IMG/VR virus record: IMGVR_UViG_3300025012_000026
Coordinates: 1 to 64,000 of that record
Length of the DNA stretch: 64,000 bases
Reading direction: 5' to 3' (one strand)
Below, one piece after another: positions 1 to 64,000 of this stretch. Under the pieces are notes generated by a model. It was not told the origin of the DNA and ran no database searches. It saw only the letters and a program-made list of their open reading frames with translations. The position numbers and the translations under genes were made by a program. Position 1 is the first letter of the stretch. Each line of letters opens with the position of its first letter.

Positions 1-418
1 AAGAAGCTGTGTTGATTTTTAACACTGAAGACATTCATAGAATACATAAAATAATCAAGATAATGACAATGGGGAGTAATCAACAACTAAAAGACTTAAA
101 ACTTAAACAAAAACAAGATAAATTAAAAGCAAAGTTAAAAGAAGAATCTAATAAAAATAAATAAATAATTGAAATTTATAGTCCATTTAAGGTGTAGATT
201 TACTATTTGACACAATCTTACCAACAAATTATTACAATTGATTCTAGCTAAATTTTTATGAAATATGTAATGATTATAAATAACATGTAATACTACTCTC
301 ACAATGGTTACAGAGGTTTATTTTAATTATTATAAAAAGTCTATAATCGGCATATCAACCCTTGGTTACAAATCTAAAATACAAAATAATATTAATAATA
401 GAAAGAAGGCAAAATATA

Positions 419-862
419 ATGCAAAAACTAACACTCTCAGGAACAATATCCCTATCAGAAATCCCCTCCATATCCAACAAACTAAATAAACCAAACTACA
501 TAATCACATCAATAATCGACAACTCAACCAAATCAGTAACTCAAATTCTAGATACAATTTTTTCTTCTAAAAATACAGTTGATAAATTAATTGAAGTAAA
601 GCTAGTAGAATATATTACAGGCATAGAGCACAAAGGTTTTGGGAAATTAATCATTGGTAGAGAGAATTATAACACAAAAGTTGAATCTTATTTTGTTGGA
701 AATTTTTCATTAGAAAAAATATTATTTGAATTGTTAGATACTAATGTTGAACTGACGTTGATTGATTTAACAGATTCTATTGGTAAGTTTATTACTGAGG
801 ATTATAATAATTCTACTGGGACATCGGAGGATATGCATAATGACAAAGTTAAAGCAATGTAA
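419..862 (+). CDS. hypothetical phage protein
   Basis: ORF track 362-862; start moved to ATG 419 downstream of an AGAAGG RBS-like sequence. Confidence 0.6.
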   Translation: MQKLTLSGTISLSEIPSISNKLNKPNYIITSIIDNSTKSVTQILDTIFSSKNTVDKLIEVKLVEYITGIEHKGFGKLIIGRENYNTKVESYFVGNFSLEKILFELLDTNVELTLIDLTDSIGKFITEDYNNSTGTSEDMHNDKVKAM

Positions 863-1049
863 AGGAGGGGATAGTAATTATAGCGATGTAGAATTAGATA
901 GAGTTGATGAACGATGTGTTCACTGTGGAAAACGTATGACAAATATAAAATATATCTATTATGATTTAGATTCAGGTAATTACATATGTAAAACGTGTGA
1001 TAATAAATATGGTTTAAATTCAGTTCCTTGTGCAGAAATGGATTATTAA
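840..1049 (+). CDS. small zinc-finger hypothetical protein
   Basis: GGAGG at ~826-830 then ATG 840; CVHC and CKTC pairs. Confidence 0.55.
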   Translation: MTKLKQCKGGDSNYSDVELDRVDERCVHCGKRMTNIKYIYYDLDSGNYICKTCDNKYGLNSVPCAEMDY

Positions 1050-1083
1050 AATAAAGTAATATTAATAAAGGAGATATAAATTA

Positions 1084-1599
1084 ATGGCATTAAAAGATTA
1101 TAAATATAGTGGTCATAAATGTATAATCAATAATCATTCAGAGTTTATTAGACTATTAAAATTCTTTCTTAAACATGGTGCAGAAGATTATGTAGGAAAT
1201 GATGTTCCTATGTTTGAAAATATATGGGACATTTGTGAAGAATTAGATGTCAAATATGAAAATTATGATTATGAAGGAGATGATGAGGAAGGTGGTTTAT
1301 TAATAAAAGATATATCTGAATTAGAAGAATTTTTATTAAAAAATATTAATAAAGATACATTAGTTCCATCTGAGGACGAGTATCCTGTGTTAGTTGATTG
1401 GTATAAAGAAGATAGTTTTGATAGAGTTGGAAAATCAAGTATTAAGATTTTAAATTTTACTTCTATGTGTAATTTCAAAATAGTTAAGGATTATTTGATT
1501 GATTTTATGAAAGAGTTAAGAATTAAAAATAGTTATAATAGAGAAATGTGTAAGTTACGAATGGAATTTAGAAAGGAGAAGTTAAACAATAATGTATAG
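1084..1599 (+). CDS. hypothetical phage protein (acidic)
   Basis: AAGGAG RBS, 171 aa ORF. Confidence 0.65.
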   Translation: MALKDYKYSGHKCIINNHSEFIRLLKFFLKHGAEDYVGNDVPMFENIWDICEELDVKYENYDYEGDDEEGGLLIKDISELEEFLLKNINKDTLVPSEDEYPVLVDWYKEDSFDRVGKSSIKILNFTSMCNFKIVKDYLIDFMKELRIKNSYNREMCKLRMEFRKEKLNNNV

Positions 1600-1867
1600 C
1601 AATTGTCTATTACATTCAATAAAACAATACATATTAAATCCTACAAATATAAAAATTATAAAACGTGGTTCATGGTTAGAAATATTTGAATGTAAATGGC
1701 CTCATTTTTATTGGTTTGATAAAAGAGATAATCATTATTATCATTTTTGTGCTAAATATTCAGATGAACCATTTATAAATCAGATTTGGTTTGAAGGTGA
1801 GGTAAAGAGATTTTTATGGCATAATAAGAGTGAAATGAGGGAATATAATGATTTGCAAAGTTTGTAA
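1592..1867 (+). CDS. hypothetical phage protein
   Basis: 91 aa ORF overlapping the previous stop, RBS AAGGAG upstream. Confidence 0.55.
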   Translation: MYSNCLLHSIKQYILNPTNIKIIKRGSWLEIFECKWPHFYWFDKRDNHYYHFCAKYSDEPFINQIWFEGEVKRFLWHNKSEMREYNDLQSL

Positions 1868-2051
1868 TTATTCTGGTGAGTTTACTGAAATACGTATAAG
1901 AGACACAAATACTACAAAAATATATGATTTTACAATATCTAATCCTAAAAGAAATATGCCGTTTAATAATAATTATGAATATGTAGAGAATAGAAGACCA
2001 TTGACAGTTGATTTATATCCTGAATGTGGAACAGTTAGAATGGATAAATAA
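1848..2051 (+). CDS. small hypothetical protein
   Basis: 67 aa ORF with N-terminal CxxC, GAGG upstream. Confidence 0.5.
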   Translation: MICKVCNYSGEFTEIRIRDTNTTKIYDFTISNPKRNMPFNNNYEYVENRRPLTVDLYPECGTVRMDK

Positions 2052-2131
2052 TATCCCATAGAAGGTGAGTTTTAAGGGATAGATTAGAATAATATTATGG
2101 GTTGCAATCAATAGCAAGAAGGAGAAATAAT

Positions 2132-2557
2132 ATGAAAAATAAGAGTAAAAATAACAAAAACAATATGAATATCAAAAGACCAAGATTGAATCTTAATTTT
2201 GTTGAAAATAATTACTCAGATATAGTAAAACACTTGAATAACAATGATATGTTGACAATTCAATTTAAAGAAGATGGAGTTACTGTTTATATTGAAAAAT
2301 TAGATAATATTTATGATTGTATAATGGTTAATCCTCATAATTATAAATCAAATGGTGTTACTGCTTGGCAGATGAAAGAAGATGATTTGTTAAAAATGTA
2401 TGATAAGTTGTTTAATGGCATTGAATATGAAATATTTGCTGTAGAGAAAGGTAGTTTGCTTAGAATTAGAGATATATTTGAAGGAATGATGGATGCATTA
2501 ATGTGTTTGAGAGATGGAAAGAGTTATGGTGGATATAAATTGAGACAGTTGGATTAG
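2132..2557 (+). CDS. hypothetical phage protein
   Basis: AAGGAG RBS then ATG 2132 (track start 2102). Confidence 0.6.
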   Translation: MKNKSKNNKNNMNIKRPRLNLNFVENNYSDIVKHLNNNDMLTIQFKEDGVTVYIEKLDNIYDCIMVNPHNYKSNGVTAWQMKEDDLLKMYDKLFNGIEYEIFAVEKGSLLRIRDIFEGMMDALMCLRDGKSYGGYKLRQLD

Positions 2558-2646
2558 ATGGGATTTGTGTGAATTTTGGATGGGTAGGAGAGTATTTTGC
2601 TCTCCTTATACCTATATTAATAAATGAAAGACGGAGGAATAATTAT

Positions 2647-3291
2647 ATGAAAAAGAATAGAGTTGCATATTTGGTTGTTGAAAATGGAATAGAGGGGCTA
2701 GAATCTTATTTATACACCGATCAAAGAAAGACAAATAAACATATTAATGGATTGAATAATAATGAGTATTTATTTTATGAATTTAGAGATACAATCAATA
2801 ATGAATGGGGATCTTTATTTCAAAAAGTAATTGAAGATAAATATAGTGAAATACAATTGTATAAGGACAATAAATATACCAAAGAATTTTTAGAAGTATT
2901 AAAATATTTAAAACATGCTATATGGTGTAGTTCAATTAGTTTCCCCAGAAATGGTTTATATGATTGTGAGCATTGTGAAAAAGAATCAATTTATTCTGAT
3001 ATAAAAATATGTGAAGAATGTGGAGAACAAATGTGTCCTGAATGTAGAGAATATCGTGAATATTATCCAGAAAATGCACATGAAGAATGCAATGATGCTC
3101 TAGATATGTGCAATGGAGAAGAGGACTTTGATGATACTTGTGAAGAAAAGTATTGTTATAACGATGAATGTCCTATGTGGAAATCAAAAAATCATGATGG
3201 ACAAACCAAATCATCTTATGATGAAAATAGAGAGTTTATAGCAAGTTTAGATCCAAACGATCCCGCAGATGCATGGTTCTTTGAAGATTAA
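2647..3291 (+). CDS. Cys-rich hypothetical protein
   Basis: GGAGG RBS then ATG 2647; multiple CxxC motifs in the C-terminal half. Confidence 0.65.
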   Translation: MKKNRVAYLVVENGIEGLESYLYTDQRKTNKHINGLNNNEYLFYEFRDTINNEWGSLFQKVIEDKYSEIQLYKDNKYTKEFLEVLKYLKHAIWCSSISFPRNGLYDCEHCEKESIYSDIKICEECGEQMCPECREYREYYPENAHEECNDALDMCNGEEDFDDTCEEKYCYNDECPMWKSKNHDGQTKSSYDENREFIASLDPNDPADAWFFED

Positions 3292-3306
3292 AAGGAGGAG
3301 ATCAAT

Positions 3307-4989
3307 ATTAGTCTAAATAAACAAATTCATATCTATAGTGTTGATACCAGTAGTTTTTATAATGATAAAGAAATGATTATACATAAACGTTTGAATAAAA
3401 ACTATTATCTTAGAAACAAATTAATAAAAAAGATAAGTAAATTAAAATCTGATTCAAAATATATTGGTATTCTGGAGAAGTTTATACAGAATACCAATAT
3501 GAGATTAAAAAAATATAAAAATTCTTTATATGATGAATTCAAATTAAATAGTGGTATTAGAAATTTACGTAGAGATGCGTTAAATAAATACAATGTAATT
3601 TCTGTTTTTGATTCAGTTCTTACAAGAACAATACAGATTCCAGAAAATACATTAACTGCTGATATTATTATTGTTCAAACATATTTCTTTGATGTAATTG
3701 AAGACATAATACTTGATGATTTTATGTTCGGAAATGAAAAATATGTATGTTTAACTGCCAGTGCAGGACAAATAAGAACAAAAAAGACAGTTTTTATTAA
3801 GGAAAGTATTTTATTAGAATATAGGAATACATTAATGTGCGGATTAACAATTGAAGATATTAATGTATTAGGTGGAGTAAATATTAATAAATACTTAGCT
3901 TACTTAGCCTTAGCAAATTCAGCGACAGATGTATGGAAAGAATTTGATATTACAAAATCAATTGTTGTGGAAGATATGGAAACAGAAGTAGAAGGTGTTG
4001 TCGATTTTATAAATGATATAACATATGAAATTATTAGACAAAAAATGAAAATCCCAGTTTCTCATACAGATGGATGTGGAATGATGTTACCAAGTTTAAG
4101 TGATAAAAGCATGATGGTTAGATTACCGTGGATAAAGGGATTGCTAGTCCCATTTGCATTTGATAAATTCATTATTGAAGCAAATAAAAATGAGGAAGGT
4201 AAAATATATGGCAATATATTCGATATTTATGGAAAAGAACACGATATTATAAAAGAAGGAATAGAGGTAATTTTTACACGTAGTCAATTCAAAATGTATA
4301 AATATTATCAAAATAGCCATAATGAGCAAGAAGTAATTACTAAGTATGGATGGGATGTTTATAAAGACAATTATTTAAAATATAAGTGCCAAGCTGGGAA
4401 ATGTAATGAAGAAGAAATTGATTTTAGTGACGCAAAAATAAATTATCAGATGCTTCAGACATTAACAGATATGGATAATAAAGAATTAGAAATAATTGCG
4501 AAAACTACTAAACATAATATACTGAACATCGGTAGAGATAGAAAGACAATGTTAAAGGTATTGGGGGTAAAAAAATCAAATAAAAATAAAAACAATATTC
4601 AGCAAGCATTAGAGATTTATCCTGAATTGTTGAATGATACATACAGTAAAGAAATATTAAAACAAGTTAAAAAAAGCATGGTTAAAGAAGGTAGGTCTGC
4701 AAAATTAGATATAAATGGAGTATATACATTCATTATTCCAGATATTTATGCCTTTTGTGAATTTTTAATTCTTGGAGATAAAAATCCAAAAGGATTACTT
4801 AATGATGGAGACGTGTATTGTAAATTATATGAAACTTATCCTAAGTTAGATTGCTTGCGAAGCCCACATTTGTATAGAGAACATGCAATTAGAAACAATG
4901 TAATTGATGATAAAAAGAAAGACTGGTTTATAACTAATGGAGTATACACATCTTGTCATGATCTAATATCCAAAATTTTACAATTCGAT
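3307..4989 (+). CDS. yonO: YonO-like single-subunit RNA polymerase (RdRp-like two-barrel fold), exon 1
   Basis: Frame open from 3292; GGAGG 3294-3298 with ATT 3307 restores the N-terminal LNKQIHIYSVDT; motifs SAGQIRTKK, HTDGCGM, LRSPHLYREH; ends KILQFD. Confidence 0.85.
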
Positions 4990-6069
4990 AGACATTACAT
5001 GTCGAATCAAAACTTGGCTAACCTATAAAAATAGGGTGTCATATAACATCGGAAAAAATAGTTATATGGCTAACGGGGAAATCGTAGTGAGTAATGTCAC
5101 CGACAATCCCGTAGGAAAATCGGTCTATTCTTTTAAACCTTTAGAGGGGGTTTGAAAGGCTATAAATAATTTTTACATTTATGAGTGGTATAATGTTGAT
5201 ACGGGATATGTGTTTTATGTTGGTAAGGGATGTGGAAAAAGATATAAATTGTCTACAAAGTCAGTCAGAAGTAAACACTTTCTGAATTATAAAAATAAAT
5301 ATAATTGCGATGTTAGAATAACCCATTCTAATTTAAAAGAAGAGGAATCTTTTAAATTAGAAAAAGATACAATTGAAAAATATAAAAGTAATAATCAATG
5401 TAATTGCAATTATACGAATGGTGGTGAAGGTATTAGTGGATACATACACTCACAAGAAACAAAAATAAAAATATCAGAAACCCATAAAGGAGAACTAAAT
5501 AGTCAATTTGGAGTATCCCCAAAAGAAAGGATGGGAGATAATTATGAAGATTGGTTAATTAAAATGAGTGAAGTAAAAATGGGTTCTTCCAATCCTAATT
5601 ATAATAATGATACATTAAAAATAAAATATAAGGAAAACCCAGATTTAGCTTTAGAGAAACAATCAAGAAAAGGCATTAAAAATGGAATGTCAACAAAAAT
5701 ACAATTATATGATCAGAATATGAATTTTTTAAAAGAATTTGATTATATAGGTTTATGTTGTGAATACCTACATAATAATTATGGATTTTCAAGTAATGCG
5801 GAAATTGTAAGACTTGGTATTAGAAGAAGTATTAAAAACGATGTTCCATATAAGAATTTTAAGTTTATTAAATTATAAAATAATATTAAAAGAATAGACC
5901 GATAACCTCTAACGACTATCGAAAGGATAGGAAATTGAAAAATATTTCCGAATAACCGAGTAGAGTAGAGATTATGTGAAAATCATAACTCGAAACGCCA
6001 AGCATAATAATACTGTAATGTATTATTATGAAGATATAGTCTGTGCCATATAAAAGTATGGATTACGCG
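4990..6069 (+). ncRNA. group I intron (1080 nt) in the yonO catalytic motif
   Basis: 5' exon ends in U, P1 TTCGAT/GTCGAA with U.G pair; P7 GACTAT 5914-5919 with ATAGTC 6036-6041; terminal G6069; splicing gives in-frame QFD-VDGD. Confidence 0.92.
5162..5878 (+). CDS. intron-encoded GIY-YIG homing endonuclease (NUMOD3-like repeats)
   Basis: FYIYEW...FYVGKG, R and E-rich helix, NYTNGGEG, HSQETKIKIS; frame open from 5156, so the start is probably ATA 5162, upstream of track start 5210; ORF enclosed by a perfect 15 bp stem 5119-5133/5889-5903. Confidence 0.85.
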   Translation: MNNFYIYEWYNVDTGYVFYVGKGCGKRYKLSTKSVRSKHFLNYKNKYNCDVRITHSNLKEEESFKLEKDTIEKYKSNNQCNCNYTNGGEGISGYIHSQETKIKISETHKGELNSQFGVSPKERMGDNYEDWLIKMSEVKMGSSNPNYNNDTLKIKYKENPDLALEKQSRKGIKNGMSTKIQLYDQNMNFLKEFDYIGLCCEYLHNNYGFSSNAEIVRLGIRRSIKNDVPYKNFKFIKL

Positions 6070-7005
6070 GTAGATGGAGATAAATCTTTAGTTGTTGCTT
6101 GTCCTACATTAATTTCAATTGCAGAACGTAATATGAAAGATATAGTTCCACTTTATTATAATATGAGAAAAGCACCAGCAGAATTAATTACTAAAAAAAG
6201 TATTTATAATGGTTTAAAAATGGCATATACTGGTGGAAACATTGGAATGGGTAGTAATAATATTACAAAGATATGGAATAGTGGTAAAGTAAATTTAGAT
6301 GTAATTAAATTACTATGTATGGAAAACAATTTTACAATTGATTATGCTAAAACTTTGTATAAACCAGTAAGACCAAAGTCTAAAAAGAATATGATTACTG
6401 ATTATACTAAATTAAAGACCCCTCATTTTTTTATTTATGCTAAAGATAAAGAGAAAGATAAGGTTGAATTAGTTAACAATAGCGTTGTAAATAGATTAGA
6501 GAAGATAATTCCAAATACTAAAATTAGTTTTACTGCTACAGGATTAGGAAATTTTGATTATAAAATGCTTATGAGAAATAAAAAAGTGGAGTTAAACGAA
6601 GATATTATAAAAAAATATAAGGAGTTAGATTTAAAAAAGCATTTTATGATAAATTCTACATATGAGGAAGATGAACAAAACAATGTGATTTATTTATATC
6701 AAGAAATTGTAAAAAGCATACTAGAAATAAATAGTGATGTTTATTATGTAACAGATGTGTTAGTAAAATATCTGTATGAATTTAAGAAGTCAAACTTTAA
6801 AACTACTTTATGGGAGTGCTTTGGGGATATTATTGTTGATAATCTGAAAACAAATGTGGAAACTAGTAAAATATATTGTGAAGTTTGTGGTGATTTAATA
6901 GTACAAGAAAACAATAAATCTAAGTATTGTGAAAAGTGTGCAAAAGACATAAAAATGAAGAAGGATAGGGAGAGGATGCAAAAAAATAGAAATAGTCGAA
7001 AATAG
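6070..7005 (+). CDS. yonO: YonO-like RNA polymerase, exon 2 (spliced product ~872 aa)
   Basis: Begins VDGDKSLVV, completing DxDGD; C-terminal CxxC-CxxC zinc ribbon. Confidence 0.88.
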   Translation, partial: VDGDKSLVVACPTLISIAERNMKDIVPLYYNMRKAPAELITKKSIYNGLKMAYTGGNIGMGSNNITKIWNSGKVNLDVIKLLCMENNFTIDYAKTLYKPVRPKSKKNMITDYTKLKTPHFFIYAKDKEKDKVELVNNSVVNRLEKIIPNTKISFTATGLGNFDYKMLMRNKKVELNEDIIKKYKELDLKKHFMINSTYEEDEQNNVIYLYQEIVKSILEINSDVYYVTDVLVKYLYEFKKSNFKTTLWECFGDIIVDNLKTNVETSKIYCEVCGDLIVQENNKSKYCEKCAKDIKMKKDRERMQKNRNSRK

Positions 7006-7700
7006 AAAACCTCTACAACCCTACTCCCACAAGGGTTTGAAAAACAGCTATATTACTTGATTTACTCAAACGTAGTCATACCAACACTTTCAGCGTTTTG
7101 CCATAATAGTCTCTAAGGGAAACATAGACTAATATACAAAAATAAGAGATATGCAAACACCCTTTAAAGAAGGGTATGATTTTAAATTAATTATACCCTT
7201 ACGTTCATACAAAATTTAAGACCATTAATCTTTCCTTACTAACTAAATCATACACAATTGGCTATGTTAGTAGAAAACTTTGCTTAAAATTATCTATCGA
7301 GTTTTGCCAATAGGACTTGAAGATAATTTGGCATGTATTATCGAAGTAACGCTGAAATATGCACTAAAGGGTTTTAGATAATACAAAATCTCAACTAAAT
7401 CAACGTCGAATATGAGTAGTCTTTGGTCGGATGAAAATAGGAGACAAATATGCTGTTAGCACATGAAAATTTGCCAAACCCGATTTACAGAGGTGAGGAC
7501 TTGTGTTAGACCACAGCATATCGAACTAAATAGAGGGTAAAAGAGTAGGTTTTAAATTTATTACTTACTCTTCCCTACTAAATTAGTTATTAAATCGTAT
7601 TGGTCGATTGCGATTTATATAAAAAATATCTTATAATTAAAAACATAACAAAACAATTAAACTCCAAAAACAATCCCAAAAGGAGCATCAATAACATACA

Positions 7701-7976
7701 TTGAAAAAAATTACAAAACAAGAAATGTCATACTTAATCAATCTAAAAATTCTCAAACAACATCACGGCAACTATGGAGATAATCTAGTAGTAATAGGAA
7801 AATTCAGTAGCAAATCTCGTAAACAACGTTACATTACAGACCCATACTATAATTATCTACTCAGATTGAAACAAAACGATAAAAATAAACAGACTATTGA
7901 TGATATAAAAGATAATCAAAGGTATTTGTTTAGTAGTGGTATGGATAATAGTAACAATAGCAAACGTGTCTTATGA
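7701..7976 (+). CDS. hypothetical protein
   Basis: AAGGAG upstream, TTG start, 91 aa. Confidence 0.55.
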   Translation: MKKITKQEMSYLINLKILKQHHGNYGDNLVVIGKFSSKSRKQRYITDPYYNYLLRLKQNDKNKQTIDDIKDNQRYLFSSGMDNSNNSKRVL

Positions 7977-8015
7977 TACTAAGTAGTAAAATAAATAGTA
8001 GAGGATTGGTTTATA

Positions 8016-9257
8016 TTGCCCGATAAACCATGTCAATCACCTTACATTGATTCAAATGTATTAATGGATCACCCTAAAAAAGTTTTTGAAGATTTTTCAG
8101 ATTCGGGGATACAATTATCAGGATTTGTTCTTGGTGAATTAGATAATTTAAAGAAAAATGGTAAAACAGAAGAGGTAAAATTTCAGGCCCGTAGAGCGAC
8201 TAGATATATAAACGCTAATCGAGACAAAATTACATATATCATCGATGAAACAGATTATAATAATCTTCCTTCATGCTTTGATAAAGGGATTATGGATAAT
8301 AAAATAATCTCACTTCTGAAGGTTTTGTACGAAAAAGATAATAATACAATCGCTTATAGTAATGATATGTTATTTAGAGTTAAATGTGATTCTCTTAATA
8401 TTCCTTGTAAACAATATGGTGGTGAAACATCTAATGATATTTATAAAGGATATCAAAAATTATCAGGAGATACAAACTTCATAAATAACTTTTTTACAGA
8501 CATTGATAATGGCATCAATAAGTATCAATTTGTAGTAAATGAGTATCTAATATTTTATAATTCAGATGAAAAGAAAGAAAATGAATATAGATTTAATGGT
8601 AAAAAGTTTGTCGGATTGAAACTACCTGATTCAAAAGTTATTAAAGGTAAGAATAGTTTACAGAGATGTGCTTTAGATTTGTTGAATAACAAAGAGATAC
8701 CAATAGTTTGTGTCAACGGAAAAGTCGGGAGTGGAAAGACTTATTTGTGTGTAAGAATGGGATTGCATCAAACAGTAGATAAAGGTGATTTTAATAAACT
8801 TTTAGCAATTAGAGAAGCAATAGGCGAAGGAAAAGAAGTTGGATATCTTAAAGGCACATTTGAAGAAAAAACAGAAATGTTCTTTAAACCAATTGTTCAT
8901 TCATTAGAAGGTGGAGAAAGAGAATTACAAATCCTTTTATCCCGTGGAGTGTTGGAATCTAATATTCCATTTTACCTTAAAGGAACAACATACGATGAGA
9001 CAGTAATTGTTGTCGATGAATCTGAGGATCTTTCGCCCAAGCAATTAAAACTTGTCGGTACAAGACTAGGGGATAAATCTAAAATTTATTTAGCAGGAGA
9101 TTATAAACAATCTAGTGTAGATTCTTCAGAAAGAAATGCTTTAGTACAAATGTGTAATGAATTAAAAGGAACTAAAGAATTTGGGTGCATTTATTTAGAA
9201 GAAGATGTAAGAAGCGTTGCTTCTGGTATATTCTCAGATTTATTTGAGAAGAAATAA
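8016..9257 (+). CDS. phoH: PIN domain plus PhoH-family ATPase
   Basis: N-terminal IDSNVLMD/ELDNLK/DNKII PIN motifs; Walker A GKVGSGKT; IVVDESEDL; AGDYKQ. Confidence 0.9.
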   Translation: MPDKPCQSPYIDSNVLMDHPKKVFEDFSDSGIQLSGFVLGELDNLKKNGKTEEVKFQARRATRYINANRDKITYIIDETDYNNLPSCFDKGIMDNKIISLLKVLYEKDNNTIAYSNDMLFRVKCDSLNIPCKQYGGETSNDIYKGYQKLSGDTNFINNFFTDIDNGINKYQFVVNEYLIFYNSDEKKENEYRFNGKKFVGLKLPDSKVIKGKNSLQRCALDLLNNKEIPIVCVNGKVGSGKTYLCVRMGLHQTVDKGDFNKLLAIREAIGEGKEVGYLKGTFEEKTEMFFKPIVHSLEGGERELQILLSRGVLESNIPFYLKGTTYDETVIVVDESEDLSPKQLKLVGTRLGDKSKIYLAGDYKQSSVDSSERNALVQMCNELKGTKEFGCIYLEEDVRSVASGIFSDLFEKK

Positions 9258-9547
9258 TACAATTTTACTCCCTCAGACTGTCTTTCTGTACGGAGTCAAG
9301 GGACAGAGTGTATATCTGTTACCTCTTTAAATTAATTCAAGGAGGGTAGTCATTATATTAATGGATTTTTGTTAGGTAGAAAAGTAAAATCATTGAAGAT
9401 AGGTCTTTGTGCTTAATAAAAAAGCACAATGCACCAATATTAACTACATAATCTAAAACTCACAAGGTTTTAGATTAAAATACCAAAACATCATAACAAT
9501 TAATAACAAAAAATAAAAATTAAGAATAAAAGGGGATATATTAAAAC

Positions 9548-9832
9548 ATGACGAAAAACGAAATGATTACAGCAGTAAGTTTAAAAGGTGAAATGTCAAA
9601 AAAGGACGCCGAAAAAGCAATTAATGTTGTATTAGATGTGATTAAAGAGACTGTAGCAACTGGAGAACCTGTGAAAATCGTTAATTTTGGTAACTTTGAG
9701 AAGAAACCTACTAAAGGTACAACTGGTATAATTCGATTTGGAGATCGTAAAGGTGAAACTTGGACTTCAGAAGATTCATTTAGGGTTGGATTTAAAGTTG
9801 GTAAGGAGTTTGCAGATTTAGTTAAGCAATAA
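9548..9832 (+). CDS. hup: HU-family DNA-binding protein (SPbeta YonN position)
   Basis: MTKNEMITAV...VKIVNFGNFE...FKVGKEFADLVK HU signature. Confidence 0.92.
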   Translation: MTKNEMITAVSLKGEMSKKDAEKAINVVLDVIKETVATGEPVKIVNFGNFEKKPTKGTTGIIRFGDRKGETWTSEDSFRVGFKVGKEFADLVKQ

Positions 9833-9994
9833 ATATATAATCTTGTATCGCACAGTAAGTCCTTATATTTAATAGATATCTTTAAATATAAGGCAAAGCG
9901 ATACGTTGCAATATTTGAGCGTAAGGCAAATTCTTTAATACAAATGATATATTCATAATATAAAATAAATATAAAAAGGTGGAATAACAAAACA

Positions 9995-10231
9995 ATGGCA
10001 AAATCAAAACTCACTGAAACAAAGAAAATTACACATAAATTAGCAACTGAAGGTGAATTAACAATTGTAGATTCAGTAATTGTAATTAATATCCCAGATG
10101 AAGGTGTTAAGAATCTTCATGAGGTAATTAAAAATTTCTCAGGATGCTATGTAAAATTATCTATTACAGAAGAAGCAATTGAAGATGTAATGGATGAAGA
10201 TAGTGAAGAGTCGGAAGATGAAGAAGATTAA
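9995..10231 (+). CDS. YonK-like small phage protein
   Basis: Position after HU; IKNFSGCYVKLSITEE resembles YonK; acidic tail. Confidence 0.55.
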   Translation: MAKSKLTETKKITHKLATEGELTIVDSVIVINIPDEGVKNLHEVIKNFSGCYVKLSITEEAIEDVMDEDSEESEDEED

Positions 10232-10871
10232 TTTTATTATTAATTTACAATCTAATTTATGAGGTGATATGTTATGTTTACTGAAGGAGATGGTTAATAT
10301 GTTTACTGAAGATGAACGTGGAAACATTTGTGAACATGAATTGGATTAAACAAATATTATTAACTTATAATAGATAGTAATATTAATTTCTTTATAATAA
10401 TTATTACAAAGTAACATAAAAATTGTTATCATCAGTAAACTTCCCTCTATAAATTGTTGTGGTGATGATTTTTGGAAATTGCATAAGCCAAGACAGCAAC
10501 AATAAAAACTTGTTTTAGGGTTTGATAAAATTGGGTCAATGTTAGTGCAATTACAAACCCTCCCTAAAATCATGTGCATAAGTTAGTAAGACCTTGAAAG
10601 ACAGGCATTGCTCTGATAAAGAGTATGAGGTTTATAGATGCACAAAATTCCCCTCATCACTCATTGTTTGTTCTTTATGGCGTTAATCACAGTTCATTTA
10701 AACTTTAGTGATAGAGAAAAATGGCATACTGCAATGAGACTGATGAAATATATAAGTATGCCAAAAGAGATAAGGAGAATTTATAGGGGTATAATTCTCC
10801 TTCATACAGAAAGAATTGAGTTAATTACTCTAACAAAGAAGAAAAATACAAATTGAAAGAAGGAAAACAAT

Positions 10872-11570
10872 ATGTCTAATTCACAAAATTCACAAAACAC
10901 TAATTCAACAATTTCACTAAAAGAGTCCTTTCGCACATTGGTTTATATTGATAAAACTATTTCATCTCTAACTTCATATCTTTCTAATAAAAATAATTCT
11001 ATTTCTGTACTTGAACAACATCTTAAAGAAAAGTCCAATCCAGAAGCAAAAAATGAGGAATTAGATACAACTACTATTAAAGAATATCCAGATGCTTCAA
11101 CTGTAGATGTAATTAATCTTATTCAAGACTTGATTTCAGAAAAGACAAAATTAGAAATTTCAGTAGAGTTAGCAAAAAGAAATATAGTAATTCAAACTAA
11201 GGATAATAAAAATCTTAGCTTAGATTCTGCTATATCAAATGCAAAACAATCTAGAAATTTAGCTAATGTATTAAATAGTCTTATCAATATAAAAACAGAC
11301 GAGAAAAAGACTGTCGCACAAGGATTTAAATTCAATCAGGAAGGTAATGAGACTCCATATAGGTATGATGTAGTAATTACTAAAACAATTAATTTTGATA
11401 GAAGTATTGTTAGTGATAATTATAAGTCATTACTAGAAAAAGCTGATAAACTTAGTATTTCTATTGAAAAATCCATGATGGAAGAAATTGTGGAATATGA
11501 ATTCCCTTATAGCATTCATGATTCAACAGCAGATATTGTGAGTAAATATTTATATTCTATTGATTTATAA
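10872..11570 (+). CDS. helical hypothetical protein, DIP1984/DUF6847-like
   Basis: AAGGA RBS; pattern SLKESFR..., LDSAIS.AKQSR, GFKFNQEGN, KADKLSISIE recalled from a widespread clostridial uncharacterised family. Confidence 0.7.
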   Translation: MSNSQNSQNTNSTISLKESFRTLVYIDKTISSLTSYLSNKNNSISVLEQHLKEKSNPEAKNEELDTTTIKEYPDASTVDVINLIQDLISEKTKLEISVELAKRNIVIQTKDNKNLSLDSAISNAKQSRNLANVLNSLINIKTDEKKTVAQGFKFNQEGNETPYRYDVVITKTINFDRSIVSDNYKSLLEKADKLSISIEKSMMEEIVEYEFPYSIHDSTADIVSKYLYSIDL

Positions 11571-11641
11571 TCTTTATCTAATAATTAACCATGACAATTA
11601 ATTAGTAGAGATGCCTAACCACATCTCTACTAATTAAAACA

Positions 11642-12069
11642 ACTAACCAGAAGCAAAGCAAGATATAGACTATTTATTTGGACATCTGAAATTAGATGTA
11701 AATTCAAGTTACCATATTCAAACATTGCAAAATAGTGCAGGTTATGTATATTAAATACATAATAATAAAACAAAATTTAGGTTTGCTGTCACAAGCAAGA
11801 AGAATCGCTAATCTATCACTAAGCGCAAAATCATTATTCACCAATACGATATGACATTAGTACATTATTCATAAATACGACAATCGTTTCGTTAATCACC
11901 ATTTGATAAATTTTAGGATTTTAAATCCTTATAGAAGAACAAATATTAAAAATAAAGTATTTTAAAAGATACTCTCTTAGAAATAAGAGGATATTGATTT
12001 TTAATAAATAAATGGATAATATAATTAATTAAGAAAAATAGTCTTATTTTGCTTGCTTTTCTGGTTAGT
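11642..12069 (+). ncRNA. candidate large structured ncRNA
   Basis: ~30 bp closing helix 11642-11675/12036-12069 with nested helices and several hairpins; no ORF of 60 aa or more. Confidence 0.7.
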
Positions 12070-12158
12070 ATATAAAACACTAAATGGGTTTGATAGTACA
12101 ACCCATATAAAAACTATCATTATAAACTTTTCTCTAATAAGGAGATGATTTTTATCAA

Positions 12159-12527
12159 ATGGATAAAATGAAACTAAACAACAAAACTAAACTAAGTACA
12201 GGAACTCAAGTACAAATTCTTGACAACTCAAATTGGAATGGTTTATTTGCAATTGTTGATGATATCGTAGATATTGATAATAATAATATAAATATTCCGG
12301 TGCTATATTGTGTTAGTAAGCCGACTGAGAAATATTATGTTTATCCTGAATTGGAGGATAAGATTAGGATTGTCGGTGGTGATATTGATAATAATGATTA
12401 TGACATAGAAAATGCTGATACTACTTGCCCTATTTGTAAAAATAGTAATAAGAGATACTGGTTGGCATTCTTTTATGATAAGACTTATTTAGTGTGTAGG
12501 GATTGTTGGTATAGTGAATTGATTTAG
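12159..12527 (+). CDS. hypothetical protein with C-terminal zinc finger
   Basis: AAGGAG RBS; CPIC...CRDC. Confidence 0.6.
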   Translation: MDKMKLNNKTKLSTGTQVQILDNSNWNGLFAIVDDIVDIDNNNINIPVLYCVSKPTEKYYVYPELEDKIRIVGGDIDNNDYDIENADTTCPICKNSNKRYWLAFFYDKTYLVCRDCWYSELI

Positions 12528-12549
12528 TTTAAGAAAGTGGGGATTTGAT

Positions 12550-12729
12550 ATGATTACTAAGGAAAAAGAATTTGTTTATATTTACAATCAATTTCAGTCA
12601 CAATTTTATTTTTCTAAAGGAATTTTACCTTTAAAAGTAGGAAATGGAAGTAAAGGCGATACATATACTATGTTTAAAAATACAGATGAAGTAAAACAAG
12701 CATTCGGTGAATGGTGTCGTAGGAAATAA
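12550..12729 (+). CDS. small conserved phage protein (59 aa, below the track cutoff)
   Basis: Manual translation MITKEKEFVYIYNQFQSQFYFSKGILPLKVG...FGEWCRRK; paralogous to 43682-43909. Confidence 0.6.
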   Translation: MITKEKEFVYIYNQFQSQFYFSKGILPLKVGNGSKGDTYTMFKNTDEVKQAFGEWCRRK

Positions 12730-12863
12730 AAATTCCTACATGATATGAAGAGATATGAAGGGAAGCGTGAATTAATGCGTGACAGAGGAAATAAAAAATC
12801 ATAACAATGCAAAAAGTCGTAAAGTTTATGTTACATATTTTGATGATGAAAGGTGATAAAACA

Positions 12864-13109
12864 ATGAATATTTTTGAAACAAAAGATTTCTACTTGGCAG
12901 CATTATTTGTTAGTTACAAATTTCAATTAGTTGGTTCAGAGAAAAAAGATGAAAGTGTTTATTTTAAAATTGATAATAATAAACCTGAATTATTTCAAAA
13001 ATTAATTAATGATTTTTTAAATTATAAAGCAATGGTTAATTTAAACAAATTAACTAAAGCAACATCCCTATTAAGAAGGGAATTAGACAAACATAAAATT
13101 TTAAAATAA
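12864..13109 (+). CDS. DUF5659-like small protein
   Basis: AAGGTG RBS, ATG 12864; FETKDFYLAA...VYFKI pattern. Confidence 0.6.
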   Translation: MNIFETKDFYLAALFVSYKFQLVGSEKKDESVYFKIDNNKPELFQKLINDFLNYKAMVNLNKLTKATSLLRRELDKHKILK

Positions 13110-13148
13110 TTTTATTTGTCTGTGATGATGAAAGAGGTGATGCCTACA

Positions 13149-13751
13149 ATGGAAGATAAAACTATGCGGATATTAGCAGATATTTTTGTTAGTGACGTTG
13201 ATACGTTTAAGGATATAAAAGCACAAAAAGAAATTGGAGACTTTATAAAACAATATCTTAAAAAAGATGAAGATAATACTTTAACTGCTTCTCTTTTTGT
13301 AAAGGATGTTAAGAAACAACACTGGAAACCAAAAGATCATTTCACTAAAGTATTTAATTTAGAAATTGCTCATGCTGTTGAACAATATGGAATTACAAAA
13401 AGTGAATTAGCATTTTTATATTCTTTATCTCCTTATTTAAAATGGGAAATGAATTTAATCGTTGATTTGGAAGATAATCCATTAAATCAAATTAGTTTGG
13501 CAACATTATTAGACATTGATAGAAGAACTGTAAATAGAAATATGAAAAATTTAAGAGGAAAATTAGCAATAGTTAGTTATGAATTGGGTAAGGAAACCTT
13601 TTATTTGGTTAATCCTTATCTTCTTTATTGTGGTAAAAATATCAATATTCTAGTTCCTAGATTATTCGACACCATAGGATACGAAAAGTGTAGAAGTAAT
13701 AGAAAGGATACAGCCACAAAACGCACTAAAATCAAGGATTCTGAGCAATAA
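13149..13751 (+). CDS. RepL-like helix-turn-helix replication/maintenance protein
   Basis: GAGGTG RBS then ATG 13149; LATLLDIDRRTVNRNMKNL HTH followed by YLVNPYLLYCG. Confidence 0.7.
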   Translation: MEDKTMRILADIFVSDVDTFKDIKAQKEIGDFIKQYLKKDEDNTLTASLFVKDVKKQHWKPKDHFTKVFNLEIAHAVEQYGITKSELAFLYSLSPYLKWEMNLIVDLEDNPLNQISLATLLDIDRRTVNRNMKNLRGKLAIVSYELGKETFYLVNPYLLYCGKNINILVPRLFDTIGYEKCRSNRKDTATKRTKIKDSEQ

Positions 13752-13922
13752 TTAGTGTCATAGATGTCACTTGAGAAGTTTTAAAAAGTAGGTTAAACAA
13801 GGTTTTATTTTAGGAGTCGGGACATGAATGTCACCAATGTCTGAATCCCTTATGCCAGTAGGTGTAGAGGGGTTTACTTGTTGTGTAGGCATTTCGAGAT
13901 GATGAAAGGCGGTTATGCGATA

Positions 13923-14741
13923 ATGGCAAAGGATAAGAAAATAGGAATATATAAAATAACTAATATAATAAATAATAAAGTATATATTGGTCAAAGTCAA
14001 GATATAGATACTAGGTTAAGAGGACACAAAAGCACATTAAAAGCGAACACTCATTTTAATATTCATTTACAAAGAGCTTATAATAAGTATGGTATTGATA
14101 GTTTTACATATGAAATTCAAGAAGAATGTAGTGAGGATATTATTAATGAGAGGGAATCTTATTGGATAGAATTTTATAATAGTAGAGACAGATTTCACGG
14201 ATATAATATTGATTATGGTGGTACTAAAGATGTATTTTCAGAAGAGCATAAAATAAACATAAGCATTAGAAGAAAAGGGATGTATGAGATTGATGCAACT
14301 AATATAGATATTACATATTTAGAAATTTTGGAAGTTTTAAAACAAAAGACAAAGAATGAAAAATTATTGCTATATGCTATGCTTATAAATAGTAAAAGAT
14401 ATTCAGATGATAATGGTGTTTTCTATATGTCTTATAAAGAAATGTCTAGAAAAACTGGAATTAAATCAAAAAATACTTTAATAAAAATTATTAATCAGTT
14501 TAATAATAGTGGAATTATTAATATTGTAAGTAGAAATACGATACAAACAAATTCTTACAAAATAAATTATAGTATTGATGATGATAATAAAGAAAAGTTT
14601 ATTGTGAATAAAGAAGAAAACAATTACTTAAATTCATTTGTAAAGTGCTTGTTTAAGTTTTATAATCGCAAAGAGCTTAAAAAGATGTTAAATGAAAGAT
14701 ATTATTTAAGTATATGTAGGTTATATAAAAGTATAAAATAA
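13923..14741 (+). CDS. GIY-YIG endonuclease with C-terminal HTH
   Basis: IGIYKITN...VYIGQS, ERESYWIE, GYNI. Confidence 0.85.
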   Translation: MAKDKKIGIYKITNIINNKVYIGQSQDIDTRLRGHKSTLKANTHFNIHLQRAYNKYGIDSFTYEIQEECSEDIINERESYWIEFYNSRDRFHGYNIDYGGTKDVFSEEHKINISIRRKGMYEIDATNIDITYLEILEVLKQKTKNEKLLLYAMLINSKRYSDDNGVFYMSYKEMSRKTGIKSKNTLIKIINQFNNSGIINIVSRNTIQTNSYKINYSIDDDNKEKFIVNKEENNYLNSFVKCLFKFYNRKELKKMLNERYYLSICRLYKSIK

Positions 14742-14767
14742 ATATATAGGGTGGTATTAACAACATA

Positions 14768-16102
14768 TTGGATAAAAAATTAATAGAAATTTGTTACCAA
14801 AAGTACAATAAGAAAATATCTGATTCTTGGGATACTTTAGCAAAATTGTATTATCCTCAAAGCACAGGTGAAGGATTAAGAAGTAAATTCAAGAAATATA
14901 GAAAAGCAAATGGAACATTAAAAGCAAAAGATATTATTAATGGTATTATTCTTGGTAATGGTGATAGAGAATTAATTATTCCTGCTTCTACTCCATCTAA
15001 ACCTAATTATAAAGAATCTGTAGAAATCAAGCAAGATGATTCTCAAGTTTCTGATAAATTAATTTCTATGAGTCTTGAAGAATCTAAAGATCCTGAATTT
15101 GTTTTGAAATCACATGGATATTCGCCTGATAAGTTTATTTTGCTTAGTGCCAAAAATAGCATGTGGCATATGAATACTAAGGAAGATGGAGTAAAGGTTC
15201 TCTACAGTTCAAAGGTGAGCGTTAAACCAAGGACTGAAATATTACTTAATGAAGACAATATTACAAAAATACTAGACAATTTAATCAAAAACTACTCTAT
15301 CCCATCCCCTAAACATACTAAATATAATCCCATCACAAATGGAAATTTGCTTATATTAAACATAGCAGATTTACATGTAGGATTAAAAAGTTACTTAGAA
15401 ACAAGTAATAATGAATATGATGATGTAATTGCAACTAATAGATTTTTCTATGTAATTAATGATGTTGTAAGTAGAATTAAACATAAAGAAATAGATAAGA
15501 TTATATTATTAAATCTAGGTGATATATGTAATTTTGATACCCCATATCAGACTACAAAAGGAACTCCTCAGACAGATCACTCAGTAAGTCATTATCAAAT
15601 GTTTACGAAAGTATCTGATTTATTAATTAAAGCTATTGATATTTTATCACAAATTGCTCCTGTAGAAGTATGGAATTGCAATTCTAATCATGATAGATAT
15701 ACTACGTTTGGAATCTTTCAAGTTTTAAATTCGTGGTATAGAAATAATGATAATGTGTGGATTGATACCGGGACATTGGATAGGAAATATATTAAGTATG
15801 GGCGAGTATTAGTGGGGATAGCACACGATATTAATGAAAAGTCAGCATTTAAGACAATACATAATGAAGCAAAAGAATATATTAGTGATTGTGATTATTT
15901 GTATTGGTTTGTTGCACATCAGCATAAGACAATGGTCATTGACGATTATGGGGTTGAGATTAGGAGATTACCAACTGTGAGTTCTAATTCAGAGTGGTCT
16001 TATTCTCAAGCTTATACTGGTACAGTTAAGAAGAGTCAAAGTTTTATTGTTAGTAAGGAATATGGGATTATTGATATTATGAATACTGTGATTAAGGATT
16101 AA
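14768..16102 (+). CDS. YonJ-like calcineurin-like metallophosphoesterase
   Basis: ADLHVG, NLGD, NSNHD, AHQH metal-binding motifs. Confidence 0.8.
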   Translation: MDKKLIEICYQKYNKKISDSWDTLAKLYYPQSTGEGLRSKFKKYRKANGTLKAKDIINGIILGNGDRELIIPASTPSKPNYKESVEIKQDDSQVSDKLISMSLEESKDPEFVLKSHGYSPDKFILLSAKNSMWHMNTKEDGVKVLYSSKVSVKPRTEILLNEDNITKILDNLIKNYSIPSPKHTKYNPITNGNLLILNIADLHVGLKSYLETSNNEYDDVIATNRFFYVINDVVSRIKHKEIDKIILLNLGDICNFDTPYQTTKGTPQTDHSVSHYQMFTKVSDLLIKAIDILSQIAPVEVWNCNSNHDRYTTFGIFQVLNSWYRNNDNVWIDTGTLDRKYIKYGRVLVGIAHDINEKSAFKTIHNEAKEYISDCDYLYWFVAHQHKTMVIDDYGVEIRRLPTVSSNSEWSYSQAYTGTVKKSQSFIVSKEYGIIDIMNTVIKD

Positions 16103-16128
16103 TTAAATAACTGAAGGGTAATAAGTAT

Positions 16129-16728
16129 ATGGAAATTATGATACCAATTAATAAAATTATCGAGGAAATTAAACTCAATGCCTACATTAATGAGCGCACA
16201 ATCTACATTAACGACGATTCTATCAATGAAGAAACCGAATTTATTGTTAATAGAATGTTTGAGAAAATAGTAGAAAGAGATAAAGCAAGTGGAATAACAC
16301 CTTCCAAAGCAGAACCAATTATTCTTAAAATTTCTAGTTATGGTGGCTCAGTTTTTGCATCACTAAGTATAATTGCTACCATAGAAACACTCAAGGAGAG
16401 TGGTTATAAAATCATTGGTAAAGCATATGGAAAAATAATGAGTGGTGCGTTTAAGATTTTCATATCTACTTCTGAGCGTATTTGTCAAAACCATACTCGA
16501 TTTCTCTACCATCAAGTACAAAGTTTTGAAATGGGAAATACATCAGTAGAGCAAACAAAAAGAAAGTTAAAAGACCTAGAGGCATCATGGCGTAGGTGTC
16601 AAGATGTAATTCTTAAATATACTAATATTACTCAAGAAAAACTTGATGATATTACTGAACATGATTTGGACGTATATTTATGGCCTGAAGAAGCAATTTT
16701 ACTGGGATGTGTAGACAAAATAATCTAA
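16129..16728 (+). CDS. clpP: ClpP-like serine protease
   Basis: ISSYGGSV, IMSGA (catalytic Ser), LYHQV, EEAILLGCVDKII. Confidence 0.85.
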   Translation: MEIMIPINKIIEEIKLNAYINERTIYINDDSINEETEFIVNRMFEKIVERDKASGITPSKAEPIILKISSYGGSVFASLSIIATIETLKESGYKIIGKAYGKIMSGAFKIFISTSERICQNHTRFLYHQVQSFEMGNTSVEQTKRKLKDLEASWRRCQDVILKYTNITQEKLDDITEHDLDVYLWPEEAILLGCVDKII

Positions 16729-16748
16729 ATTACAAGGAGAAATAACAT

Positions 16749-17141
16749 ATGTGCGATAACTGCAAAGAAATAATCACAGAAACCTCAGAAACCTCAGAAA
16801 CATCTAAACCAGATACAAATACAGAACCAGAAACAAAATCACCATTAGATGACATCCTCATGTTCACAGAACCTTTTTCCATTTCTACAGATAATCTAGA
16901 AAATGATAAAGATATTCAAATTGATAAAGATGAATTTATTAAAGGAATAAAAGAAGCAAGTTATTTTTCTGGATTTTATACTTGTTTGATTAATTCAGGT
17001 ATGTCTATGGAAGATGTAGTTTCTATTATTATGAATAAAATGAATGTTGATCACAATATTACCATGTCTCGTATTCAGACAGATGGAAGCATTGAAGTTT
17101 CTAAGAATAGTGTATTATTAAAAGAGAAGGATATGTTGTAA
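16749..17141 (+). CDS. hypothetical protein
   Basis: AAGGAG RBS; short TSE tandem repeat at the N-terminus. Confidence 0.65.
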   Translation: MCDNCKEIITETSETSETSKPDTNTEPETKSPLDDILMFTEPFSISTDNLENDKDIQIDKDEFIKGIKEASYFSGFYTCLINSGMSMEDVVSIIMNKMNVDHNITMSRIQTDGSIEVSKNSVLLKEKDML

Positions 17142-17221
17142 GTTTTATTAAAACATAAATAATACAATCTAACTTTAACATATAAAGATAAAATAAAATA
17201 TAAAAGCGAGGAATATTAATT

Positions 17222-18016
17222 ATGCTGATTAACAAAATAAAATATACATTATCTCAAGTTGAAGAAATTATTGATTCTCACTTAGACTCTGAACAAAATT
17301 TAATGTTTATTTGCGACTTTTCAGTAGCTCATTATATTTATGATTATATCCACAATTACTATGGGATAGATGCTGAATGTATGGAATTGTCAAGTGATGT
17401 TGATGAATACTATGTCAGTTTACAATTTTACAAAGATAAAGAAATTGGTTTCTTTTGTGAATTTGCTAAAATGGATGATGGTACATATAAATATGACGAG
17501 GTAGATAATATAGATTATTTTGTGATGTCTGATATGAGTTTTGGAGATGTTAGAGAATTCTTAGCAGGAAAAGGTAGGGTAATATTTTGTGAATTTGATA
17601 ATGAGAATTGTTTGGAAGAAGAATATGATTGTGAAAATGTTGATGAATTGTTAGATGGTGAAGAGCATTATCAAAATTGTTCTTGTGTATCATGCAAACA
17701 ATTCCGTGGAGAATTTACTGAAGATGAAGAATATGAAATTGGTTTAGTAGAACATTATGCTGGATATATTGAGAATAGTGAATGTGAGTATGGATCAGAA
17801 TTAAGGAATATTCTTTATAGTATGTTGCAGGAATGTATGTCTATGGGGTATGAAAATGCTAGAGAAGAAAATGATGAAGAAATCGAAGGAAAAAATACTG
17901 TTAATATTCATATTGATAATTTGATTTGGGATAATAGTAAACTTGACAAAGAAAATTTAGATAAAATTGCAAAATATACTATTTTAAAGATTGAGGATAA
18001 TTTGAGAAAGAGATAA
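17222..18016 (+). CDS. highly acidic hypothetical protein
   Basis: 264 aa ORF, GAGG RBS, D/E-rich. Confidence 0.7.
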   Translation: MLINKIKYTLSQVEEIIDSHLDSEQNLMFICDFSVAHYIYDYIHNYYGIDAECMELSSDVDEYYVSLQFYKDKEIGFFCEFAKMDDGTYKYDEVDNIDYFVMSDMSFGDVREFLAGKGRVIFCEFDNENCLEEEYDCENVDELLDGEEHYQNCSCVSCKQFRGEFTEDEEYEIGLVEHYAGYIENSECEYGSELRNILYSMLQECMSMGYENAREENDEEIEGKNTVNIHIDNLIWDNSKLDKENLDKIAKYTILKIEDNLRKR

Positions 18017-18165
18017 AATTATTAGATTGTAATTTATTTATAAGTAGATCAGACACATCATTAATTTGGTGTGTCTACTTGTGCTTATAAATAAATAAGC
18101 ATTAATAAAAATAACTGACTTTAATATTTAGAGTTTAGTCAGTGCTCTAGAAAGGATGATAAAAA

Positions 18166-18975
18166 ATGTATCAAGAGAAAATGGTGGTCTGTCTCAAAAA
18201 TAATGGCAAAATCCTTAGAGAAAAAGAGGGGATAATTCAAATTCCATTTGGTAGCGAGTATTCTATTTATATCAAGAATATGGAATCAAGAAAAGCAAAA
18301 GTTAAGATATCTATAGATGGAGTAGATGTACTTAATGGCCAGTCATTATTAGTTAATCCAAATGAGACAACTGAATTAGAAGGATTTTTAAGTGATTGTA
18401 CTGCAAAAAATAAGTTTAAATTTATACCAAAAACAAAAGAAATTTCTGAATATCGTGGAGATAAAATTGAAGATGGATTGATTAGGGTTGAATTTTGGTA
18501 TGAGAAATTAAAACCAATTACTCAACAGATTAATCAAGTATTTAATCCTATTAGCCCTTGGATTACTTATAAACAACCTATTTATGATTATAATCCTACT
18601 TGGATAACTGTTACGTCTAGTACAACACCTAAATCTGTACAGACTGATTGTTTAAGATCGTTTGATAATAGTATTTGCCAAACTAGTTTTACTGCACAGA
18701 ATTGTTCTTTAAATAATTCTGTAAATCTTAAAAGTTTTGATGAGGGAATTACTGTAAAAGGCGAAGAGATTAATCAAGAATTTAAATATGGGAATATCGG
18801 TGTATTGGAAGAAAATTCTCATGTGATTATTTTAAGATTAGTTGGGTTTAATGATATCGGAGACAAAGTTGAGAAGGTTGTTACTGTAAGAGATAAATTG
18901 CAATGTAAGATTTGCGGTAAAGTTAGTGGATCTGATGCTAAGTTTTGTGATAGATGTGGGAGTTATTTGGAATAG
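18166..18975 (+). CDS. conserved phage protein with C-terminal zinc ribbon
   Basis: IPFGSEYSIYIKN, ISIDGVDVL; CKICG...FCDRCG. Confidence 0.75.
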   Translation: MYQEKMVVCLKNNGKILREKEGIIQIPFGSEYSIYIKNMESRKAKVKISIDGVDVLNGQSLLVNPNETTELEGFLSDCTAKNKFKFIPKTKEISEYRGDKIEDGLIRVEFWYEKLKPITQQINQVFNPISPWITYKQPIYDYNPTWITVTSSTTPKSVQTDCLRSFDNSICQTSFTAQNCSLNNSVNLKSFDEGITVKGEEINQEFKYGNIGVLEENSHVIILRLVGFNDIGDKVEKVVTVRDKLQCKICGKVSGSDAKFCDRCGSYLE

Positions 18976-19129
18976 AAATAAATAAAATTTTGCTATAGAT
19001 AGTGATCCTAGCTTTTGTTAGGAGTATTTTTGTGTAACAAAATAAGTTATACAAGGATAGGTTGCTATATAAATGCACTGATAAGTATTGCTCGTACTTC
19101 CACTATAAAAATGAGCAGGAGGATTTGCT

Positions 19130-19891
19130 ATGTCAAATCAATTAGTAAAACTTAAAGAACTGGAGTTAATGGAAGTTGATTTTAATGGTAATCTAATCAT
19201 AGTCGTAAAAATGAAAGACACTGGTAAAAGTTATGTAGGTGTGAATTGGATTTGTAATGGAATAGGTTTGTCAGAAGGTCAGTTAAAAAATGAGAGAAAA
19301 AAGATTCAAGAAGATATTGTACTTTCTAAAGGGGGACGTAATCTCATCCTCCCCACAAAAGGAGGTAATCAGCAGTCATTATGTCTTGAGTTAGATTTTT
19401 TACCTTTATGGTTGGCTAAAATTTCTATTACTAAAGATATGCAAAAAAATAAACCTGAAGTTATGGATAAACTTATTGATTATCAATTGAATGCTAAAGA
19501 TGTATTATCTAAAGCATTTTTTGGAAAACAAGAAAAATGGGACTTACAACGTGAAGTAGGTAAAGTAGATAGGAAAAGAATGACTTCTAGTATTCAAGAA
19601 TATGTTCCAAATATAAATAAGTATACATATAGCAATTACACTGACATGGTATATCTTATTTTATTCAATATGAAAGCAAAACAAATAAGAGAAACCAGAA
19701 ATATAAATAAGAAAAGTGATTTAACTAGAGATTATTTAACTGAGACTGAATTAAAGATTGTAGATGAAGCAGAGACGATTGTAACTGCATTGACTACTTT
19801 GGGATTTAAGCAGGATTATATAAAGCATCAATTAGAGGTTAAATATGGAAATAAAACGTTGGATAATAGTAATAAGGATTTATTGAATTAG
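19130..19891 (+). CDS. antirepressor-like protein (P22 AR N-terminal domain)
   Basis: VDFNG...YVGVNWICNGIGL...FLPLWLAKI...LIDYQLNAKDVL. Confidence 0.8.
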   Translation: MSNQLVKLKELELMEVDFNGNLIIVVKMKDTGKSYVGVNWICNGIGLSEGQLKNERKKIQEDIVLSKGGRNLILPTKGGNQQSLCLELDFLPLWLAKISITKDMQKNKPEVMDKLIDYQLNAKDVLSKAFFGKQEKWDLQREVGKVDRKRMTSSIQEYVPNINKYTYSNYTDMVYLILFNMKAKQIRETRNINKKSDLTRDYLTETELKIVDEAETIVTALTTLGFKQDYIKHQLEVKYGNKTLDNSNKDLLN

Positions 19892-19921
19892 ATAATAATT
19901 TAATATTTTGTAAGTTATAAG

Positions 19922-19948
19922 ACGCTTGAGCAATCAGGCGTTTTCTGT
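19922..19948 (+). terminator. probable intrinsic terminator
   Basis: AGACGCTTGA-GCAA-TCAGGCGTTT stem followed by T-rich tail. Confidence 0.6.
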
Positions 19949-20134
19949 GTGGATGGAATTGTGTTTAGATTATGCCTAGTCTTAATTGACTAGGTATTTA
20001 TGTGAGCATAATTTGTTCATATGAGTAAGGAAGTAAATTGTGAGGAGTAGCTACCTCATTCTGTGCGGCTTTCTTACTCTATTTATTTTGTATCGCACAG
20101 AAATAATATTACGCATAGAAAGAAGGAATTAGAG

Positions 20135-21325
20135 ATGTTAATTACAAAAGAGGTAGAAGTAACTTGCCTGTCAAACAATAAGAAATACATTGAAAGTTTA
20201 GGTCATAAATGGGAATACAAAAAAGTCATTACAATTAATGTTCATAAATTATTAGATGGTAGTAATGCACCAATCCAATGTTTATGTGATTATTGCTTAG
20301 AAGAAGGAATAGAAACAGTTATATCTAAACCATATTATAAATACACAAATAGTCATAAAAATCAACCTATAATAAAAGATGCGTGTGATAAATGTAAACA
20401 TAAGAAACAAGAAGAATTATGCTTAATTAAAAATGGAGTCAGGTATAGTCCACAGATAAAAGGTGTGGGTAGTAAAATTGCAGTTGCTAAAACTAAATAT
20501 AATATTAATGGAATAGATGAAGAGTTCAAAGAAAGAGACTTAGTATTATTAACTAAAACTTATAAAAATGCAGAATCATATATGGATTTCATTTGCAACA
20601 AACATATAAATAAAGGTGTTCAGTCTATAAAATATGGAAATTTCAAATATAAAGATCAAGATTGTAAATATTGTTCTTGGGACAAATTAAGTAAAGATAA
20701 ACGAAGAGATTTTAGTGAAGTTCAAGATTTATTTAAAGATAAAAAAGTAATTCTTTTATCAAAAGAAGAAGATTATATTAATAATCAATCACCATTGGAA
20801 TATGAATGTCCAATACATAAGGGAATAATCCAATCTAAATCTTATGAATCAATGCTTCATTCTTATGGTTGTAATCTATGTAGTTATGATATGCACAAAG
20901 GAGAAAACAACCCAATGTGGAAGGGTGGTTTCTCTGAAATAAATTCAATTTTAAGAGATTCTATTACAGAATGGAAGAAAGAATCGATGATAGTTTCAAA
21001 TTATAAATGTGTTGTAACAAATAAACGATTTGATGTAATTCATCATTTATATGGATTTGATAAAATATTTGAAGAGATATTCGAGAATTTAAATATCGAA
21101 AAAAGAAGATTTATTAATGAATACTTAGATGAAGAATTAATATTAATGAAAAATGAATGTGGTAGATTACATAAAGTTCATGGAGTAGGTGTTTGCTTAA
21201 CTGGTGGTGTTCATGCTTTATTCCACAAGGTTTTTGGGTATGGTGAGAATAATGTAGAACAATTTAATGAGTTTAAGGAAAATTATATTAGTGGTAAATA
21301 TAAAGATTTAGAAGAAGTTGGTTAA
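20135..21325 (+). CDS. free-standing HNH-type homing endonuclease with zinc fingers
   Basis: ATG 20135; repeated C..H..CxxC units; HHLYGF...CLTGGVHALFH. Confidence 0.75.
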   Translation: MLITKEVEVTCLSNNKKYIESLGHKWEYKKVITINVHKLLDGSNAPIQCLCDYCLEEGIETVISKPYYKYTNSHKNQPIIKDACDKCKHKKQEELCLIKNGVRYSPQIKGVGSKIAVAKTKYNINGIDEEFKERDLVLLTKTYKNAESYMDFICNKHINKGVQSIKYGNFKYKDQDCKYCSWDKLSKDKRRDFSEVQDLFKDKKVILLSKEEDYINNQSPLEYECPIHKGIIQSKSYESMLHSYGCNLCSYDMHKGENNPMWKGGFSEINSILRDSITEWKKESMIVSNYKCVVTNKRFDVIHHLYGFDKIFEEIFENLNIEKRRFINEYLDEELILMKNECGRLHKVHGVGVCLTGGVHALFHKVFGYGENNVEQFNEFKENYISGKYKDLEEVG

Positions 21326-21363
21326 AGACTTCTTCTAAATTTAATTAAAAAGAGGTGAGACCT

Positions 21364-22320
21364 ATTCCAAGAGTTGGAAAAACAGTGAAAGAACCTAAAT
21401 TAAATATTCCAGATAAAATATATTGTAGGATGTGTGAGGATTATAAAGCACCTTCTGCATTTTATGAATGTACTAACCCCATGTTAGATAAGAATGGTTA
21501 TATGTCAGTGTGCCGTGATCATTGCAATGAGATTTTTGACAACTATTTTTCTATACATAATAGTTTAGAAATTGCTTTAAAGTTGACTTGTCAAGATTTA
21601 GATGTTAGATATAGTGAAGATGCTTTAAAATCTGCAAAAACACATATGGAAAGTATAATGACAAAGGGTAAAAATGCAAATAAGGTTTTCGGGTACTATA
21701 AAAGTAAGTTAAGTTCAACAAACAAAAGCAATGAAAAAATGGAATCTTTTAGATATAAAGATAGTAATTTTCTAAGACAAGAAAATTTCGATATTGAAAA
21801 TGAAGATGTTGATGACGACCTTATTCTATTTTGGGGAAAAAGTTTTAATATAGATGATTATATATTCTTAGAAGCTGAATTATCTGCGTGGAAAGAAACC
21901 CATAAATGTGACAATCAAGCTGAAATAACTTTATTAAGAGAAATATGTATTAAAATACTTGAAATTAGACAAGCAAGAGATAAGGGTGATGGCGTTGGAG
22001 GTCTTCAAAAAGAATTACAAGACTTGTTAAAAACAGCATCTCTCGACCCTGCAAAAGCCAATGCAGCGAGTGCAGGGAAATCTCATGATTGTTTTGGTAA
22101 GTGGGTTAAAGATATTGAACAATTTAAACCTGCTGAGTGGTTTGAAGATCAAGAAAAATATAAAGATATGGATGGTTTTATACCTTATATTAAAAATTAT
22201 ATAGTTAGGCCAATTGAAAATTTTATAACAGGAGTTAGAAATTTCGTTGTTGATGATAATATTGATGCTGATTTAGACAGTGTGGATGTCGGAAATAATG
22301 ATGGTGATTATAATGGGTAG
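21364..22320 (+). CDS. YonG-like protein (terminase small subunit candidate)
   Basis: Immediately before terL; N-terminal CxxC; GAGGTG is the RBS, so the start is probably ATT 21364. Confidence 0.65.
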   Translation: MPRVGKTVKEPKLNIPDKIYCRMCEDYKAPSAFYECTNPMLDKNGYMSVCRDHCNEIFDNYFSIHNSLEIALKLTCQDLDVRYSEDALKSAKTHMESIMTKGKNANKVFGYYKSKLSSTNKSNEKMESFRYKDSNFLRQENFDIENEDVDDDLILFWGKSFNIDDYIFLEAELSAWKETHKCDNQAEITLLREICIKILEIRQARDKGDGVGGLQKELQDLLKTASLDPAKANAASAGKSHDCFGKWVKDIEQFKPAEWFEDQEKYKDMDGFIPYIKNYIVRPIENFITGVRNFVVDDNIDADLDSVDVGNNDGDYNG

Positions 22321-24121
22321 ATCATACAGTAAATTTGAAAATAATTTTAGCAAATATGCTGGTCATAGCGATCAATCTAAGGCACCAAAAACAATGATCA
22401 AAGACAAAGAAATAAGTGAACAGCGACAAGATAATTTAATAGACTGGACAACATTTTATCGTAGAAATATACATCGCTTCATACAACATTATTTTGGAGT
22501 TCAGCTTTATTGGTATCAAGTTTTATGGATTTATTTTATGAGTATTTCTGAGAATTTTGTTACAATCGCATCGAGGGCAGCAGCAAAAAGTTGGTTGATC
22601 GCTGTATTGGCCTATGCTCGCGGAGTGCTCTACGCGAATTCTGAAATTGTAATTGTAGCAACAACTTTAAAACAGGCAGCTATTATTTTTGGGAAAATGG
22701 CAAGATTGAAGGATGATTATCCTAATATAGCAAGAGAAATTAAAACTTTTTCAGATACTCAAAATAATTGTAATTGTACACTACATAATGGCACAACCAT
22801 TAAAATTGTTGCATGTTCTGAATCTGGACGAGGGGAACGTTCAACATTTACAATAGGTGAAGAATTTCGAATTATGGATAAGAATAAGTTTGACTCAATT
22901 GTAAAACCTTTTGCATATGCAAGGCAAACTCCATACTTAAAAGATCCTAAATATTCAAGTATAAAAGTTCTAATAGAAGAACCAAGGCAAATTCTTATAT
23001 CTTCTGCTTATCACAAAGGATTGTGGTGGTATAAAGAAACACTAACTACTATAAAAATGATGTTACAAGGCAAAGACTCTGGATTTATTGCTTTTGATTA
23101 CTTAATTGCAATAAAGCATAATATTAAAACTTTAAAAGTAATAGCAAGAGATAGGGCTACTATGGATTCAATTACTTTTTTAGAAGAATATGAGAATATA
23201 CCTTGGGGAGAAAATAGTAACGCTTATTTTAAGTTAGAAATGTTTCAAAAAAACAGGAATTTGAAGAAAGCTTTCTATCCTTTAAGAAATGACATGCTTG
23301 ATAAGAAAAAAAATCCTAACGACATCAAACGTGTAGAAGGAGAAATAAGAATTGTTTCGGCTGATATTGCAACTAGAAAAAATGAAAAAAATGACAATAC
23401 TATAATAAGTTGTATTAGAGCGATACCAACTGCAAAAGGTTATGAAAGAGAATTTGTTTATCAGGAGGCACATCAAGGGGAACATACTGGAAAACAAGCA
23501 TTAAGAATTAAGCAAATTTATCATGATTTTGAAGCTGATTACATAGTATTAGACTTACAACAAGCAGGAATTGCAGTTTTTGAAAGACTAGCTGTGCTTA
23601 CTAAAGATGAAGAAAGAGGAATAGAATATGAAGCTTTTACAGTTTTTGACCATAAGTCATTAGACAAAAAGTTAATTGAAGAATTGCAAGAAAAAACTTT
23701 GGGTTTAAATGCAAAACCAGTAATTTATCCAATAATGGCAAATTCTAAATTAAATAATGATATAGCTGTTGATTTTAGAGATAAATTACAAAGAAGTATG
23801 TGTAGTTTTCTTATAGATGATAATGATGCAGAAGTATATTTAACGAAACACAATAAAGAATATGCAAATAATAATGGAAAAGATGTAAATATTAATATAT
23901 GGTTCGTTAAACCATATATTGAAACACAACTGTTAATTAATGAATCAGTAAATCTAGAATACTCTTTTAATGGTGGTAACATAAAATTAGATACTGTTGG
24001 GACTGCTAGGCGTGATAGATATACGTCAAATTCATATGGAAATTATTTTATATCATTATTAGAATTAGATTTATTAAAAAATACTAATGATGACTACGAT
24101 TTTGTATTTTCATACTCATAA
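22313..24121 (+). CDS. terL: terminase large subunit (YonF-like)
   Basis: IASRAAAKS Walker A variant, IGEEF Walker B, VSADIA nuclease motif, RRDRYTS. Confidence 0.9.
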   Translation: MGRSYSKFENNFSKYAGHSDQSKAPKTMIKDKEISEQRQDNLIDWTTFYRRNIHRFIQHYFGVQLYWYQVLWIYFMSISENFVTIASRAAAKSWLIAVLAYARGVLYANSEIVIVATTLKQAAIIFGKMARLKDDYPNIAREIKTFSDTQNNCNCTLHNGTTIKIVACSESGRGERSTFTIGEEFRIMDKNKFDSIVKPFAYARQTPYLKDPKYSSIKVLIEEPRQILISSAYHKGLWWYKETLTTIKMMLQGKDSGFIAFDYLIAIKHNIKTLKVIARDRATMDSITFLEEYENIPWGENSNAYFKLEMFQKNRNLKKAFYPLRNDMLDKKKNPNDIKRVEGEIRIVSADIATRKNEKNDNTIISCIRAIPTAKGYEREFVYQEAHQGEHTGKQALRIKQIYHDFEADYIVLDLQQAGIAVFERLAVLTKDEERGIEYEAFTVFDHKSLDKKLIEELQEKTLGLNAKPVIYPIMANSKLNNDIAVDFRDKLQRSMCSFLIDDNDAEVYLTKHNKEYANNNGKDVNINIWFVKPYIETQLLINESVNLEYSFNGGNIKLDTVGTARRDRYTSNSYGNYFISLLELDLLKNTNDDYDFVFSYS

Positions 24122-24153
24122 CAAATCCCTAAAGAAAGGAGGAATAACTTCTC

Positions 24154-25779
24154 TTGACAAAAAACAATACACCTCAAATAGAAACATCCACCTCCCCTCA
24201 ATTCTCAACATCAAATGAAATTGAATTAAACTCATTATCGTATAATTCATATTCATTTTCAACAGGAAGATTAGATACTGATAATATACCAATGAGCGAT
24301 TTAAAACAATATGTCAAATATCCAATGATATATAATGAAATATTGAGAACTATATCAAGGCAGTCCTACGGATTAAATGGTATATATGGTCAGAGTATCG
24401 ACAAAATGGTAGCTCTTCCGACATTATCTTACATAACTACATTACGCAACAAAACACCACAAATGAAAGATAAAAAAAACAAATTTAACACAATACTTAA
24501 AATATTGAATATTGATAGAACTACTAGAGATATTTTAAGACATCTATTTATCGACGGGCAATATATCGGGATCTTGAGGGATTCTACGGCAAGTAATAAA
24601 AATTTAGATACTGGTTCAATGGTAATAGAATCTATTGACAGATTAGAAGGATTGTCATTAGATGATAATTTTATGATTCAACCTTTAGATTTAGATTATT
24701 GTAAAATAGTTGGATTTCAAAACAATATATCCATTGCTGCATTTGATATGATGTACTTTGATCAATTTAAATACGGAGGATTACTTAATGAAATTAAAAA
24801 TTATCCTCGTGATTTTGTAAAAGCGTATATGAATTATAAGAAAGATTGTAGTAAAAGATGGTTTATTCTTGATTATAGAAAAACTATTGCATTAAAAGCG
24901 AAAGCTAATGAAATTGATGCATATGGGATTCCTTTTGGCATCTCGGCTTTTGTTGATATGAAAGCAAGTGATGACTATAACGATAGTCAATATCAATTAA
25001 TTAGTGAATTAGCAAGCAGTATATACTACCTTGTCTTACCTAGTGGGGAAAAAACTGGGTCTTGCTCATTAAATTCAACTCAGCAAAAAGAAGTTATCGA
25101 AGCATTTAAAGGTGCTGTAAAAGTTAATACTAGTGGAAATATTTCTAGGATTTCAACACTTAGTCTTGCTCCTGGTACAACAATTAATAGACTAGCTAAA
25201 GATGCGTCGTTAATTACGGATACTTTGAGCGACGAAAATATAAAGAAGATATCGACTAATTTAGGTATTGCTAGTTCTGCTTTAAATGCTGAAAGTAATA
25301 GTGCTAATTTGGGAAGTTTACAAATTAATTTAGACTTGATTTCTGCACAAGTGTTTCAGCATATTAATGAAATAGCAAGGGAAGAAACTAGAGTAATTAA
25401 TGAAAACTTAGGTATTACACCTTTTAGCTATATTGATATAAAGTTCCTTCCAATTACATGGTTAAATAAGAAGGATGTTTATGAAAAAGCAAAAGACCTA
25501 TACTTAACTGCAGGGGGAAGCAGGATATTTTATATTGCTGCAGCCGGATTTGATCCAGTAGATTATCTTGGAATTTGTGATCAAGAAATTGAGGATGGTT
25601 ACGATGAGCAGTATGCTCCCCATATAACCTCGTTTACAGCTACAGACAGTGCTGATACATCTAATCCAGACAGTAATTTGGGTGGAAGGCCACCGAAAGA
25701 CACTTCAGAGTTAAAAGAATCAGGATTAACCACGAAAAATTTAAAGAGTAATGAACAGAGAGTTAAGAATAAAAAATAA
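24154..25779 (+). CDS. portal protein (YonE-like)
   Basis: Follows terL; 541 aa; YGIPFGISA; C-terminal GGRP. Confidence 0.8.
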   Translation: MTKNNTPQIETSTSPQFSTSNEIELNSLSYNSYSFSTGRLDTDNIPMSDLKQYVKYPMIYNEILRTISRQSYGLNGIYGQSIDKMVALPTLSYITTLRNKTPQMKDKKNKFNTILKILNIDRTTRDILRHLFIDGQYIGILRDSTASNKNLDTGSMVIESIDRLEGLSLDDNFMIQPLDLDYCKIVGFQNNISIAAFDMMYFDQFKYGGLLNEIKNYPRDFVKAYMNYKKDCSKRWFILDYRKTIALKAKANEIDAYGIPFGISAFVDMKASDDYNDSQYQLISELASSIYYLVLPSGEKTGSCSLNSTQQKEVIEAFKGAVKVNTSGNISRISTLSLAPGTTINRLAKDASLITDTLSDENIKKISTNLGIASSALNAESNSANLGSLQINLDLISAQVFQHINEIAREETRVINENLGITPFSYIDIKFLPITWLNKKDVYEKAKDLYLTAGGSRIFYIAAAGFDPVDYLGICDQEIEDGYDEQYAPHITSFTATDSADTSNPDSNLGGRPPKDTSELKESGLTTKNLKSNEQRVKNKK

Positions 25780-25904
25780 TATTGTAATTTTTAATAAGAG
25801 ATAGGTTGGGCTTGCAATCCAACTGATAAGGCTAGTTCCTTTCACTAGCCTTCTTTTATTTGTTTAATTTTAAGAAAGGATTCTCATTAGAAAGGAATGA
25901 TAAA

Positions 25905-26822
25905 ATGGATAAAAATTTTATAGAAATTACTAATTTTTGTAGTAGTAGAATAATTGATATAAGCATACGAGAATGTGGAATATATGCACTGTATAATATT
26001 GAAAATGGAAAGATTTATGTTGGTAGTAGTATAGACATGTACACTAGAACGAGAAGACATCTTTCTGATTTAAAAAATGGAAAACATTATAATAGATATT
26101 TAATTAGAGCATATAAAAAATATGGAAATTCAATAATACCTGTTGTTTTAGAAATTGTAAAAAATAGAGAAAGTCTAATTGAACGTGAACAATACTGGAT
26201 TGATCATTTTGAAAGTTACAATAATAAGGTTGGGTATAATATTTGTATTATTGCAGATAGATTAACTGGTATTTTTAGAACTGATGAAGAAAAGAAACAT
26301 TTAAGTATTATAAATACTGGCAGAAAACTTACAGAAGAGACTAAACAAAAAATAAGTGAATCTAGAAAAGGAATTCAATATTCAGCAGAAACATTAAAAA
26401 GGATGAGTGATTCACATATTGGCAAAAATTTATCTGAAAGTGCAAAAGAAAAGTTAAGAAACAATATAAATATAATTCCAATATATCAATACAGTTTAGA
26501 GGGAGAATTTATACAAAAATGGAAAAGTTCTGCTGAAGCATCAAGAACTAGTGGATTTGAATCATCTTCTATAACAAAATGTTGTAGAGGGAAATTATAT
26601 AAGCATAAGGGATTTATTTGGAAATATGAATATTTTGAAAAATTAGAACTAAAATTTAAAAAGATTATTCAAAAAGACTTAAATAATAAAATAATAAAAA
26701 TATGGGATTCTATGAGTGATGTTTGTAAAACTTTAGCATTTAGTTCTAGTGCTATATGCCAATGTTGTTTGGGTCATTGGGAAAAATATAAAAATTTTAA
26801 ATGGGAATATATGTTTTGTTAA
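25905..26822 (+). CDS. free-standing GIY-YIG homing endonuclease (NUMOD3/NUMOD1)
   Basis: CGIYALYN...IYVGSS, EREQYWID, TEETKQKISES repeats, IYQYSLEG NUMOD1-like. Confidence 0.88.
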   Translation: MDKNFIEITNFCSSRIIDISIRECGIYALYNIENGKIYVGSSIDMYTRTRRHLSDLKNGKHYNRYLIRAYKKYGNSIIPVVLEIVKNRESLIEREQYWIDHFESYNNKVGYNICIIADRLTGIFRTDEEKKHLSIINTGRKLTEETKQKISESRKGIQYSAETLKRMSDSHIGKNLSESAKEKLRNNINIIPIYQYSLEGEFIQKWKSSAEASRTSGFESSSITKCCRGKLYKHKGFIWKYEYFEKLELKFKKIIQKDLNNKIIKIWDSMSDVCKTLAFSSSAICQCCLGHWEKYKNFKWEYMFC

Positions 26823-26872
26823 ACTATTTTAAATTAAATAATAACAACAAATATTAAAAAGGAGGGCATATA

Positions 26873-27595
26873 ATGCCAAATACAAACACAAGCAACAAAA
26901 ATAAGAAAGTGCATAGCGTTTTCTTAGGAAGAAAAATCAGAGAGTTCTACAAATTAAATGACAATGGTTATTCCAATGCATATTTAAGCACAGAAAAAGA
27001 AACATTGGAAAGAGTAGAGTTACTAGAGGTAGAATTAGACTATGAATTAAAAATAGGTGATGAAATTTTCTTACATGAATATGAAGTTTATGCAAAAGTT
27101 CAAAAAGTAACAAATGGAACAGATAGTAAGGTCTATTATAATCTATCTTATGTTGTTGAAGAAATTGATGATAAAGAAGATACTTATAAGGAACTTATTG
27201 ACCAATATAATAGTCTTAAAGAAAAATATGATACTGAAAAAGAAAAACAAAATAAAGAATTGGCAGAAAAGAATAATAAAATAAAAGAACAATCAGAAAA
27301 AGAGGAAGTTGAATTTAAAAGAGTTCAAAATGAAAGAATTGAATGGCAAAAAGATAATTTTGATAAACTAAAGGGAATTGTATGTAACAAACTTCCTATG
27401 AGAAAAGATTCTGATTCTCTTCTTTTTAATAAAGTTCAGCAAATAAATATCACAAAGTATTTATTAGACACTATTCCAAAGGAGTATATATTGATTAATC
27501 TTCCTACTGACATTATCTATATGCCATTTAATAATGACTTTAAACCATTAGAAATTAAAGAAGTCCAAGAATATTTATCTGATTTAGAGCAATAA
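26873..27595 (+). CDS. hypothetical protein with coiled coil
   Basis: AAGGAG RBS, 240 aa. Confidence 0.65.
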   Translation: MPNTNTSNKNKKVHSVFLGRKIREFYKLNDNGYSNAYLSTEKETLERVELLEVELDYELKIGDEIFLHEYEVYAKVQKVTNGTDSKVYYNLSYVVEEIDDKEDTYKELIDQYNSLKEKYDTEKEKQNKELAEKNNKIKEQSEKEEVEFKRVQNERIEWQKDNFDKLKGIVCNKLPMRKDSDSLLFNKVQQINITKYLLDTIPKEYILINLPTDIIYMPFNNDFKPLEIKEVQEYLSDLEQ

Positions 27596-27632
27596 ATAGT
27601 TTAATTATAATATTTGAAAGGAGGTGAGGAAA

Positions 27633-29213
27633 ACGAAAAATAGTGTAATAGAAATATCTAAAAAGACATCGAAAGCAGGACGCACTCCCATCAAACTCAT
27701 TCTTCACAAAATTCACAAGGATTCTGCTGAATATAATGGAAATGGCATCCATTGGGAAAAAGAATATATTGAAAATAATATTGAATCAGTAAAAAATATG
27801 CCTCTTGTTGCCCAATTTATGGACAGTGAAAATACAATTCCTTTTGGAAGTCATGGTGATATGATAGTCGAAGAAAATAGAGTCATTTTTGAAGATAGTC
27901 TTGTTGTTGGAACGTTTGAAAGTGCATACATAGCTGAAAATATAGAAGTCAATAATGAAATAATCGATGCTTTAGTCGGTGTTGGATACGTATATGATCA
28001 AAGATTTCCAGAATTAATTGATTATTTACAAGAAGAGTATGACAGTGGCAATTCAGTAGAAGGTTCAATTGAAATTTGTGCAGATAAATCTTTAGGAAAT
28101 AAGAAAATAATTTATGAAGGGGGATGGAAAGAGAAAAATAGAATCCCAAAATTATTTCAATATTCTGGTCATGCTCTTGTAATAGGAGAGGTTCCTGCTG
28201 ATAAATCTGCTCTCATGCTAGAGTTGAATACACTTAAAAAAAAAGAGGTGAATATATTGCCAGACGACAATTCTATTATTGACAATAAAGATAAAACAAT
28301 AATTGAAATAAATGCAATGAATTATAATGATATTTCTATGATTGTTGAAAGTAAATTCAATAAAAAACAAAATATAGATGAATCAAATTATTCTTATTAT
28401 TATGTTCATAAATTTTATCCAACTATATCAACATTCATAATGAAATGTTGGGATAAAACAGGAGAATATTGTCAAATTACTTACACAATTGAAAATGGTG
28501 AGGTAAAACTTGGTGAAACTATTAAAGTCGAGGAAGATTGGAAACCTCTAAATGGTGAAGAATCTGTCGAAGTTAATACACCAGTTAAAAATATATTAAA
28601 TAATCAAATAAAGGAGGAAAGAAATAGAATGGATGAGAAAATCGTATTAGAACTCAATCAAAAAATCGAAGATAAAATCAATGAAATTAATACGTTGAAT
28701 AAATCTTTAGAGGAAAAATCAACAGAAATTAATACTTTAACTAAATCTTTGGAAGAAAAACAAATAGAAGTTAATAGCTTAACAGAAAAAAATCAAGAAT
28801 TAGATGGCAAAGTAAATGAGGCGAATACTACAATTGTAGAGGTTAATAAATTACTTGAATCTGAAAAAGCAGAAAAAGAATCTCTTACTGTCGAAGTAAA
28901 TTCTTTCAGAGAAGAAAAAATTAAAGCAGATTCAGAAGCAAAAATTGCAGAAGTAAATGCATATTTTGAAACAGAAATTACGAAAAATGGTTTTGAAGAA
29001 AGCGAAGTTAATTCACTTAAAACCTTTGTAGAAGCAATTGATTTAGAAGGACTAAAGAAAGCAGAAGCAGAATTATGTGCAAAGAAATTTAAAGAAATGA
29101 TTGCATCTCAAGATACCTCTGTTGAAACTAATACTAAGAATGATATGTTTATTTCTATTAAAGAAAAAGAAATGAAAAAGGTTCCTAGTAGTATCCCATC
29201 TTTCTTTAACTAA
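27633..29213 (+). CDS. prohead protease/scaffold (YonD-like)
   Basis: Position before decoration and capsid genes; GSIEI, YSGHAL; C-terminal heptad coiled coil; AGGAGGTG RBS points to ACG 27633. Confidence 0.75.
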   Translation, partial: TKNSVIEISKKTSKAGRTPIKLILHKIHKDSAEYNGNGIHWEKEYIENNIESVKNMPLVAQFMDSENTIPFGSHGDMIVEENRVIFEDSLVVGTFESAYIAENIEVNNEIIDALVGVGYVYDQRFPELIDYLQEEYDSGNSVEGSIEICADKSLGNKKIIYEGGWKEKNRIPKLFQYSGHALVIGEVPADKSALMLELNTLKKKEVNILPDDNSIIDNKDKTIIEINAMNYNDISMIVESKFNKKQNIDESNYSYYYVHKFYPTISTFIMKCWDKTGEYCQITYTIENGEVKLGETIKVEEDWKPLNGEESVEVNTPVKNILNNQIKEERNRMDEKIVLELNQKIEDKINEINTLNKSLEEKSTEINTLTKSLEEKQIEVNSLTEKNQELDGKVNEANTTIVEVNKLLESEKAEKESLTVEVNSFREEKIKADSEAKIAEVNAYFETEITKNGFEESEVNSLKTFVEAIDLEGLKKAEAELCAKKFKEMIASQDTSVETNTKNDMFISIKEKEMKKVPSSIPSFFN

Positions 29214-29319
29214 GTTTTAGAAAGTAAAGATAAATATATAATTAATTTTAACAATGAGTAATAGTTAAATAGTAGTGGTTAATTAATAACAAAAATAAAA
29301 AGAAATGAGGTAATTAATA

Positions 29320-29841
29320 ATGAGTTTATTTAAATTCCATGATTCAAATTTTCTTAACGTATCCAACAAACCTAATGTAAAGGCAATTGCAGATACATAT
29401 AATGGTTATCAGTTCAATGTTACATCTGATGTTCAGGTATTAGTTCCAGATTTAGCTACAGCAAAATTAGGTGATATTTATGTTATGCGTAATATCATTG
29501 ACAAACCAGAAATTATTAACACTGATTCCTATAAAATTGTTGCAAATGAGTATATTCGTGCTTTTAGACTTAAAGACATGGTAGGACTTCAACTTGATAT
29601 GTCTGCTGATTTGCTTACAGATGCTTTTGCTGACGTTGCTGTTGGTGCTTTGGTCATTGGTCGCTCTGTAGCAGATACTACCAATCCAATGAAGTGGACT
29701 AAAACTGCTGATGTTTCTGCATATGAAATTTATCTTAAAGTAATCAAGAAAACTACTTTTGGTGCATTTACAATTGATGCAGGTGGTGGAACTGTTGCTG
29801 GTGGTTATGTTGTAGAAGTAATGGCAAACGATAATCTGTAA
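29320..29841 (+). CDS. capsid decoration protein (YonC-like)
   Basis: Between scaffold and capsid genes; small beta-rich protein. Confidence 0.6.
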   Translation: MSLFKFHDSNFLNVSNKPNVKAIADTYNGYQFNVTSDVQVLVPDLATAKLGDIYVMRNIIDKPEIINTDSYKIVANEYIRAFRLKDMVGLQLDMSADLLTDAFADVAVGALVIGRSVADTTNPMKWTKTADVSAYEIYLKVIKKTTFGAFTIDAGGGTVAGGYVVEVMANDNL

Positions 29842-29967
29842 GTTATGAGATTATAGATTATTGTATGTAATTTTTGTAAGTAATATATAATATTTTTTAA
29901 TTAATGTCAAATAGTAAAATTATAAAATAATATTAATAATTAATAAGAAAGAAAAGAGGTATTAACA

Positions 29968-30989
29968 ATGAGTTTTGGAATAGATTTTACAAAATTACAA
30001 GAGAATGCAGAACAAGTTGAGATTAATAAGATTGTAAAGAATAAGTTGGCGAACGCATCACGTCTAAGTGAAGACGTAGAGATTTTTACAAATATTGTTT
30101 ATGGTAAAGATGTATCTAAATATGGTAAAAAAGTTGATACAGTGATGGATAAAATTAAAACTTTAGCTGGAATGGCTAATGATGGTAATACTCAGGCTAA
30201 AGCTGAGTTGAATGCTATTCGTACTATTACTATTCAGCAACCTTTGGAAAAGAGATTAGCTATTAATAGTGCTATGGGGAATGTAACAAAGGTATTGGCA
30301 AACGAGGAACTGAGGTATTCCGTTGCCCAATTACAAGGAGAGAAATCAAGAGTTCAAGCCAATTCTGGTTCTTTTGTATTCCCAACTGTTAAGAAAAGAA
30401 CTGGAACTATGACTGTTCAAAATGCAACAGGTGGTTTGATTATCGATCCAAGAGAATTAATGTCTGGTGATACAGATACGATGGCTTATGCTAATGAACA
30501 AGTATTGACTTCTATTATTAACCAAATGGTTCTTTCTCATATCAATGCTTTAAGAAGTGCTATTACTGCTGCCACCACATTGAAAAACTACAGCGAGGGG
30601 ATTACTAAGACTAATGTCGAAAATACAAGAAAATTAGCGAGACGTTTTGGTTCTTCTGTTACAATTATGGGAGACTATAGTGCAGTTAATAAGTTAAGTG
30701 ATCTTGCTAATTTTAGTGTTGTTGCTGCTGGAACAGAATTTAGATTCCCAGACTCAGTGATGGAAGAAGTAATGAAGACTGGTCTTCTTAAAGTATATAA
30801 AGGAAGTCTCGTCATAGAAATGCCTAATAGCTATAATATGATTGATCTTAATACCGCTGGAGATTTCTATGCTCCTCAATTACCTACAACTGATTTGTGG
30901 TTCTTACCACAAGGCCAAGTTAGTCCCCTTCAGATCGGAATTCAGGGTGGTTTGACTAGTATGACAGCCACAGACATTAATTTAAGGGT
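29968..30989 (+). CDS. major capsid protein (YonB-like), exon 1
   Basis: Position; AELNAIR, ARRFGSSVTIMGDY, GGLTSMTATDINLR. Confidence 0.8.
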
Positions 30990-31363
30990 AACTTTAGCCC
31001 CGTATGTACAGAAATGCGCATAGGACACTTCCTTAATTGCAGGTAATTCCTAAAGCTCTCATGCCACAACATAAGGATGAAATATGCCTAAGTGTGACGG
31101 AACGAAAGTAGAAAAAAGTTGAGAGATGGCATAAGGTTAAATCTTAAGTGCTTTTACAATGGATGTTCATTGCAGGTAAGACTCGAATAGAGTAAACTTC
31201 AACGACTATGGCTGAAATGCCAGTACACTCAAGCGAGTGGAAAATGGAAGCCCTTAACAGATAATGCTGAAGGTGAAGAAATAGTCTATTCTCATATGAA
31301 AGTATGAGCAGTTATAAACGATATAGAAGTTGCGATTCTATATGAATATAAATTTATAAAAAG
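30990..31363 (+). ncRNA. group I intron (~374 nt, no ORF) in the major capsid gene
   Basis: P1 GGGT/GCCC with U.G; TTAATTGCAGG; P7 GACTAT 31204-31209 with ATAGTC 31281-31286; exact junction ambiguous by 1 nt. Confidence 0.85.
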
Positions 31364-31461
31364 CCGAAGTTACAAGATACGATATTTCCTACGGAAACAA
31401 GGTTCTAATTGAGCTAATTCCGGCGATGGGATATATATATGATGCTGCTCTAGCTGAGTAA
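31364..31461 (+). CDS. major capsid protein, exon 2
   Basis: (A)EVTRYDISYGNKVLIELIPAMGYIYDAALAE* continues the capsid C-terminus. Confidence 0.75.
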
Positions 31462-31596
31462 ATATCAAACTAATTTTATAAGAGATAGGTATTAATTATA
31501 ATCGCGAGTTTAATTAATTACTGACAAGAGTGGTTTTCCTAAGCCACTCTTCTTTTATTTATAAAAAAATTAGGTATTCGATAGGAGGGATTAAAT

Positions 31597-32929
31597 GTGG
31601 GCAAGAAACTAAATATTGATCAGTTTAAACAATGGATGTTAGAAAATTCTGTTGATATAAAATGTATTAGTAACTATGGTGTTGATGATAAAATTGATAG
31701 TAAAACAGAACTATTATTCCAATGCAATAGAAATCATACATTCTCAAAAACAATAACTAATTTCAAAAAGAATCCTAGGTGTCCTCATTGCACTGGAAAG
31801 TGTAAATATACATTTGAAGATGCTAAAAGGATAGTCGAAGCAGTAGAAGGTTATTTATTAATATCGACTGAATATGTCAGATGTAAAGATTATTTAATTA
31901 TTCAATGTGATAAAGGTCATCCCTTCCCAATGACATTTACAGCTTTTAATGTCGGAGGACACAGGTGTCCTATTTGTAACACAGGAGGGAAATATAAGTA
32001 TGATTTAGAAATTGCAAAAGAAATTTTTAAATTAGAAAAGTGCGAACTGTTAGTAGACGAATATATAGATTGCGATACATACATACATGCCTTATATGTG
32101 TTCATGTGGTAATCCAAGCAAAATTTCTTTAATAGAATTTATCAGAGGTCATAGATGCAAAATTTGTGGTAATAAGAAAACTGGTGACGGTTTAAGAACG
32201 CCATACATAGAAACATATAATTATTTTAAAGATAATGGTTGTGAATTATTATCCACAGAAGACGAAATACAGAATAATAAAACAAAAGTAAGATATATTT
32301 GTTCTTGTGGAAACCCAGATGAAGTATTGGTTGAAAAGTTTAAAGTTGGCGAAAGATGCAACAACTGTAAACAAGAAAGAACTGAGGCAACATTTTTAGA
32401 CAGATATGGTTTCAAGTATGCATTATCAAGTCCAGAAATAAGAGAAAAAATTAGACAAACTCTTTATAAAAATGGATCAGCACCATGTAGTAAACAACAG
32501 GAATATATACACAATCTAATTGGTGGAGAACTTAATTATCCTGTAAAAACATCTTCTTTGGACATTGCTTTCCTAGAAGAAATGATTTATTTAGAGTACG
32601 ATGGCGGTGGACATAAGAATAGTATTTTGTATGGCACTGTTACAGAAGCAGAGTTTATAAAAAGAGAAAGAAATAGAACTTATGGGCTACTACGTTCTGG
32701 TTGGAAAGAAATTAGAATCATTAGTGAAAAAGATGACCTAATCCCATCAGACCAAAAGCTTCTAGAAATCCTATCCTACGCACGTAAATATCTAAATCAA
32801 AATCATCATTACATAAAATTTGACATTGACAATTCAAAAATAATTAATTCTCAAGGTGAATTTGACTATGATTTTGGCGAACTAAGAAAAATCAAACCAA
32901 CAGATATTCAAATCCAAGAAGCAATATAA
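31597..32929 (+). pseudogene. zinc-finger/Vsr-like (EDxHD-type) homing endonuclease, frameshifted
   Basis: Two overlapping ORFs 31597-32112 and 32087-32929; removing one ATAC unit of (ATAC)3 at 32075-32086 fuses them; C-terminal LDIAF...LEYDGGGH. Confidence 0.75.
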
Positions 32930-32978
32930 AAAAACATCTAAAAAATAATAAAGGGTAAAATGGAGGGAATAAATAATT

Positions 32979-33467
32979 ATGGCAATTGATATGAACAGTC
33001 GTTCAAAGGTACAAAACTTATGTGATTGGAATGTCTCATGGGAGAGGTTTTCCATGGACGGAGACGAATTCATAAAAGCAAATCAGACAGTGTATATTCC
33101 AAATATGGAGATTGAAACACAAGTACAGAATAATAATCTTTTCTTTTCTGGTACGGACAATATTGGGTCACATGCGAGAGTTTATATTCACAATCCAGAA
33201 ATGAGAGAACATCTTGGCTTTGATAATAAAGAAGAAAAGCGAACTCAACTAATTCTAAGTGATGAAAAATGCAAAGAAATATTTGATTATAAAACATTTA
33301 GCACTTTTAAAAAGCATGTAACTGAAAATATCATTACAAATCAAGAAAAATCAAAAATAGTTAATTACGCTAAGAAAATGAAGATAAATGATTATGACAA
33401 GATTCAGTATTTAACCGAGTACACAGGTTTATCATTTAAAACTGATAAAATAGATGATAAAGAATAA
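32979..33467 (+). CDS. conserved virion-region protein (YonA-like position)
   Basis: GGAGG RBS; follows the capsid gene. Confidence 0.65.
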   Translation: MAIDMNSRSKVQNLCDWNVSWERFSMDGDEFIKANQTVYIPNMEIETQVQNNNLFFSGTDNIGSHARVYIHNPEMREHLGFDNKEEKRTQLILSDEKCKEIFDYKTFSTFKKHVTENIITNQEKSKIVNYAKKMKINDYDKIQYLTEYTGLSFKTDKIDDKE

Positions 33468-33495
33468 CCGAATCAAAGAAAAGAGGTGATAGATT

Positions 33496-34179
33496 TTGGG
33501 AACTTTACTCCAAAAAATATATGATAAATTTTTCATAAAAGTATCAGATATAGATTTTACTTACAAACAAGATTTAGTTTTTGAGTTTTTTGAAACTGCC
33601 ATAGGGTATAGTTACAAAACTACACCACATGATTTGAGTTATACTTTGTATTCTAATAATGCAGTTTTAATAATTTATGATGCAATAGAAAATAGTGGAG
33701 ATATAACTCTTCAAATTAACTCTGATACATATACAATTGCTTTATTAAATACTGATACAAAATTGCAAATAGCAACAAAAATAAAATCTGCTATTGAAGT
33801 AAATTATACAGTAGTATTAGATGATATCGAAAATCCAATGTTAACAATCACTAAACCACTTACAGATAATATTACATTAACATTTATTGATACAGATAAT
33901 ACTAATTTAAATCTAATCATAAGTAAAACATATGATGGTATAACAATTTATGATTTAGATATAGATGAAATTGAATTAATTTCATTAAATATGAAAAAAG
34001 CATATTTAGATTATTTATTAAAACCATTATCTCGTTTAAAAAAGCAAATTGGAACCAAAGATTTTAATCGTTTAGAAAGTAAAGTAGAAGAATTAAAAGT
34101 TTATTCATTAATGTTAAGTAATTTAAAGGAAGAGATTAAGGATTTCAGGCAAGAGTTTAATTCTTATACTAATAGTTAA
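33496..34179 (+). CDS. putative head-tail connector protein
   Basis: GAGGTG RBS with TTG; position in head completion cluster. Confidence 0.55.
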   Translation: MGTLLQKIYDKFFIKVSDIDFTYKQDLVFEFFETAIGYSYKTTPHDLSYTLYSNNAVLIIYDAIENSGDITLQINSDTYTIALLNTDTKLQIATKIKSAIEVNYTVVLDDIENPMLTITKPLTDNITLTFIDTDNTNLNLIISKTYDGITIYDLDIDEIELISLNMKKAYLDYLLKPLSRLKKQIGTKDFNRLESKVEELKVYSLMLSNLKEEIKDFRQEFNSYTNS

Positions 34180-34195
34180 TTAAGTTGGTGAAAAA

Positions 34196-34432
34196 TTGAA
34201 TAATAAAGTTAATAATATCAACAACAGTAGGATTCTAATTAAAACTCCAAACTGCGAAATTACTTTTGACGATTTATGCAAAAAAGAGTATCTAAAAATA
34301 AATAATTTAATGCATATGATTGAGAAACAATTTGATATTTCTTTGCATGATTACCCTGAACTAAGAGGAGAAATCTTAAATATTTCAAACTTCATTAAGA
34401 GAATCCCCTACTTACAGAGGGAGATCATGTAA
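34196..34432 (+). CDS. hypothetical protein
   Basis: GGTG RBS with TTG, 78 aa. Confidence 0.55.
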   Translation: MNNKVNNINNSRILIKTPNCEITFDDLCKKEYLKINNLMHMIEKQFDISLHDYPELRGEILNISNFIKRIPYLQREIM

Positions 34433-34485
34433 TTAAATAATATAAGTCATAATGATAAAAATAAGAAAAAGGAGGAAAGTAAATA

Positions 34486-35412
34486 ATGGGATATAGTGAT
34501 TTTCAATTTAAAACGCCAAACGCAGAAGTTTTCAATTCTATAACCCCTGGGACAGTATTAGCTTCAAAAGCAGTAATAACAGATGCAAACAGTAAAATTA
34601 ATACATTAGATATTACTGCACCTAAGTTTGGTGGAACTGCAATTACTTCATCTGCCGCCGAGTTAAATTTAATCGATACTTCTGTGGCAGGAACAGCAGT
34701 TGCGTCTAAGGCTTTAGTTTTAGGTGCTGATAAAAATGTAGATGTATTAGCAATTGCAGATTTAAAATTGGGTGCAGGCGCAGGTACTTCCGTAACTACA
34801 CAAATTAATTCTTTGATTAATTTTCCTGGAACAATGTCAACATCTGTGATCGACTTCAATACTACAGGTGAACCTGCAATGAAAGTTGTCATAGATGGTG
34901 TAGATTATCAAGAAGCAGATGTAGCTGTAGTAACAAATGGAGTATGGACAAATGGTGCAAGTGCAGCTAATTCTGCTACAAGTTTAGTCGCTGCAATTAA
35001 TGGAGATACGAGAGCTACTGTACCATTTACTGCAACTATATCTGCTGGAGGACATAGCGTAATTTTAACATGGGATGCTGTTGGCACTACTGGTAATAAA
35101 ACTATTACTACAACTAGTGCATCAAATTGTACAGTAGAAAATTCTGTTGGAGGTAGTGCATCTGCAATAAAACAAATGGTTGTTGTAGATCGTGTTGTTA
35201 CTGCTCAAGATATTTTAGCAAATGAAATTAATGTACCTTTGCCTTTTGCCCCAACAAAATTTATTATTCAACATTCTGACACGAATGGCGAAGATAATCC
35301 TACAACATGGAGGGCGACTATTGCAACCGTTCCTAATAGAATAAAGATTACAGGTCAAGGCGCGACAGCATTAATAGCAGGAGATGTCGTACAAATATTA
35401 GCCTTTGAGTAA
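34486..35412 (+). CDS. putative structural protein (head fibre/decoration-like)
   Basis: A/G/T/S-rich; internal repeat GTVLASKAV / GTAVASKAL. Confidence 0.6.
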   Translation: MGYSDFQFKTPNAEVFNSITPGTVLASKAVITDANSKINTLDITAPKFGGTAITSSAAELNLIDTSVAGTAVASKALVLGADKNVDVLAIADLKLGAGAGTSVTTQINSLINFPGTMSTSVIDFNTTGEPAMKVVIDGVDYQEADVAVVTNGVWTNGASAANSATSLVAAINGDTRATVPFTATISAGGHSVILTWDAVGTTGNKTITTTSASNCTVENSVGGSASAIKQMVVVDRVVTAQDILANEINVPLPFAPTKFIIQHSDTNGEDNPTTWRATIATVPNRIKITGQGATALIAGDVVQILAFE

Positions 35413-35461
35413 GAAATAATTAACTATAGCCAATAAAAATAATTAAGAGGAGGAATTTAAA

Positions 35462-35740
35462 ATGGCAACGAATTTTATAGGAAGATCATTAACGGCAAAT
35501 GAGGTTGAACAAAATGTCACATTGGATATGTCTTTTATTAATCTTATTGTAAATGATTCAGTTAATGTAGTAACTTTGTCCTTTGACGTAGCAAGCGCAT
35601 CGGCATCTAACAACTTAATGGTACTAAAAGCAGGAGAATCTAGACAGAATTTAGCAGTACCTTTTAGTAAATTATATTATAAAGCTGCTGCGGATACATC
35701 TTATATTAGGATTGAAGGGTTATCAAAAGCAGAATTTTAA
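35462..35740 (+). CDS. small structural hypothetical protein
   Basis: GGAGG RBS, 92 aa beta-rich. Confidence 0.6.
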   Translation: MATNFIGRSLTANEVEQNVTLDMSFINLIVNDSVNVVTLSFDVASASASNNLMVLKAGESRQNLAVPFSKLYYKAAADTSYIRIEGLSKAEF

Positions 35741-35813
35741 TTTATTGTAATTTGAGTAGAGAATTATATATAATTAATTCTCTACTTTACATTATGGCAA
35801 GGTTGTGATTCCA

Positions 35814-37130
35814 ATTAATGTAAGAAAAGGATGGATAGATAGTTCAAATTATTCTTCTAAAGAAGAAATGGTATCAGACGTAAAAGAAAACTTTGATATT
35901 CGTAGATATTATAGTGCTGAAGGTAAAAGTGTAATAATTAGTGATGTTACAACACAAGTAATAATTCAATCTCATTTAAACCCATTAAATGAAGGAAAAT
36001 ATGATAAGAAAATTCATATCCCAATTGAAACAGTTGTAAATACTGGATCAATTGTAGAATGGGAAGGTAATAAGTGGATTATTATAAGCAATATTGATAA
36101 TTTACAAGCATATAAAACTGCAAGTATGATTAAATCCAACAACACCCTCCAATTCTACGATCAAAATTCAATTTTATATAATATTCCTTGTATTGTTGGT
36201 GAAAAAGTATCACAAAAAACAGAAGAAAACAAATATATCACAACAGTTTCGAATGAAATATATTTAACTATTTCTCATACAGAAATAACCGAACAAATAA
36301 AAGTAAATGATGTATATAAAATCGGTTTACATTCTTACCAAATAGAAAGTTTACCAGACGATGTTTATATCGGTGGGCTTTTAGTTTTTAAACTTAAGTA
36401 TAGCGAAGTATCACAACAATTTCCAACTTACTCTATTCAAATTCTAAATGGCAACAATATCCAAGCAGATAAAAACAACACATTACAATTACAAATTCAA
36501 GTAAATGCAACAGTGAATAACATAACAACAATAGTTTCGCCTACTCCATTGCTCATATTTAACTCTTCTAATGATGGAATCTGTACAGTAGATTCAAATG
36601 GTTTATGTACTTTCCATTTAGAAAGTTCTCCTTCTTGGGATTTGGAAACCATTATTGATGAGGAAATGGTTCTAGATTTAGATAAAACATATGAATTGAC
36701 AGATGATGGTAAATTTTTGTTGAATGATTTGTTTGGTAGTGATGCTATACCGGGAGTTGTGATTAGTGTGAAGTTGGCTTTAGATGAAAGTGTAGTTGGA
36801 TATGTAAATATTGATGTTTATGATGTACCGATGGATAATTATACAGTCAAGGTTAATGGTGAGCAGTCTATTATAAAAAATTACACAGAAAATTACAGTT
36901 GTGTATTTAAAAATAATAGTATTGCTTATTCTGATGTATCAGTATTTTATTTAACTGGTGACGATGGTGTTTCTGTAACATCGCTTGCTCAAATTACAAG
37001 TCAAGATAGTGTTGCTAATACTTGTACAATTAAAGGATTGGGATTGGGATATGTGAAATTGTGGGTTAAGAATGTTGGGGAAACAGTTGTTAGTGATGGA
37101 TTTAGGATTCAGATTGAAAGTTTATTTTAA
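35814..37130 (+). CDS. head-tail adaptor with Ig-like C-terminal domains
   Basis: VNTGSIVEWEG..WII N-terminal domain; SSNDGICTVDSNG Ig-like motif; start GTG 35805 or ATT 35814. Confidence 0.65.
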   Translation: MNVRKGWIDSSNYSSKEEMVSDVKENFDIRRYYSAEGKSVIISDVTTQVIIQSHLNPLNEGKYDKKIHIPIETVVNTGSIVEWEGNKWIIISNIDNLQAYKTASMIKSNNTLQFYDQNSILYNIPCIVGEKVSQKTEENKYITTVSNEIYLTISHTEITEQIKVNDVYKIGLHSYQIESLPDDVYIGGLLVFKLKYSEVSQQFPTYSIQILNGNNIQADKNNTLQLQIQVNATVNNITTIVSPTPLLIFNSSNDGICTVDSNGLCTFHLESSPSWDLETIIDEEMVLDLDKTYELTDDGKFLLNDLFGSDAIPGVVISVKLALDESVVGYVNIDVYDVPMDNYTVKVNGEQSIIKNYTENYSCVFKNNSIAYSDVSVFYLTGDDGVSVTSLAQITSQDSVANTCTIKGLGLGYVKLWVKNVGETVVSDGFRIQIESLF

Positions 37131-37144
37131 GGTGGTGATAAAGA

Positions 37145-37666
37145 ATGTCAATCAATAATGAATTAATTAAATTAGATGGTATTCAAAAATTATTATCTAA
37201 TATTGGAAATAAAATAATTGAAAATAAAACTCTTATGAGATGTTTGCAGTATGATTCGGCAGATGCTTTATCATTACCCGAAGTAACAATGTCTCAGATT
37301 AAAAATCTAGTTGGTAAAGGGACTGACCCAAATAATGAACAAAAAATTTTCAAAATGCCGTTCTATGATAATGTTGTATCTGATCCTCGTACAGAGATTA
37401 GATTTTTTATTCCTATATTTGAACCAAATAATATATATCTAACAAGTGTAGATATATGTTTTCAGATTGTAATTCATAATGCTAAATGGGATTTAGATGA
37501 AAATTATATTAAACCATTAGTTATGGTTAATGAAATACTAAAAGATTTTAATGGGCAAGACTTAGGTGGTATAGGTGTTTTACAATTGACGTCATCAATT
37601 AAGGTTGCTAATTGGAATTCGAGTTTTTCTGGATATTTCTTTTATTTGAGTACGAGGTCTGTGTAA
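37145..37666 (+). CDS. tail completion protein (putative)
   Basis: Position before the tail tube gene; 173 aa. Confidence 0.55.
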   Translation: MSINNELIKLDGIQKLLSNIGNKIIENKTLMRCLQYDSADALSLPEVTMSQIKNLVGKGTDPNNEQKIFKMPFYDNVVSDPRTEIRFFIPIFEPNNIYLTSVDICFQIVIHNAKWDLDENYIKPLVMVNEILKDFNGQDLGGIGVLQLTSSIKVANWNSSFSGYFFYLSTRSV

Positions 37667-37669
37667 AAT

Positions 37670-38608
37670 ATGGATATATCACAATATGATCAATATTTTA
37701 TATATGATGAGCCTGTACAATATATATCTCAAAAATCTTCAAAGCGAAGATTAGAGATTGAAGCAGAAATTAATAATATTGAATTAGACGAAATAAGTGA
37801 TGAAGCAAAGATAAAAATATCTAAACTTAAGGATGAATATGAAAATTTAACATTATTAATATATCCAATTAGAATGTCAAAATATCTTAATTTTCATATG
37901 TTAGCAAATTGCTTATTAATAGAAAAGAATAAAATACCAGACCCAAAAGTAATTAGTATGAGTTACTTGGATTTTCTGTTTTATTTAATTGAAAATGATC
38001 AAAATGGTAATATTTATGCTCAGATGCTAACTGGAATTTTTAGTCTATGTTTAGGTATCGAAAGTAATAATATTCGATATATAAAGGACGAACAAGGAAA
38101 AATAAATCTTAATCTAAATATTAAATATATATGTAGAAAAAATGAAGAAGAAGTAACCAGATATAGGGAAGAGATACTTGATAAAACAGATTTTGACAAT
38201 ATAAAAAATATAATTATTTATCAAAATATACCTGACTATGATGACACTTATATTGATCCTAAAATGGAAAAAGCATTAAAAGAAGCTCAAGAATTTATAA
38301 ATAAAAACAAAAAGAAAATGGCTTCTTTGGAAGATCAACTTATTTGTGTTTTAATAAGCACTTCTTTAAGTATGGAAGATATTTATAATTTAACAATTAG
38401 AAAATTTTCTAAGATACTTCAAAGAGTTGATTATAAATTACATTATGAAATTTATAAAACTGCTTCTATGAGTGGTTTTGTAAAATTTGAACAAGAAGTT
38501 GATCATTGGATGAGTGATTTATCTGTTGATGATAAATACGCTGATGTAAAGGTTGATTTTGAAGAGTTCAAAAATAAAGTTAATGGTAAAGGTAATGTCA
38601 AAAAGTAA
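37670..38608 (+). CDS. conserved tail-region protein
   Basis: 312 aa; SLEDQLICV...IYNLTIRKF pattern. Confidence 0.6.
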   Translation: MDISQYDQYFIYDEPVQYISQKSSKRRLEIEAEINNIELDEISDEAKIKISKLKDEYENLTLLIYPIRMSKYLNFHMLANCLLIEKNKIPDPKVISMSYLDFLFYLIENDQNGNIYAQMLTGIFSLCLGIESNNIRYIKDEQGKINLNLNIKYICRKNEEEVTRYREEILDKTDFDNIKNIIIYQNIPDYDDTYIDPKMEKALKEAQEFINKNKKKMASLEDQLICVLISTSLSMEDIYNLTIRKFSKILQRVDYKLHYEIYKTASMSGFVKFEQEVDHWMSDLSVDDKYADVKVDFEEFKNKVNGKGNVKK

Positions 38609-38635
38609 TTTGTATTATAAAGGAGGAGATATAAC

Positions 38636-39694
38636 ATGGCAAAGAAATTTCTCGTTGGAGTTGGTTCTGTAACGGCTTTCAATATTTCAACAGGAGACAT
38701 TTTATTCCGCAGTCGTACAATTTTGGACGACTCAATTGATATTACAACCGCAAGTGAAGAAATCTCGGCGGGGCAAGGTAATGCACTTCAGTACATTTAT
38801 TATCATAGCGGAAGGTTTAGTGCAAAACTTACAGAAACACAATTTTCTCTCAATATGATTGGGCAAAACGTTGGTTCTTCAATTCTTACTGGTAAAAATG
38901 TTTGGACAGAAGAAAACGTTACTTTAGGAGTAGGTGGGACAGGAACAGTAGTAGGAACACCTATTTTAACACCAGATGTTAGTGGGGCAGATGTTTTTGG
39001 TTATGTCACAAATGCAGCAGGAGTTACAACTAAAATTACATTTAGTACCAAAGATTTTACTTTAGTTGGTGGAGCAGAAAATGATATCGTATGTGTTCAA
39101 TATTTTACTTTAGATTCTGCTGCCAGATATGTTACGGTTAATTCAAACTTCTTACCTTCAGTTGTTAGATTAGTAATTGATACACAATTAGCAAGTTCTG
39201 ATGAATCTAGTGCTGCGGGATCTAGTATTATTGGTAAAGTCCAGGTCGAGGTTCCAAGATTCCAGATCGCAGGAAGTCAATCAATTTCAATGACTGCATC
39301 CGGCGTGGCGCAAACACCATTAGAGGGAATGGCTTTAAGTTTTGCAGGAACTGGTGGTTGTAATGGTTCTGGATATTATGCAACTATCGCGGAGGTAATT
39401 GATGCTAATAATTGGTATGATAATGTAGGATTTTTGGCTATAGCAGATGATACTGTTGCTTTAACTCATCCATCAACTTCAACTTTGACAGTATGGGCAG
39501 TTCCTACAAATGGAGATGCGGCATTTAAAGCTCCAGCAGCAGATTTAAGTTTTACTAGTGGAACAGTTGGAACTTGTACCGTAGGTTTGCATACAGGTAT
39601 TATAACCACAGTCGCTGGTGGAACATCTGTCATTACTTGTGTAATTACAAGTAAGAATACTGTTGGTACAACTGCCACTGTAACTGTAAGTTAA
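38636..39694 (+). CDS. major tail (tube) protein with C-terminal Ig-like domain
   Basis: Strong AAGGAGG RBS; G/T/V-rich; C-terminal GTCTVG...TITCV...TVTVS. Confidence 0.75.
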   Translation: MAKKFLVGVGSVTAFNISTGDILFRSRTILDDSIDITTASEEISAGQGNALQYIYYHSGRFSAKLTETQFSLNMIGQNVGSSILTGKNVWTEENVTLGVGGTGTVVGTPILTPDVSGADVFGYVTNAAGVTTKITFSTKDFTLVGGAENDIVCVQYFTLDSAARYVTVNSNFLPSVVRLVIDTQLASSDESSAAGSSIIGKVQVEVPRFQIAGSQSISMTASGVAQTPLEGMALSFAGTGGCNGSGYYATIAEVIDANNWYDNVGFLAIADDTVALTHPSTSTLTVWAVPTNGDAAFKAPAADLSFTSGTVGTCTVGLHTGIITTVAGGTSVITCVITSKNTVGTTATVTVS

Positions 39695-39716
39695 TTTTTA
39701 ACTAAGGATTTATTTT

Positions 39717-39905
39717 ATGAGTATGAAATTATGTCAAAAAGGAATTCTTTTTCAAAATAGTTTAGAAGCATCTTTTAAATGTTCTATGGATAATTTACCA
39801 TGCTGTTTTGTAAGATTTTGCGTACAAGATAGATGCTTTAAAATGCTCAGTAGTTATATAAGATGTAAAAACAATCAAGAGGTGATTTCATGCCAAAAAG
39901 AGTAA
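39717..39905 (+). CDS. small Cys-rich hypothetical protein
   Basis: 62 aa ORF directly after the tail tube gene. Confidence 0.4.
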   Translation: MSMKLCQKGILFQNSLEASFKCSMDNLPCCFVRFCVQDRCFKMLSSYIRCKNNQEVISCQKE

Positions 39906-40183
39906 AAAATGAAGATAAAATTGAAGATACTGACAAAAATGATATAGAAATCATTAATATTGAGAAAGTAAAAGATGAAAAAGTTGTTCTTAAATTAAGA
40001 GAAGAAATTTGTAAAGTAGTATGGGTAAAATATAATTTTTTTGGGGTTGACTTTAAGGGATATGGAATTACTTTCAGTCTCGATGATGGATATTTAGTAG
40101 ATAATATTAAAGATAATATTAAAATCAAATATGAATCTGAAATTGGGAAAGAGGATTTTAAAGCATATCCTATGTTTAAATAA
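39890..40183 (+). CDS. hypothetical protein
   Basis: GAGGTG RBS, 97 aa. Confidence 0.6.
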   Translation: MPKRVKNEDKIEDTDKNDIEIINIEKVKDEKVVLKLREEICKVVWVKYNFFGVDFKGYGITFSLDDGYLVDNIKDNIKIKYESEIGKEDFKAYPMFK

Positions 40184-40397
40184 AAATAAGGAGAAGTAGC
40201 AGAAGAAATAAAACGCTTCTCTCTTCTCCTTATTTTTTTACTATTTCCACCAAATTATATATCTCCAATAAATCACTGATTTTATACTAAATATCAATAT
40301 TTATGTCTTATAAAGTCATTGATATAAAAGGGTTTTATAAACCATAAAAACAATTATCAACTAAAACAAACAATAAAGAAAGGAAGTGCTCCATACA

Positions 40398-41282
40398 ATG
40401 GCAAATGAATCAGGCAACATGGAACAAATACTTGGAACCTCAAACCTCAACAATGAAACACGCTTCATAAAAACAGATGATAATGGAATTCTCCAAACTT
40501 CTACAATGTCCAATGGAGACACTCCTATGATTCTAGTAGACACAACTAGAGCTCCATCAATAGGAACAATTCTCCTTGCAAATGCAACATATACATCACC
40601 TGTTGTTGATAGACCAGAACAAGATATACCTGATGGGTATATGCGGATTTGGATACTAACAGATCAAAGTGGAAATCTTTATTTAGAAGAATCTCACAAT
40701 GAAACAAGCTGGACAACTACATCATCTGCGGTTGTTTCGGCAGGAGTCTCAAATATATTAGCATGGACAAAATTAAGTAGAAGATATTATAGATGCAGAT
40801 ATGTAAATGGTGCTACACCACAAACAAGTTTTATTATGATTCATTATACAAAAGGTGTTAATATTGATCCAGTCATGATAGCAGATGGTGATATTGCTAC
40901 ATTAGGGGTAAAAGCTGATACTGCTAATATTGATCCAACAGCAAGTTCTTCAGTTAATGCTAATCTAAAAGGAATAATGAAATACATTGTAGGAAATCTA
41001 ATCAATAATCAAACAAATAAAGCAGTAACAGCAAGCACTAATATATTAGCATCAAATTATGTCGCATTAAATTATCAACAATCTACATTAATGGTTTCTA
41101 CAAGTGCTACAGGAATTTTATCTCTAGCTGTAGACGGTGTTCTTAGTAGTTTAAATAGTGGAGTTGCGCTTGATATAAATAAATGGTATGCATTTGATGT
41201 TCTTTTATTGACTGGTTCAACTTATAATCTTCAATTATCTGTTGATGCAACTATGCAAGTAAAATGGGTTGGAGGTGCATAA
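40398..41282 (+). CDS. putative structural/tail accessory protein
   Basis: AAAGGAAG RBS then ATG 40398; beta-rich. Confidence 0.6.
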   Translation: MANESGNMEQILGTSNLNNETRFIKTDDNGILQTSTMSNGDTPMILVDTTRAPSIGTILLANATYTSPVVDRPEQDIPDGYMRIWILTDQSGNLYLEESHNETSWTTTSSAVVSAGVSNILAWTKLSRRYYRCRYVNGATPQTSFIMIHYTKGVNIDPVMIADGDIATLGVKADTANIDPTASSSVNANLKGIMKYIVGNLINNQTNKAVTASTNILASNYVALNYQQSTLMVSTSATGILSLAVDGVLSSLNSGVALDINKWYAFDVLLLTGSTYNLQLSVDATMQVKWVGGA

Positions 41283-41284
41283 AA

Positions 41285-41773
41285 ATGAAAATTTGCCCAC
41301 CACAAGGTTTATCTAATATTAGTGGAATTACTGGAACAATTCAAATGTATGCAGGAACAACAGCACCTTCAGGATATCTGATTTGTGATGGTTCAGCAGT
41401 ATCTAGAACGACTTATTCAGCATTATTTAGTGTGATAGGAATAAGTTATGGAGCAGGTAATGGAAGTAGTACATTTAATGTTCCAAATTTCAAAGGTAGG
41501 GTGCCTGTCGGATTAGACTCATCTCAAACTGAATTTGATGCGTTAAATAAAATTGGCGGAAGCAAAAATCATGTTTTAACTATCGAGGAAATGCCAGCGC
41601 ACAAACACACATTTAATGATAATTATGGGGTTCAAAATGTTGAAGTTACATTTTATAATGGAACAGCAACTGATGAAATTGAAAGATGGGAGGATACATC
41701 TACTGTTGGAGGAGGTCTCGCGCATAATAATTTACAACCCTACTGTACAATTTCTTTTGTGATTAAAATTTAA
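41285..41773 (+). CDS. phage tail collar domain protein
   Basis: GTIQMYAG..APSGYLICDGSAVSRTTYSALFSVIG...FNVPNFKGRVPVG; AHNNLQPY. Confidence 0.88.
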   Translation: MKICPPQGLSNISGITGTIQMYAGTTAPSGYLICDGSAVSRTTYSALFSVIGISYGAGNGSSTFNVPNFKGRVPVGLDSSQTEFDALNKIGGSKNHVLTIEEMPAHKHTFNDNYGVQNVEVTFYNGTATDEIERWEDTSTVGGGLAHNNLQPYCTISFVIKI

Positions 41774-41895
41774 TATAAAAATAAATATTTGGTTGTTTAA
41801 ATAATTTGCAAGTTATTTAAATGTAAAACGAAGAGGCGTACTGCTATACGACTCTTTATCCTATTTTCAAAGCTTTTTGGCAGAAAAGAGGTAAA

Positions 41896-43329
41896 ATGAT
41901 GAAAAAATGTTTTTTAGATGAGTTGCCCAGATGGGGAAAAGCAGAAAAAGTAACAGATGGTAAACAAGGGACTATTAATTGGAAAGAATCAATAGGATAT
42001 ATTGTTAAATTCATTTATGATAATATTGAAGGGGAAATTGAAATTGTTGATTATAACAAAAGTTATCTAGATATAAAATACAAAGATGAGGATATATATA
42101 ATATATATTCAGGCACTTTTACAAAATGTCAATTAGGTATTTTACTAAATAAAAAAACTAAAAAGTTTAGAGTAGAAATAGGTACTATATTTAAAGACAA
42201 CAAAAGAGATATAATTATTACAAATAAAGAATATAAAGATAATCCTTATAATAAAGGAAATAAATTGAAATGGTATAATTATAAGTGTAATAAGTGTGGA
42301 TGGGATGAAGGATGGATAGAAGAAAGTGTCTTAATAAGAGGACAAGGTTGTTCATGTTGTACTGGTCAAATAGTAGTAGAAGGTATAAATGACATTCCAA
42401 CAGTTGCTCCTTGGATGGTAAAATACTTTCAAGGAGGGTACGATGAAGCAAAATTGTATACAAAAGGTTCTAATCACAAAATATATCCAATTTGTCCAGA
42501 TTGTAATAAAGTAAAAAATAAATCTATGGAAGTATGTTCAATATATGCCAATCGCTCTATTGGGTGTAATTGCGGAGATGGAATTAGTTATCCTAATAAA
42601 ATTGTATTTCATCTATTGAGTCAATTAAATTCTGAATTTGTTTCTGAAGCTTCTTTTAATTGGACTACAAAAAGATATGATTTTTATTTATCCTTATTTA
42701 AAAGTATTGTAGAGGTACATGGTTTACAACATTATAAAGAAAAACAAAGATCAAAAACAAGTAGAAATCTCAAAGAAGAACAAAAAAATGATAAATGCAA
42801 AGAAGAATTAGCAAAAGAAAATGGAATTAATAATTACATAATAATTGATGCTAGATATTCTGAGTTAGAATTTATAAAAAGTAGTATATTAAATAGTAAA
42901 CTAAATGAATTGTATGATTTGTCAAAAATTCAATGGATTAAATGTGAAGAATTCGCATTGTCGAATTTAACTAAAAAAGCATGTGAATTAAAATGTAATA
43001 ATTTTAGCACAACTAAAATTGCTGAGATAATGAAATTAGGGGTAAGTACAGTTATAGCATATTTAAAAAGAGGAACGAAAATAGGATGGTGTAATTATAA
43101 TCCCAAAGAAGAAATGATTAAGGCAGTTACTAATAATGGCAAAATGAATGGTAAACCAGTAGAAATATTTAAAAATAATATTTCTTTAGGAATATTTGAG
43201 AATTGTCATGAGTTAGACCGACAAAGCGAAAATGTTTTTGGAATTAAATTAAATTATAGTTCTATATCATCTGTCTGTCGTGGTGAAACAAATCATTATA
43301 AAGGATTCATTTTTAAGTATGTTATTTAA
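41896..43329 (+). CDS. free-standing homing-endonuclease-like protein (zinc ribbons, Vsr-like, NUMOD1)
   Basis: GCSCC, CPDC; RYDFYL...IVEVHGLQHY; C-terminal ISSVCRG...HYKGFIFKY. Confidence 0.75.
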   Translation: MMKKCFLDELPRWGKAEKVTDGKQGTINWKESIGYIVKFIYDNIEGEIEIVDYNKSYLDIKYKDEDIYNIYSGTFTKCQLGILLNKKTKKFRVEIGTIFKDNKRDIIITNKEYKDNPYNKGNKLKWYNYKCNKCGWDEGWIEESVLIRGQGCSCCTGQIVVEGINDIPTVAPWMVKYFQGGYDEAKLYTKGSNHKIYPICPDCNKVKNKSMEVCSIYANRSIGCNCGDGISYPNKIVFHLLSQLNSEFVSEASFNWTTKRYDFYLSLFKSIVEVHGLQHYKEKQRSKTSRNLKEEQKNDKCKEELAKENGINNYIIIDARYSELEFIKSSILNSKLNELYDLSKIQWIKCEEFALSNLTKKACELKCNNFSTTKIAEIMKLGVSTVIAYLKRGTKIGWCNYNPKEEMIKAVTNNGKMNGKPVEIFKNNISLGIFENCHELDRQSENVFGIKLNYSSISSVCRGETNHYKGFIFKYVI

Positions 43330-43395
43330 CGATTTATTTCGTGTGTAACTATGTGATTAAATATTAATATAAAATAAATAAAAAGTAGGTGGTGT

Positions 43396-43590
43396 TTGGT
43401 GGCAAGTAAGAAAAACAAAAATAACCCAGATAATAAAGCAAATGGGAATGTAAAACAAAATAAATTAATATCGAGCGAATATTGTGAGAAGAACTGTTTA
43501 AATGTTGGTGAGTGTCAGAAATATAAAGATTATTTGGCTAGGATGGTAGTGCTACATAAAGTAGGAAAGGGATTGCTTTGCGATAAGTAA
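43396..43590 (+). CDS. small hypothetical protein
   Basis: GGTGG RBS with GTG; 64 aa, Cys-containing. Confidence 0.45.
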   Translation: MVASKKNKNNPDNKANGNVKQNKLISSEYCEKNCLNVGECQKYKDYLARMVVLHKVGKGLLCDK

Positions 43591-43681
43591 ATATTTGCAG
43601 TAGATAAAGAGCATTTAGAAATAAGTGCTCTTATTTGTGTTGCAAAGTTGTGATGCAAATATATTGAAAGGAGGAACTAAA

Positions 43682-43909
43682 ATGAATGAGTTTATAAATG
43701 AAGAAAAAGTAGAAACAAAAACAATTCCAACAAAAGAAAAAGTAACATATTTGTACAATATCCTGCAAATCAACTATTATCTCAGTCATGGAATTTGCCC
43801 AAAACAAATTGGAATTAATTCAACTACAAAACGAGTATGGGCAGAATTTTCTTGGGAAGGCACTACGGAAATATTCGGAAAATGGTGTCAAAGAAAAGTC
43901 ATTAAATAA
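43682..43909 (+). CDS. small conserved phage protein (paralogue of 12550-12729)
   Basis: GGAGG RBS; YLYNILQINYYLSHGICP...FGKWCQRK. Confidence 0.6.
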   Translation: MNEFINEEKVETKTIPTKEKVTYLYNILQINYYLSHGICPKQIGINSTTKRVWAEFSWEGTTEIFGKWCQRKVIK

Positions 43910-43948
43910 TACATTAAACAAATAAATTGAAGAAAGAAGGAATTTATA

Positions 43949-44722
43949 ATGGAGAATAAAAATAATAATGAATTAACTGTAATTAATGAGCAAGAGGTAT
44001 TGGGTAAAACTTTTAGAATTTATGGAGATTTTGAAAATCCATTGTTTTTAGCAAAAGATATAGCAAATTGGATTGAACATAGCGATACTTCTATGATGGT
44101 AAAAAATATTGATGACGATGAAAAGGTCACAAGTATTGTTTGTACCCTTGGTGGAAACCAATCTGCATTATTTCTTACAGAAGATGGCATGTATGAAGTT
44201 CTTATGCAAAGCAGAAAACCAATTGCAAAACAATTTAAAAAGCAAGTTAAGATAATTTTGAAATCTATTCGTAAACATGGTACATATATGACAGAGGAAG
44301 TAATAGAGAAGACGCTTACTGATCCAGATTTTATTATACAATTGGCTACGCAATTAAAAGAAGAAAGATTAAAAAGAATTTTGGCAGAAAATAAAATAGA
44401 AGAACAGAAACCATTGGTAGGATTCGCTGAAACTTGCTTAAAATCTAAAGATAATATTCTTGTACGTCAAGTTTCTAAAATAGCACAAGATGAAGGAATT
44501 GATATTGGAGAGAAGAAATTATATAAAAAACTAAGAGAATGGGGATTAATTCTAACATCTTCTACTGAACCATCCCAAAGAGGAATGAATTCATTATATT
44601 TTGTAGTAGAAGAGAAAAGTGTTGATACTCCTTATGGTGTAAAATTAAGCAGAATTACAAAAGTAAGTCCAAAGGGCCAAGTGTTTATAATTGAGAAATT
44701 GAAGAAAGAACTTTTACAGTAA
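43949..44722 (+). CDS. BRO-N plus ANT/KilAC antirepressor
   Basis: PLFLAKDIA, FLTEDGMYEVLMQSRKPIAKQFK, LTDPDFIIQL, VSPKGQVFI. Confidence 0.9.
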   Translation: MENKNNNELTVINEQEVLGKTFRIYGDFENPLFLAKDIANWIEHSDTSMMVKNIDDDEKVTSIVCTLGGNQSALFLTEDGMYEVLMQSRKPIAKQFKKQVKIILKSIRKHGTYMTEEVIEKTLTDPDFIIQLATQLKEERLKRILAENKIEEQKPLVGFAETCLKSKDNILVRQVSKIAQDEGIDIGEKKLYKKLREWGLILTSSTEPSQRGMNSLYFVVEEKSVDTPYGVKLSRITKVSPKGQVFIIEKLKKELLQ

Positions 44723-44862
44723 ATAAGATTAATAAATAAAATATATTAATTTAATAAATAACAAAGGCATTGCTTTAGTGTGATGTCTTTGTTTGATATT
44801 GGAATATTAGGAGATGAATTAAAATTAATAATCAAGTTTTAATAACTTTAGATAAAAATACA

Positions 44863-45264
44863 TTGGATGAATATAATAAATACTATTTCAATAAATATCC
44901 AAGGAGAAAAGTTGCACCTATCAAGAAACCAATTCCACCATCACTTAACGAATATATTTCCATGATTCGTATGGCACAGAATACACTTAAAGGTAAATAT
45001 AAAGAATTTTCAATATGGTTAGCAGAACATTACAAAATAAATAATCTTAATTTAGATAACGCAATTATTACATATACATTCTATTTTAAAACTCATATAA
45101 GACACGATTTTGATAATCTTATGCTTACCCCTAAATTATGTAACGATGGGTTAGTAGATGCAGGAGTTTTTAAAGATGATTGTGGAGAGTTTTTAAAGTT
45201 GTATTTTAATGAATTTAAATATGATAAAACCAACCCTAGAGTTGAAATGTTGTTAGAATGGTAA
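44863..45264 (+). CDS. rusA: RusA-like Holliday junction resolvase
   Basis: PPSLN, RHDFDNL, DGLVDAGVFKDD, NPRVEM. Confidence 0.8.
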   Translation: MDEYNKYYFNKYPRRKVAPIKKPIPPSLNEYISMIRMAQNTLKGKYKEFSIWLAEHYKINNLNLDNAIITYTFYFKTHIRHDFDNLMLTPKLCNDGLVDAGVFKDDCGEFLKLYFNEFKYDKTNPRVEMLLEW

Positions 45265-45594
45265 TTTTAATTGGTAATTGATATTCTAAACCCCTTATAT
45301 AACAACACTTTTCAAATTCTCTAAATGGGAATTTTTATAATTTACAGAGGTATTCAATAAAAATATCTAAAATAATTAAAAAAAGGAATGATTATTAATG
45401 ATTATCAAATCCAAAAGAATTAAAAGATTTCTATACAATTTAGGGTTTGAATTCTCAGTCTTAAATACAAATGGGAAAGAAGAATATTCATTTCCTGAAT
45501 CATCTCAATTAAAAGAATCTATAGATTTTTACTACAAAATAAGGAAGACTTTTGAAAGTCAATAACCTTAAAAACAAGGAGGTCGAAAGACTAA

Positions 45595-47061
45595 ATGGAA
45601 AAACAATACATAAGTGATCTAATTACAAGTGAAAACATTGACAATTGGACTTCAGACAAAATTGTATTTATAGAAGGGCCAACTGGAAGAGGTAAGAGTC
45701 ATTTCATAAAACATACTTTATCAGATCATAATCCATTTAAGAAAATATTAATACTAGTCAATAGAACAATAATTAAGAAACAATCCAAGAAAGAATTATT
45801 AAGAGTAGATATTGATAATATTACAATAATTACTTACCAACACCTAGCAACTCTAATATTAGAGAAAAAGACAGCAGAATTTGAAGGTTATAATTACATA
45901 ATCTGTGATGAAGCACATCATTTTTGTGAAGAAAGTGAATTCATTTTTAATACTGATGTTTCATTTAATTGGGTTATGAGACAATCAGGTATTAAAATAT
46001 TTATGACTGCTACTGCATATTTTATTAAAAATTATTTAACCAAAGAATTAAAATTAGAAATAGATCATTATCATATCAAAAATGAATATGAGTTTATAGA
46101 AAAACTATACTTCTTTGAGAATGATGATGTAATTAAGAAATTGTTGTTTGACTTACCATCTGATGAAAAAGCAATATATTTTACTAATGCTAAGAAAGCA
46201 CATGAAATGAGCGAATTGCTAGAATCATGTGCTTTCTACTGTTCTAAGAATAATTATGATTATTCGAGATATGTAAATTCTGAAGTAGTTGCTTATATTG
46301 AAGAAAATGAGAAATTTGAAGAACAAGTTCTTTGCACAACTAAAGTTATGGATACAGGGGTTAATATTAAGGATGATTTTATTAGGCATATAATAGTAGA
46401 TATTGCGGATTTATCAAGCATAATTCAATGCATTGGAAGAAAAAGAATCAAAGGTAGTGAGAAAATAATAGTTTATATAAAAGATAAGAAAGGCAATTCT
46501 ATTTCAAGAAAATTAGAAAACATTAAAGATAAATTAAGTTATGCAAATATTTTACGGGAAAAAGGTGACATCGCATTAGTACAAGAAAATGCTCATAAAA
46601 ATACTTATGGGAATTTAATTTATGATATTATTAATAAGGATGAGTTGAGAATAGATAAGAAATTAAATGAGTTGATGTATTATACATATAATCAAAATAA
46701 AATAATGTATGAAGGAATATTATTAGATAAGGAAAATGGTTTTAAGAATAAATTGTTTGAGAGGATGGGTATAGAAGATATGGCTTATACTTATCTAGAG
46801 GCAGAATTAGACGCATTAAAATTAGAACATATTTTGGACAGATTAGTTGGCGTTAAAATGTTTAAAGATGAACAGAAAGAATTTAAACAAATGCTACTAA
46901 AGGAATTATTGAATACACCAAAAGCAAATCACGGATCTATAGGATTAAAAACAATTAATTCTCTATTTGATGAAAATAAATTAAATTTTCTAATGAATAG
47001 TAAAACTGAAAGAGCAGGAGAATTAAGAGGTAAAGCATATTGGGTAATATCTAAACTATAA
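45595..47061 (+). CDS. superfamily 2 (DEAH-like) helicase, possibly origin-binding
   Basis: GPTGRGKS, ICDEAH, TATA, TTKVMDTGVNI, IQCIGRKR. Confidence 0.85.
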   Translation: MEKQYISDLITSENIDNWTSDKIVFIEGPTGRGKSHFIKHTLSDHNPFKKILILVNRTIIKKQSKKELLRVDIDNITIITYQHLATLILEKKTAEFEGYNYIICDEAHHFCEESEFIFNTDVSFNWVMRQSGIKIFMTATAYFIKNYLTKELKLEIDHYHIKNEYEFIEKLYFFENDDVIKKLLFDLPSDEKAIYFTNAKKAHEMSELLESCAFYCSKNNYDYSRYVNSEVVAYIEENEKFEEQVLCTTKVMDTGVNIKDDFIRHIIVDIADLSSIIQCIGRKRIKGSEKIIVYIKDKKGNSISRKLENIKDKLSYANILREKGDIALVQENAHKNTYGNLIYDIINKDELRIDKKLNELMYYTYNQNKIMYEGILLDKENGFKNKLFERMGIEDMAYTYLEAELDALKLEHILDRLVGVKMFKDEQKEFKQMLLKELLNTPKANHGSIGLKTINSLFDENKLNFLMNSKTERAGELRGKAYWVISKL

Positions 47062-47067
47062 TATAAT

Positions 47068-47130
47068 TTATTGGTATGTTTTTTACCAAATCATATATAA
47101 TATATCTTTTGGTAATTTTCATACCAATAA
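47068..47130. repeat. 63 bp imperfect palindrome with AT-rich core
   Basis: TTATTGGTATG/CATACCAATAA outer arms; TTACCAAA/TTTGGTAA inner arms. Confidence 0.85.
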
Positions 47131-47500
47131 TAACAAATAAAATAATAATTAATAAATCATATCCATGAAGTAATTTTGGGACACCAAAATTGCGTAATGT
47201 TCCGTAGGACAAATATCAAATCAATAAAAACAACAAATAACCCAACGAAGCAAGGTCTTGTATTGCTATGTCGAAATACGCTTCTAGCCATTTCGCTAAC
47301 GCTCAATGACTAGGATTTATTATTTGCTTAAATGATTTGTTAAATTTAATCCACTCATCACAAATTCTTAATAATAAATAAATAAAATTATTGTCGAAAC
47401 AAATCACAATAAAAATCTAGCAATTTCCTCCTTTTTACTATATACTTAACACAACAAACAAATCCAAATAATCAAATTATAGTAAATGGAGGAAAGAAAT

Positions 47501-49117
47501 ATGAAAAGAAAACTATTCCCTAAAAAACTATTAACCACAATTTCCACAATCACATTATCCATTGCTCTATTATTCACATCCTCATCTGTATTACCAACAT
47601 TAGGTGCAACAAACACAAATCCAACAATTAATAGGCTCAGTGGTAATGACCGTTACGACACATCATCTCAAATTGCCAAGCAAGGGTGGTCTAATGGCTC
47701 AGATTCTTGTATTCTTGTCTATGGAGGTAATTATCCTGATGCACTCTCAGCAACACCTTTAGCAAAAAAACTTAATGCTCCAATATTGCTTACGGAAAAC
47801 ACATCGCTTACTCCAATAACAAAGCAGACAATAGTTGATCTGAATGTTAAAAACGTCACAATTATCGGTGGTACAGGTGTATTATCATCTGCAATTGATA
47901 CAGAATTGCAATCAATGAATATTAATGTAACTAGAATTTTTGGTCAAACTCAGTATGATACAGCTATAGAAATTGCTAAACAATTCCCTTCTCCAAATGA
48001 ACTAATAGTCTGCACTGGAGAAGAATTCTCTGACTCACTTTCAATTTCTCCTGTAGCATCAATTAAGCAAATACCGATTATATTGGTTCCTTCTGATAAC
48101 ATGCCAAGTTCAGTAAAAAATTATATTAATACAAATTCAGCAAATATTACGAAATCCTATATAATTGGAAATACAGACATAATTAATGATAATGTTGCCA
48201 ATCAATTTCCAAATGTTGAAAAAATATCAGGTGCAACAAAATATGATAGAAATATAGCCATAAATCAAAAATTCAATAATCAATTTAATTCAAATAATAT
48301 TTGTCTTGCCACTGGTGAGCAATTTCCAGACGCTCTAAGTGGAAGTTCTTATGCATCCAAAATATCTTCTCCAATTATTTTAGTAAATAATGCTACTCCT
48401 AATGGTACGAAAAATTATTATCAGCAAAGATTAACAAATACTGATAATGTAATCGTTTTTGGTGGTACAGCAGTTGTTCCAGATAGTGTAATACAAGGAT
48501 TAGGCAATATAAGTAGTACAGATACGAATGTAAATGTACCTATTACTCCTATTGCACCAATTGCACCAATTGATATTGACAATACTAATATTGTTAATAA
48601 TTCAAATAATACTACTAATTCAAATAACAATAATACTACTACCATAATTAATAATGGATCTTCAAGTATAGATACTTCAACTGGTTGCATTAAAGGTTCT
48701 GTCACTTGGCAGTATAATAAATTTATTGGAACCAAAGCAGATGTCGGAGCAAAAATAGCTTTAATACCAAAAAATCTCAATAAAAATAGTGATAATCCAG
48801 TTTTTTCTTTAACATTATCACAAATACCTCAAGGTCAGAATGGAATTTATACTGCGAAAGCTAATGGATATGGAGAATATGAAATTGCTGATGTTCCAGT
48901 TGGTAGTTATTATTTGTTAATTTCTTCTGTAAACACGAATAATAATATGACAATATCTTCAATTGATCAACAAATATTAAGCAATTTATTGTCTTCAATG
49001 GATTGGAAATTTATTCAACCAACTTTAAAAATTCATAAGTATAATCTAATTAAAGTGCAGATAGAGGGTGGAAAAACCTTGACAGAAAGTTATGACTTTG
49101 GAAACACTTATATTTAG
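47501..49117 (+). CDS. secreted cell-wall-binding repeat 2 (CWB2 x3) surface protein
   Basis: Signal peptide; RLSGNDRYDTS, three DALS motifs (YPDALSA, FSDSLSI, FPDALSG); P/N-rich linker; C-terminal beta-sandwich. Confidence 0.9.
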   Translation: MKRKLFPKKLLTTISTITLSIALLFTSSSVLPTLGATNTNPTINRLSGNDRYDTSSQIAKQGWSNGSDSCILVYGGNYPDALSATPLAKKLNAPILLTENTSLTPITKQTIVDLNVKNVTIIGGTGVLSSAIDTELQSMNINVTRIFGQTQYDTAIEIAKQFPSPNELIVCTGEEFSDSLSISPVASIKQIPIILVPSDNMPSSVKNYINTNSANITKSYIIGNTDIINDNVANQFPNVEKISGATKYDRNIAINQKFNNQFNSNNICLATGEQFPDALSGSSYASKISSPIILVNNATPNGTKNYYQQRLTNTDNVIVFGGTAVVPDSVIQGLGNISSTDTNVNVPITPIAPIAPIDIDNTNIVNNSNNTTNSNNNNTTTIINNGSSSIDTSTGCIKGSVTWQYNKFIGTKADVGAKIALIPKNLNKNSDNPVFSLTLSQIPQGQNGIYTAKANGYGEYEIADVPVGSYYLLISSVNTNNNMTISSIDQQILSNLLSSMDWKFIQPTLKIHKYNLIKVQIEGGKTLTESYDFGNTYI

Positions 49118-49154
49118 TTTAGAGTAAATTTTTTAAGTCAATTAATTCTTTATT

Positions 49155-49181
49155 GACCTCTGATTAGTCAGGGGTCTTTTT
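49155..49181 (+). terminator. intrinsic terminator after the CWB2 gene
   Basis: GACCTCTGA-TTAG-TCAGGGGTC followed by TTTTT. Confidence 0.8.
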
Positions 49182-49358
49182 GATATTTGTTTTTGATTTT
49201 AATGTTTTTATTGTCGTTATAAAATCGAATTACAAGCGTGAGGATTGACTGTGTTGAGTCAGAAATTTGTTGATTGTATTATCGTATGGGTCTAAATGAT
49301 TTGTTGTGTGTGTTTTGAGAGGATTTGCGGTGATCATGTGATAAAATTATTAAAAGAA

Positions 49359-49388
49359 TAGAGACTCTAAGTTGGATTAGAGTCTCTA
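49359..49388 (-). terminator. intrinsic terminator for the minus-strand gene
   Basis: Perfect 12 bp stem TAGAGACTCTAA/TTAGAGTCTCTA; T-rich tail on the minus strand. Confidence 0.75.
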
Positions 49389-49417
49389 TAAGAACAATTA
49401 TAATTATAGTGTTTATA

Positions 49418-50161
49418 TTATTTATTCATTGATAATTCTATAATTAGCTCATTTTTATACCTAATTTTTTCATTATTGAGTCTAATTATTTCCGTAGCAT
49501 GATCAATTGCATTTGAAAGAACATTATTTAACTTTAACATATTTTCTTTAATATTTAGTCCATTTTTACACTCTGATAAAATCTTCTTAAATTCTTGTTT
49601 AATTTCTAAACTCTCATTTGGTATATATAATTCTGCACAATAATCTAAATCTAATACACTATTATTAGGTTTATTTAATTTACTAAGATCACAAGTTAAG
49701 AGATTTTTTAAAGTTTTAACATCTTGTGAATCTTCTTCAGTGTCTTCTGTTTTTACTTTTATATAATTTAAATAAGGTAAATTTTCTAAAATATCATTCA
49801 AACTTAAATCAAATAATTCTCCACTTTTTCTTCTCTTATTATCAAAGAATTCATGTAATATTTTTTCTGTTTCGTAGTAATTTACATGTGGTTGTGATAA
49901 TAACATTAATTTGCTGTTACTCTCACATTCATCTACAAGACTATAATTTTTAAATGTACTATTTATGTTTTGTATTCTAATTATTGGATTTTTCGTACAT
50001 CCAATTTTTAAGTAATCACCATATGGAACAATATATACATATCCAAAATAGGGAATGTCAGAATATATAGATTTAACATAATTAAATATACTGTTAATAT
50101 GATTTCCGATATACCAAGGTTCTCCATTTATTTCGATGACTTTAACTTCTTCGTTTAACAT
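49418..50161 (-). CDS. T5orf172/GIY-YIG-like domain protein
   Basis: GYVYIV...LKIGCTKNPIIRI, EKILHEFF...GELF; the only clear minus-strand gene. Confidence 0.75.
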   Translation of the reverse strand: MLNEEVKVIEINGEPWYIGNHINSIFNYVKSIYSDIPYFGYVYIVPYGDYLKIGCTKNPIIRIQNINSTFKNYSLVDECESNSKLMLLSQPHVNYYETEKILHEFFDNKRRKSGELFDLSLNDILENLPYLNYIKVKTEDTEEDSQDVKTLKNLLTCDLSKLNKPNNSVLDLDYCAELYIPNESLEIKQEFKKILSECKNGLNIKENMLKLNNVLSNAIDHATEIIRLNNEKIRYKNELIIELSMNK

Positions 50162-50341
50162 TTGGTTACTACCTCTTTCTTTTTTAATTACTTTTATAAT
50201 CTTTACACCCTTATGTATTGATTACCCAAGGCCCATCTCTGATAATAATATCACTTACTTTCTTTATTATATTTTCTATTTGAACCTCCTTTATCATTAT
50301 ACATGGATAAGTTTGATTTGTAAAGTATAAAATAAAATTAA

Positions 50342-50371
50342 TTGACAATGTTTATATGAGTATGATATAAT
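50342..50371 (+). promoter_or_regulatory. sigma-A type promoter for the HTH gene
   Basis: TTGACA-18nt-TATAAT with TG extension. Confidence 0.7.
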
Positions 50372-50484
50372 TTATCCATAAAGTTGATTCAAGTCTCTTC
50401 TATCCATTAATACATATACATATGCTTTATATTTTGTTAAGGCATGTGAGTTTGTGAATATGGTATAATAAATGGGAGAAGGGA

Positions 50485-50697
50485 TTGATGGTTGTGGATA
50501 AAGTAGTTAAAAATAGATTAGGAGAAATATTGGGAGAAAGAGGAATATCTCAAACTTGGGTATCTAAAAAGACAGAAGTTACAAGACAAACAATATCTAA
50601 TTTAATTAATCATAGATTTTGTCCAAGTTTAGAATTAGCTTTTAAAATATGTGATGCTTTAGGTTTAGAATTAACTGACGTATTTTATTACGAATAA
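50485..50697 (+). CDS. XRE/Cro-family HTH regulator
   Basis: NRLGEILGERGISQTWVSKKTEVTRQTISNL...PSLELAFKIC. Confidence 0.9.
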   Translation: MMVVDKVVKNRLGEILGERGISQTWVSKKTEVTRQTISNLINHRFCPSLELAFKICDALGLELTDVFYYE

Positions 50698-50726
50698 TAT
50701 TAGTTAAAATATTTTCATATATTGTA

Positions 50727-50756
50727 TTGACATAGTATACATTCTCGTAGTATACT
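50727..50756 (+). promoter_or_regulatory. sigma-A type promoter
   Basis: TTGACA-18nt-TATACT upstream of 50816. Confidence 0.6.
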
Positions 50757-50815
50757 CTATTTGTAGGGAATAAAAACAAGTCCCTAACATTATTAGAGTA
50801 AAGGGGATAAGATTT

Positions 50816-51451
50816 ATGAAAAATACTAAACAAACTTCTAAATCCAAACTATCCTTCAATGACACAATGGAATTAAATATTCTCGAAACCTTAGAAGTTA
50901 GAACATCTCATTTATGTAATGAACTAAGACTCAATACAGACATCCACATTTCTTGGGCAGATTTATGTAAAATTATTTCTCCTTCTAATCCAATTAAAAT
51001 TGCTGATAAAATTCATGCTTATTATAATGGTTTAGAAATTATGAATGATGAAGTTTATCATAAGATTTATGACTCCATTTATGACATTGGTAAGAATGAT
51101 GATAAATTCTATCATTGTGATGTTTTATGGATTAGTAGTATTTCTCAGATTATCTATGAGAATTTTAAGGATCAATGGGAAGTTGTAGTAAAAATTATGA
51201 AAGAAATACATAGTATGTATGGGAGTTTTGATTTAGACTTTATATTTAGCGAAGCAATTCTAACTATGAGAGAAAGATGTTTAATTGGTGATGAATTGTT
51301 TACTTGTGTTTATGAGTATAAAAAGTGCAATGGATGTGTTGAGAAAGAGATTGATAAAAGTTATGAGGATTATTATGAATATGAAGAGGAAAATTATAGG
51401 TGTGATTATGGTGGTGATGATTTAGAATTGGGAAATAGGATTTTGCATTAG
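50816..51451 (+). CDS. hypothetical protein
   Basis: 211 aa ORF with its own promoter. Confidence 0.65.
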   Translation: MKNTKQTSKSKLSFNDTMELNILETLEVRTSHLCNELRLNTDIHISWADLCKIISPSNPIKIADKIHAYYNGLEIMNDEVYHKIYDSIYDIGKNDDKFYHCDVLWISSISQIIYENFKDQWEVVVKIMKEIHSMYGSFDLDFIFSEAILTMRERCLIGDELFTCVYEYKKCNGCVEKEIDKSYEDYYEYEEENYRCDYGGDDLELGNRILH

Positions 51452-51579
51452 TAAGATTGTGATTATTGTGGTTTGATTGTTTTACAGAGGATAAAAGTTG
51501 AGAGTAATTAACTCAATGGGCAAACTCCACCCTCCTCTGTATTTATATATTTTTATGGTTTAGGTGGAGTAAATAAAAA

Positions 51580-52746
51580 TTGGAGGATGAAAGAGATATG
51601 AGTAAGAAATATACATATGAAGAAGTTAAGAAATTTGTTAATGATTTAGGATATGAATTAATTGGTGAATACAGAAATAGTCATGAAAAAATAATCTTAA
51701 AAGATGTATTTGGTTATTATTATTCAATTAATTTAAATAATCTAAAAAACAATAAAATTCCTAGTAAATTCGGAATTGATAATCCGTATATAATTATAAA
51801 TTTAAAATTGCTGTTAATTTTAAATTTTAATGAATTTTATTTAGTTGAAGATAATGATTATTCTGGAGTTAAAAGCAAAATAATTTTAAAAGACAAATTT
51901 GGTTACTTTTATAGTGTTTCAGTGGATAGTTTACAACAAAATAAATATCCATTAAGATTCCACCCATCAAATCCTTTTAGTATTCAGAATATCAAATTAT
52001 GGCTTAATTTAAATAATAAATCATTTAAATTAGTAAGTGCTCAGTATAAAGGAAATGATAAGCTTTTGATTTTTATAGATAAAAATAGGTATTACTATAA
52101 TTGTCGTTTTGCAGACATGCAAAGAGGCAAGGTTCCAGACAGATTTAATAAAAGCAATGTATTTACGATAGACAATATAAAACTTTGGTGTAAATTAACA
52201 AATAAAGATTTTGAATTATTAAGCAATAAATTTTTAGGGAGTGGCGATTATTTAAAATGGAAATGTTTAAAATGCAATGATGAATTTGATAAAATTTGGG
52301 AAAATATTAAAGAAAATAGAGGTTGTCCAGCATGCAACAAATCTAAAGGGGAAAAGGAATGTAAAAGGGTTTTTCTTTCTAAGGGTTTTATTGAAATTAC
52401 TCAAGAAGATTATAATAAACTATTAGATATTGATAAAAATCTTAATATATATATTATCTGTCAGAAAACTTTTGAAGGTTTATTAGGGATTAGAAATGGT
52501 TTATTATCATATGATTTCTTTATACCTAAATATAACTTGCTTATTGAATACCAAGGAGAATTTCATGATGGTAATGGAAATTATTATATGAAGAAAAATC
52601 TTAAGAAGCAAAAAGAACATGACAGACGTAAGAGAGAATATAGTGAAAATAATAACATTAACTTATCAGAAATTTGGTATTGGGATTATGATAATATAGA
52701 AAATATTTTAGATAAGATTTTAGACAAAGAAGAGTTTGCGGGTTAG
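51580..52746 (+). CDS. free-standing Vsr-like (EDxHD-type) endonuclease with repeated N-terminal domains
   Basis: Three repeats of the DxxGYxYxxx...NPxxxxNIKLW unit; CPACN; SYDFFIP...LIEYQGEFH. Confidence 0.75.
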   Translation: MEDERDMSKKYTYEEVKKFVNDLGYELIGEYRNSHEKIILKDVFGYYYSINLNNLKNNKIPSKFGIDNPYIIINLKLLLILNFNEFYLVEDNDYSGVKSKIILKDKFGYFYSVSVDSLQQNKYPLRFHPSNPFSIQNIKLWLNLNNKSFKLVSAQYKGNDKLLIFIDKNRYYYNCRFADMQRGKVPDRFNKSNVFTIDNIKLWCKLTNKDFELLSNKFLGSGDYLKWKCLKCNDEFDKIWENIKENRGCPACNKSKGEKECKRVFLSKGFIEITQEDYNKLLDIDKNLNIYIICQKTFEGLLGIRNGLLSYDFFIPKYNLLIEYQGEFHDGNGNYYMKKNLKKQKEHDRRKREYSENNNINLSEIWYWDYDNIENILDKILDKEEFAG

Positions 52747-52904
52747 ATAAAAATCAATTCTATAAATCAAGAGATGATATTATCTTTATAGATTTATATC
52801 CTGATGACTTAAAGAATAATTGTGAAGGAGTGAAAGATAAATTAAGTAAAGTGTTGTCAGAATTAGAAGAGAAGCATAGTTTTTAATACAATTTCAAGTT
52901 TTTG

Positions 52905-52933
52905 TTGTATATGACCTCCTATTATCATATAAT
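52905..52933 (+). promoter_or_regulatory. sigma-A type promoter for the lipoprotein gene
   Basis: TTGTAT-17nt-TATAAT. Confidence 0.6.
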
Positions 52934-52977
52934 GAATATAACTTTAATAATTTAATAATAGGAGGTCAAAAAACAAT

Positions 52978-53469
52978 ATGAAAAAACAAATTACTATTTT
53001 ATTAATCATTACAATGCTAACTATAGGACTAAGTGGTTGCTCAAATAACAAACAAGTTTCTTTTTCTTCTATAAATCTCAAACAAGAATTTATTAAAGAA
53101 TTTACTTCATCGTTTACTGGTAGTGCAAACGATATCACAAAGTTTTCAGCAAACTTATATAATCAAGCAATGGCAGATAAGATTCCTGATAGAGAAACGT
53201 TTGAGTATAAGTACGACAATTTTTCTAAAATAAAAGCATCAAATGATAATGAAATAGATTTTAAACTTTATATCAATAGTTTTGCGAGAAATTATAAAGT
53301 ATTGTCAGCAAATGAATTTACTTTAAAAAATGCAAAAACATTACTAGATGATGGCGTATTAAGTAAAGATGATTATAATCAAGACATAGAAAAATCTAAA
53401 GTAGTTAAGGATAAATATCTACAGGAAATTAAGTCAGATATAGAAAGTATCTTAAAATATTACGAATAA
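52978..53469 (+). CDS. lipoprotein (moron-like)
   Basis: MKK, hydrophobic stretch, lipobox LSGC. Confidence 0.8.
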   Translation: MKKQITILLIITMLTIGLSGCSNNKQVSFSSINLKQEFIKEFTSSFTGSANDITKFSANLYNQAMADKIPDRETFEYKYDNFSKIKASNDNEIDFKLYINSFARNYKVLSANEFTLKNAKTLLDDGVLSKDDYNQDIEKSKVVKDKYLQEIKSDIESILKYYE

Positions 53470-53487
53470 TAAGAAGGATGTGTAATT

Positions 53488-54042
53488 ATGCAAGAAGCAA
53501 GTGTATTAACAATCGAAACTATTAGAGAAAACAATTACGATATTGAGGTATTGGATTTAACTATTAAAAATTATCTATCTCTAACAGAGAAAAAGATATT
53601 AATTGAAAAAATATTAGATATTTGTATTATTGAAGGAGATATTAAGAAAATTGATTTTACTTTAAAAGAATTTGCATATGAGTATATGTTAGTAAATTTA
53701 TATGTTGGAATTAATATTGGAACAGAAGATATTGTTGAGATTTATGATGAACTTAAAGAGAAAGGTATAATTAATAAAATTATAATCAATATCCCAGAAT
53801 CAGAAATTAGATTCATTGATAATGTTTTACAAAAAGAAATTGAGCAAATTCAATTAGTAGATAATAGTTTGGCTAGTGCGGTTAGTAAGCAATTGAGTAA
53901 ACTTGTAGAAAAACTTCCTGATAGCAATGAAATAAATAAAATGATTCCTAAATTAAGTAAGCAGATAAATAAAATATCTCCTGATTCATTTAAATTTCTA
54001 ACTGATGCTATAGGTTGGAGTAAAGGGAATAAAGATGCCTGA
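53488..54042 (+). CDS. tail-region protein (possible tail assembly chaperone)
   Basis: Position two genes before the tape measure gene. Confidence 0.55.
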   Translation: MQEASVLTIETIRENNYDIEVLDLTIKNYLSLTEKKILIEKILDICIIEGDIKKIDFTLKEFAYEYMLVNLYVGINIGTEDIVEIYDELKEKGIINKIIINIPESEIRFIDNVLQKEIEQIQLVDNSLASAVSKQLSKLVEKLPDSNEINKMIPKLSKQINKISPDSFKFLTDAIGWSKGNKDA

Positions 54043-54517
54043 CTTTAAAGATTTAAATTCTTTGTTTTCTCATATTAAAAAGAATGTTGCAAATGCTATG
54101 CAAGATGATATGGCAAGAAGTGTAAGAGATACTGTTCAAAAGTATCTCTTATCTACTGTTTATGCGAATGAGCACACAATGTACATTAGATCATTTGAAG
54201 TTTTGCGAGCCTTGACTATAGGAAAGGTTTCTGTAATTGGTGATGAAATATCAGTTAAAATTTATATAGACGCTGATAAAATCATACCTAGAGATGGCCC
54301 AGAAGGTATGTGGGGTATTCATCAATCGTTTGATGGAAGTCCATATAATGAACAACTACCATTTACATTAGAATATGGTAATCAAAAATTCAATCCTTAT
54401 TATAATACTCCAGCTTTTGAGTATATGAAATTAACAGTAGAAGAAATGAAGCAAACAAAAGAGCATATGATTAGATTAAAGGGATATTTAAGAACAAAAG
54501 GAATAAAAACACATTAA
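54035..54517 (+). CDS. tail-region hypothetical protein
   Basis: Overlaps the previous stop; directly before the tape measure gene. Confidence 0.6.
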   Translation: MPDFKDLNSLFSHIKKNVANAMQDDMARSVRDTVQKYLLSTVYANEHTMYIRSFEVLRALTIGKVSVIGDEISVKIYIDADKIIPRDGPEGMWGIHQSFDGSPYNEQLPFTLEYGNQKFNPYYNTPAFEYMKLTVEEMKQTKEHMIRLKGYLRTKGIKTH

Positions 54518-54595
54518 TTATATGAATCTAAACTCCCTACTCTTTGAAGGTAGGGTATTTTCATGCCCTAAATTATAAAAGAGAGGTGGATTAAT

Positions 54596-55680
54596 TTGGA
54601 TGACTTAAATATATTAATCAAAGCGAAACTTTCATCAACAAAAAAAGAAATTGAAGATCAAATAGTTTCACTAAACGCAAAAATTACAAAAGCTATTTCT
54701 GTAAAATTAAAAATTGATGCTTCTGGATTAAATAGCGTTACTACTGCAATTAATAAAGTAAAACAAACAGCACAACAAGCCAGTAATCAAAAAATTGATG
54801 TATTTAATAGAAAACAACTAGAAGCTGACGGAAGACAATTTTTTATGTCTTCTTCCAATATAGTTGAAAGAGTTAAAAAAGAGTTTAAATCTCTTGGAAC
54901 AGTTGATGTGAATTTTTTAAAGAATTCTCAAAAAGATATAATTGGTTTTACAGCAAATGTAACAAAGGCAAATGGAGTTGTTGAGAAACTAAAATTCGAT
55001 ATAGCAAGAATACAATCTGGAAATAGCGTACAAAGAGGTTATGTTTTTAGTGGTGCAAATTTAATTGATAATAATGCCGGATCAAATATACAATCTGCAT
55101 TGAACAAACTTCAAGTTTATGAAAACAAAATTGCAAAATTAAGAGTTGGATTTACCTCTCCCGCAACTGGTATAAAAGATGCAGAAAATCTGTCTGCATT
55201 AACTGCTCAATATAATAGGATTAAGTCAACCATTGACCAAGTAAGAGCAAGCAATACGAGTTTATCTAACGAACAAAGAAGAGGAATAATCCAAAATATT
55301 AGCAACTTAGAATTGCAAATATCAAGATATAGAGATTTACAACGTGTCATGGCAACAACAAATACTAGAACTTTAAGTGCTAATGATATTTCATTATATC
55401 AAGGGAATATGGCAAATAGATTAGCTAGTTTACAAGTTGGTAAAGAAACTATTTTTGCACGACCAGAAATCCAAGCACAAGTAGCAAGATTAACAGCAGA
55501 TGTGGCTAGATTTGGTACAGTTGGTGGAAGGTCGGTTAGAGAGTTAAATTTACAATTTGCTCAATTAACAACGTCTGTAAGAAGTGCTACAGCAGAAATT
55601 ACAAGGATAAATGGTGCTGCCGATAGTTTTTTGACAACGCTTACAAAAAATTTCGGTAAGATGCTTGCGTGGGGTTTGGT
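54596..55680 (+). CDS. tail tape measure protein, exon 1
   Basis: GAGGTG RBS with TTG; helical; ends KMLAWGL-V. Confidence 0.85.
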
Positions 55681-55999
55681 GGAAATTAAACTGCCGTTTG
55701 TAGTGAAAGTGATAATGTAACTACAAATCATGAGAGGGGAAATTCGAAAGAGGGTCATTGACCTAGTATCGAGAGGGCTTGTATCACAAGTCTTTGTAAC
55801 GCATAGGGATTGAGCAATATGATAGCAAAAATATCCCCAAGAGTCTCCTCCTTCTTATCACCTTTGTTTTATAAAAACAATGCGAAGAAAATATATGCTA
55901 AACTGGTCTGAATCGACAGACGTATCGTTTTGAAAATATAAACGTATGAAGGCAACTTCCAGAACATAGGGATAAAAAGCCTTATGGATAATAACATTG
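55681..55999 (+). ncRNA. group I intron (319 nt, no ORF) in the tape measure gene
   Basis: Exon ends U55680 (P1 TGGT/GCCG); P7 GCATA 55801-55805 with TATGC 55894-55898; terminal G55999; splicing gives in-frame WGLVATAMYAPLR. Confidence 0.85.
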
Positions 56000-58900
56000 A
56001 GCTACCGCAATGTACGCGCCACTCAGGTCTTTGCAGGCTGGTCTGACCACATTAAAAGAATTAGATGGATTAATGGTAAATATTGCCAAGGTAACTAATC
56101 TTAGTGCTGAAGCTATGGACAATTTAAAAAATAGTGCCTTTGAAGCGTCGAATGCTTTTGGACGTACTGCGCAAGACTATTTAAAATCAATCGGTGAATT
56201 TAGTCGTGCTGGATATGAAGGAAAATCAGCAGATTTAGCTAAAATTTCTTTATTATCACAAAACGTTGGTGAATTAACAGCAGAACAAGCCAATAGTTTT
56301 TTACTTGCCACGGATGCTGCTTATAAATATAAGGGTAGTCAAGAAGAATTAATGAAAGTTCTTGATGGCGTAAATACTATTGATAACAAGTTCGCAACTT
56401 CAATTCAAAAGGTTTCTGAAGGTATAACCGTGGCTGGATCTATATCTTCAAACGCATCAGTTGGAGTAAATGAACTAGCTTCAGCAGTTGGAGTTATGAC
56501 TGCGGTGACACAACGTTCGGGAAATGAGGCTGGACGGGCATTTCGCAGTATTTTGATGAACATCAGACAAATTAAGGGAGAAACTGAAGACGGAGAAATA
56601 ATAGACGATGCTGCATTATCTAAATCAGCAGAAGCATTAGATAATGTTGGTATTAAAGTTCATGAATTGCGAAATGGTGTTGAAGAGATAAGAAATCCAA
56701 TGGAAGTTCTTAAAGAATTATCTACCATTTGGGGTTCACTCAGTTCCATGAAAACTGCTCCAATTATAGATTCTTTGGGTGGAAAATTTAGAGGAAACCA
56801 GTTAGTGGCTCTAGTAGAAAATTTTGATATGTATGAAAAAATGCTTTCTGAATACTCTACTGCTTCCGGTTCGGCTATGACTGAGAATGAAGTGAGAATG
56901 GGCAGTTGGGAAACCAAGATTAATCAGCTCAGAAATGCAATAAATAATTTCTGGAATAATACTATTGACACAGGTTTTGTTAAAAGTATGATAGGTGGAA
57001 TAACTCTATTAATAAACAACTTTGGTAATCTGAAAACTATTTTAGGATTAATATTTACCTTACTTGCAGTAAATAAAGGTACTGCTTTCTTAACATTCTT
57101 AAAGAACTTATCTTTATCTACTATGCTATTAAATTCTAGTCTAGTTCAAACACAAGCTAGATTAGCAGGAATGTCCTTCGCTCAAATCGGAGTAATGGGT
57201 ACAACTACAGCATTAACTTTTGCAATTAAAGGTTTATGGGCTACTATGCTTGCTAATCCAATTGGTTTAGTTGTAGGTGCTGTTACTGCTGTCATAGTGG
57301 CATTTGATTTTATGGGAGCCAGAGCAGAAAGTTCTGCAAAAAAACAAAAAGAAGCATTTGATGAACTTAATAGAAGCATTAGTTCTCTTAAGCAACAAAC
57401 AGCAGAAAGTAAGAATTTAGCAAACCAATATGAATCTTTATCTGCTATTACATCTCGTAATAGCAATGAGGAGGCTAAATTAGCCGAAGTTAAAGATCGT
57501 TTAATTGCTCAATTTCCTGATCTAATTGAAGGATACGATGCTGAAGGTCGCTCAATAATAGGTTCATCAGAAGCAATTAAACAAGCAATCAAAGAAAATG
57601 AAGAATTATTGGCGATTAAACAAGAACAAATGTCTAATACATTTGTTACTGATGGTTCAAATAATTTCTCTCAATTACAAAAAGATCAAGAAAGATTGGA
57701 TTTATTAACTCAGCATAAAAAAGAATATTTAAAGACGATTGATGATATTAATAATGGAAACCAAGTTAAATTTGATGAATATGGAAATGATTCATTAGTA
57801 ATTGCTAAAAATAATTTAAAAGGTATAAAAGACGAATTATCTACGCTTAGTACAAAAATCCTTGAAAGTAGAAAAGATTTATCAGTTTTAACAGATTCGT
57901 TTTTAAAAAGTGGCGATTCTGCACAATCTTTAGGTAAAGAAGTAGTTACAAAATTAATCTATGATTTGAGTAAACTTAAAGACGAAAGTAAAATTACAGG
58001 TGAAGAGTTTACTAAAATATTCGATGGTCTTAAAAGTTCTGATTTTTCTTCTGAATTAAGCAAAGCAAAAACAGAATTAGAAGAATTAGCAAAAAGTGGG
58101 GCAAGCAAAGATGTAATTGGTAACACTTACGAAAAAGCAATTTCTGATTTGTCTCCATATTTAAAAGCATTAGGAATTAATGGAGAAGAAGCAGGGAAAA
58201 TATTAAAAGATATGCTCAATCTCCCCAATGCCACAGAAACATCTAATAAAATAAATACTGTAACTACATCCCTCAAATCACTCCAAAAAACTCTCTCTGA
58301 TTCTTCATCTGCAATTACCGAAATTCAATCTGCTCTCGATGAATACGCAGAGAATAAAGCTTTTTCGCTTGACACTCTAGTAGCACTTGGCGATAAACAT
58401 GAAAGCCTAATAGGAATCCTTGGCGACGAAAAAGCTGTTCATCAAGAATTAACAAACATTATAGAACAAGAGCAAGAAAAAGCCAGACAAGCATATATTA
58501 CCATGCTTAATGATAGTGAAGATTTCTATAATAAAAATATTGAAGGTATACAAAAGTTTGTTGCTGGACTAGATGGTGCTCGTGAAGTCGATCTATCTGG
58601 AGCAAAATCATTAGCTGAAGCAAAATTAAAAGTTGAAAATGAGTTGATGAAAAATTTAGCCGGAATGTGGTCGCAATATTACGATGCACAAGGTAATATG
58701 ACCAATGCTAATATTATTGATGGCGGTAGAACTATTGTAGGCCAAGACGGTAAAGAAACCTATATTACTCCTGAAATGAGATCACAACTTAAGGCGTATT
58801 ATGATGCTTCTTCGGCAGTTAAGAAGAAATTTGATGACATTGCAATGAGTGGAACAAAAAGCATTGATTTTTCTAAACTTGGCATGTCTAAAAGCGACAA

Positions 58901-60839
58901 TAAGAAAGACAAAGAAAAACCCCAAATCGAATCCACAACAGAAGCCCTCATCAATCAAATCCAACAAGAATATCTCCTTCAAAAAGCCAAATCGGATTCA
59001 ATCCAAAAAGACCTCTCTCAAGCACAATCCCAAAAAGACTACCAAAAAACTCTCTCCCTAACTAATTCCCTAATTTCCTCACAAGCTCAAGAATTATCCC
59101 TTCTTAACACAGCTCGTTCCAAAATAAACCAAGCAAAAGATTCTGCTATATCATCTGCATCCTCTCAATTTGGAGATGTTAGTGAAAGATGGTTTACTGG
59201 AAATGACAATCAAGAAAGCGTTGCATATATTGAAGAACATAATAAAGCATCAGAAAAAACTCGTGAGATAATGGATGAGACTTTTAAATCACTTCAATTA
59301 CTTCGTAATGCTTGGATGTCTAATAAATCTGCTATGGATGAAAATGCAGAATCACAAAAAGTTCTTCAATCCACCCTCCCCGACATAAACTACTCCATCG
59401 TAACAGACCAAATATCCAAGTTTAATTCCTCCATAGACTCTCTAAATTCTCAACTTGACCTATCTAAAGCTAGAATGTCTCTTCTGGAAAATACTTCATC
59501 AGATTACAGTAAAGAATTATCTCTCCAAACATCTCTTTACAAACAATTATCTGATGAACAATTAAAATCAATTGCTTATATGACTCAACAATTAGCAAGT
59601 GATAATTTATCTATTGAGGCAAAAAAAGAACTTTCAAAATCAATAGAAGAAGCAACTCTGTCTCAGCTAAATTATCAAAAAGCAATTCAAGATTCAGCAA
59701 AACAACTCGCTACAGATGTAATCGAAGCTCAAAAAGCACTAGAACAAGCAGAGTTAGATGCAGAAGAAGAAATCCTGAAAGCATACATCAAACGTAGAGA
59801 AGAAAAAATAAAAGGTATTCAAGAAGAGATTGATGCTCTAGAAAAGAAAAATGAAAAAGAAGAAGAATCGGAAGAAAGAGCAAAGCGTCTCTTAGATATC
59901 GAAGAAAAAAAACAAAAACTTAATAATGTCTTAAATGAGGAAAATACTAGAATTCTTGTAGGTGATACTTGGACTTGGCAAGCAAACCCGAATGATGTAA
60001 AGTCTGCACAGGATGATCTAAAATCTGCTCAAGAAGACTATCTAGACTGGGAAGATGATGTCAACCTAAAACATCAAAGAGCGACTCTTCAAGCAGAAAT
60101 AGATTATCAACAATCACTAATCGACACAAAACAAGCATCATTCGATGCTCAAAAACTCCAATTTGATGAACAATGGGTAAATTTAGATGCAATGTCAACT
60201 CAATTATTAGAACAATATGAAAACAACGTTGATTCTGTAGTTGCAATTTTAAGTGAAAAATTAGTATCACTAAATGCTCAATTAGCAGAAATTGTAAATG
60301 CATCTACTTCTCTTCCAGATAGTTTATCAGGCGGTAGTAATAGTGGAAGTTCAGGTTCATCTGGTTCTTCATCTTCAAATGAAAATGATTTTAATGTAAC
60401 AAAAAGAGGTAGTTATAATCCTGATACTGGTAATTATTCTATAACAGATGAAGATGGAAATACTCACAATGGAAATGGTTCGTTAGAAGATTATGAGAAT
60501 GATTTTGACAGGTATCATGATGGTGGCTGGGTTGGTGATAAACCTAAAAATTTAAAATTAAATGAAATTCCAGCTATTCTTCAAAAAGGTGAATTTGTTT
60601 TAAGTGAAAAAATGCTTAGTGGTTTACCTAATTTTATGGATATTACAAAAAATTATATGAATAATATTAAATTGCCTCAAATGCCTAATTTCATTAATAA
60701 TGTGAGTAATGTTAATAAAAGTGGCAGTAATGGAGGGAATATTATTATTCAAAATCAAACAATAATTACGCCTAATGTCGATAATTTTAAATCACAAATG
60801 TCTAGTTTAATGAGAATGACAAAAACTCAGGATTTTTAA
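56000..60839 (+). CDS. tail tape measure protein, exon 2 (spliced product ~1974 aa)
   Basis: TP901-type tape measure core (ELDGLMVNIAKVT, FGRTAQDYL, GNEAGRAFRSI); long coiled coils; RYHDGGWVG. Confidence 0.92.
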
Positions 60840-61008
60840 TATCTCTCCTTTTTTATGCAATTAAATAAGTTATTTTACAATCGTGTGCGGAACTCCCACT
60901 CTTTTAGGTGTGGGAGTTCCAGTTTGGGTTCAAGAAAAGAAAAAACAAAGTTTATTTAAAAATTTGAAACAAGAGAAAAGATTAACAAAAGACAGGAGGT
61001 GGATGGGA

Positions 61009-62190
61009 TTGGGTTTATATTCCCCAAATTATTTATCCCCAAGTAACCAAACAGTCGATGCTTTAGATATTATAGATTTTTCTTGCAAAATACAAGGAAG
61101 TTACATAGATTTCTATCAACTTAAAATCTATTCAATGTCAAATGCTCTCATATTTGATTCTTCTAAAATATCGCTAGGAAGTAATTTATTATACCAAGAT
61201 GATGTTTTGACATATTCATTAGATGCTTCAACTCTGACAAATGGGAATCAATATTTCTTTACATTTACTGTATTCCAAAGTACATTATCAGCAACTTCAA
61301 GACAAACACCATTTTATTGTTTTTCAACCCCAATTCTAACGATGACAATTCCTGCTGAAATTACATCAAAGAAATATTCGTTCGTAGCTACATACTTTCA
61401 AACAGAATATATTTCTACCAATTATTTTTATATGGTTTTCTTAAATTCTGATGATGAAGTTATATTAACAACTCCAAATAGTTATTCGGGAGCACTCCAA
61501 TATGAGTTTGATGGATTTATCAATAATACGATTTATAAAGTTTATACAGTCGTAGTAAATCAACAAAACGTTATGACTCAAAGTATAACTTATACTTTCA
61601 CTGTAAACTACGCACTACCATCCCTAACAACAATTCCTACAGCTACTCTCCTACCAGACTTATCAGCCACTAAGATTAATTGGAGTCCTGTTGTTCAAGT
61701 CACAGGCTCTATTACAGGTACAAGTGAATATATATCTGGGTTATTTACTCCAACAAACACAGGATTAAAATTAGATACTGGTTGGGATAGCGCAGATACA
61801 GTTGATGACACAATAACATTTGATGATACAGCAACTTATGATTTAAATTATGGTGGAGCAATTTTATTTAATGATTTATTTGGAAAAGTTTCAGAAAACT
61901 ATGTAGAATTTGAAGTTGATATTCCATTAGAATCTACTTCTCAAGTTGTATATATTCCCAATTTAGATTTTGCAGGTGGTAAAATGGTTCGTCAGGAAAA
62001 TTCTATAACTGGTGATTTTTATGAAGTTGGATATAATCCAGAAATTGGATGCTATTATTATAATTCTAATAATTTTATTGTAAATGGCGCTCCAAAAGAA
62101 TTTATTTATAGTCCAATTTTAATAGCAATTAAAGGAATTGAGGTTTTAATAATATCAAATAATGTGATTTATGAGCAATTACATCCATAA
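61009..62190 (+). CDS. distal tail/baseplate protein
   Basis: GGAGG 60995-60999 then TTG 61009; beta-rich, FN3-like. Confidence 0.6.
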   Translation: MGLYSPNYLSPSNQTVDALDIIDFSCKIQGSYIDFYQLKIYSMSNALIFDSSKISLGSNLLYQDDVLTYSLDASTLTNGNQYFFTFTVFQSTLSATSRQTPFYCFSTPILTMTIPAEITSKKYSFVATYFQTEYISTNYFYMVFLNSDDEVILTTPNSYSGALQYEFDGFINNTIYKVYTVVVNQQNVMTQSITYTFTVNYALPSLTTIPTATLLPDLSATKINWSPVVQVTGSITGTSEYISGLFTPTNTGLKLDTGWDSADTVDDTITFDDTATYDLNYGGAILFNDLFGKVSENYVEFEVDIPLESTSQVVYIPNLDFAGGKMVRQENSITGDFYEVGYNPEIGCYYYNSNNFIVNGAPKEFIYSPILIAIKGIEVLIISNNVIYEQLHP

Positions 62191-62209
62191 TTAGAAAGAT
62201 GGTGAATAA

Positions 62210-63067
62210 ATGATTCTTTCAGGTTTATTCCTTGGTGTAAGTTATTTTCAAAAAGTAATAGGAATTCCATCTCCAGTGCCAAAAATTTATGATTCGATAA
62301 AAATCTATGGTGCTTCAACGATCGACAAACTACAAATAAAAAATATAGAAGTTGATAATACAACTTTGCAAAATACTATTATTACAGATAGTCTTTTTTG
62401 GGGGCCAAATCATATTTTGTTGGCAGAATTCGAGAATAATTTAATTGGTGGAAATGTTGCAAATCTTGATTCTCCTGTAACGCATTGGCAAATTAGTAGG
62501 AGAGAATCTGGTAGTGATGTATTGAAGATTTTGGGTACAGTTGTAGTAGGAACAACGGAATTCATAGATTATTTGTGTCAGCAAGGAAAAACATATATTT
62601 ATGAAGTAAATGCGATAAATGCCAACCAAATTAGCGAAGCCTTTGTTACAGAAGCAGTGGAAATGGATTTCTATGGTTATTATTTGGTTTCAGAAGATGA
62701 AGGTTTGGCATATAAATTTGACTTAAATGTTCAATCAGGTGCAAATGAATATGCAGAAGATGTAATTTTTTATGACGGATATGGTAAATATCCTGCAAAA
62801 GCTATAGGTCAAAGAAAATATTTAAAAACAAGTATTTCAGCTATTTGTGCAACAGTAGATATAAACGGACAATTATTGCAAAGCGTGGAATATATGGATA
62901 CATTAAGAGATTTTATAACAAATGGTAAAAGTAAAATATACAAAACAAGGAAAGGTTCGATACATCGGGTCTTTACACATAATTATAAAGAACCTATATG
63001 GAATGACGCAATTGGGCAACAAATTCAAGTTGTGACTTTTGATATAGTCGAAGACGCTAATGTTTAG
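62210..63067 (+). CDS. tail/baseplate protein
   Basis: 285 aa; FIDY...TYIYEV FN3-like segment. Confidence 0.6.
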   Translation: MILSGLFLGVSYFQKVIGIPSPVPKIYDSIKIYGASTIDKLQIKNIEVDNTTLQNTIITDSLFWGPNHILLAEFENNLIGGNVANLDSPVTHWQISRRESGSDVLKILGTVVVGTTEFIDYLCQQGKTYIYEVNAINANQISEAFVTEAVEMDFYGYYLVSEDEGLAYKFDLNVQSGANEYAEDVIFYDGYGKYPAKAIGQRKYLKTSISAICATVDINGQLLQSVEYMDTLRDFITNGKSKIYKTRKGSIHRVFTHNYKEPIWNDAIGQQIQVVTFDIVEDANV

Positions 63068-63112
63068 AGTTATATAAAAGTTTAACCCGCTTGCGACTGG
63101 GAGGTGACTAAA

Positions 63113-64000
63113 ATGGCAACATTCCAAGATTATTTAAATGTCTTAAATTCTGGCACTTATAAGCAAAAAATAAGAGTTCAGTTTTTAAGATCGGAAGACG
63201 AATCTGTACGAGAAGATGTAACTTCTCTAGTTGAAAATGCTTCTGGTTCAATTAATATCCAACGAGCTAACGGAATTCGTCGCACATGCGACATAACTTT
63301 ATTTAATTTAGATGGCGAATATATACCCAATATTGATAATTTTTGGATTAGGCAGAAATTTCAGGTTTGGCTTGGTTTGGAAATGCCAGATGGTAGTGAT
63401 TATTTTATACCGCAAGGATTGTATATAGTTGATGATCCAAGTACAAGTTCAAAATTTAGCGAATCTAAGATAATAATTCATGGAGTTGATAAGTTTGGAA
63501 TTTTATCTGAAATAGGAGGAGAATTAGAAACAACTTATATTATTCCATTGGGGACAAATTTAATTACTGCGATAAATACCACACTGGCATTGATAAACGA
63601 CCCTAAAACACCAATTATTGATTTATCTCTTGTTTCTAAAACAGTCCCATATACCATGATATATGAAGTTGGACAAAAAATTGGTGACATCCTTATTGAT
63701 CTTGCTCAACTCTATTCTTGTAGTGCCTACTATGATTCTTTGGGGCAACTTAATATTGAAAAAGACATTGAAGATGATATTAAGCCATCTCAATGGGATT
63801 TTTCCGATACTAATCAATTTTTTTACAGAGGCGCGGTTAATAAATATAAATGGAGCGAAATGTATAATGCAGTAAAAGTAACATCCTCAAATATCAATGG
63901 ATTATCTTATACTCATACAGCCAGAGACATAAATTTATCTTCTCCAACTTCTATTCAGAATACGGGTTTCGAGAGAGTATTCCCATATACCTCTGACAAA
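63113..64000 (+). CDS. DUF5048-like tail/baseplate hub protein, truncated by the window end
   Basis: GGAGGTG RBS, ATG 63113; manual translation MATFQDYLNVL...NGIRRTCDITF...PQGLYIVDDP is open to 64000; absent from the track because no stop is reached. Confidence 0.7.
   Translation, partial: MATFQDYLNVLNSGTYKQKIRVQFLRSEDESVREDVTSLVENASGSINIQRANGIRRTCDITLFNLDGEYIPNIDNFWIRQKFQVWLGLEMPDGSDYFIPQGLYIVDDPSTSSKFSESKIIIHGVDKFGILSEIGGELETTYIIPLGTNLITAINTTLALINDPKTPIIDLSLVSKTVPYTMIYEVGQKIGDILIDLAQLYSCSAYYDSLGQLNIEKDIEDDIKPSQWDFSDTNQFFYRGAVNKYKWSEMYNAVKVTSSNINGLSYTHTARDINLSSPTSIQNTGFERVFPYTSDK

What the first reader, a model, noticed from the sequence alone, without database searches (positions are those of the whole stretch)
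3307..7005. Group I intron with homing endonuclease inserted inside the DxDGD active site of a YonO-type phage RNA polymerase
Seen: exon 1 ends CAA TTC GAT (QFD, U4989) and exon 2 starts GTA GAT GGA GAT (VDGD, 6070), rebuilding D-V-D-G-D. P1 with the U.G pair, P7 and terminal G are all present. Established: SPbeta YonO is a single-subunit RNA polymerase needed for late transcription, and mobile introns favour conserved catalytic motifs. Inference: late gene expression of this phage depends on self-splicing, and the unspliced mRNA would give a catalytically dead 574 aa product. I do not recall an intron reported in this polymerase family.
Basis: partly seen in the sequence, partly recalled or inferred. 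Interest (0 to 1): 0.7.

Follow-up and report, generated by a model that had tools for sequence, protein, structure and literature searches.

The report
Self-splicing intron splitting a phage RNA polymerase
A 1,080-base mobile group I intron that carries its own DNA-cutting enzyme sits exactly inside the metal-binding catalytic motif of this groundwater phage's YonO-type RNA polymerase gene, so the phage can make a working polymerase only if the RNA splices itself; the kind of element is well known, but its presence in this gene family is not in the papers I could search.

Summary
Window 4990-6069 is a 1,080-nt insertion between the first Asp codon and the next codon of the DxDGD motif of a YonO-family polymerase gene (3307-7005). 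Removing it gives an open 872-aa frame, 53% identical to SPbeta YonO, with the junction at YonO D535. Contigs from other groundwater samples carry the same gene without the insertion (4989 joined to 6073 through GTG). Twelve related introns in yonO genes, nine at the same site and three 5 nt upstream, show compensatory changes in P1, P2, P3, P4, P6, P7.1, P7.2 and P8. All 13 have a U.G pair at the 5' splice site and a terminal G; P7 is invariant. A covariance model of the family finds all three T4 introns, both SPbeta introns and the Twort orf142 introns. Rfam's own model stays below its threshold. The P6 loop encodes an I-TevI-like GIY-YIG endonuclease under purifying selection, without a canonical start codon. 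Splicing was not observed: no RNA data hold this phage. It is a new member of a known kind. Cultured phages Goe11 and Goe14 carry an unremarked group I intron at another yonO site.

The parts
3307..4989 (+). yonO exon 1: 561 codons from an ATT start, ending in the first Asp of DxDGD
   Evidence: tblastn gives 54% identity to SPbeta YonO up to the last residue. Pfam RdRP PF05183 scores 37.6 bits against a cut-off of 23.8. The ATT start and N-terminal extension are conserved in homologues.
4990..6069 (+). Group I (IA-type) intron, 1,080 nt
   Evidence: An exact intron-less allele exists in runs X5 and X6. Related introns show covariation across the structure. The family model R1 scores 122 bits here and finds the known T4, SPbeta and Twort introns.
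4983..5007 (+). P1: exon ATTCGAT (4983-4989) paired with the internal guide GTCGAAT (5001-5007), with U4989.G5001 at the splice site
   Evidence: Read. The U.G pair is present in 13 of 13 introns, and 4 of 7 pairs show two-sided changes.
5013..5017 (+). P3 5' strand, CTTGG; it pairs with 5998-6002
   Evidence: Seven different complementary versions occur across relatives (CTCGG/CCGAG, CTTCG/CGAAG, TTGGG/CCCAA and others).
5022..5068 (+). Two hairpins between P3 and J3/4 (5022-5035 and 5040-5068); I did not match them to a named element
   Evidence: Compensatory changes occur in 4 of 5 and 5 of 7 pairs.
5073..5112 (+). P4 (ACGGG 5073-5077 with CCCGT 5108-5112) enclosing P5
   Evidence: ACGGG/CCCGT alternates with ACAGG/CCTGT in relatives; 100% of cells are canonical pairs.
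5119..5903 (+). P6 stem (5119-5136 with 5886-5903) whose loop holds the endonuclease ORF
   Evidence: An 18-bp perfect complement. In relatives the stem differs in sequence but stays complementary.
5156..5878 (+). Homing endonuclease frame, 240 codons stop to stop: GIY-YIG domain, NUMOD3 motif, C-terminal DNA-binding domain. The first canonical start (GTG 5210) lies inside the catalytic domain.
   Evidence: NUMOD3 E 1e-8. The AlphaFold2 model has pLDDT 89. I-TevI catalytic domain matches at Z 9.4 over model residues 4-89, and the I-HmuI and I-TevI DNA-binding domains match at Z 7.4 and 5.2. dN/dS is 0.12 against the L180 copy.
5914..6041 (+). P7 (GACTAT 5914-5919 with ATAGTC 6036-6041) enclosing P7.1 (5930-5949), P7.2 (5957-5992), the P3 3' strand (5998-6002), P8 (6003-6030) and J8/7 AAGATAT
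   Evidence: P7 is invariant in 32 of 32 family members, and P7.1, P7.2 and P8 covary. Rfam Intron_gpI gives a partial match at 5940-6062, 27.3 bits.
6045..6069 (+). P9 hairpin and the terminal G (6069)
   Evidence: Read. All 13 introns whose ends were set by exon homology end in G.
6070..7005 (+). yonO exon 2: VDGD... 311 codons plus the stop
   Evidence: It continues the alignment to YonO homologues without a gap across the junction.

Best explanation
Window 3307-7005 is the gene of a single-subunit, two-barrel RNA polymerase of the YonO family. It is interrupted by a mobile group I intron of the phage IA type, the same family as T4 td, SPbeta bnrdE/F and Twort orf142. The intron (4990-6069) lies between the first Asp codon and the following codon of the Mg-binding DxDGD motif. 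After transcription the intron RNA should fold into the P1-P9 core and excise itself in two guanosine-initiated transesterifications. That joins U4989 to G6070 and restores an 872-aa frame with D-V-D-G-D intact. Unspliced mRNA would yield a 573-aa fragment with only one of the three aspartates. The P6 loop encodes an I-TevI-like endonuclease: a GIY-YIG nuclease domain, a NUMOD3 linker and a C-terminal DNA-binding domain. By analogy this enzyme cuts intron-less yonO alleles of co-infecting relatives, so that repair copies the intron in together with flanking exon sequence. Shown here: the anatomy, the exact boundaries, a conserved and covarying RNA structure, kinship to proven self-splicing introns, the existence of an intron-less allele, and purifying selection on the endonuclease. 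Inferred: actual splicing, endonuclease activity, and the role of the polymerase in late transcription.
For: The intron-less allele in other samples joins 4989 to 6073 through GTG. Exon identity: 53% identity to SPbeta YonO over 831 positions, with the junction Asp aligned to YonO D535 of DNDGD. There are single gapless tblastn alignments across the junction to uninterrupted homologues and a Pfam RdRP hit. RNA: 13 introns from diverged yonO genes give P1, P2, P3, P4, P6, P7.1, P7.2 and P8 with 95-100% canonical pairs and two-sided changes in every helix; U.G is present in 13 of 13. P7 is invariant and P7.1, P7.2 and P8 covary in 32 family members. There is a partial Rfam Intron_gpI match that includes AUGAAGAUAUAGUCU. 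Model R1 finds exactly the three T4 introns, both SPbeta introns and three hits in the Twort orf142 region. Mobility: the same intron and endonuclease occur in phage G001. There the intron core is 89-93% and the ORF 83% identical in nucleotides, against about 70% (about 60% in amino acids) for the exons. Differences from the intron-less allele cluster within about 270 nt upstream and 80 nt downstream of the site. The intron-bearing form stands at 54-62x depth in its source sample and in five independent IMG/VR assemblies.
Against: No RNA evidence exists: the only metatranscriptomes of the site are tiny and hold nothing of this phage. Rfam's Intron_gpI model does not reach its gathering score. 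It gave nothing on the whole window or on 4850-6200, and 27.3 against 50 bits on the 3' part alone. The window's intron lacks the P2 hairpin that the other 11 introns have; only it and its G001 copy lack it. The endonuclease frame has no ATG, GTG or TTG ahead of its catalytic domain. The upstream ATG (5066) used by 269-aa relatives is cut off by TGA 5153. Pfam GIY-YIG, PHROGs and PDB sequence searches did not recognise the nuclease domain.
Confidence: 0.9

Rival explanations
1. The ribozyme or the endonuclease has decayed. The insertion would then be a dead intron and yonO a pseudogene in this phage, or the intron would splice but no longer move.
For: The P2 hairpin is missing. The endonuclease has no canonical start and an in-frame stop separates it from the ATG that relatives use. 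An ORF-less relative, L080, shows that endonuclease loss does occur in this family.
Against: All core helices and the J8/7-P7 consensus are intact. The phage is abundant and assembled identically five times. The endonuclease frame has no internal stop over 240 codons, and dN/dS is 0.12 against a copy that carries a stop (TAA) at the same place. That pattern points to expression from a near-cognate start such as ATA 5162. No second RNA polymerase gene was found that could replace YonO.
Confidence: 0.07
2. This is a split gene without splicing. The N- and C-terminal parts of YonO would be made as two proteins, with a free-standing endonuclease gene between them.
For: GenBank annotates the similar case in Goe11 and Goe14 as two genes, yonO_1 and yonO_2. 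The ORF listing offers GTG 6043 as a start for the second piece.
Against: The break falls inside a five-residue catalytic motif. The flanking non-coding parts form a conserved, covarying group I structure. Removing exactly 1,080 nt restores the frame and matches a natural allele. GTG 6043 lies inside P9 of the intron, and its 9 extra codons are not conserved.
Confidence: 0.02
3. The insertion is an assembly artefact or chimera.
For: The window comes from a metagenome assembly.
Against: The same arrangement occurs in five IMG/VR contigs and in Logan contigs of four runs, with continuous overlapping pieces across both junctions. Diverged copies lie at the same site in other phages.
Confidence: 0.01

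Closest known systems
T4 td intron with I-TevI (group IA, GIY-YIG endonuclease in the P6 loop)
   Same: Both are group IA introns with P7.1 and P7.2, and both carry the endonuclease ORF in the P6 loop. The enzyme architecture matches: a GIY-YIG domain (Z 9.4 to PDB 1LN0), a NUMOD3-type linker and a C-terminal DNA-binding domain. Both are inserted in a conserved part of an essential enzyme gene. The family model R1 hits the td intron.
   Different: The host gene is an RNA polymerase, not a nucleotide-metabolism gene. Two extra hairpins lie between P3 and J3/4, and P2 is absent. The endonuclease has no canonical start codon. There is no detectable sequence similarity to the I-TevI nuclease domain.
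SPbeta bnrdE and bnrdF introns, and the Twort orf142 introns
   Same: They are phage group I introns of Gram-positive hosts with the same conserved blocks. R1 scores 38-45 bits in SPbeta and up to 79 bits in Twort. SPbeta is also the phage in which YonO was defined.
   Different: In SPbeta itself yonO is uninterrupted; its introns sit in the ribonucleotide reductase genes.
Split yonO of Bacillus phages vB_BsuS-Goe11 and Goe14 (GenBank MT601272, OL580764)
   Same: The host gene family is the same. The insertion holds a roughly 300-aa ORF and a group I 3' core directly before the second piece (R1 39.8 bits, E 4e-8).
   Different: The site differs: about YonO residue 630/631, not DxDGD at 535-539. 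It is annotated only as yonO_1/yonO_2, and the papers on these phages do not mention an intron there.
Mobile introns in multisubunit RNA polymerase genes of jumbo phages (201phi2-1 gp273/274; PhiPA3 intron endonuclease that nicks the PhiKZ vRNAP gene)
   Same: A mobile intron with an endonuclease sits in a phage-encoded two-barrel RNA polymerase gene (PMC2919709; PMC12908238, section 15 and Figure 4, citing Birkholz et al. 2024).
   Different: Those are beta/beta'-like subunits of multisubunit enzymes in Pseudomonas jumbo phages. Here the enzyme is a single-subunit YonO-type polymerase and the site is the DxDGD motif itself. No competition effect was tested here.

Membership tests
Group I intron | Match to Rfam RF00028 (Intron_gpI) at its gathering score | tested here: not met
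   There was no hit on the whole window or on 4850-6200. The 3' part alone gave 27.3 bits, E 2e-5, against a gathering score of 50. ORF-less relatives also stayed below it. The model performs poorly on this phage IA family.
Group I intron | P1 formed by the exon end and an internal guide sequence, with a U.G pair at the 5' splice site | tested here: met
   ATTCGAT pairs with GTCGAAT. U.G is present in 13 of 13 related introns. Compensatory exon/guide changes occur, for example TTTGAT/GTCAAA and ACAGT/GCTGT.
Group I intron | Terminal G at the 3' end of the intron | tested here: met
   G6069. All 13 introns whose ends were fixed by exon homology end in G.
Group I intron | Conserved core: P3-P8 and P4-P6 domains, the P3/P7 pseudoknot, and the J8/7-P7 consensus | tested here: met
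   Covariation supports P3, P4, P6 and P8. P7 GACUAU/AUAGUC is invariant in 32 of 32, and AAGAUAUAGUC is present.
Group I intron | Homology to experimentally proven self-splicing introns | tested here: met
   Model R1, built from this family, finds all three T4 introns, both SPbeta introns and three sites in Twort orf142, and nothing else in T4 and SPbeta.
Group I intron | Guanosine-dependent self-splicing | not testable with these tools
   No RNA run holds the phage.
Subgroup IA | Extra helices P7.1 and P7.2 between P7 and the 3' strand of P3 | tested here: met
   Hairpins at 5930-5949 and 5957-5992, with two-sided changes in 7 of 8 and 7 of 7 pairs.
YonO-type single-subunit two-barrel RNA polymerase | Full-length colinear similarity to SPbeta YonO | tested here: met
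   The spliced 872-aa product is 53% identical over 831 aligned positions. Exon 1 alone scores E 1e-152.
YonO-type single-subunit two-barrel RNA polymerase | DxDGD metal-binding motif | tested here: met
   It is present only after splicing: D|VDGD aligned with YonO DNDGD 535-539. The motif is described for the family in PMC2919709.
YonO-type single-subunit two-barrel RNA polymerase | DNA-dependent RNA polymerase activity and a role in late transcription | not testable with these tools
   This is an inference from SPbeta (PMC8270828). No T7-like or Rpb1-type polymerase domain was found elsewhere in the genome.
GIY-YIG homing endonuclease (I-TevI-like) | GIY-YIG catalytic fold with its conserved Tyr, Arg, Glu and Asn | tested here: met
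   The model (pLDDT 89) matches the I-TevI catalytic domain at Z 9.4, rmsd 2.5 over 83 residues, and UvrC-N at Z 7.8. R29, E69 and N85 are invariant and Y9 and Y21 nearly invariant in 32 homologues.
GIY-YIG homing endonuclease (I-TevI-like) | Sequence-profile match (Pfam PF01541 or PHROGs) | tested here: not met
   Only NUMOD3 PF07460 matched. There was no PHROG hit and no PDB sequence hit.
GIY-YIG homing endonuclease (I-TevI-like) | Complete ORF with a start codon ahead of the catalytic domain | tested here: inconclusive
   No ATG, GTG or TTG lies between the stop at 5153 and the GIY motif, and GTG 5210 would delete the first strand. Relatives start with M three to eight residues before FYIYEW, or at an upstream ATG. 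A dN/dS of 0.12 argues that the frame is expressed.
GIY-YIG homing endonuclease (I-TevI-like) | Site-specific cleavage of the intron-less allele | not testable with these tools
   Only indirect signs are available: an intron-less allele coexists with the intron-bearing one in X5 and X6, and flanking differences cluster near the site.

The most novel reading that the evidence does not exclude
The yonO gene family is a previously unrecognised hotspot for group I introns. At least four insertion sites exist, two of them only 5 nt apart inside the DxDGD motif. The endonucleases at that motif share one DNA-binding domain but carry either a GIY-YIG or an HNH nuclease domain. In mixed infections the endonuclease could cripple the polymerase gene of intron-less competitors, as shown for PhiPA3 against PhiKZ. 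Splicing efficiency could also gate the onset of YonO-dependent transcription.
Probability: 0.2. Interest if true: 0.65.

Novelty: new member of a known kind. Interest (0 to 1): 0.45.

Why it matters
Mobile group I introns in conserved active-site codons of essential phage genes are textbook biology, so the mechanism is no surprise. The new part is the host gene. YonO-type polymerases are the simplest known relatives of cellular multisubunit RNA polymerases, and none of the papers I could search reports an intron in them. The survey shows that such introns are frequent in uncultured relatives. It also shows one in the cultured Bacillus phages Goe11 and Goe14, where it is filed as a split gene. 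This matters in three ways. Gene callers will report truncated or 'split' polymerases. The Goe11/Goe14 pair with SPbeta offers a tractable system for testing homing and phage-phage interference at a polymerase gene. The paired GIY-YIG and HNH enzymes with a common DNA-binding domain at one target are a natural example of nuclease-module exchange.

Tried and rejected
- **Rfam scans:** the whole window at gathering thresholds gave nothing. The intron region and its 5' part at permissive thresholds gave only chance hits. Six related loci gave no group I hit. The ORF-less L080 intron scored only 15.7 bits.
- **RNA evidence:** only three very small SOLiD metatranscriptomes from the same study were offered. 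None held the stretch and nothing could be laid on it.
- **Alternative genetic code:** I considered TGA as sense to read through the stop at 5153. I rejected it because code 11 already gives 81% coding density and TGA ends 44 long ORFs.
- **Endonuclease recognition:** a single-sequence structure prediction was useless (pLDDT 32) and was replaced by an alignment-based model. Pairwise BLAST to I-TevI showed only the NUMOD3-like stretch. PHROGs and PDB sequence searches found nothing.
- **Intein:** rejected because the insertion has stops in the host frame and a conserved RNA structure.
- **Second intron candidate near 31.2 kb:** its splice sites could not be fixed; no pair of sites gave both an exon-terminal U and an intron-terminal G in frame.
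- **Literature:** searches for an intron in yonO found none.
Full report
**Origin of the window.** The window is the first 64 kb of a 227,247-bp IMG/VR virus record from groundwater metagenomes. It has 29% G+C. The standard code applies: stop-to-stop ORFs of at least 100 codons cover 81% of the genome, and TGA ends 44 of them.

**The observation.** Exon 1 ends CAA TTC GAT at 4989 and exon 2 starts GTA GAT GGA GAT at 6070. Joining 3373-4989 to 6070-7005 gives one open frame of 850 codons reading ...ILQFD|VDGDKS.... That is an ATT codon 8 nt behind AAGGAGG, and the 22 codons that follow (ISLNKQIHIYSVDTSSFYNDKE) are conserved in homologues. Those homologues carry ATT, TTG or ATG at the same codon. 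The spliced product is therefore 872 aa. The unspliced product would stop at TAA 5026 after 573 aa.

**The host gene.**
- Exon 1 alone matches SPbeta YonO and its relatives at about 54% identity, right up to its last residue. It matches an uninterrupted 886-aa protein of Clostridium phage D-1873 at 62%.
- Pfam places it in RdRP PF05183. That is the family to which YonO-like proteins are distantly related; it shares the DxDGD motif (PMC2919709).
- In a multiple alignment the spliced protein is 53% identical to SPbeta YonO over 831 positions. The junction Asp aligns with YonO D535 of D-N-D-G-D.
- Uninterrupted homologues align across the junction in single gapless tblastn segments.
- No T7-like or Rpb1-type polymerase domain occurs elsewhere in the genome, and the RdRP family matches only here.

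**The boundaries are confirmed by nature.** Logan contigs of runs X5 and X6, from other groundwater samples, contain a 1,949-nt piece that runs from 4302 to 4989. It then reads GTG and continues at 6073 to 7330. That is the same gene without the 1,080 nt, reading F-D-V-D-G-D. Intron-bearing pieces occur in the same runs, so both alleles coexist. The differences between the two alleles are almost all at third codon positions. They crowd around the site: at least 14 in 4719-4956 and 6 in 6072-6150, against at most 3 in 4302-4718 and 11 in the remaining 1,180 nt. This is the pattern expected if the intron arrived by homing from a diverged donor and dragged flanking exon sequence along. I cannot exclude other causes.

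**The RNA.**
- Rfam found nothing at gathering thresholds. On the 3' part alone it gave a partial Intron_gpI match (27.3 bits, E 2e-5) covering P8, AUGAAGAUAUAGUCU and P9.
- By eye the intron shows these elements (coordinates are in the parts list):
  - P1 (ATTCGAT/GTCGAAT, with U.G at the splice site);
  - P3 (CTTGG/CCAAG);
  - P4-P5;
  - a perfect 18-bp P6 that encloses the ORF;
  - P7 (GACTAT/ATAGTC);
  - P7.1, P7.2, P8 and P9;
  - a terminal G.
- To test this I surveyed YonO relatives. Of 80 IMG/VR loci most are uninterrupted. L063 and L080 have insertions at the same site, and L070 has one 5 nt upstream.
- The 19-mer AACGACTATCGAAAGGATA, shared by all four introns, occurs in 74 stretches of viral contigs. 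Among these are further yonO genes interrupted at the same place: L112, L117, L118, L121, L122, L123 and L159. L092 and L116 are interrupted at the site 5 nt upstream.
- I aligned thirteen introns trimmed of their ORFs. RNAalifold recovers P1, P2, P3, two hairpins between P3 and J3/4, P4, P6, P7.1, P7.2 and P8. The main helices have 95-100% canonical pairs, and every helix shows two-sided compensatory changes. The U.G pair is present in 13 of 13. All 13 introns end in G, although their ends were set by exon homology. The P6 strands were picked by complementarity, so that helix is biased.
- In a separate alignment of 32 family members (3' halves), P7 is invariant. P7.1, the base of P7.2 and P8 covary.
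- The window's intron and its G001 copy lack the P2 hairpin that the other eleven have.

**Kinship to proven ribozymes.** A covariance model of the 3' half (R1) scores 122 bits on the window. In T4 it finds exactly three places. They lie in the td, nrdB and nrdD introns, which the record annotates as group IA with I-TevI, I-TevIII and I-TevII. In SPbeta it finds exactly two places, in bnrdE and bnrdF, both annotated as interrupted by an intron. In Twort it finds three places in the orf142 region and others elsewhere. The P7.1 and P7.2 pair is the mark of subgroup IA. The same blocks occur in cultured Staphylococcus, Lactococcus, Enterococcus and Bacillus phages.

**The endonuclease.**
- The P6 loop holds a 240-codon frame (5156-5878).
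- Pfam sees only NUMOD3. Homologues are numerous, and one is named 'group I intron endonuclease' by its source.
- An alignment-based AlphaFold2 model (pLDDT 89) matches the I-TevI catalytic domain best (Z 9.4, residues 4-89). GIY-YIG domains of PD-T4-3 and UvrC follow. The C-terminus matches the DNA-binding parts of I-HmuI (Z 7.4) and I-TevI (Z 5.2).
- R29, E69 and N85 are invariant in 32 homologues.
- The start is odd. No ATG, GTG or TTG precedes the GIY strand, and GTG 5210 would delete that strand.
- Relatives either start three to eight residues before FYIYEW or, in the closest lineage, at an ATG inside the ribozyme core (ATGGCTAACGGGG), giving 269 aa.
- In the window that upstream frame is closed by TGA 5153. 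In a copy that is 86% identical in amino acids (L180, L181) it is closed by TAA at the same codon.
- Between these two copies dN/dS is 0.12. The frame is therefore still under selection, and a near-cognate start (ATA 5162) is my guess. The phage's yonO also appears to use ATT.

**Mobility.**
- A different phage (G001) has yonO exons that are only about 60% identical in amino acids to the window's, about 70% in nucleotides. It carries the same intron at the same site. Its core is 89-93% and its ORF 83% identical. This fits horizontal spread.
- At the same site, L063 carries an HNH endonuclease. Its last 110 residues are 40% identical to the window's enzyme (E 2e-22). One DNA-binding module thus serves two nuclease types.
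- L080 has lost the ORF but keeps its first 11 codons.

**Other sites.** R1 also hits the insertions at YonO residue 630/631 in Goe11 and Goe14, 39.8 bits, directly before 'yonO_2'. It hits the same site in L066, L067, L112, L116, L117 and L122, and one near residue 178 in L080. The papers on Goe11 and Goe14 mention no intron in yonO. No paper in the library links yonO with a group I intron or a homing endonuclease.

**What is known.** Mobile introns are known in the beta-like subunit gene of phage 201phi2-1 (PMC2919709). An intron endonuclease of PhiPA3 nicks the vRNAP gene of PhiKZ (PMC12908238).

**What is not shown.** Splicing itself, endonuclease activity and the role of this polymerase in late transcription are inferred. 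The only metatranscriptomes offered hold nothing of the phage.

**Verdict.** The finding is real and correctly read. It is a new member of a very well-known kind of element in a host gene family where it had not been described. It also brings a useful by-product: the family is rich in such introns, including in cultured phages.

Noticed in passing
window 3292-3375: yonO appears to start at ATT 3307 behind AAGGAGG. The 22 codons before the first ATG are conserved in homologues, seven of which also have ATT at that codon; others have TTG or ATG. Gene callers, and the D-1873 annotation, start further downstream.
   Followed up: partly
window 30980-31460 (R1 hit 31201-31312): A second group I intron candidate of the same family (32.9 bits, E 4e-6) lies right after ORF 29968-31023. 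That ORF's product matches an SPbeta-like structural-region protein (SPR spr_70) only up to residue 329 of 367. A frame resembling the missing C-terminus (EVTRYDISYG...) lies near 31364-31460. Splice sites are not resolved. Two ORFs downstream (31597-32112 and 32087-32929) were not examined.
   Followed up: partly
L002 and L003 5699-7003 (Bacillus phages Goe14 and Goe11): The yonO_1/yonO_2 split in these cultured SPbeta-like phages contains a roughly 300-aa ORF and a group I 3' core (R1 39.8 bits at 6858-6971). It is therefore an unannotated group I intron at YonO residue about 630/631. The same site is occupied in several metagenomic phages.
   Followed up: partly
L070 6947-7398; L092 583-1591; L116 (minus strand): A second insertion site lies 5 nt upstream of the window's, after CAGT in the Gln-Phe codons of QFDxDGD. 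Its internal guide sequence is adapted accordingly (GCTGTA). Two related intron lineages thus target the same motif at different phosphodiesters.
   Followed up: partly
window 5537-5875 versus L063 7580-8193: The endonucleases at the same yonO site share a C-terminal domain of about 110 aa (40% identity) but have different nuclease domains: GIY-YIG in the window and HNH in L063.
   Followed up: partly
L080 7075-7448: This ORF-less 374-nt intron at the same site keeps the ribosome-binding site and the first 11 codons (MTEYKYIDYFG) of the HNH endonuclease in its P6 loop. It is a snapshot of endonuclease loss.
   Followed up: no
window 5066-5164: A 29-codon frame starts at an ATG inside the ribozyme core (P3.2, J3/4, P4) and ends at TGA 5153, two codons before ATA 5162. 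In close relatives this frame runs on into the endonuclease (269 aa). A stop at the same codon (TAA) is present in the L180 and L181 copies.
   Followed up: partly
window 4719-4956 and 6072-6150: Synonymous-type differences between the intron-bearing and intron-less alleles are concentrated next to the insertion site. This looks like a co-conversion tract.
   Followed up: partly
IMG/VR contigs behind L093, L115, L119, L131, L132, L142, L152 (one 249-kb contig) and L087, L100, L102, L124 (one 254-kb contig): Single large phage contigs carry at least 9 and at least 5 copies of the same intron family's 19-mer. These genomes are heavily colonised by introns.
   Followed up: no

Follow-up and report, generated by a model that had tools for sequence, protein, structure and literature searches.

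A probable structured RNA conserved directly downstream of a gene for a predicted helical protein in gut and rumen Bacillota and their phages

Positions 11598–12069 of the 64,000-nt stretch of DNA analysed here (hereafter the window) probably encode a structured RNA of ~470 nt on the same strand as the protein gene at 10872–11570, most likely as the 3′ continuation of its transcript, such that gene and RNA constitute an inherited two-part cassette. The tract folds at the level of RNA, with a hairpin (H1), a long closing helix (P1), inner hairpins and a conserved open centre, and the gene-plus-RNA pair recurs in more than 100 phage and gut-bacterial loci. Co-transcription of the gene and the RNA is suggested by the lack of a terminator between them, with no terminator-like site detected in 10300–12700. 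H1 is followed by AAACAAC, and with a U-tract absent after its stem it was ruled out as an intrinsic terminator. The window is a segment of a phage genome of about 27% G+C carrying genes for the terminase large subunit (22280–24121), portal (24154–25779), a helicase and homing endonucleases, and the cassette lies in an early/DNA-metabolism region with PIN-PhoH, HU, GIY-YIG and exonuclease genes nearby. Contigs in IMG/VR that are identical to the window reach 230 kb.

The ORF at 10872–11570 encodes a protein of 232 aa, an acidic helical bundle by prediction belonging to no named family, and is preceded by a conserved leader (10813–10871) with a ribosome-binding site, AAGGA, at 10860–10864. The remaining elements lie downstream of the gene, all on the plus strand like the gene and its leader. 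H1 (11598–11637) has arms at 11598–11613 and 11622–11637 that form 16 bp with 100% complementarity around an 8-nt loop, CCUAACCA (11614–11621). P1 is formed by a 5′ strand at 11642–11675 and a 3′ strand at 12036–12069, giving ~32 bp with two bulges and with G·U pairs present in the minimum-energy fold; the end of the 3′ strand, UGGUUAG (12061–12067), is also complementary to the H1 loop. Enclosed by P1 are the hairpins H2 (11682–11699), H3 (11741–11763), H4 (11782–11799) and H5 (11915–11929) and two adjoining hairpins at 11956–11989 (11956–11973 and 11974–11989), in which a hairpin round a UCUCUUAGA core is found in three alternative registers among relatives. Between H4 and H5 the central strand (11803–11902) is the most conserved part of the RNA, with the densest run of invariant columns in alignment A3, and is predicted to be mostly unpaired, the helices predicted there being few, short and weakly conserved. 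Its composition is A38 C22 G9 U31. The motif AAUCGCUAAUC occurs at 11803–11813 with a related copy at 11887–11899, while an 18-nt motif, CAUUAUUCA-NN-AAUACGA, is present at 11832–11849 and 11863–11880, the two copies being 89% identical at a spacing of 31, with a third and weaker copy at 11889–11901. No tandem array was found by TRF. The ORF, the perfect hairpin, the long helix and the repeats of the centre had all been listed in the first-pass annotation and are present.

A search of IMG/VR and metagenomes with the 232-aa protein yielded 95 loci. In every close relative the tract is conserved over ~11575–12075, some 30 distinct relatives showing 70–86% identity across ~500 nt, and conservation stops abruptly past the 3′ arm of P1. 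An nhmmer profile of the tract found exactly one copy per locus wherever the protein was at least 42% identical, beginning a few bases past the stop codon and, in 58/58 copies, oriented with the gene, with no second copy elsewhere in the 64-kb window. The protein itself exists as two classes of allele, 70–89% and 42–46% identical to that of the window, and both share the RNA (75–86% identical) and the 55-nt leader, which holds even where the protein is only 42–46% identical. The final ~55 nt of the leader ahead of the ATG are 84–98% identical in most relatives including the loci with divergent alleles. That divergent alleles sit inside the same RNA and leader indicates that the non-coding tract is constrained no less than the coding sequence, and the tract is under strong purifying selection. 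It holds no ORF of note between the stop codon and the next gene (12159), and all six frames contain TAA, TAG and TGA, with at least eight TAA codons plus other stops in every frame. Variability among aligned relatives is the same in the three codon phases (0.171, 0.164 and 0.173), showing no 3-nt periodicity. A protein-coding gene with a reassigned stop codon was ruled out on these two grounds, all stop types being present in all six frames and periodicity being absent.

Within the clade of the window, structure is retained while sequence changes. H1 has stems of ~11–16 bp in all 29 distinct variants; these stems come in over a dozen different sequences and include many G·U pairs, and the loop that they carry is conserved. 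RNAalifold on a plain MAFFT alignment predicts no pairs in the inner A/U-rich 5′ domain, and the inner hairpins were therefore judged by folding each variant separately. By this measure H2–H5 refold in nearly all variants, in some cases with compensatory changes such as ACAUCUG/CAGAUGU to ACAUUUG/CAAAUGU. H2 is retained in 27/29 variants with compensatory forms in, for example, L041 and L013; H3 is retained with a loop of varying size and a G·U variant in five lineages; H4 shows a compensatory change between sequence types from UUUGC/GCAAA to UUUAC/GUAAA, and the stem of H5 is either AGGAU/AUCCU or AGAAU/AUUCU with G·U intermediates. Five of the inner hairpins proposed from the window's sequence, placed here at 11682–11699, 11741–11763, 11782–11799, 11915–11929 and 11974–11989, are upheld in nearly all variants of the relatives, and two nested helices proposed alongside them fared poorly. 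That at 11772–11779/11907–11914 is A/U-only and absent from the minimum-energy fold with its 5′ strand lost in most relatives, and for that at 11944–11953/11997–12006 pairing is seen in only some 50% of relatives.

P1 is paired in 98.6% of cells among 29 relatives in this clade, with non-canonical positions comprising 62 G·U and seven A·C. It is also nearly invariant, with a double change in one of 22 pairs, so that this clade has little to say either way on its structure and covariation support for P1 comes from more distant relatives. A sister clade (loci L044, L048, L050, L052 and L057) is homologous by nhmmer with E-values down to 5e-13, and there the inner sequence of P1 differs yet still pairs. 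The H1 loop is complementary to the 3′ tail over 7–10 nt, and the two change in step in L044, L048, L050, L052 and L054, the loop/tail combinations being CUAACCA/UGGUUAG, UCAACCA/UGGUUGA, UUCAACCA/UGGUUGAA, UAUCAACCAA/UUGGUUGAUA and UAUCUAACCA/UGGUUAGAUA. As loop and tail change together, H1 is taken to be part of the RNA. The UGGUU of the tail also lies in P1, such that the loop–tail pairing would act as a lock or as a switch, or else connect separate molecules.

The same design is found well beyond the reach of nucleotide alignment. Distant homologues of the protein (25–31% identity) occur in Faecalibacterium, Oscillospiraceae, Lachnospiraceae and rumen phages, where the downstream sequence is unalignable to the window and has the same design, an uninterrupted helix of 14–35 bp that starts 5–50 nt past the stop codon and closes 310–510 nt. 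All of the distant metagenome loci (G+C 35–50%) have a helix of 15–28 bp at 10–50 nt past the stop, closing 430–495 nt, with one metagenome subclade having an extra ORF for a coiled-coil protein of ~90 aa between the gene and the helix. A genome scan (alignment A5, one genome per species) gave 80 loci, 75 of them distinct. Almost all come from Clostridia of the gut or rumen, among them cultured members of Faecalibacterium, Blautia and Oscillospiraceae; isolates with the cassette include Faecalibacterium intestinale CLA-AA-H281 (L162), F. tardum CLA-AA-H175 (L165) and Oscillospiraceae LBM23126 (L173). In 66 of the 75 distinct loci the gene is directly followed by a closing helix that has 14 bp or more, with spans of 313–510 nt and helices of up to 35 bp, which confirms the first-pass statement that long non-coding tracts lie behind related genes in gut clostridia. 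When IMG/VR was searched from the side of the RNA, using only the helix core as the pattern, 3/3 matches had the protein gene directly upstream.

It is in these distant types that P1 covaries. In the type designated G2 (alignment A4), RNAalifold gave 34 consensus pairs with double-sided compensatory change in 24, and P1 is 97.5% paired with double changes in 15 of 24 pairs, a result matched by 0/300 shuffles. Sliding the partner strand by 1–3 columns reduced pairing to 38–50%, and the next two hairpins, one with the conserved loop AGCGAU, behave like P1 in the controls. The Oscillospiraceae/Faecalibacterium type (alignment A8) has 41 pairs, of which 24 are compensatory, together with conserved G·U pairs. 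The protein family and the tract are strictly linked in position across deep divergence, and what is co-inherited with the homologous protein is a conserved design. By sequence the RNAs cluster into several types, which vary along with the protein subfamily. The clade of the window matches the G2 type by nhmmer at E = 0.004–0.35 only, with the matches co-linear and within the conserved centre, and a covariance model of the G2 5′ domain alone matches G2-like loci only and none in the window clade. The motif AAAUGG, ~16–26 nt ahead of the 3′ strand of P1, is common to the window type, the sister clade and the Oscillospiraceae type, being present in 35/77 RNAs vs 6/356 background windows (counts that are not independent). 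Common descent of all these RNAs is likely. The distant RNAs are depleted in G (21.7% vs 26.4%); a G-poor centre was dropped as a distinctive feature of the window, with G at 12% in the centre and 13% in the gene.

The fold could act purely in cis as a 3′ UTR, stabilising, localising or autoregulating the mRNA of the upstream gene with no separate function for the RNA. The tract does follow immediately on the 3′ side of the gene, sharing its strand and with no intervening terminator, gene and RNA co-occur strictly, and H1 could serve as a protective 3′ hairpin. This reading is nevertheless rather unlikely, since the protection of an mRNA needs far less than 400–500 nt, many conserved helices and a highly conserved open centre, the tract is at least as conserved as the coding sequence that it would serve, and in the subclade with the coiled-coil protein another ORF comes between the gene and the RNA.

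The protein offers few clues of its own. The family is large, with 919 clusters at 50% identity (E<=1e-3), and no family member that was found carries a name; the 232-aa protein had no credible match in the Pfam, PHROG, NCBIfam, PADLOC or PDB sequence profiles. An AlphaFold2 model (pLDDT 88.5) predicts four long helices plus beta-hairpins, and a Foldseek search of the PDB identified chain C of 3KDQ, an uncharacterised protein of Corynebacterium diphtheriae, as the sole convincing structural neighbour of the model (probability 0.99, target-normalised TM 0.70, rmsd 4.5 Å, E = 0.32, 9% identity). The matches ranked best by E-value were TolC-like channels, dismissed at a TM of ~0.2, and among viral models the neighbours were uncharacterised phage proteins. 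The predicted fold superposes on 3KDQ, which we take to be locus DIP1984, but the 232-aa protein is ~80 residues longer with beta-hairpins added, and a sequence-profile link is absent in PDB, Pfam and NCBIfam. The proposal of the first-pass annotation that the protein resembles DIP1984/DUF6847 is tentatively supported at the level of the predicted fold, with the reservation that the E-value is 0.32, and not at the level of sequence, the DUF6847/DIP1984 model being absent from Pfam and NCBIfam matches at E<=1 for 19 family members and 10 further distant members. The family is acidic throughout, with a pI of about 5 (range 4.7–6.8), which is atypical of an RNA-coating protein and makes direct binding of RNA less likely though still possible.

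Cassettes occur in neighbourhoods that are mutually unrelated across phages and prophages. tRNA arrays flank the cassette in L044, L057, L071, L075, L077, L103, L119 and L164, with no tRNA in the 64-kb window, and the cassette of Faecalibacterium lies at the edge of a small island beside the host TraX and YitT genes. In GenBank phages (50,697 records) there was no match by blastn of the locus or by tblastn of two family proteins. Movement as a self-contained gene–RNA unit among unrelated phage and prophage settings would be expected of a toxin–antitoxin-like, abortive-infection or counter-defence pair, with the protein neutralised or licensed by its RNA. Also in keeping with such a pair are the two sharply different protein alleles within the same flanks, a common pattern in arms races, and the two degenerate motif repeats in the centre of the RNA. 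Even so a pair of this kind is quite unlikely, there being no credible defence match in PADLOC and no ToxI-type tandem repeat array by TRF, with the RNA placed after the gene and not before it and the predicted helical-bundle fold not resembling a known endoribonuclease. A type III toxin–antitoxin system (ToxIN-like) in particular was ruled out by the lack of an array, the downstream position of the RNA and the lack of a toxin match in PADLOC or Pfam.

Whether the conserved pairing belongs to RNA or to DNA was addressed from several directions. The sense strand of 11642–12069 has a fold energy of −92.7 kcal/mol vs −60.3 ± 4.7 for shuffled sequences (z = −6.8), and the minus strand gives z = −4.7; much of the excess probably comes from the long inverted repeat, and it does not by itself separate RNA from DNA. 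In a strand-neutral test, in which helices were seeded with Watson–Crick pairs only, the non-Watson–Crick positions of 59 distinct helices comprised 69 G·T, 20 A·C and 22 others (p = 1.8e-7, an optimistic value because the helices are related, the direction being uniform), and with a wobble-tolerant seed G·T exceeded A·C by 99 to 21. The G·T excess, the constant orientation, the covarying hairpins, the single copy and the lack of a nearby recombinase argue for an RNA of the sense strand, though a structure selected in single-stranded DNA would also fit the tolerance of G·T. The first-pass preference for an RNA fold over a DNA inverted repeat is accordingly strengthened by the wobble asymmetry towards the sense strand, hairpin covariation and invariant orientation.

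A DNA-level element, whether an invertible segment, an iteron-based replication origin, a MITE or a cruciform-forming repeat, would account for the long inverted repeats that bound about 360 bp, the short repeated motifs in an A/T-rich centre and the fact that both strands fold better than shuffled sequences. It has very little to commend it beyond this, given the single orientation of the copies, one per locus, the bias to G·T on the sense strand, the covariation of inner hairpins round conserved loops and the occurrence of the same design in chromosomal islands beside host genes. An invertible segment was ruled out by the 58/58 copies in one orientation and the absence of any recombinase domain (Pfam, PHROG) among the neighbours of the cassette, and a MITE or insertion element by the single copy in the window and at each locus and its constant position.

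Searched against Rfam 15 (4227 families), the tract matches no family at gathering score, and 11400–12300 at E<=10 gave only three chance-level matches (E >=3.7) to eukaryotic snoRNA and miRNA models on the minus strand. No Rfam family explains the tract in the window or its counterparts at 47 related loci. The closest RNAs in kind are ROOL (Rumen-Originating, Ornate, Large), a large RNA of phages and prophages of gut and rumen Bacillota that is often near tRNA islands and for which no protein partner has been reported, and GOLLD, a phage and prophage RNA of about 800 nt with a conserved 3′ half that is likewise found near tRNA islands. Like ROOL, the RNA described here is a structured RNA of several hundred nt in phages and prophages of gut and rumen Bacillota, with tRNAs flanking several relatives though absent from the window, but a single long helix joins its two ends and it is invariably found directly behind one protein family. 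It shares with GOLLD its large size and its phage or prophage carriage, in several relatives near tRNA islands, and differs in being 330–510 nt, gene-coupled and without an Rfam match. That it is a very divergent member of ROOL or GOLLD is extremely improbable despite its size, its carriage by gut and rumen Bacillota phages and prophages and its frequent tRNA neighbours, since neither model matches the window (at gathering score, or at E<=10 on 11400–12300) or the 47 related loci, the helix plan differs and ROOL has been reported with no known protein partner. The RNA is rated as being of the same general kind as ROOL and GOLLD and new as a sequence family.

Conserved non-coding RNAs inherited beside a specific protein gene are exemplified by Ro60 with Y RNA, OLE RNA with the Oap proteins and TnpB/IscB with their downstream guide RNAs. 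The cassette resembles these pairs in that respect, and has in common with Y RNA a long stem formed by the 5′ and 3′ ends and with TnpB-type RNA a position directly 3′ of the gene. It differs from them in its protein, a small acidic helical bundle with no TROVE, Oap, RuvC or other recognisable domain, and in its RNA, for which the Rfam search gave no match to Y RNA, OLE or omega-type RNAs. No description of the cassette was found in the literature searched on DIP1984, DUF6847, 3KDQ and newly reported large RNAs of phages. A published catalogue (PMC10690425) lists 10,006 unnamed candidate RNAs of viruses and could include fragments of this one.

The architecture of the RNA suggests how it might work. 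The closing helix runs without interruption for at least two turns; it would bound the RNA and may act as a processing stalk for a double-strand-specific (RNase III-type) nuclease, releasing the RNA from the mRNA in a form whose paired ends are protected. Pairing of the H1 loop with the 3′ tail could then either lock the ends or switch with the closing helix. The conserved single-stranded centre with its repeated motifs may be the working surface for a partner, which could be the protein of the same cassette, some factor of the host or a further RNA. Adjacency to tRNA arrays would be consistent with a role in the take-over or protection of the host translation or tRNA machinery, a question that ROOL and GOLLD raise as well, and a role in phage–host conflict would be an alternative. 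Taken further, the cassette may tentatively be seen as an undescribed RNP or RNA machine of phages and prophages. An RNA of 330–510 nt would be cut out via its terminal helix and act together with a dedicated protein, the acidic helical bundle (joined in one subclade by the small coiled-coil protein), and pairing of the H1 loop with the 3′ tail may build a higher-order assembly. The machine would serve to manipulate translation or tRNA metabolism in the host, or else to counter a host defence, and RNA and protein would have diversified together into several types among phages of gut and rumen Bacillota. This fuller reading is possible but doubtful as a whole.

To our knowledge just a handful of large, highly structured RNAs are known in bacteria and phages, and of these we know of no assigned function or protein partner for the phage-linked ROOL and GOLLD. 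The cassette would add another large phage RNA, in this case with a genetically fixed protein partner, which provides a direct experimental handle in the form of co-expression, pull-down and cryo-EM. It is common in prophages and islands of abundant Clostridia of the human gut and rumen, some of which are cultured, so that it is testable in living hosts. The finding also gives a context to an unannotated protein family of more than 900 clusters (50% identity).

The sequence CUAACCA is present twice in the predicted structured RNA of the window, once in the loop of the 16-bp hairpin H1 (11614-11621) and once in the 5′ strand of the closing helix P1 (11643-11649), and the complementary UGGUUAG occurs as a single copy at 12061-12067. 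With two copies of the one and only one of the other, both pairings cannot coexist in one molecule, and the competing CUAACCA/UGGUUAG pairings could act as a switch or bring two molecules into contact. Ahead of the next gene, at 12085-12107, lies a further conserved block, separate from the RNA, that contains the hairpin GGGUU-N-AACCC. Two loci that carry relatives of the protein, L010 (5214-5440) and L039, have an insertion of about 190 nt between the RNA and this block, indicating that the RNA has no fixed link with the gene downstream.

In one subclade the family gene and the RNA are separated by a conserved ORF encoding a coiled-coil protein of ~90 aa (MAF...VIANFQALL; L070:3681-3959, L073:829-1104, L074:1320-1598, L076:752-1003, L079:3659-3931, L085:3658-3924 and L090:907-1179), which may be a third component of the cassette formed by gene and RNA. 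In many relatives tRNA genes or arrays directly adjoin the cassette (L044:2712-2942, L057:2192-2871, L077:20-2951, L103:2814-2963 and L164:4135-4207); no tRNA was found within the window's own 64,000 nt. In one relative the abiF RNA motif (Rfam RF03085) scores 41.6 bits at L048:2181-2217, about 240 nt 3′ of the 3′ end of the RNA.

The phage of the window carries several mobile nuclease genes, including a GIY-YIG endonuclease with a winged-helix tail (13878-14741) and an HNH/homing-endonuclease-like protein (41896-43329), and a 413-aa protein in which a PIN domain is fused to a PhoH-like ATPase is encoded three genes upstream of the family gene (8016-9257). Three successive ORFs (L162:273-2690; 351, 330 and 114 aa), none with a family match, precede the cassette in Faecalibacterium intestinale, and the host TraX and YitT genes come after it, an arrangement that points to a small island and not to a complete prophage.

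The 640 nt 5′ of the gene (10232-10871) contain few ORFs and form a mosaic of blocks (about 10439-10645, 10646-10806 and 10813-10866), each with ~77-98% identity (~83-95% for the longer ones) in differing subsets of relatives and in these sometimes lying 2 kb from the gene. Small genes or additional non-coding elements could be present in this stretch. Comparison of the protein gene (10872-11570) with L051, L053-L055, L058, L059, L061 and L062 revealed two sharply distinct alleles, with 70-89% versus 42-46% identity to the window's copy, both preceded by a near-identical 5′ leader, followed by the same RNA and carried by phages from the same metagenomes. On these sequence comparisons the pattern resembles the product of cassette-style replacement of alleles or of diversifying selection.

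What the first reader, a model, noticed from the sequence alone, without database searches (positions are those of the whole stretch)
30982..31371. Major capsid intron whose canonical splice sites give a 1 nt frameshift
Seen: P1 places the 5' splice site after U30989 (AGG GT) and the nearest plausible terminal G is 31363 (AAAAG|CCGAAGTT). Joining these gives GTC CGA AGT, which is out of frame with the capsid C-terminus EVTRYDI. The guide AACTTT pairs with GAAGTT (31366-31371), which fixes the junction here. In-frame outcomes need either 5' cleavage after G30988 (giving R-A-E-V-T-R), or 3' cleavage after C31364 (giving R-V-E-V-T-R), or one C being an assembly error or mutation. Inference: either a non-canonical splice site in an essential gene or a defective, cryptic prophage.
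Basis: partly seen in the sequence, partly recalled or inferred. Interest (0 to 1): 0.6.

Follow-up and report, generated by a model that had tools for sequence, protein, structure and literature searches.

The report
Capsid intron spliced after G

Summary
Joining after U30989 and after G31363 leaves one extra base and breaks the frame.

It is not an assembly error. At least eight distinct alleles from independent groundwater assemblies keep the same junction, and exon 2 stays conserved in frame.

Intron-less homologues read DINL-R-A-E-VTR. The exons therefore fit only as AGG G|CC GAA, which makes the intron U30989..G31363 (375 nt).

This has a published precedent. In "group B" (IS607-type) IStrons, the element sits after AGGG/TGGG/GAGG. 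The following U pairs with G next to a loop, is the first intron base, and is absent from the ligated exons (BcISt1 RT-PCR; CboIStron in cells and in vitro). The core here is 72.6% identical to the c-st and D-1873 IStron ribozymes and has the same P1 layout.

A sister intron in a tail-tube gene (L053) follows the same rule.

Verdict: a functional IA2 intron with the known G(-1) splice-site shift, here without any IS part, in an SPbeta-like capsid gene. No RNA data were available to confirm it directly.

The parts
29968..30988 (+). Exon 1 of the major capsid protein gene (SPbeta-like). It ends ...TTA AGG G, so the last exon base is G30988, the first base of the Ala codon.
   Evidence: ORF. tblastn gives 39.5% identity to Bacillus phage SPR spr_70 and SPbeta-like phages over 95% of the length. 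It is colinear with intron-less homologues up to DINLR.
30989..31363 (+). Group I intron, subgroup IA2, 375 nt, with no ORF. Its first base is U30989 and its last is G31363.
   Evidence: RF00028, E = 1.1e-11. 72.6-79.5% identity of the core to ribozymes in phages c-st, D-1873, KKP_3916 and others. The boundaries are set by the in-frame join and by intron-less alleles.
30986..31000 (+). P1 hairpin. Exon GGG plus intron U30989 pair with the internal guide GCCC (30997-31000). U30989-G30997 is the closing pair next to the 7-nt loop 30990-30996.
   Evidence: Fold. The layout matches that described for group B IStrons, with the U-G pair next to a loop and shifted by one bp from the splice site.
30990..30997 (+). 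P10 part of the guide. AACUUU pairs with GAAGUU (31366-71). G30997 can pair with C31364, the first base of exon 2, once U30989 has left with the intron.
   Evidence: Read directly from the sequence. In the sister intron L053 the 3' exon also starts with C. The partner swap is inference.
31001..31024 (+). P2 hairpin. The exon-1 reading frame runs into the intron and stops at TAG 31021-23, inside P2.
   Evidence: Fold; ORF 29968-31023.
31028..31308 (+). Catalytic core. P3 31028-32/31246-50; P4 31038-43/31167-74; P5 31048-50/31161-63 with extension 31056-31152; P6 31175-84/31190-98; P7 31204-08/31282-86; P7.1 31209-12/31219-22; P7.2 31226-30/31235-39; P8 31252-60/31267-73; P9 31291-97/31302-08.
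   Evidence: Rfam alignment. RNAalifold on 11 related ribozymes predicts 59 pairs, 35 with compensatory changes. Coordinates were mapped. P7 and P8 were assigned by hand from the Rfam alignment. L019 carries a CAG/CUG to CAC/GUG swap in P8 and a C-G to U-A swap in P3.
31312..31351 (+). Peripheral 3' hairpin (P9.1/9.2). It is followed by the single-stranded tail UUUAUAAAAAG.
   Evidence: Fold.
31363..31363 (+). Terminal guanosine (omega G). The 3' splice site lies between G31363 and C31364.
   Evidence: It is the only G that gives an open frame downstream of the TAA at 31357-59. It is in frame only with a 5' exon ending at G30988.
31364..31461 (+). Exon 2 of the capsid gene. CC completes the Ala codon, followed by EVTRYDISYG...ALAE and the stop.
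   Evidence: Translation. The sequence is conserved in this frame in all alleles, with and without the intron.
31597..32929 (+). Free-standing homing-endonuclease-like gene downstream of the capsid gene, with repeated treble-clef zinc fingers and a nuclease-like C-terminal part. In this window a 4-nt insertion near 32061-32080 splits it into two frames (31597-32112 and 32087-32929).
   Evidence: Pfam DUF4379. PHROG 559, 681 and 12131, annotated HNH or homing endonuclease. It is a single 442-aa ORF in L019. It is present beside capsid alleles both with and without the intron. Any role in intron mobility is inference.

Best explanation
Window 30989-31363 is a functional, ORF-less group I (IA2) self-splicing intron in the major capsid gene of a 227 kb SPbeta-like groundwater phage. 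Its ribozyme belongs to the lineage known from group B (IS607-type) IStrons. In that lineage the 5' exon ends in ...GGG. The next base, U, forms the U-G pair with the guide directly beside the P1 loop. The cut falls one phosphate upstream of that U, so the U leaves with the intron. Here, guanosine attack is inferred to cleave between G30988 and U30989. Exon ligation then takes place after the terminal G31363. The mRNA reads ...UUA AGG G|CC GAA GUU..., giving DINL-R-A-E-VTRYD, which is exactly colinear with intron-less capsid genes. After the first step the guide G30997 is free to pair with C31364. The ligated exons GGG|C-C-GAAGUU then match the guide AACUUU-A-G-CCC at 10 of 11 positions. What is shown here: the sequence features, conservation of the junction, the in-frame requirement, homology of the core, and the same rule in a sister intron. 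What is taken from the literature: the experimental proof of the G(-1) cut in BcISt1 and CboIStron. What is inferred: that this particular intron splices the same way, and the partner swap of G30997.
For: (1) Twenty-two of 36 related capsid loci have no intron and read R-A-E, K-A-E or R-S-x at the site, e.g. CGA GCA GAA GTG. One codon spans the junction and its second base is C in the Ala alleles.
(2) Only the G30988/G31363 join reproduces Ala. The canonical join gives stops after 1 to 16 codons, depending on the allele.
(3) Eight distinct alleles with the intron keep the AAGGG-T... and ...AAAAG-C(C/T) junctions while their exons differ by about 16-20% at the protein level. L024 changes GCC to GCT, which is synonymous.
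(4) Sister intron L053:8595-8995 lies in a tail-tube gene, as AAGG|U...UUGG|CA. Only the G(-1)/terminal-G join gives KKAK-A-KNNWS, colinear with the intron-less homologues' KKAKAKNDFT.
(5) PMC4227781 reports that group B IStrons insert after AGGG, TGGG or GAGG. The U is the first base of the element, and the U-G pair is followed directly by a loop. BcISt1 RT-PCR and sequencing showed ligated exons lacking the U.
(6) CboIStron (target TGGG) splices without a scar in cells and in vitro.
(7) The core is 72.6% identical over about 285 nt to the c-st and D-1873 IStron ribozymes. Those elements start GAGG|U(A/U)AC..., like AGGG|UAAC... here.
(8) The ribozyme core is intact: RF00028 E = 1.1e-11, and 35 of 59 pairs covary.
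(9) Two other introns in the same gene region (L025-27, L036) follow the canonical U|...G| rule and are in frame. The anomaly is therefore specific to this lineage and not a fault of the method.
Against: There is no RNA evidence for this intron. Only three tiny SOLiD metatranscriptomes from the same site were listed, and nothing could be laid on the region. How group B ribozymes select a bond 5' of the U is not understood (PMC4227781, discussion). This element lacks two group B hallmarks, the IS607 part and the CGG 3' end. Its core is about as similar to a group A-type ribozyme with a TTGAT| target (L062, 73.8%) as to group B ones. The link to group B therefore rests on P1 and the target site, not on overall similarity. 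The R-V-E join cannot be excluded by sequence alone, because the variable base 31365 is a third codon position in both models.
Confidence: 0.8

Rival explanations
1. The 5' cut is canonical, after U30989. The 3' cut falls one base later, after C31364, so the intron would be A30990..C31364. The mRNA would read AGG GUC GAA, giving R-V-E.
For: The join is in frame and has the right length. With GAAGUU/AACUUU as P10, the first exon-2 base would lie directly opposite A30996, next to the U-G pair, which is the canonical contiguous P1-P10 geometry. Base 31365 varies C/T as a third codon position would.
Against: It requires a terminal C in place of the near-universal terminal G, although the P7 sequences match the Rfam group I consensus. 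Val is not seen at this position in any of the intron-less capsid loci. In L053 the same model also predicts Val where homologues have Ala. BcISt1 and CboIStron experiments show the U is removed and the element ends in G.
Confidence: 0.08
2. Splicing is fully canonical, giving AGGGU|CCGAAG. The extra base is skipped by the ribosome through a +1 shift of the Arg tRNA from AGG to GGG on A-GGG-U. The product would be R-S-E.
For: A-GGG is a possible +1 slip site. The +1 frame reads UCC or UCU (Ser) then GAA GUU in all alleles, and Ser occurs at this position in many homologues (RSQ, RSE and others). AGG is used only by the alleles that carry the intron.
Against: A major capsid protein would need near-complete frameshifting, and no stimulatory element is evident. 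The AGG codon is already explained by P1 pairing. No frameshift-suppressor tRNA is present; the genome has a single ordinary tRNA-Thr. Experiments on the related ribozymes make the shift unnecessary.
Confidence: 0.04
3. The extra base is an assembly error or a recent mutation. On this reading the gene is broken and the element is a decaying prophage.
For: The canonical join is out of frame. The neighbouring endonuclease-like gene is frameshifted in this genome.
Against: The same junction occurs in eight distinct alleles from many independently assembled samples, with flanking substitutions. Exon 2 is conserved in frame with synonymous changes. The same one-base offset occurs in a different gene (L053). 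The record is a 227 kb viral contig rated complete.
Confidence: 0.02

Closest known systems
BcISt1, the group B IStron of Bacillus cereus ATCC 10987 (Tourasse, Stabell and Kolsto 2014, PMC4227781)
   Same: IA2 ribozyme with P7.1 and P7.2. It is inserted after AGGG. The next base is a U that forms the U-G pair directly beside a loop. The 5' exon ends in G, and RT-PCR showed the U is removed with the intron. ORF-less copies exist.
   Different: BcISt1 carries (or carried) an IS607-type transposon part in its 3' region. It ends in CGG, has a long AU-rich inverted-repeat stem, and sits at scattered GG sites. The element here is 375 nt with no IS part and ends in AAG. It occupies one fixed site in many diverged capsid alleles, as a homing intron would.
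CbISt3/CbISt4 and CboIStron of Clostridium botulinum and its phages c-st and D-1873
   Same: Closest sequence relatives among the group B type: 72.6% identity over about 285 nt of the core. They have the same GAGG|U(A/U)AC start. Scarless self-splicing after TGGG has been shown in cells and in vitro.
   Different: They carry TnpB (and TnpA) with an omega RNA that overlaps the 3' splice site, and P1 has a much larger loop. Here there is no transposase within the intron. The genome's three TnpB genes lie elsewhere and have no ribozyme beside them.
Canonical IA2 introns of phages (T4 td, nrdB and sunY; Twort orf142; SPbeta bnrdE/F), recalled from established literature
   Same: Small self-splicing IA2 introns in essential phage genes. 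The exon frame runs into the intron and stops before the core. Mobility is by homing.
   Different: Those introns cut after the U of the U-G pair. Here that rule gives a frameshift. The two other introns found in this same capsid region (L025-27, L036) behave canonically.
Intron plus free-standing homing endonuclease ('collaborative homing', e.g. the cyanophage psbA intron with F-CphI), recalled from established literature
   Same: An ORF-less intron with an endonuclease-like gene immediately downstream of the interrupted gene.
   Different: No cleavage site or activity is known here. The gene also sits beside intron-less alleles and is frameshifted in this genome.

Membership tests
Group I intron (Rfam RF00028), subgroup IA2 | Conserved core helices P3-P9 with the J8/7 and P7 consensus | tested here: met
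   RF00028 full-length match at 30968-31308, 50.2 bits (gathering score 50), E = 1.1e-11. It scores 42.2 bits in the genome-wide search. RNAalifold on 11 relatives predicts 59 pairs, 35 with compensatory changes.
Group I intron (Rfam RF00028), subgroup IA2 | P7.1 and P7.2 hairpins between P7 and P3' | tested here: met
   31209-12/31219-22 and 31226-30/31235-39, both with covariation.
Group I intron (Rfam RF00028), subgroup IA2 | 5' exon ends with the U of the U-G pair | tested here: not met
   A U-G pair exists (U30989-G30997). With U as the last exon base, no terminal G gives an open frame. Comparison with intron-less alleles places the U inside the intron.
Group I intron (Rfam RF00028), subgroup IA2 | Intron ends with a guanosine (omega G) | tested here: met
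   G31363, in frame with exon 1 ending at G30988.
Group I intron (Rfam RF00028), subgroup IA2 | Self-splicing activity | not testable with these tools
   No RNA reads were available.
Group B IStron (Tourasse et al. 2014) | Inserted after a GG-ending site (AGGG, TGGG or GAGG) | tested here: met
   A30985-G30988 is AGGG. The sister intron L053 follows AAGG.
Group B IStron (Tourasse et al. 2014) | The first base of the element is the U of the U-G pair, and that pair is followed directly by a loop | tested here: met
   U30989-G30997 closes the 7-nt loop.
Group B IStron (Tourasse et al. 2014) | 3' end terminates in CGG | tested here: not met
   It ends ...AAAAG. L053 ends ...UUGG.
Group B IStron (Tourasse et al. 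2014) | IS607-type component (serine recombinase ORF A and/or TnpB ORF B), or its long AU-rich inverted-repeat remnant, in the 3' region | tested here: not met
   No ORF fits in the 375 nt. The genome has no PF00239 match. Three TnpB genes lie at 73.8, 113.7 and 118.5 kb with RAGATH-18 RNAs but no ribozyme. The 3' region has only short hairpins.
Mobile intron served by a free-standing homing endonuclease | An endonuclease gene next to the interrupted gene that cleaves the intron-less allele | tested here: inconclusive
   The gene at 31597-32929 matches PHROGs annotated as HNH or homing endonuclease. It is also found beside intron-less alleles and is frameshifted here. Its cleavage specificity cannot be tested with these tools.

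The most novel reading that the evidence does not exclude
The one-base upstream 5' cut is an intrinsic property of a ribozyme lineage and does not depend on the IS607 transposon. On this reading, stand-alone, homing-type phage introns (this capsid intron and its tail-tube sister) use it. The guide G first pairs with the intron's own U(+1) and then swaps to the first base (C) of the 3' exon for ligation. Such IS-less introns could be the stock from which group B IStron ribozymes were recruited, or streamlined descendants that switched from transposition to homing.
Probability: 0.3. Interest if true: 0.55.

Novelty: new variant of a known kind. Interest (0 to 1): 0.4.

Why it matters
For annotation: applying the textbook U|...G| rule to this intron lineage produces a false frameshift. 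That can lead to a false 'pseudogene' or 'defective prophage' call in essential phage genes. The correct rule for this lineage is 'GG | U...G |'.

For RNA biology: how group B IStron ribozymes pick a bond 5' of the U-G pair is still unexplained. The introns described here are small (375-401 nt) natural examples with no transposon part. They have several alleles, a sister copy in a second gene, and canonical introns a few bases away in the same gene. That makes them convenient substrates for testing splice-site selection.

For evolution: they link IStron ribozymes to ordinary homing introns of phages.

Tried and rejected
- **Rfam on the whole window** at gathering threshold found nothing. The match only just passes on a short stretch, so Rfam alone would have missed the intron.
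- **Other U or G positions as splice sites.** Every G near the 3' end (31363, 31366, 31369) has the same codon phase, so none is in frame with U30989. U30982 or U30994 as the 5' site have no guide pairing and would change the protein length (read).
- **UCCUUAA (31030-36) as an alternative guide for UUAAGGG.** Rejected, because CUUCC is the 5' strand of P3, which has a compensatory change in L019.
- **A frameshift-suppressor tRNA.** None found; the genome has a single ordinary tRNA-Thr.
- **RNA evidence.** Only three small SOLiD groundwater metatranscriptomes were listed, and nothing lay on the region. This is no evidence against expression.
- **DNA reads.** Independent assemblies were used instead.
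- **TnpB loci of the same genome.** They have no ribozyme, so they are not IStrons.
- **L070 from the metagenome scan.** This is a different intron that shares only the P7/P7.1 motif. It was not followed up.
- **c-st.** It does not discriminate between the G(-1) join and the U(-1)/one-later join, because its 3' exon starts with U.
- **Spliced mRNA model.** It was never sent to a search or folding tool. The exons were searched separately by reference. Only about 140 nt around each junction were joined, inside a script, to read the junction codons.

Full report
**What is there.** The window is the first 64 kb of a 227,247-bp viral record (IMG/VR, rated complete by CheckV) from a groundwater metagenome.

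The ORF at 29968-31023 is the 5' part of a major capsid gene. Its first 340 residues match the capsid protein of SPbeta-like Bacillus phages (SPR spr_70, 39.5% identity over 95% of the length). The last 32 residues of those proteins align with a short frame at 31366-31461.

Between the two lies a group I intron. RF00028 matches 30968-31308 over its full length (50.2 bits, E = 1.1e-11) when the local stretch is searched. The score falls just under the gathering threshold in whole-window and whole-genome scans.

An alignment with ten related ribozymes supports the core. RNAalifold predicts P3, P4, P5 with its extension, P6, P7.1, P7.2 and P9, with 35 of 59 pairs showing compensatory changes. P7.1 and P7.2 place the intron in subgroup IA2.

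**Check of the observation.**
- GGGU (30986-89) pairs with GCCC (30997-31000) around a 7-nt loop, and this is the minimum-free-energy fold.
- AACUUU (30990-95) is complementary to GAAGUU (31366-71).
- G31363 is the only usable terminal G, because a TAA at 31357-59 closes the exon-2 frame upstream.
- Joining after U30989 and after G31363 leaves one base too many. The product reads ...LRVRSYKIRYF... and stops early.
- All nearby G's (31363, 31366, 31369) have the same codon phase. No terminal G can be in frame with a 5' exon that ends at U30989.

**Not an error and not a dead gene.** A protein-guided scan of viral contigs returned 36 related capsid loci. A DNA-pattern scan of metagenome contigs returned more.

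The same intron sits at the same site in at least eight distinct alleles: the window with L008; L005-7 with L009; L019-21; L023; L024; L067; L071; L072. Their exons differ by up to about 20% at the protein level.

All of them keep AAGGG-T-AAC at the 5' junction and AAAAG-C(C/T)-GAAGTT at the 3' junction.

Exon 2 stays open and conserved in the GAA frame in every allele. The frame produced by the canonical join stops after 16, 6, 6 or 1 codons, depending on the allele. A systematic assembly error or a decaying gene cannot produce this pattern.

**Where the exons must join.** Twenty-two related loci have no intron here. They read DINL-R-A-E-VTR (for example CGA GCA GAA GTG), with Ala or Ser at the middle position and never Val.

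SPR and a gut phage align without a gap if exactly one codon spans the junction.

The exons with the intron fit as AGG G + CC GAA (GCC; GCT in L024, which is synonymous). The inserted DNA is therefore U30989..G31363, 375 nt. The 5' exon ends in G, and the U of the U-G pair is the first intron base.

**Internal controls.** Two other, unrelated group I introns interrupt the same 40-nt stretch of the gene in other phages. One is in L036, after GAAGU|. The other is in L025-27, after GGU|.

Both obey the textbook rule, with U before the intron, G at its end and a contiguous P1-P10 guide. Both are in frame. The offset is therefore specific to this intron and not to the way the junctions were read.

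**An independent test in another gene.** The core motif also finds a sister intron in L053 (a 167 kb viral contig). It lies in a major tail (tube) gene that holds five group I introns.

The junctions there are AAGG|U...UUGG|CAAAG (intron 8595-8995, 401 nt). Intron-less homologues (L058-60, 61-62% identical) read KKAK-A-KNDFT.

Only the join 'after the G before the U / after the terminal G' gives KKAK-A-KNNWS with no gap. The canonical join is out of frame, and the 'one later' join gives Val.

**The precedent.** Tourasse, Stabell and Kolsto (NAR 2014, PMC4227781) divided IStrons into two groups.
- Group B includes BcISt1 of Bacillus cereus and elements of C. botulinum and its phages c-st and D-1873. 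These are inserted after AGGG, TGGG or GAGG.
- The U that follows was shown to belong to the element, by comparison with empty sites. For BcISt1 it was also shown by RT-PCR and sequencing: the ligated exons lack the U, and the full-length circle contains it.
- The authors note that in group B the U-G pair is followed directly by a loop and is shifted by one base pair from the splice site.
- Zedaveinyte et al. (bioRxiv 10.1101/2023.11.20.567912) showed that the C. botulinum IS607-type IStron (target TGGG) self-splices without a scar, in cells and in vitro.
- A 2026 mutational study found 98% of wild-type splicing reads at the exact element boundary. Every alternative 3' site it saw also ended in a terminal G.

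The intron here has all the 5' features: AGGG|U, and a U-G pair that closes a 7-nt loop. Its core is 72.6% identical over about 285 nt to the c-st and D-1873 IStron ribozymes. Those elements start GAGG|U(A/U)AC..., just as this one starts AGGG|UAAC....

**What it is not.** It is not an IStron.
- It has no ORF and does not end in CGG.
- The genome has no serine recombinase.
- The genome's three TnpB genes lie elsewhere, with RAGATH-18 RNAs but no ribozyme.
- Its core is about as similar to a group A-type ribozyme (TTGAT| target, L062) as to group B ones. The link to group B rests on P1 and the target site, not on overall similarity.
- Its fixed position in many diverged alleles, with identical flanking exon bases, is what homing with co-conversion would leave.

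An endonuclease-like gene lies directly downstream (31597-32929). However, it also sits beside intron-less alleles. In this genome a 4-nt insertion splits it into two frames. Its role is open.

**Mechanism proposed.**
- Step 1: guanosine attacks the bond between G30988 and U30989. This is inferred by analogy with BcISt1 and CboIStron.
- Step 2: the 3' OH of G30988 attacks the bond after G31363.
- Once the U has left with the intron, the guide G30997 can pair with C31364. The ligated exons then match the guide at 10 of 11 positions (read). The sister intron also has a C as the first base of its 3' exon.
- This partner swap is my inference and is untested. IStron 3' flanks are reported to be variable, so it cannot be a general requirement.

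**Rivals.**
- A 3' cut after C31364 (R-V-E) needs a terminal C, although the P7 sequences match the Rfam group I consensus. It also predicts a residue never seen at this position.
- A +1 ribosomal slip on A-GGG-U (R-S-E) is possible on paper. It would have to be nearly complete for a capsid protein, and no suppressor tRNA exists.
- The assembly-error and pseudogene reading is contradicted by the alleles.

**Limits.** No RNA reads cover the region, so the junction is inferred and not observed. The spliced mRNA model was not sent to any search or folding tool. The exons were searched separately by reference, and only short stretches around the junction were joined in a script to read the codons.

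**Verdict.** What is new is the setting: a stand-alone, homing-type intron in phage capsid and tail genes. Interest is moderate.

Noticed in passing
window 30960-31400, compared with L036:4020-4375 and L025:3790-4050: Three unrelated group I introns occupy three different sites within about 40 nt of the 3' end of this capsid gene in related phages: this one, one after GAAGU| in L036, and one after GGU| in L025-27. An endonuclease-like gene lies just downstream in most of these loci (absent from seven of the 36). This may be an intron insertion hot spot.
   Followed up: partly
L053:7100-9380: A major tail (tube) gene of about 250 codons is interrupted by five group I introns (five RF00028 matches). 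One is the sister of the capsid intron. From memory, Twort orf142 has three, so this would be an unusually high count for one phage gene.
   Followed up: partly
window 31597-32929: The free-standing homing-endonuclease-like gene is split into two frames by a 4-nt insertion near 32061-32080, relative to the single 442-aa ORF in L019 and L017. All five contigs that carry this allele share the split.
   Followed up: partly
window 30982-30988 and 31030-31036: The end of exon 1, UUAAGGG, is also perfectly complementary to UCCUUAA (the 3' half of the P3 5' strand plus J3/4). This alternative pairing could compete with P1 and P3 during folding, or it could be chance.
   Followed up: no
window 31326-31331: A second copy of GAAGUU, the P10 partner, lies inside the P9.1/9.2 hairpin. 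It appears to be sequestered in the stem.
   Followed up: no
G000:C1 73773-73973, 113678-113881 and 118472-118675 (outside the window): There are three TnpB-like genes (PF07282). Two have RAGATH-18 RNAs beside them. None has a group I ribozyme, and the genome has no serine recombinase.
   Followed up: partly
G000:C1 148837-148911 (outside the window): The only tRNA gene in the 227 kb genome is a tRNA-Thr with anticodon AGU.
   Followed up: no
L042:1426-1440 (Alicyclobacillus phage KKP_3916): A related ribozyme has C where the others have the U of the U-G pair (GGAG-C...GCUCC), which would give a C-G pair at that position. Its splice sites were not worked out.
   Followed up: no
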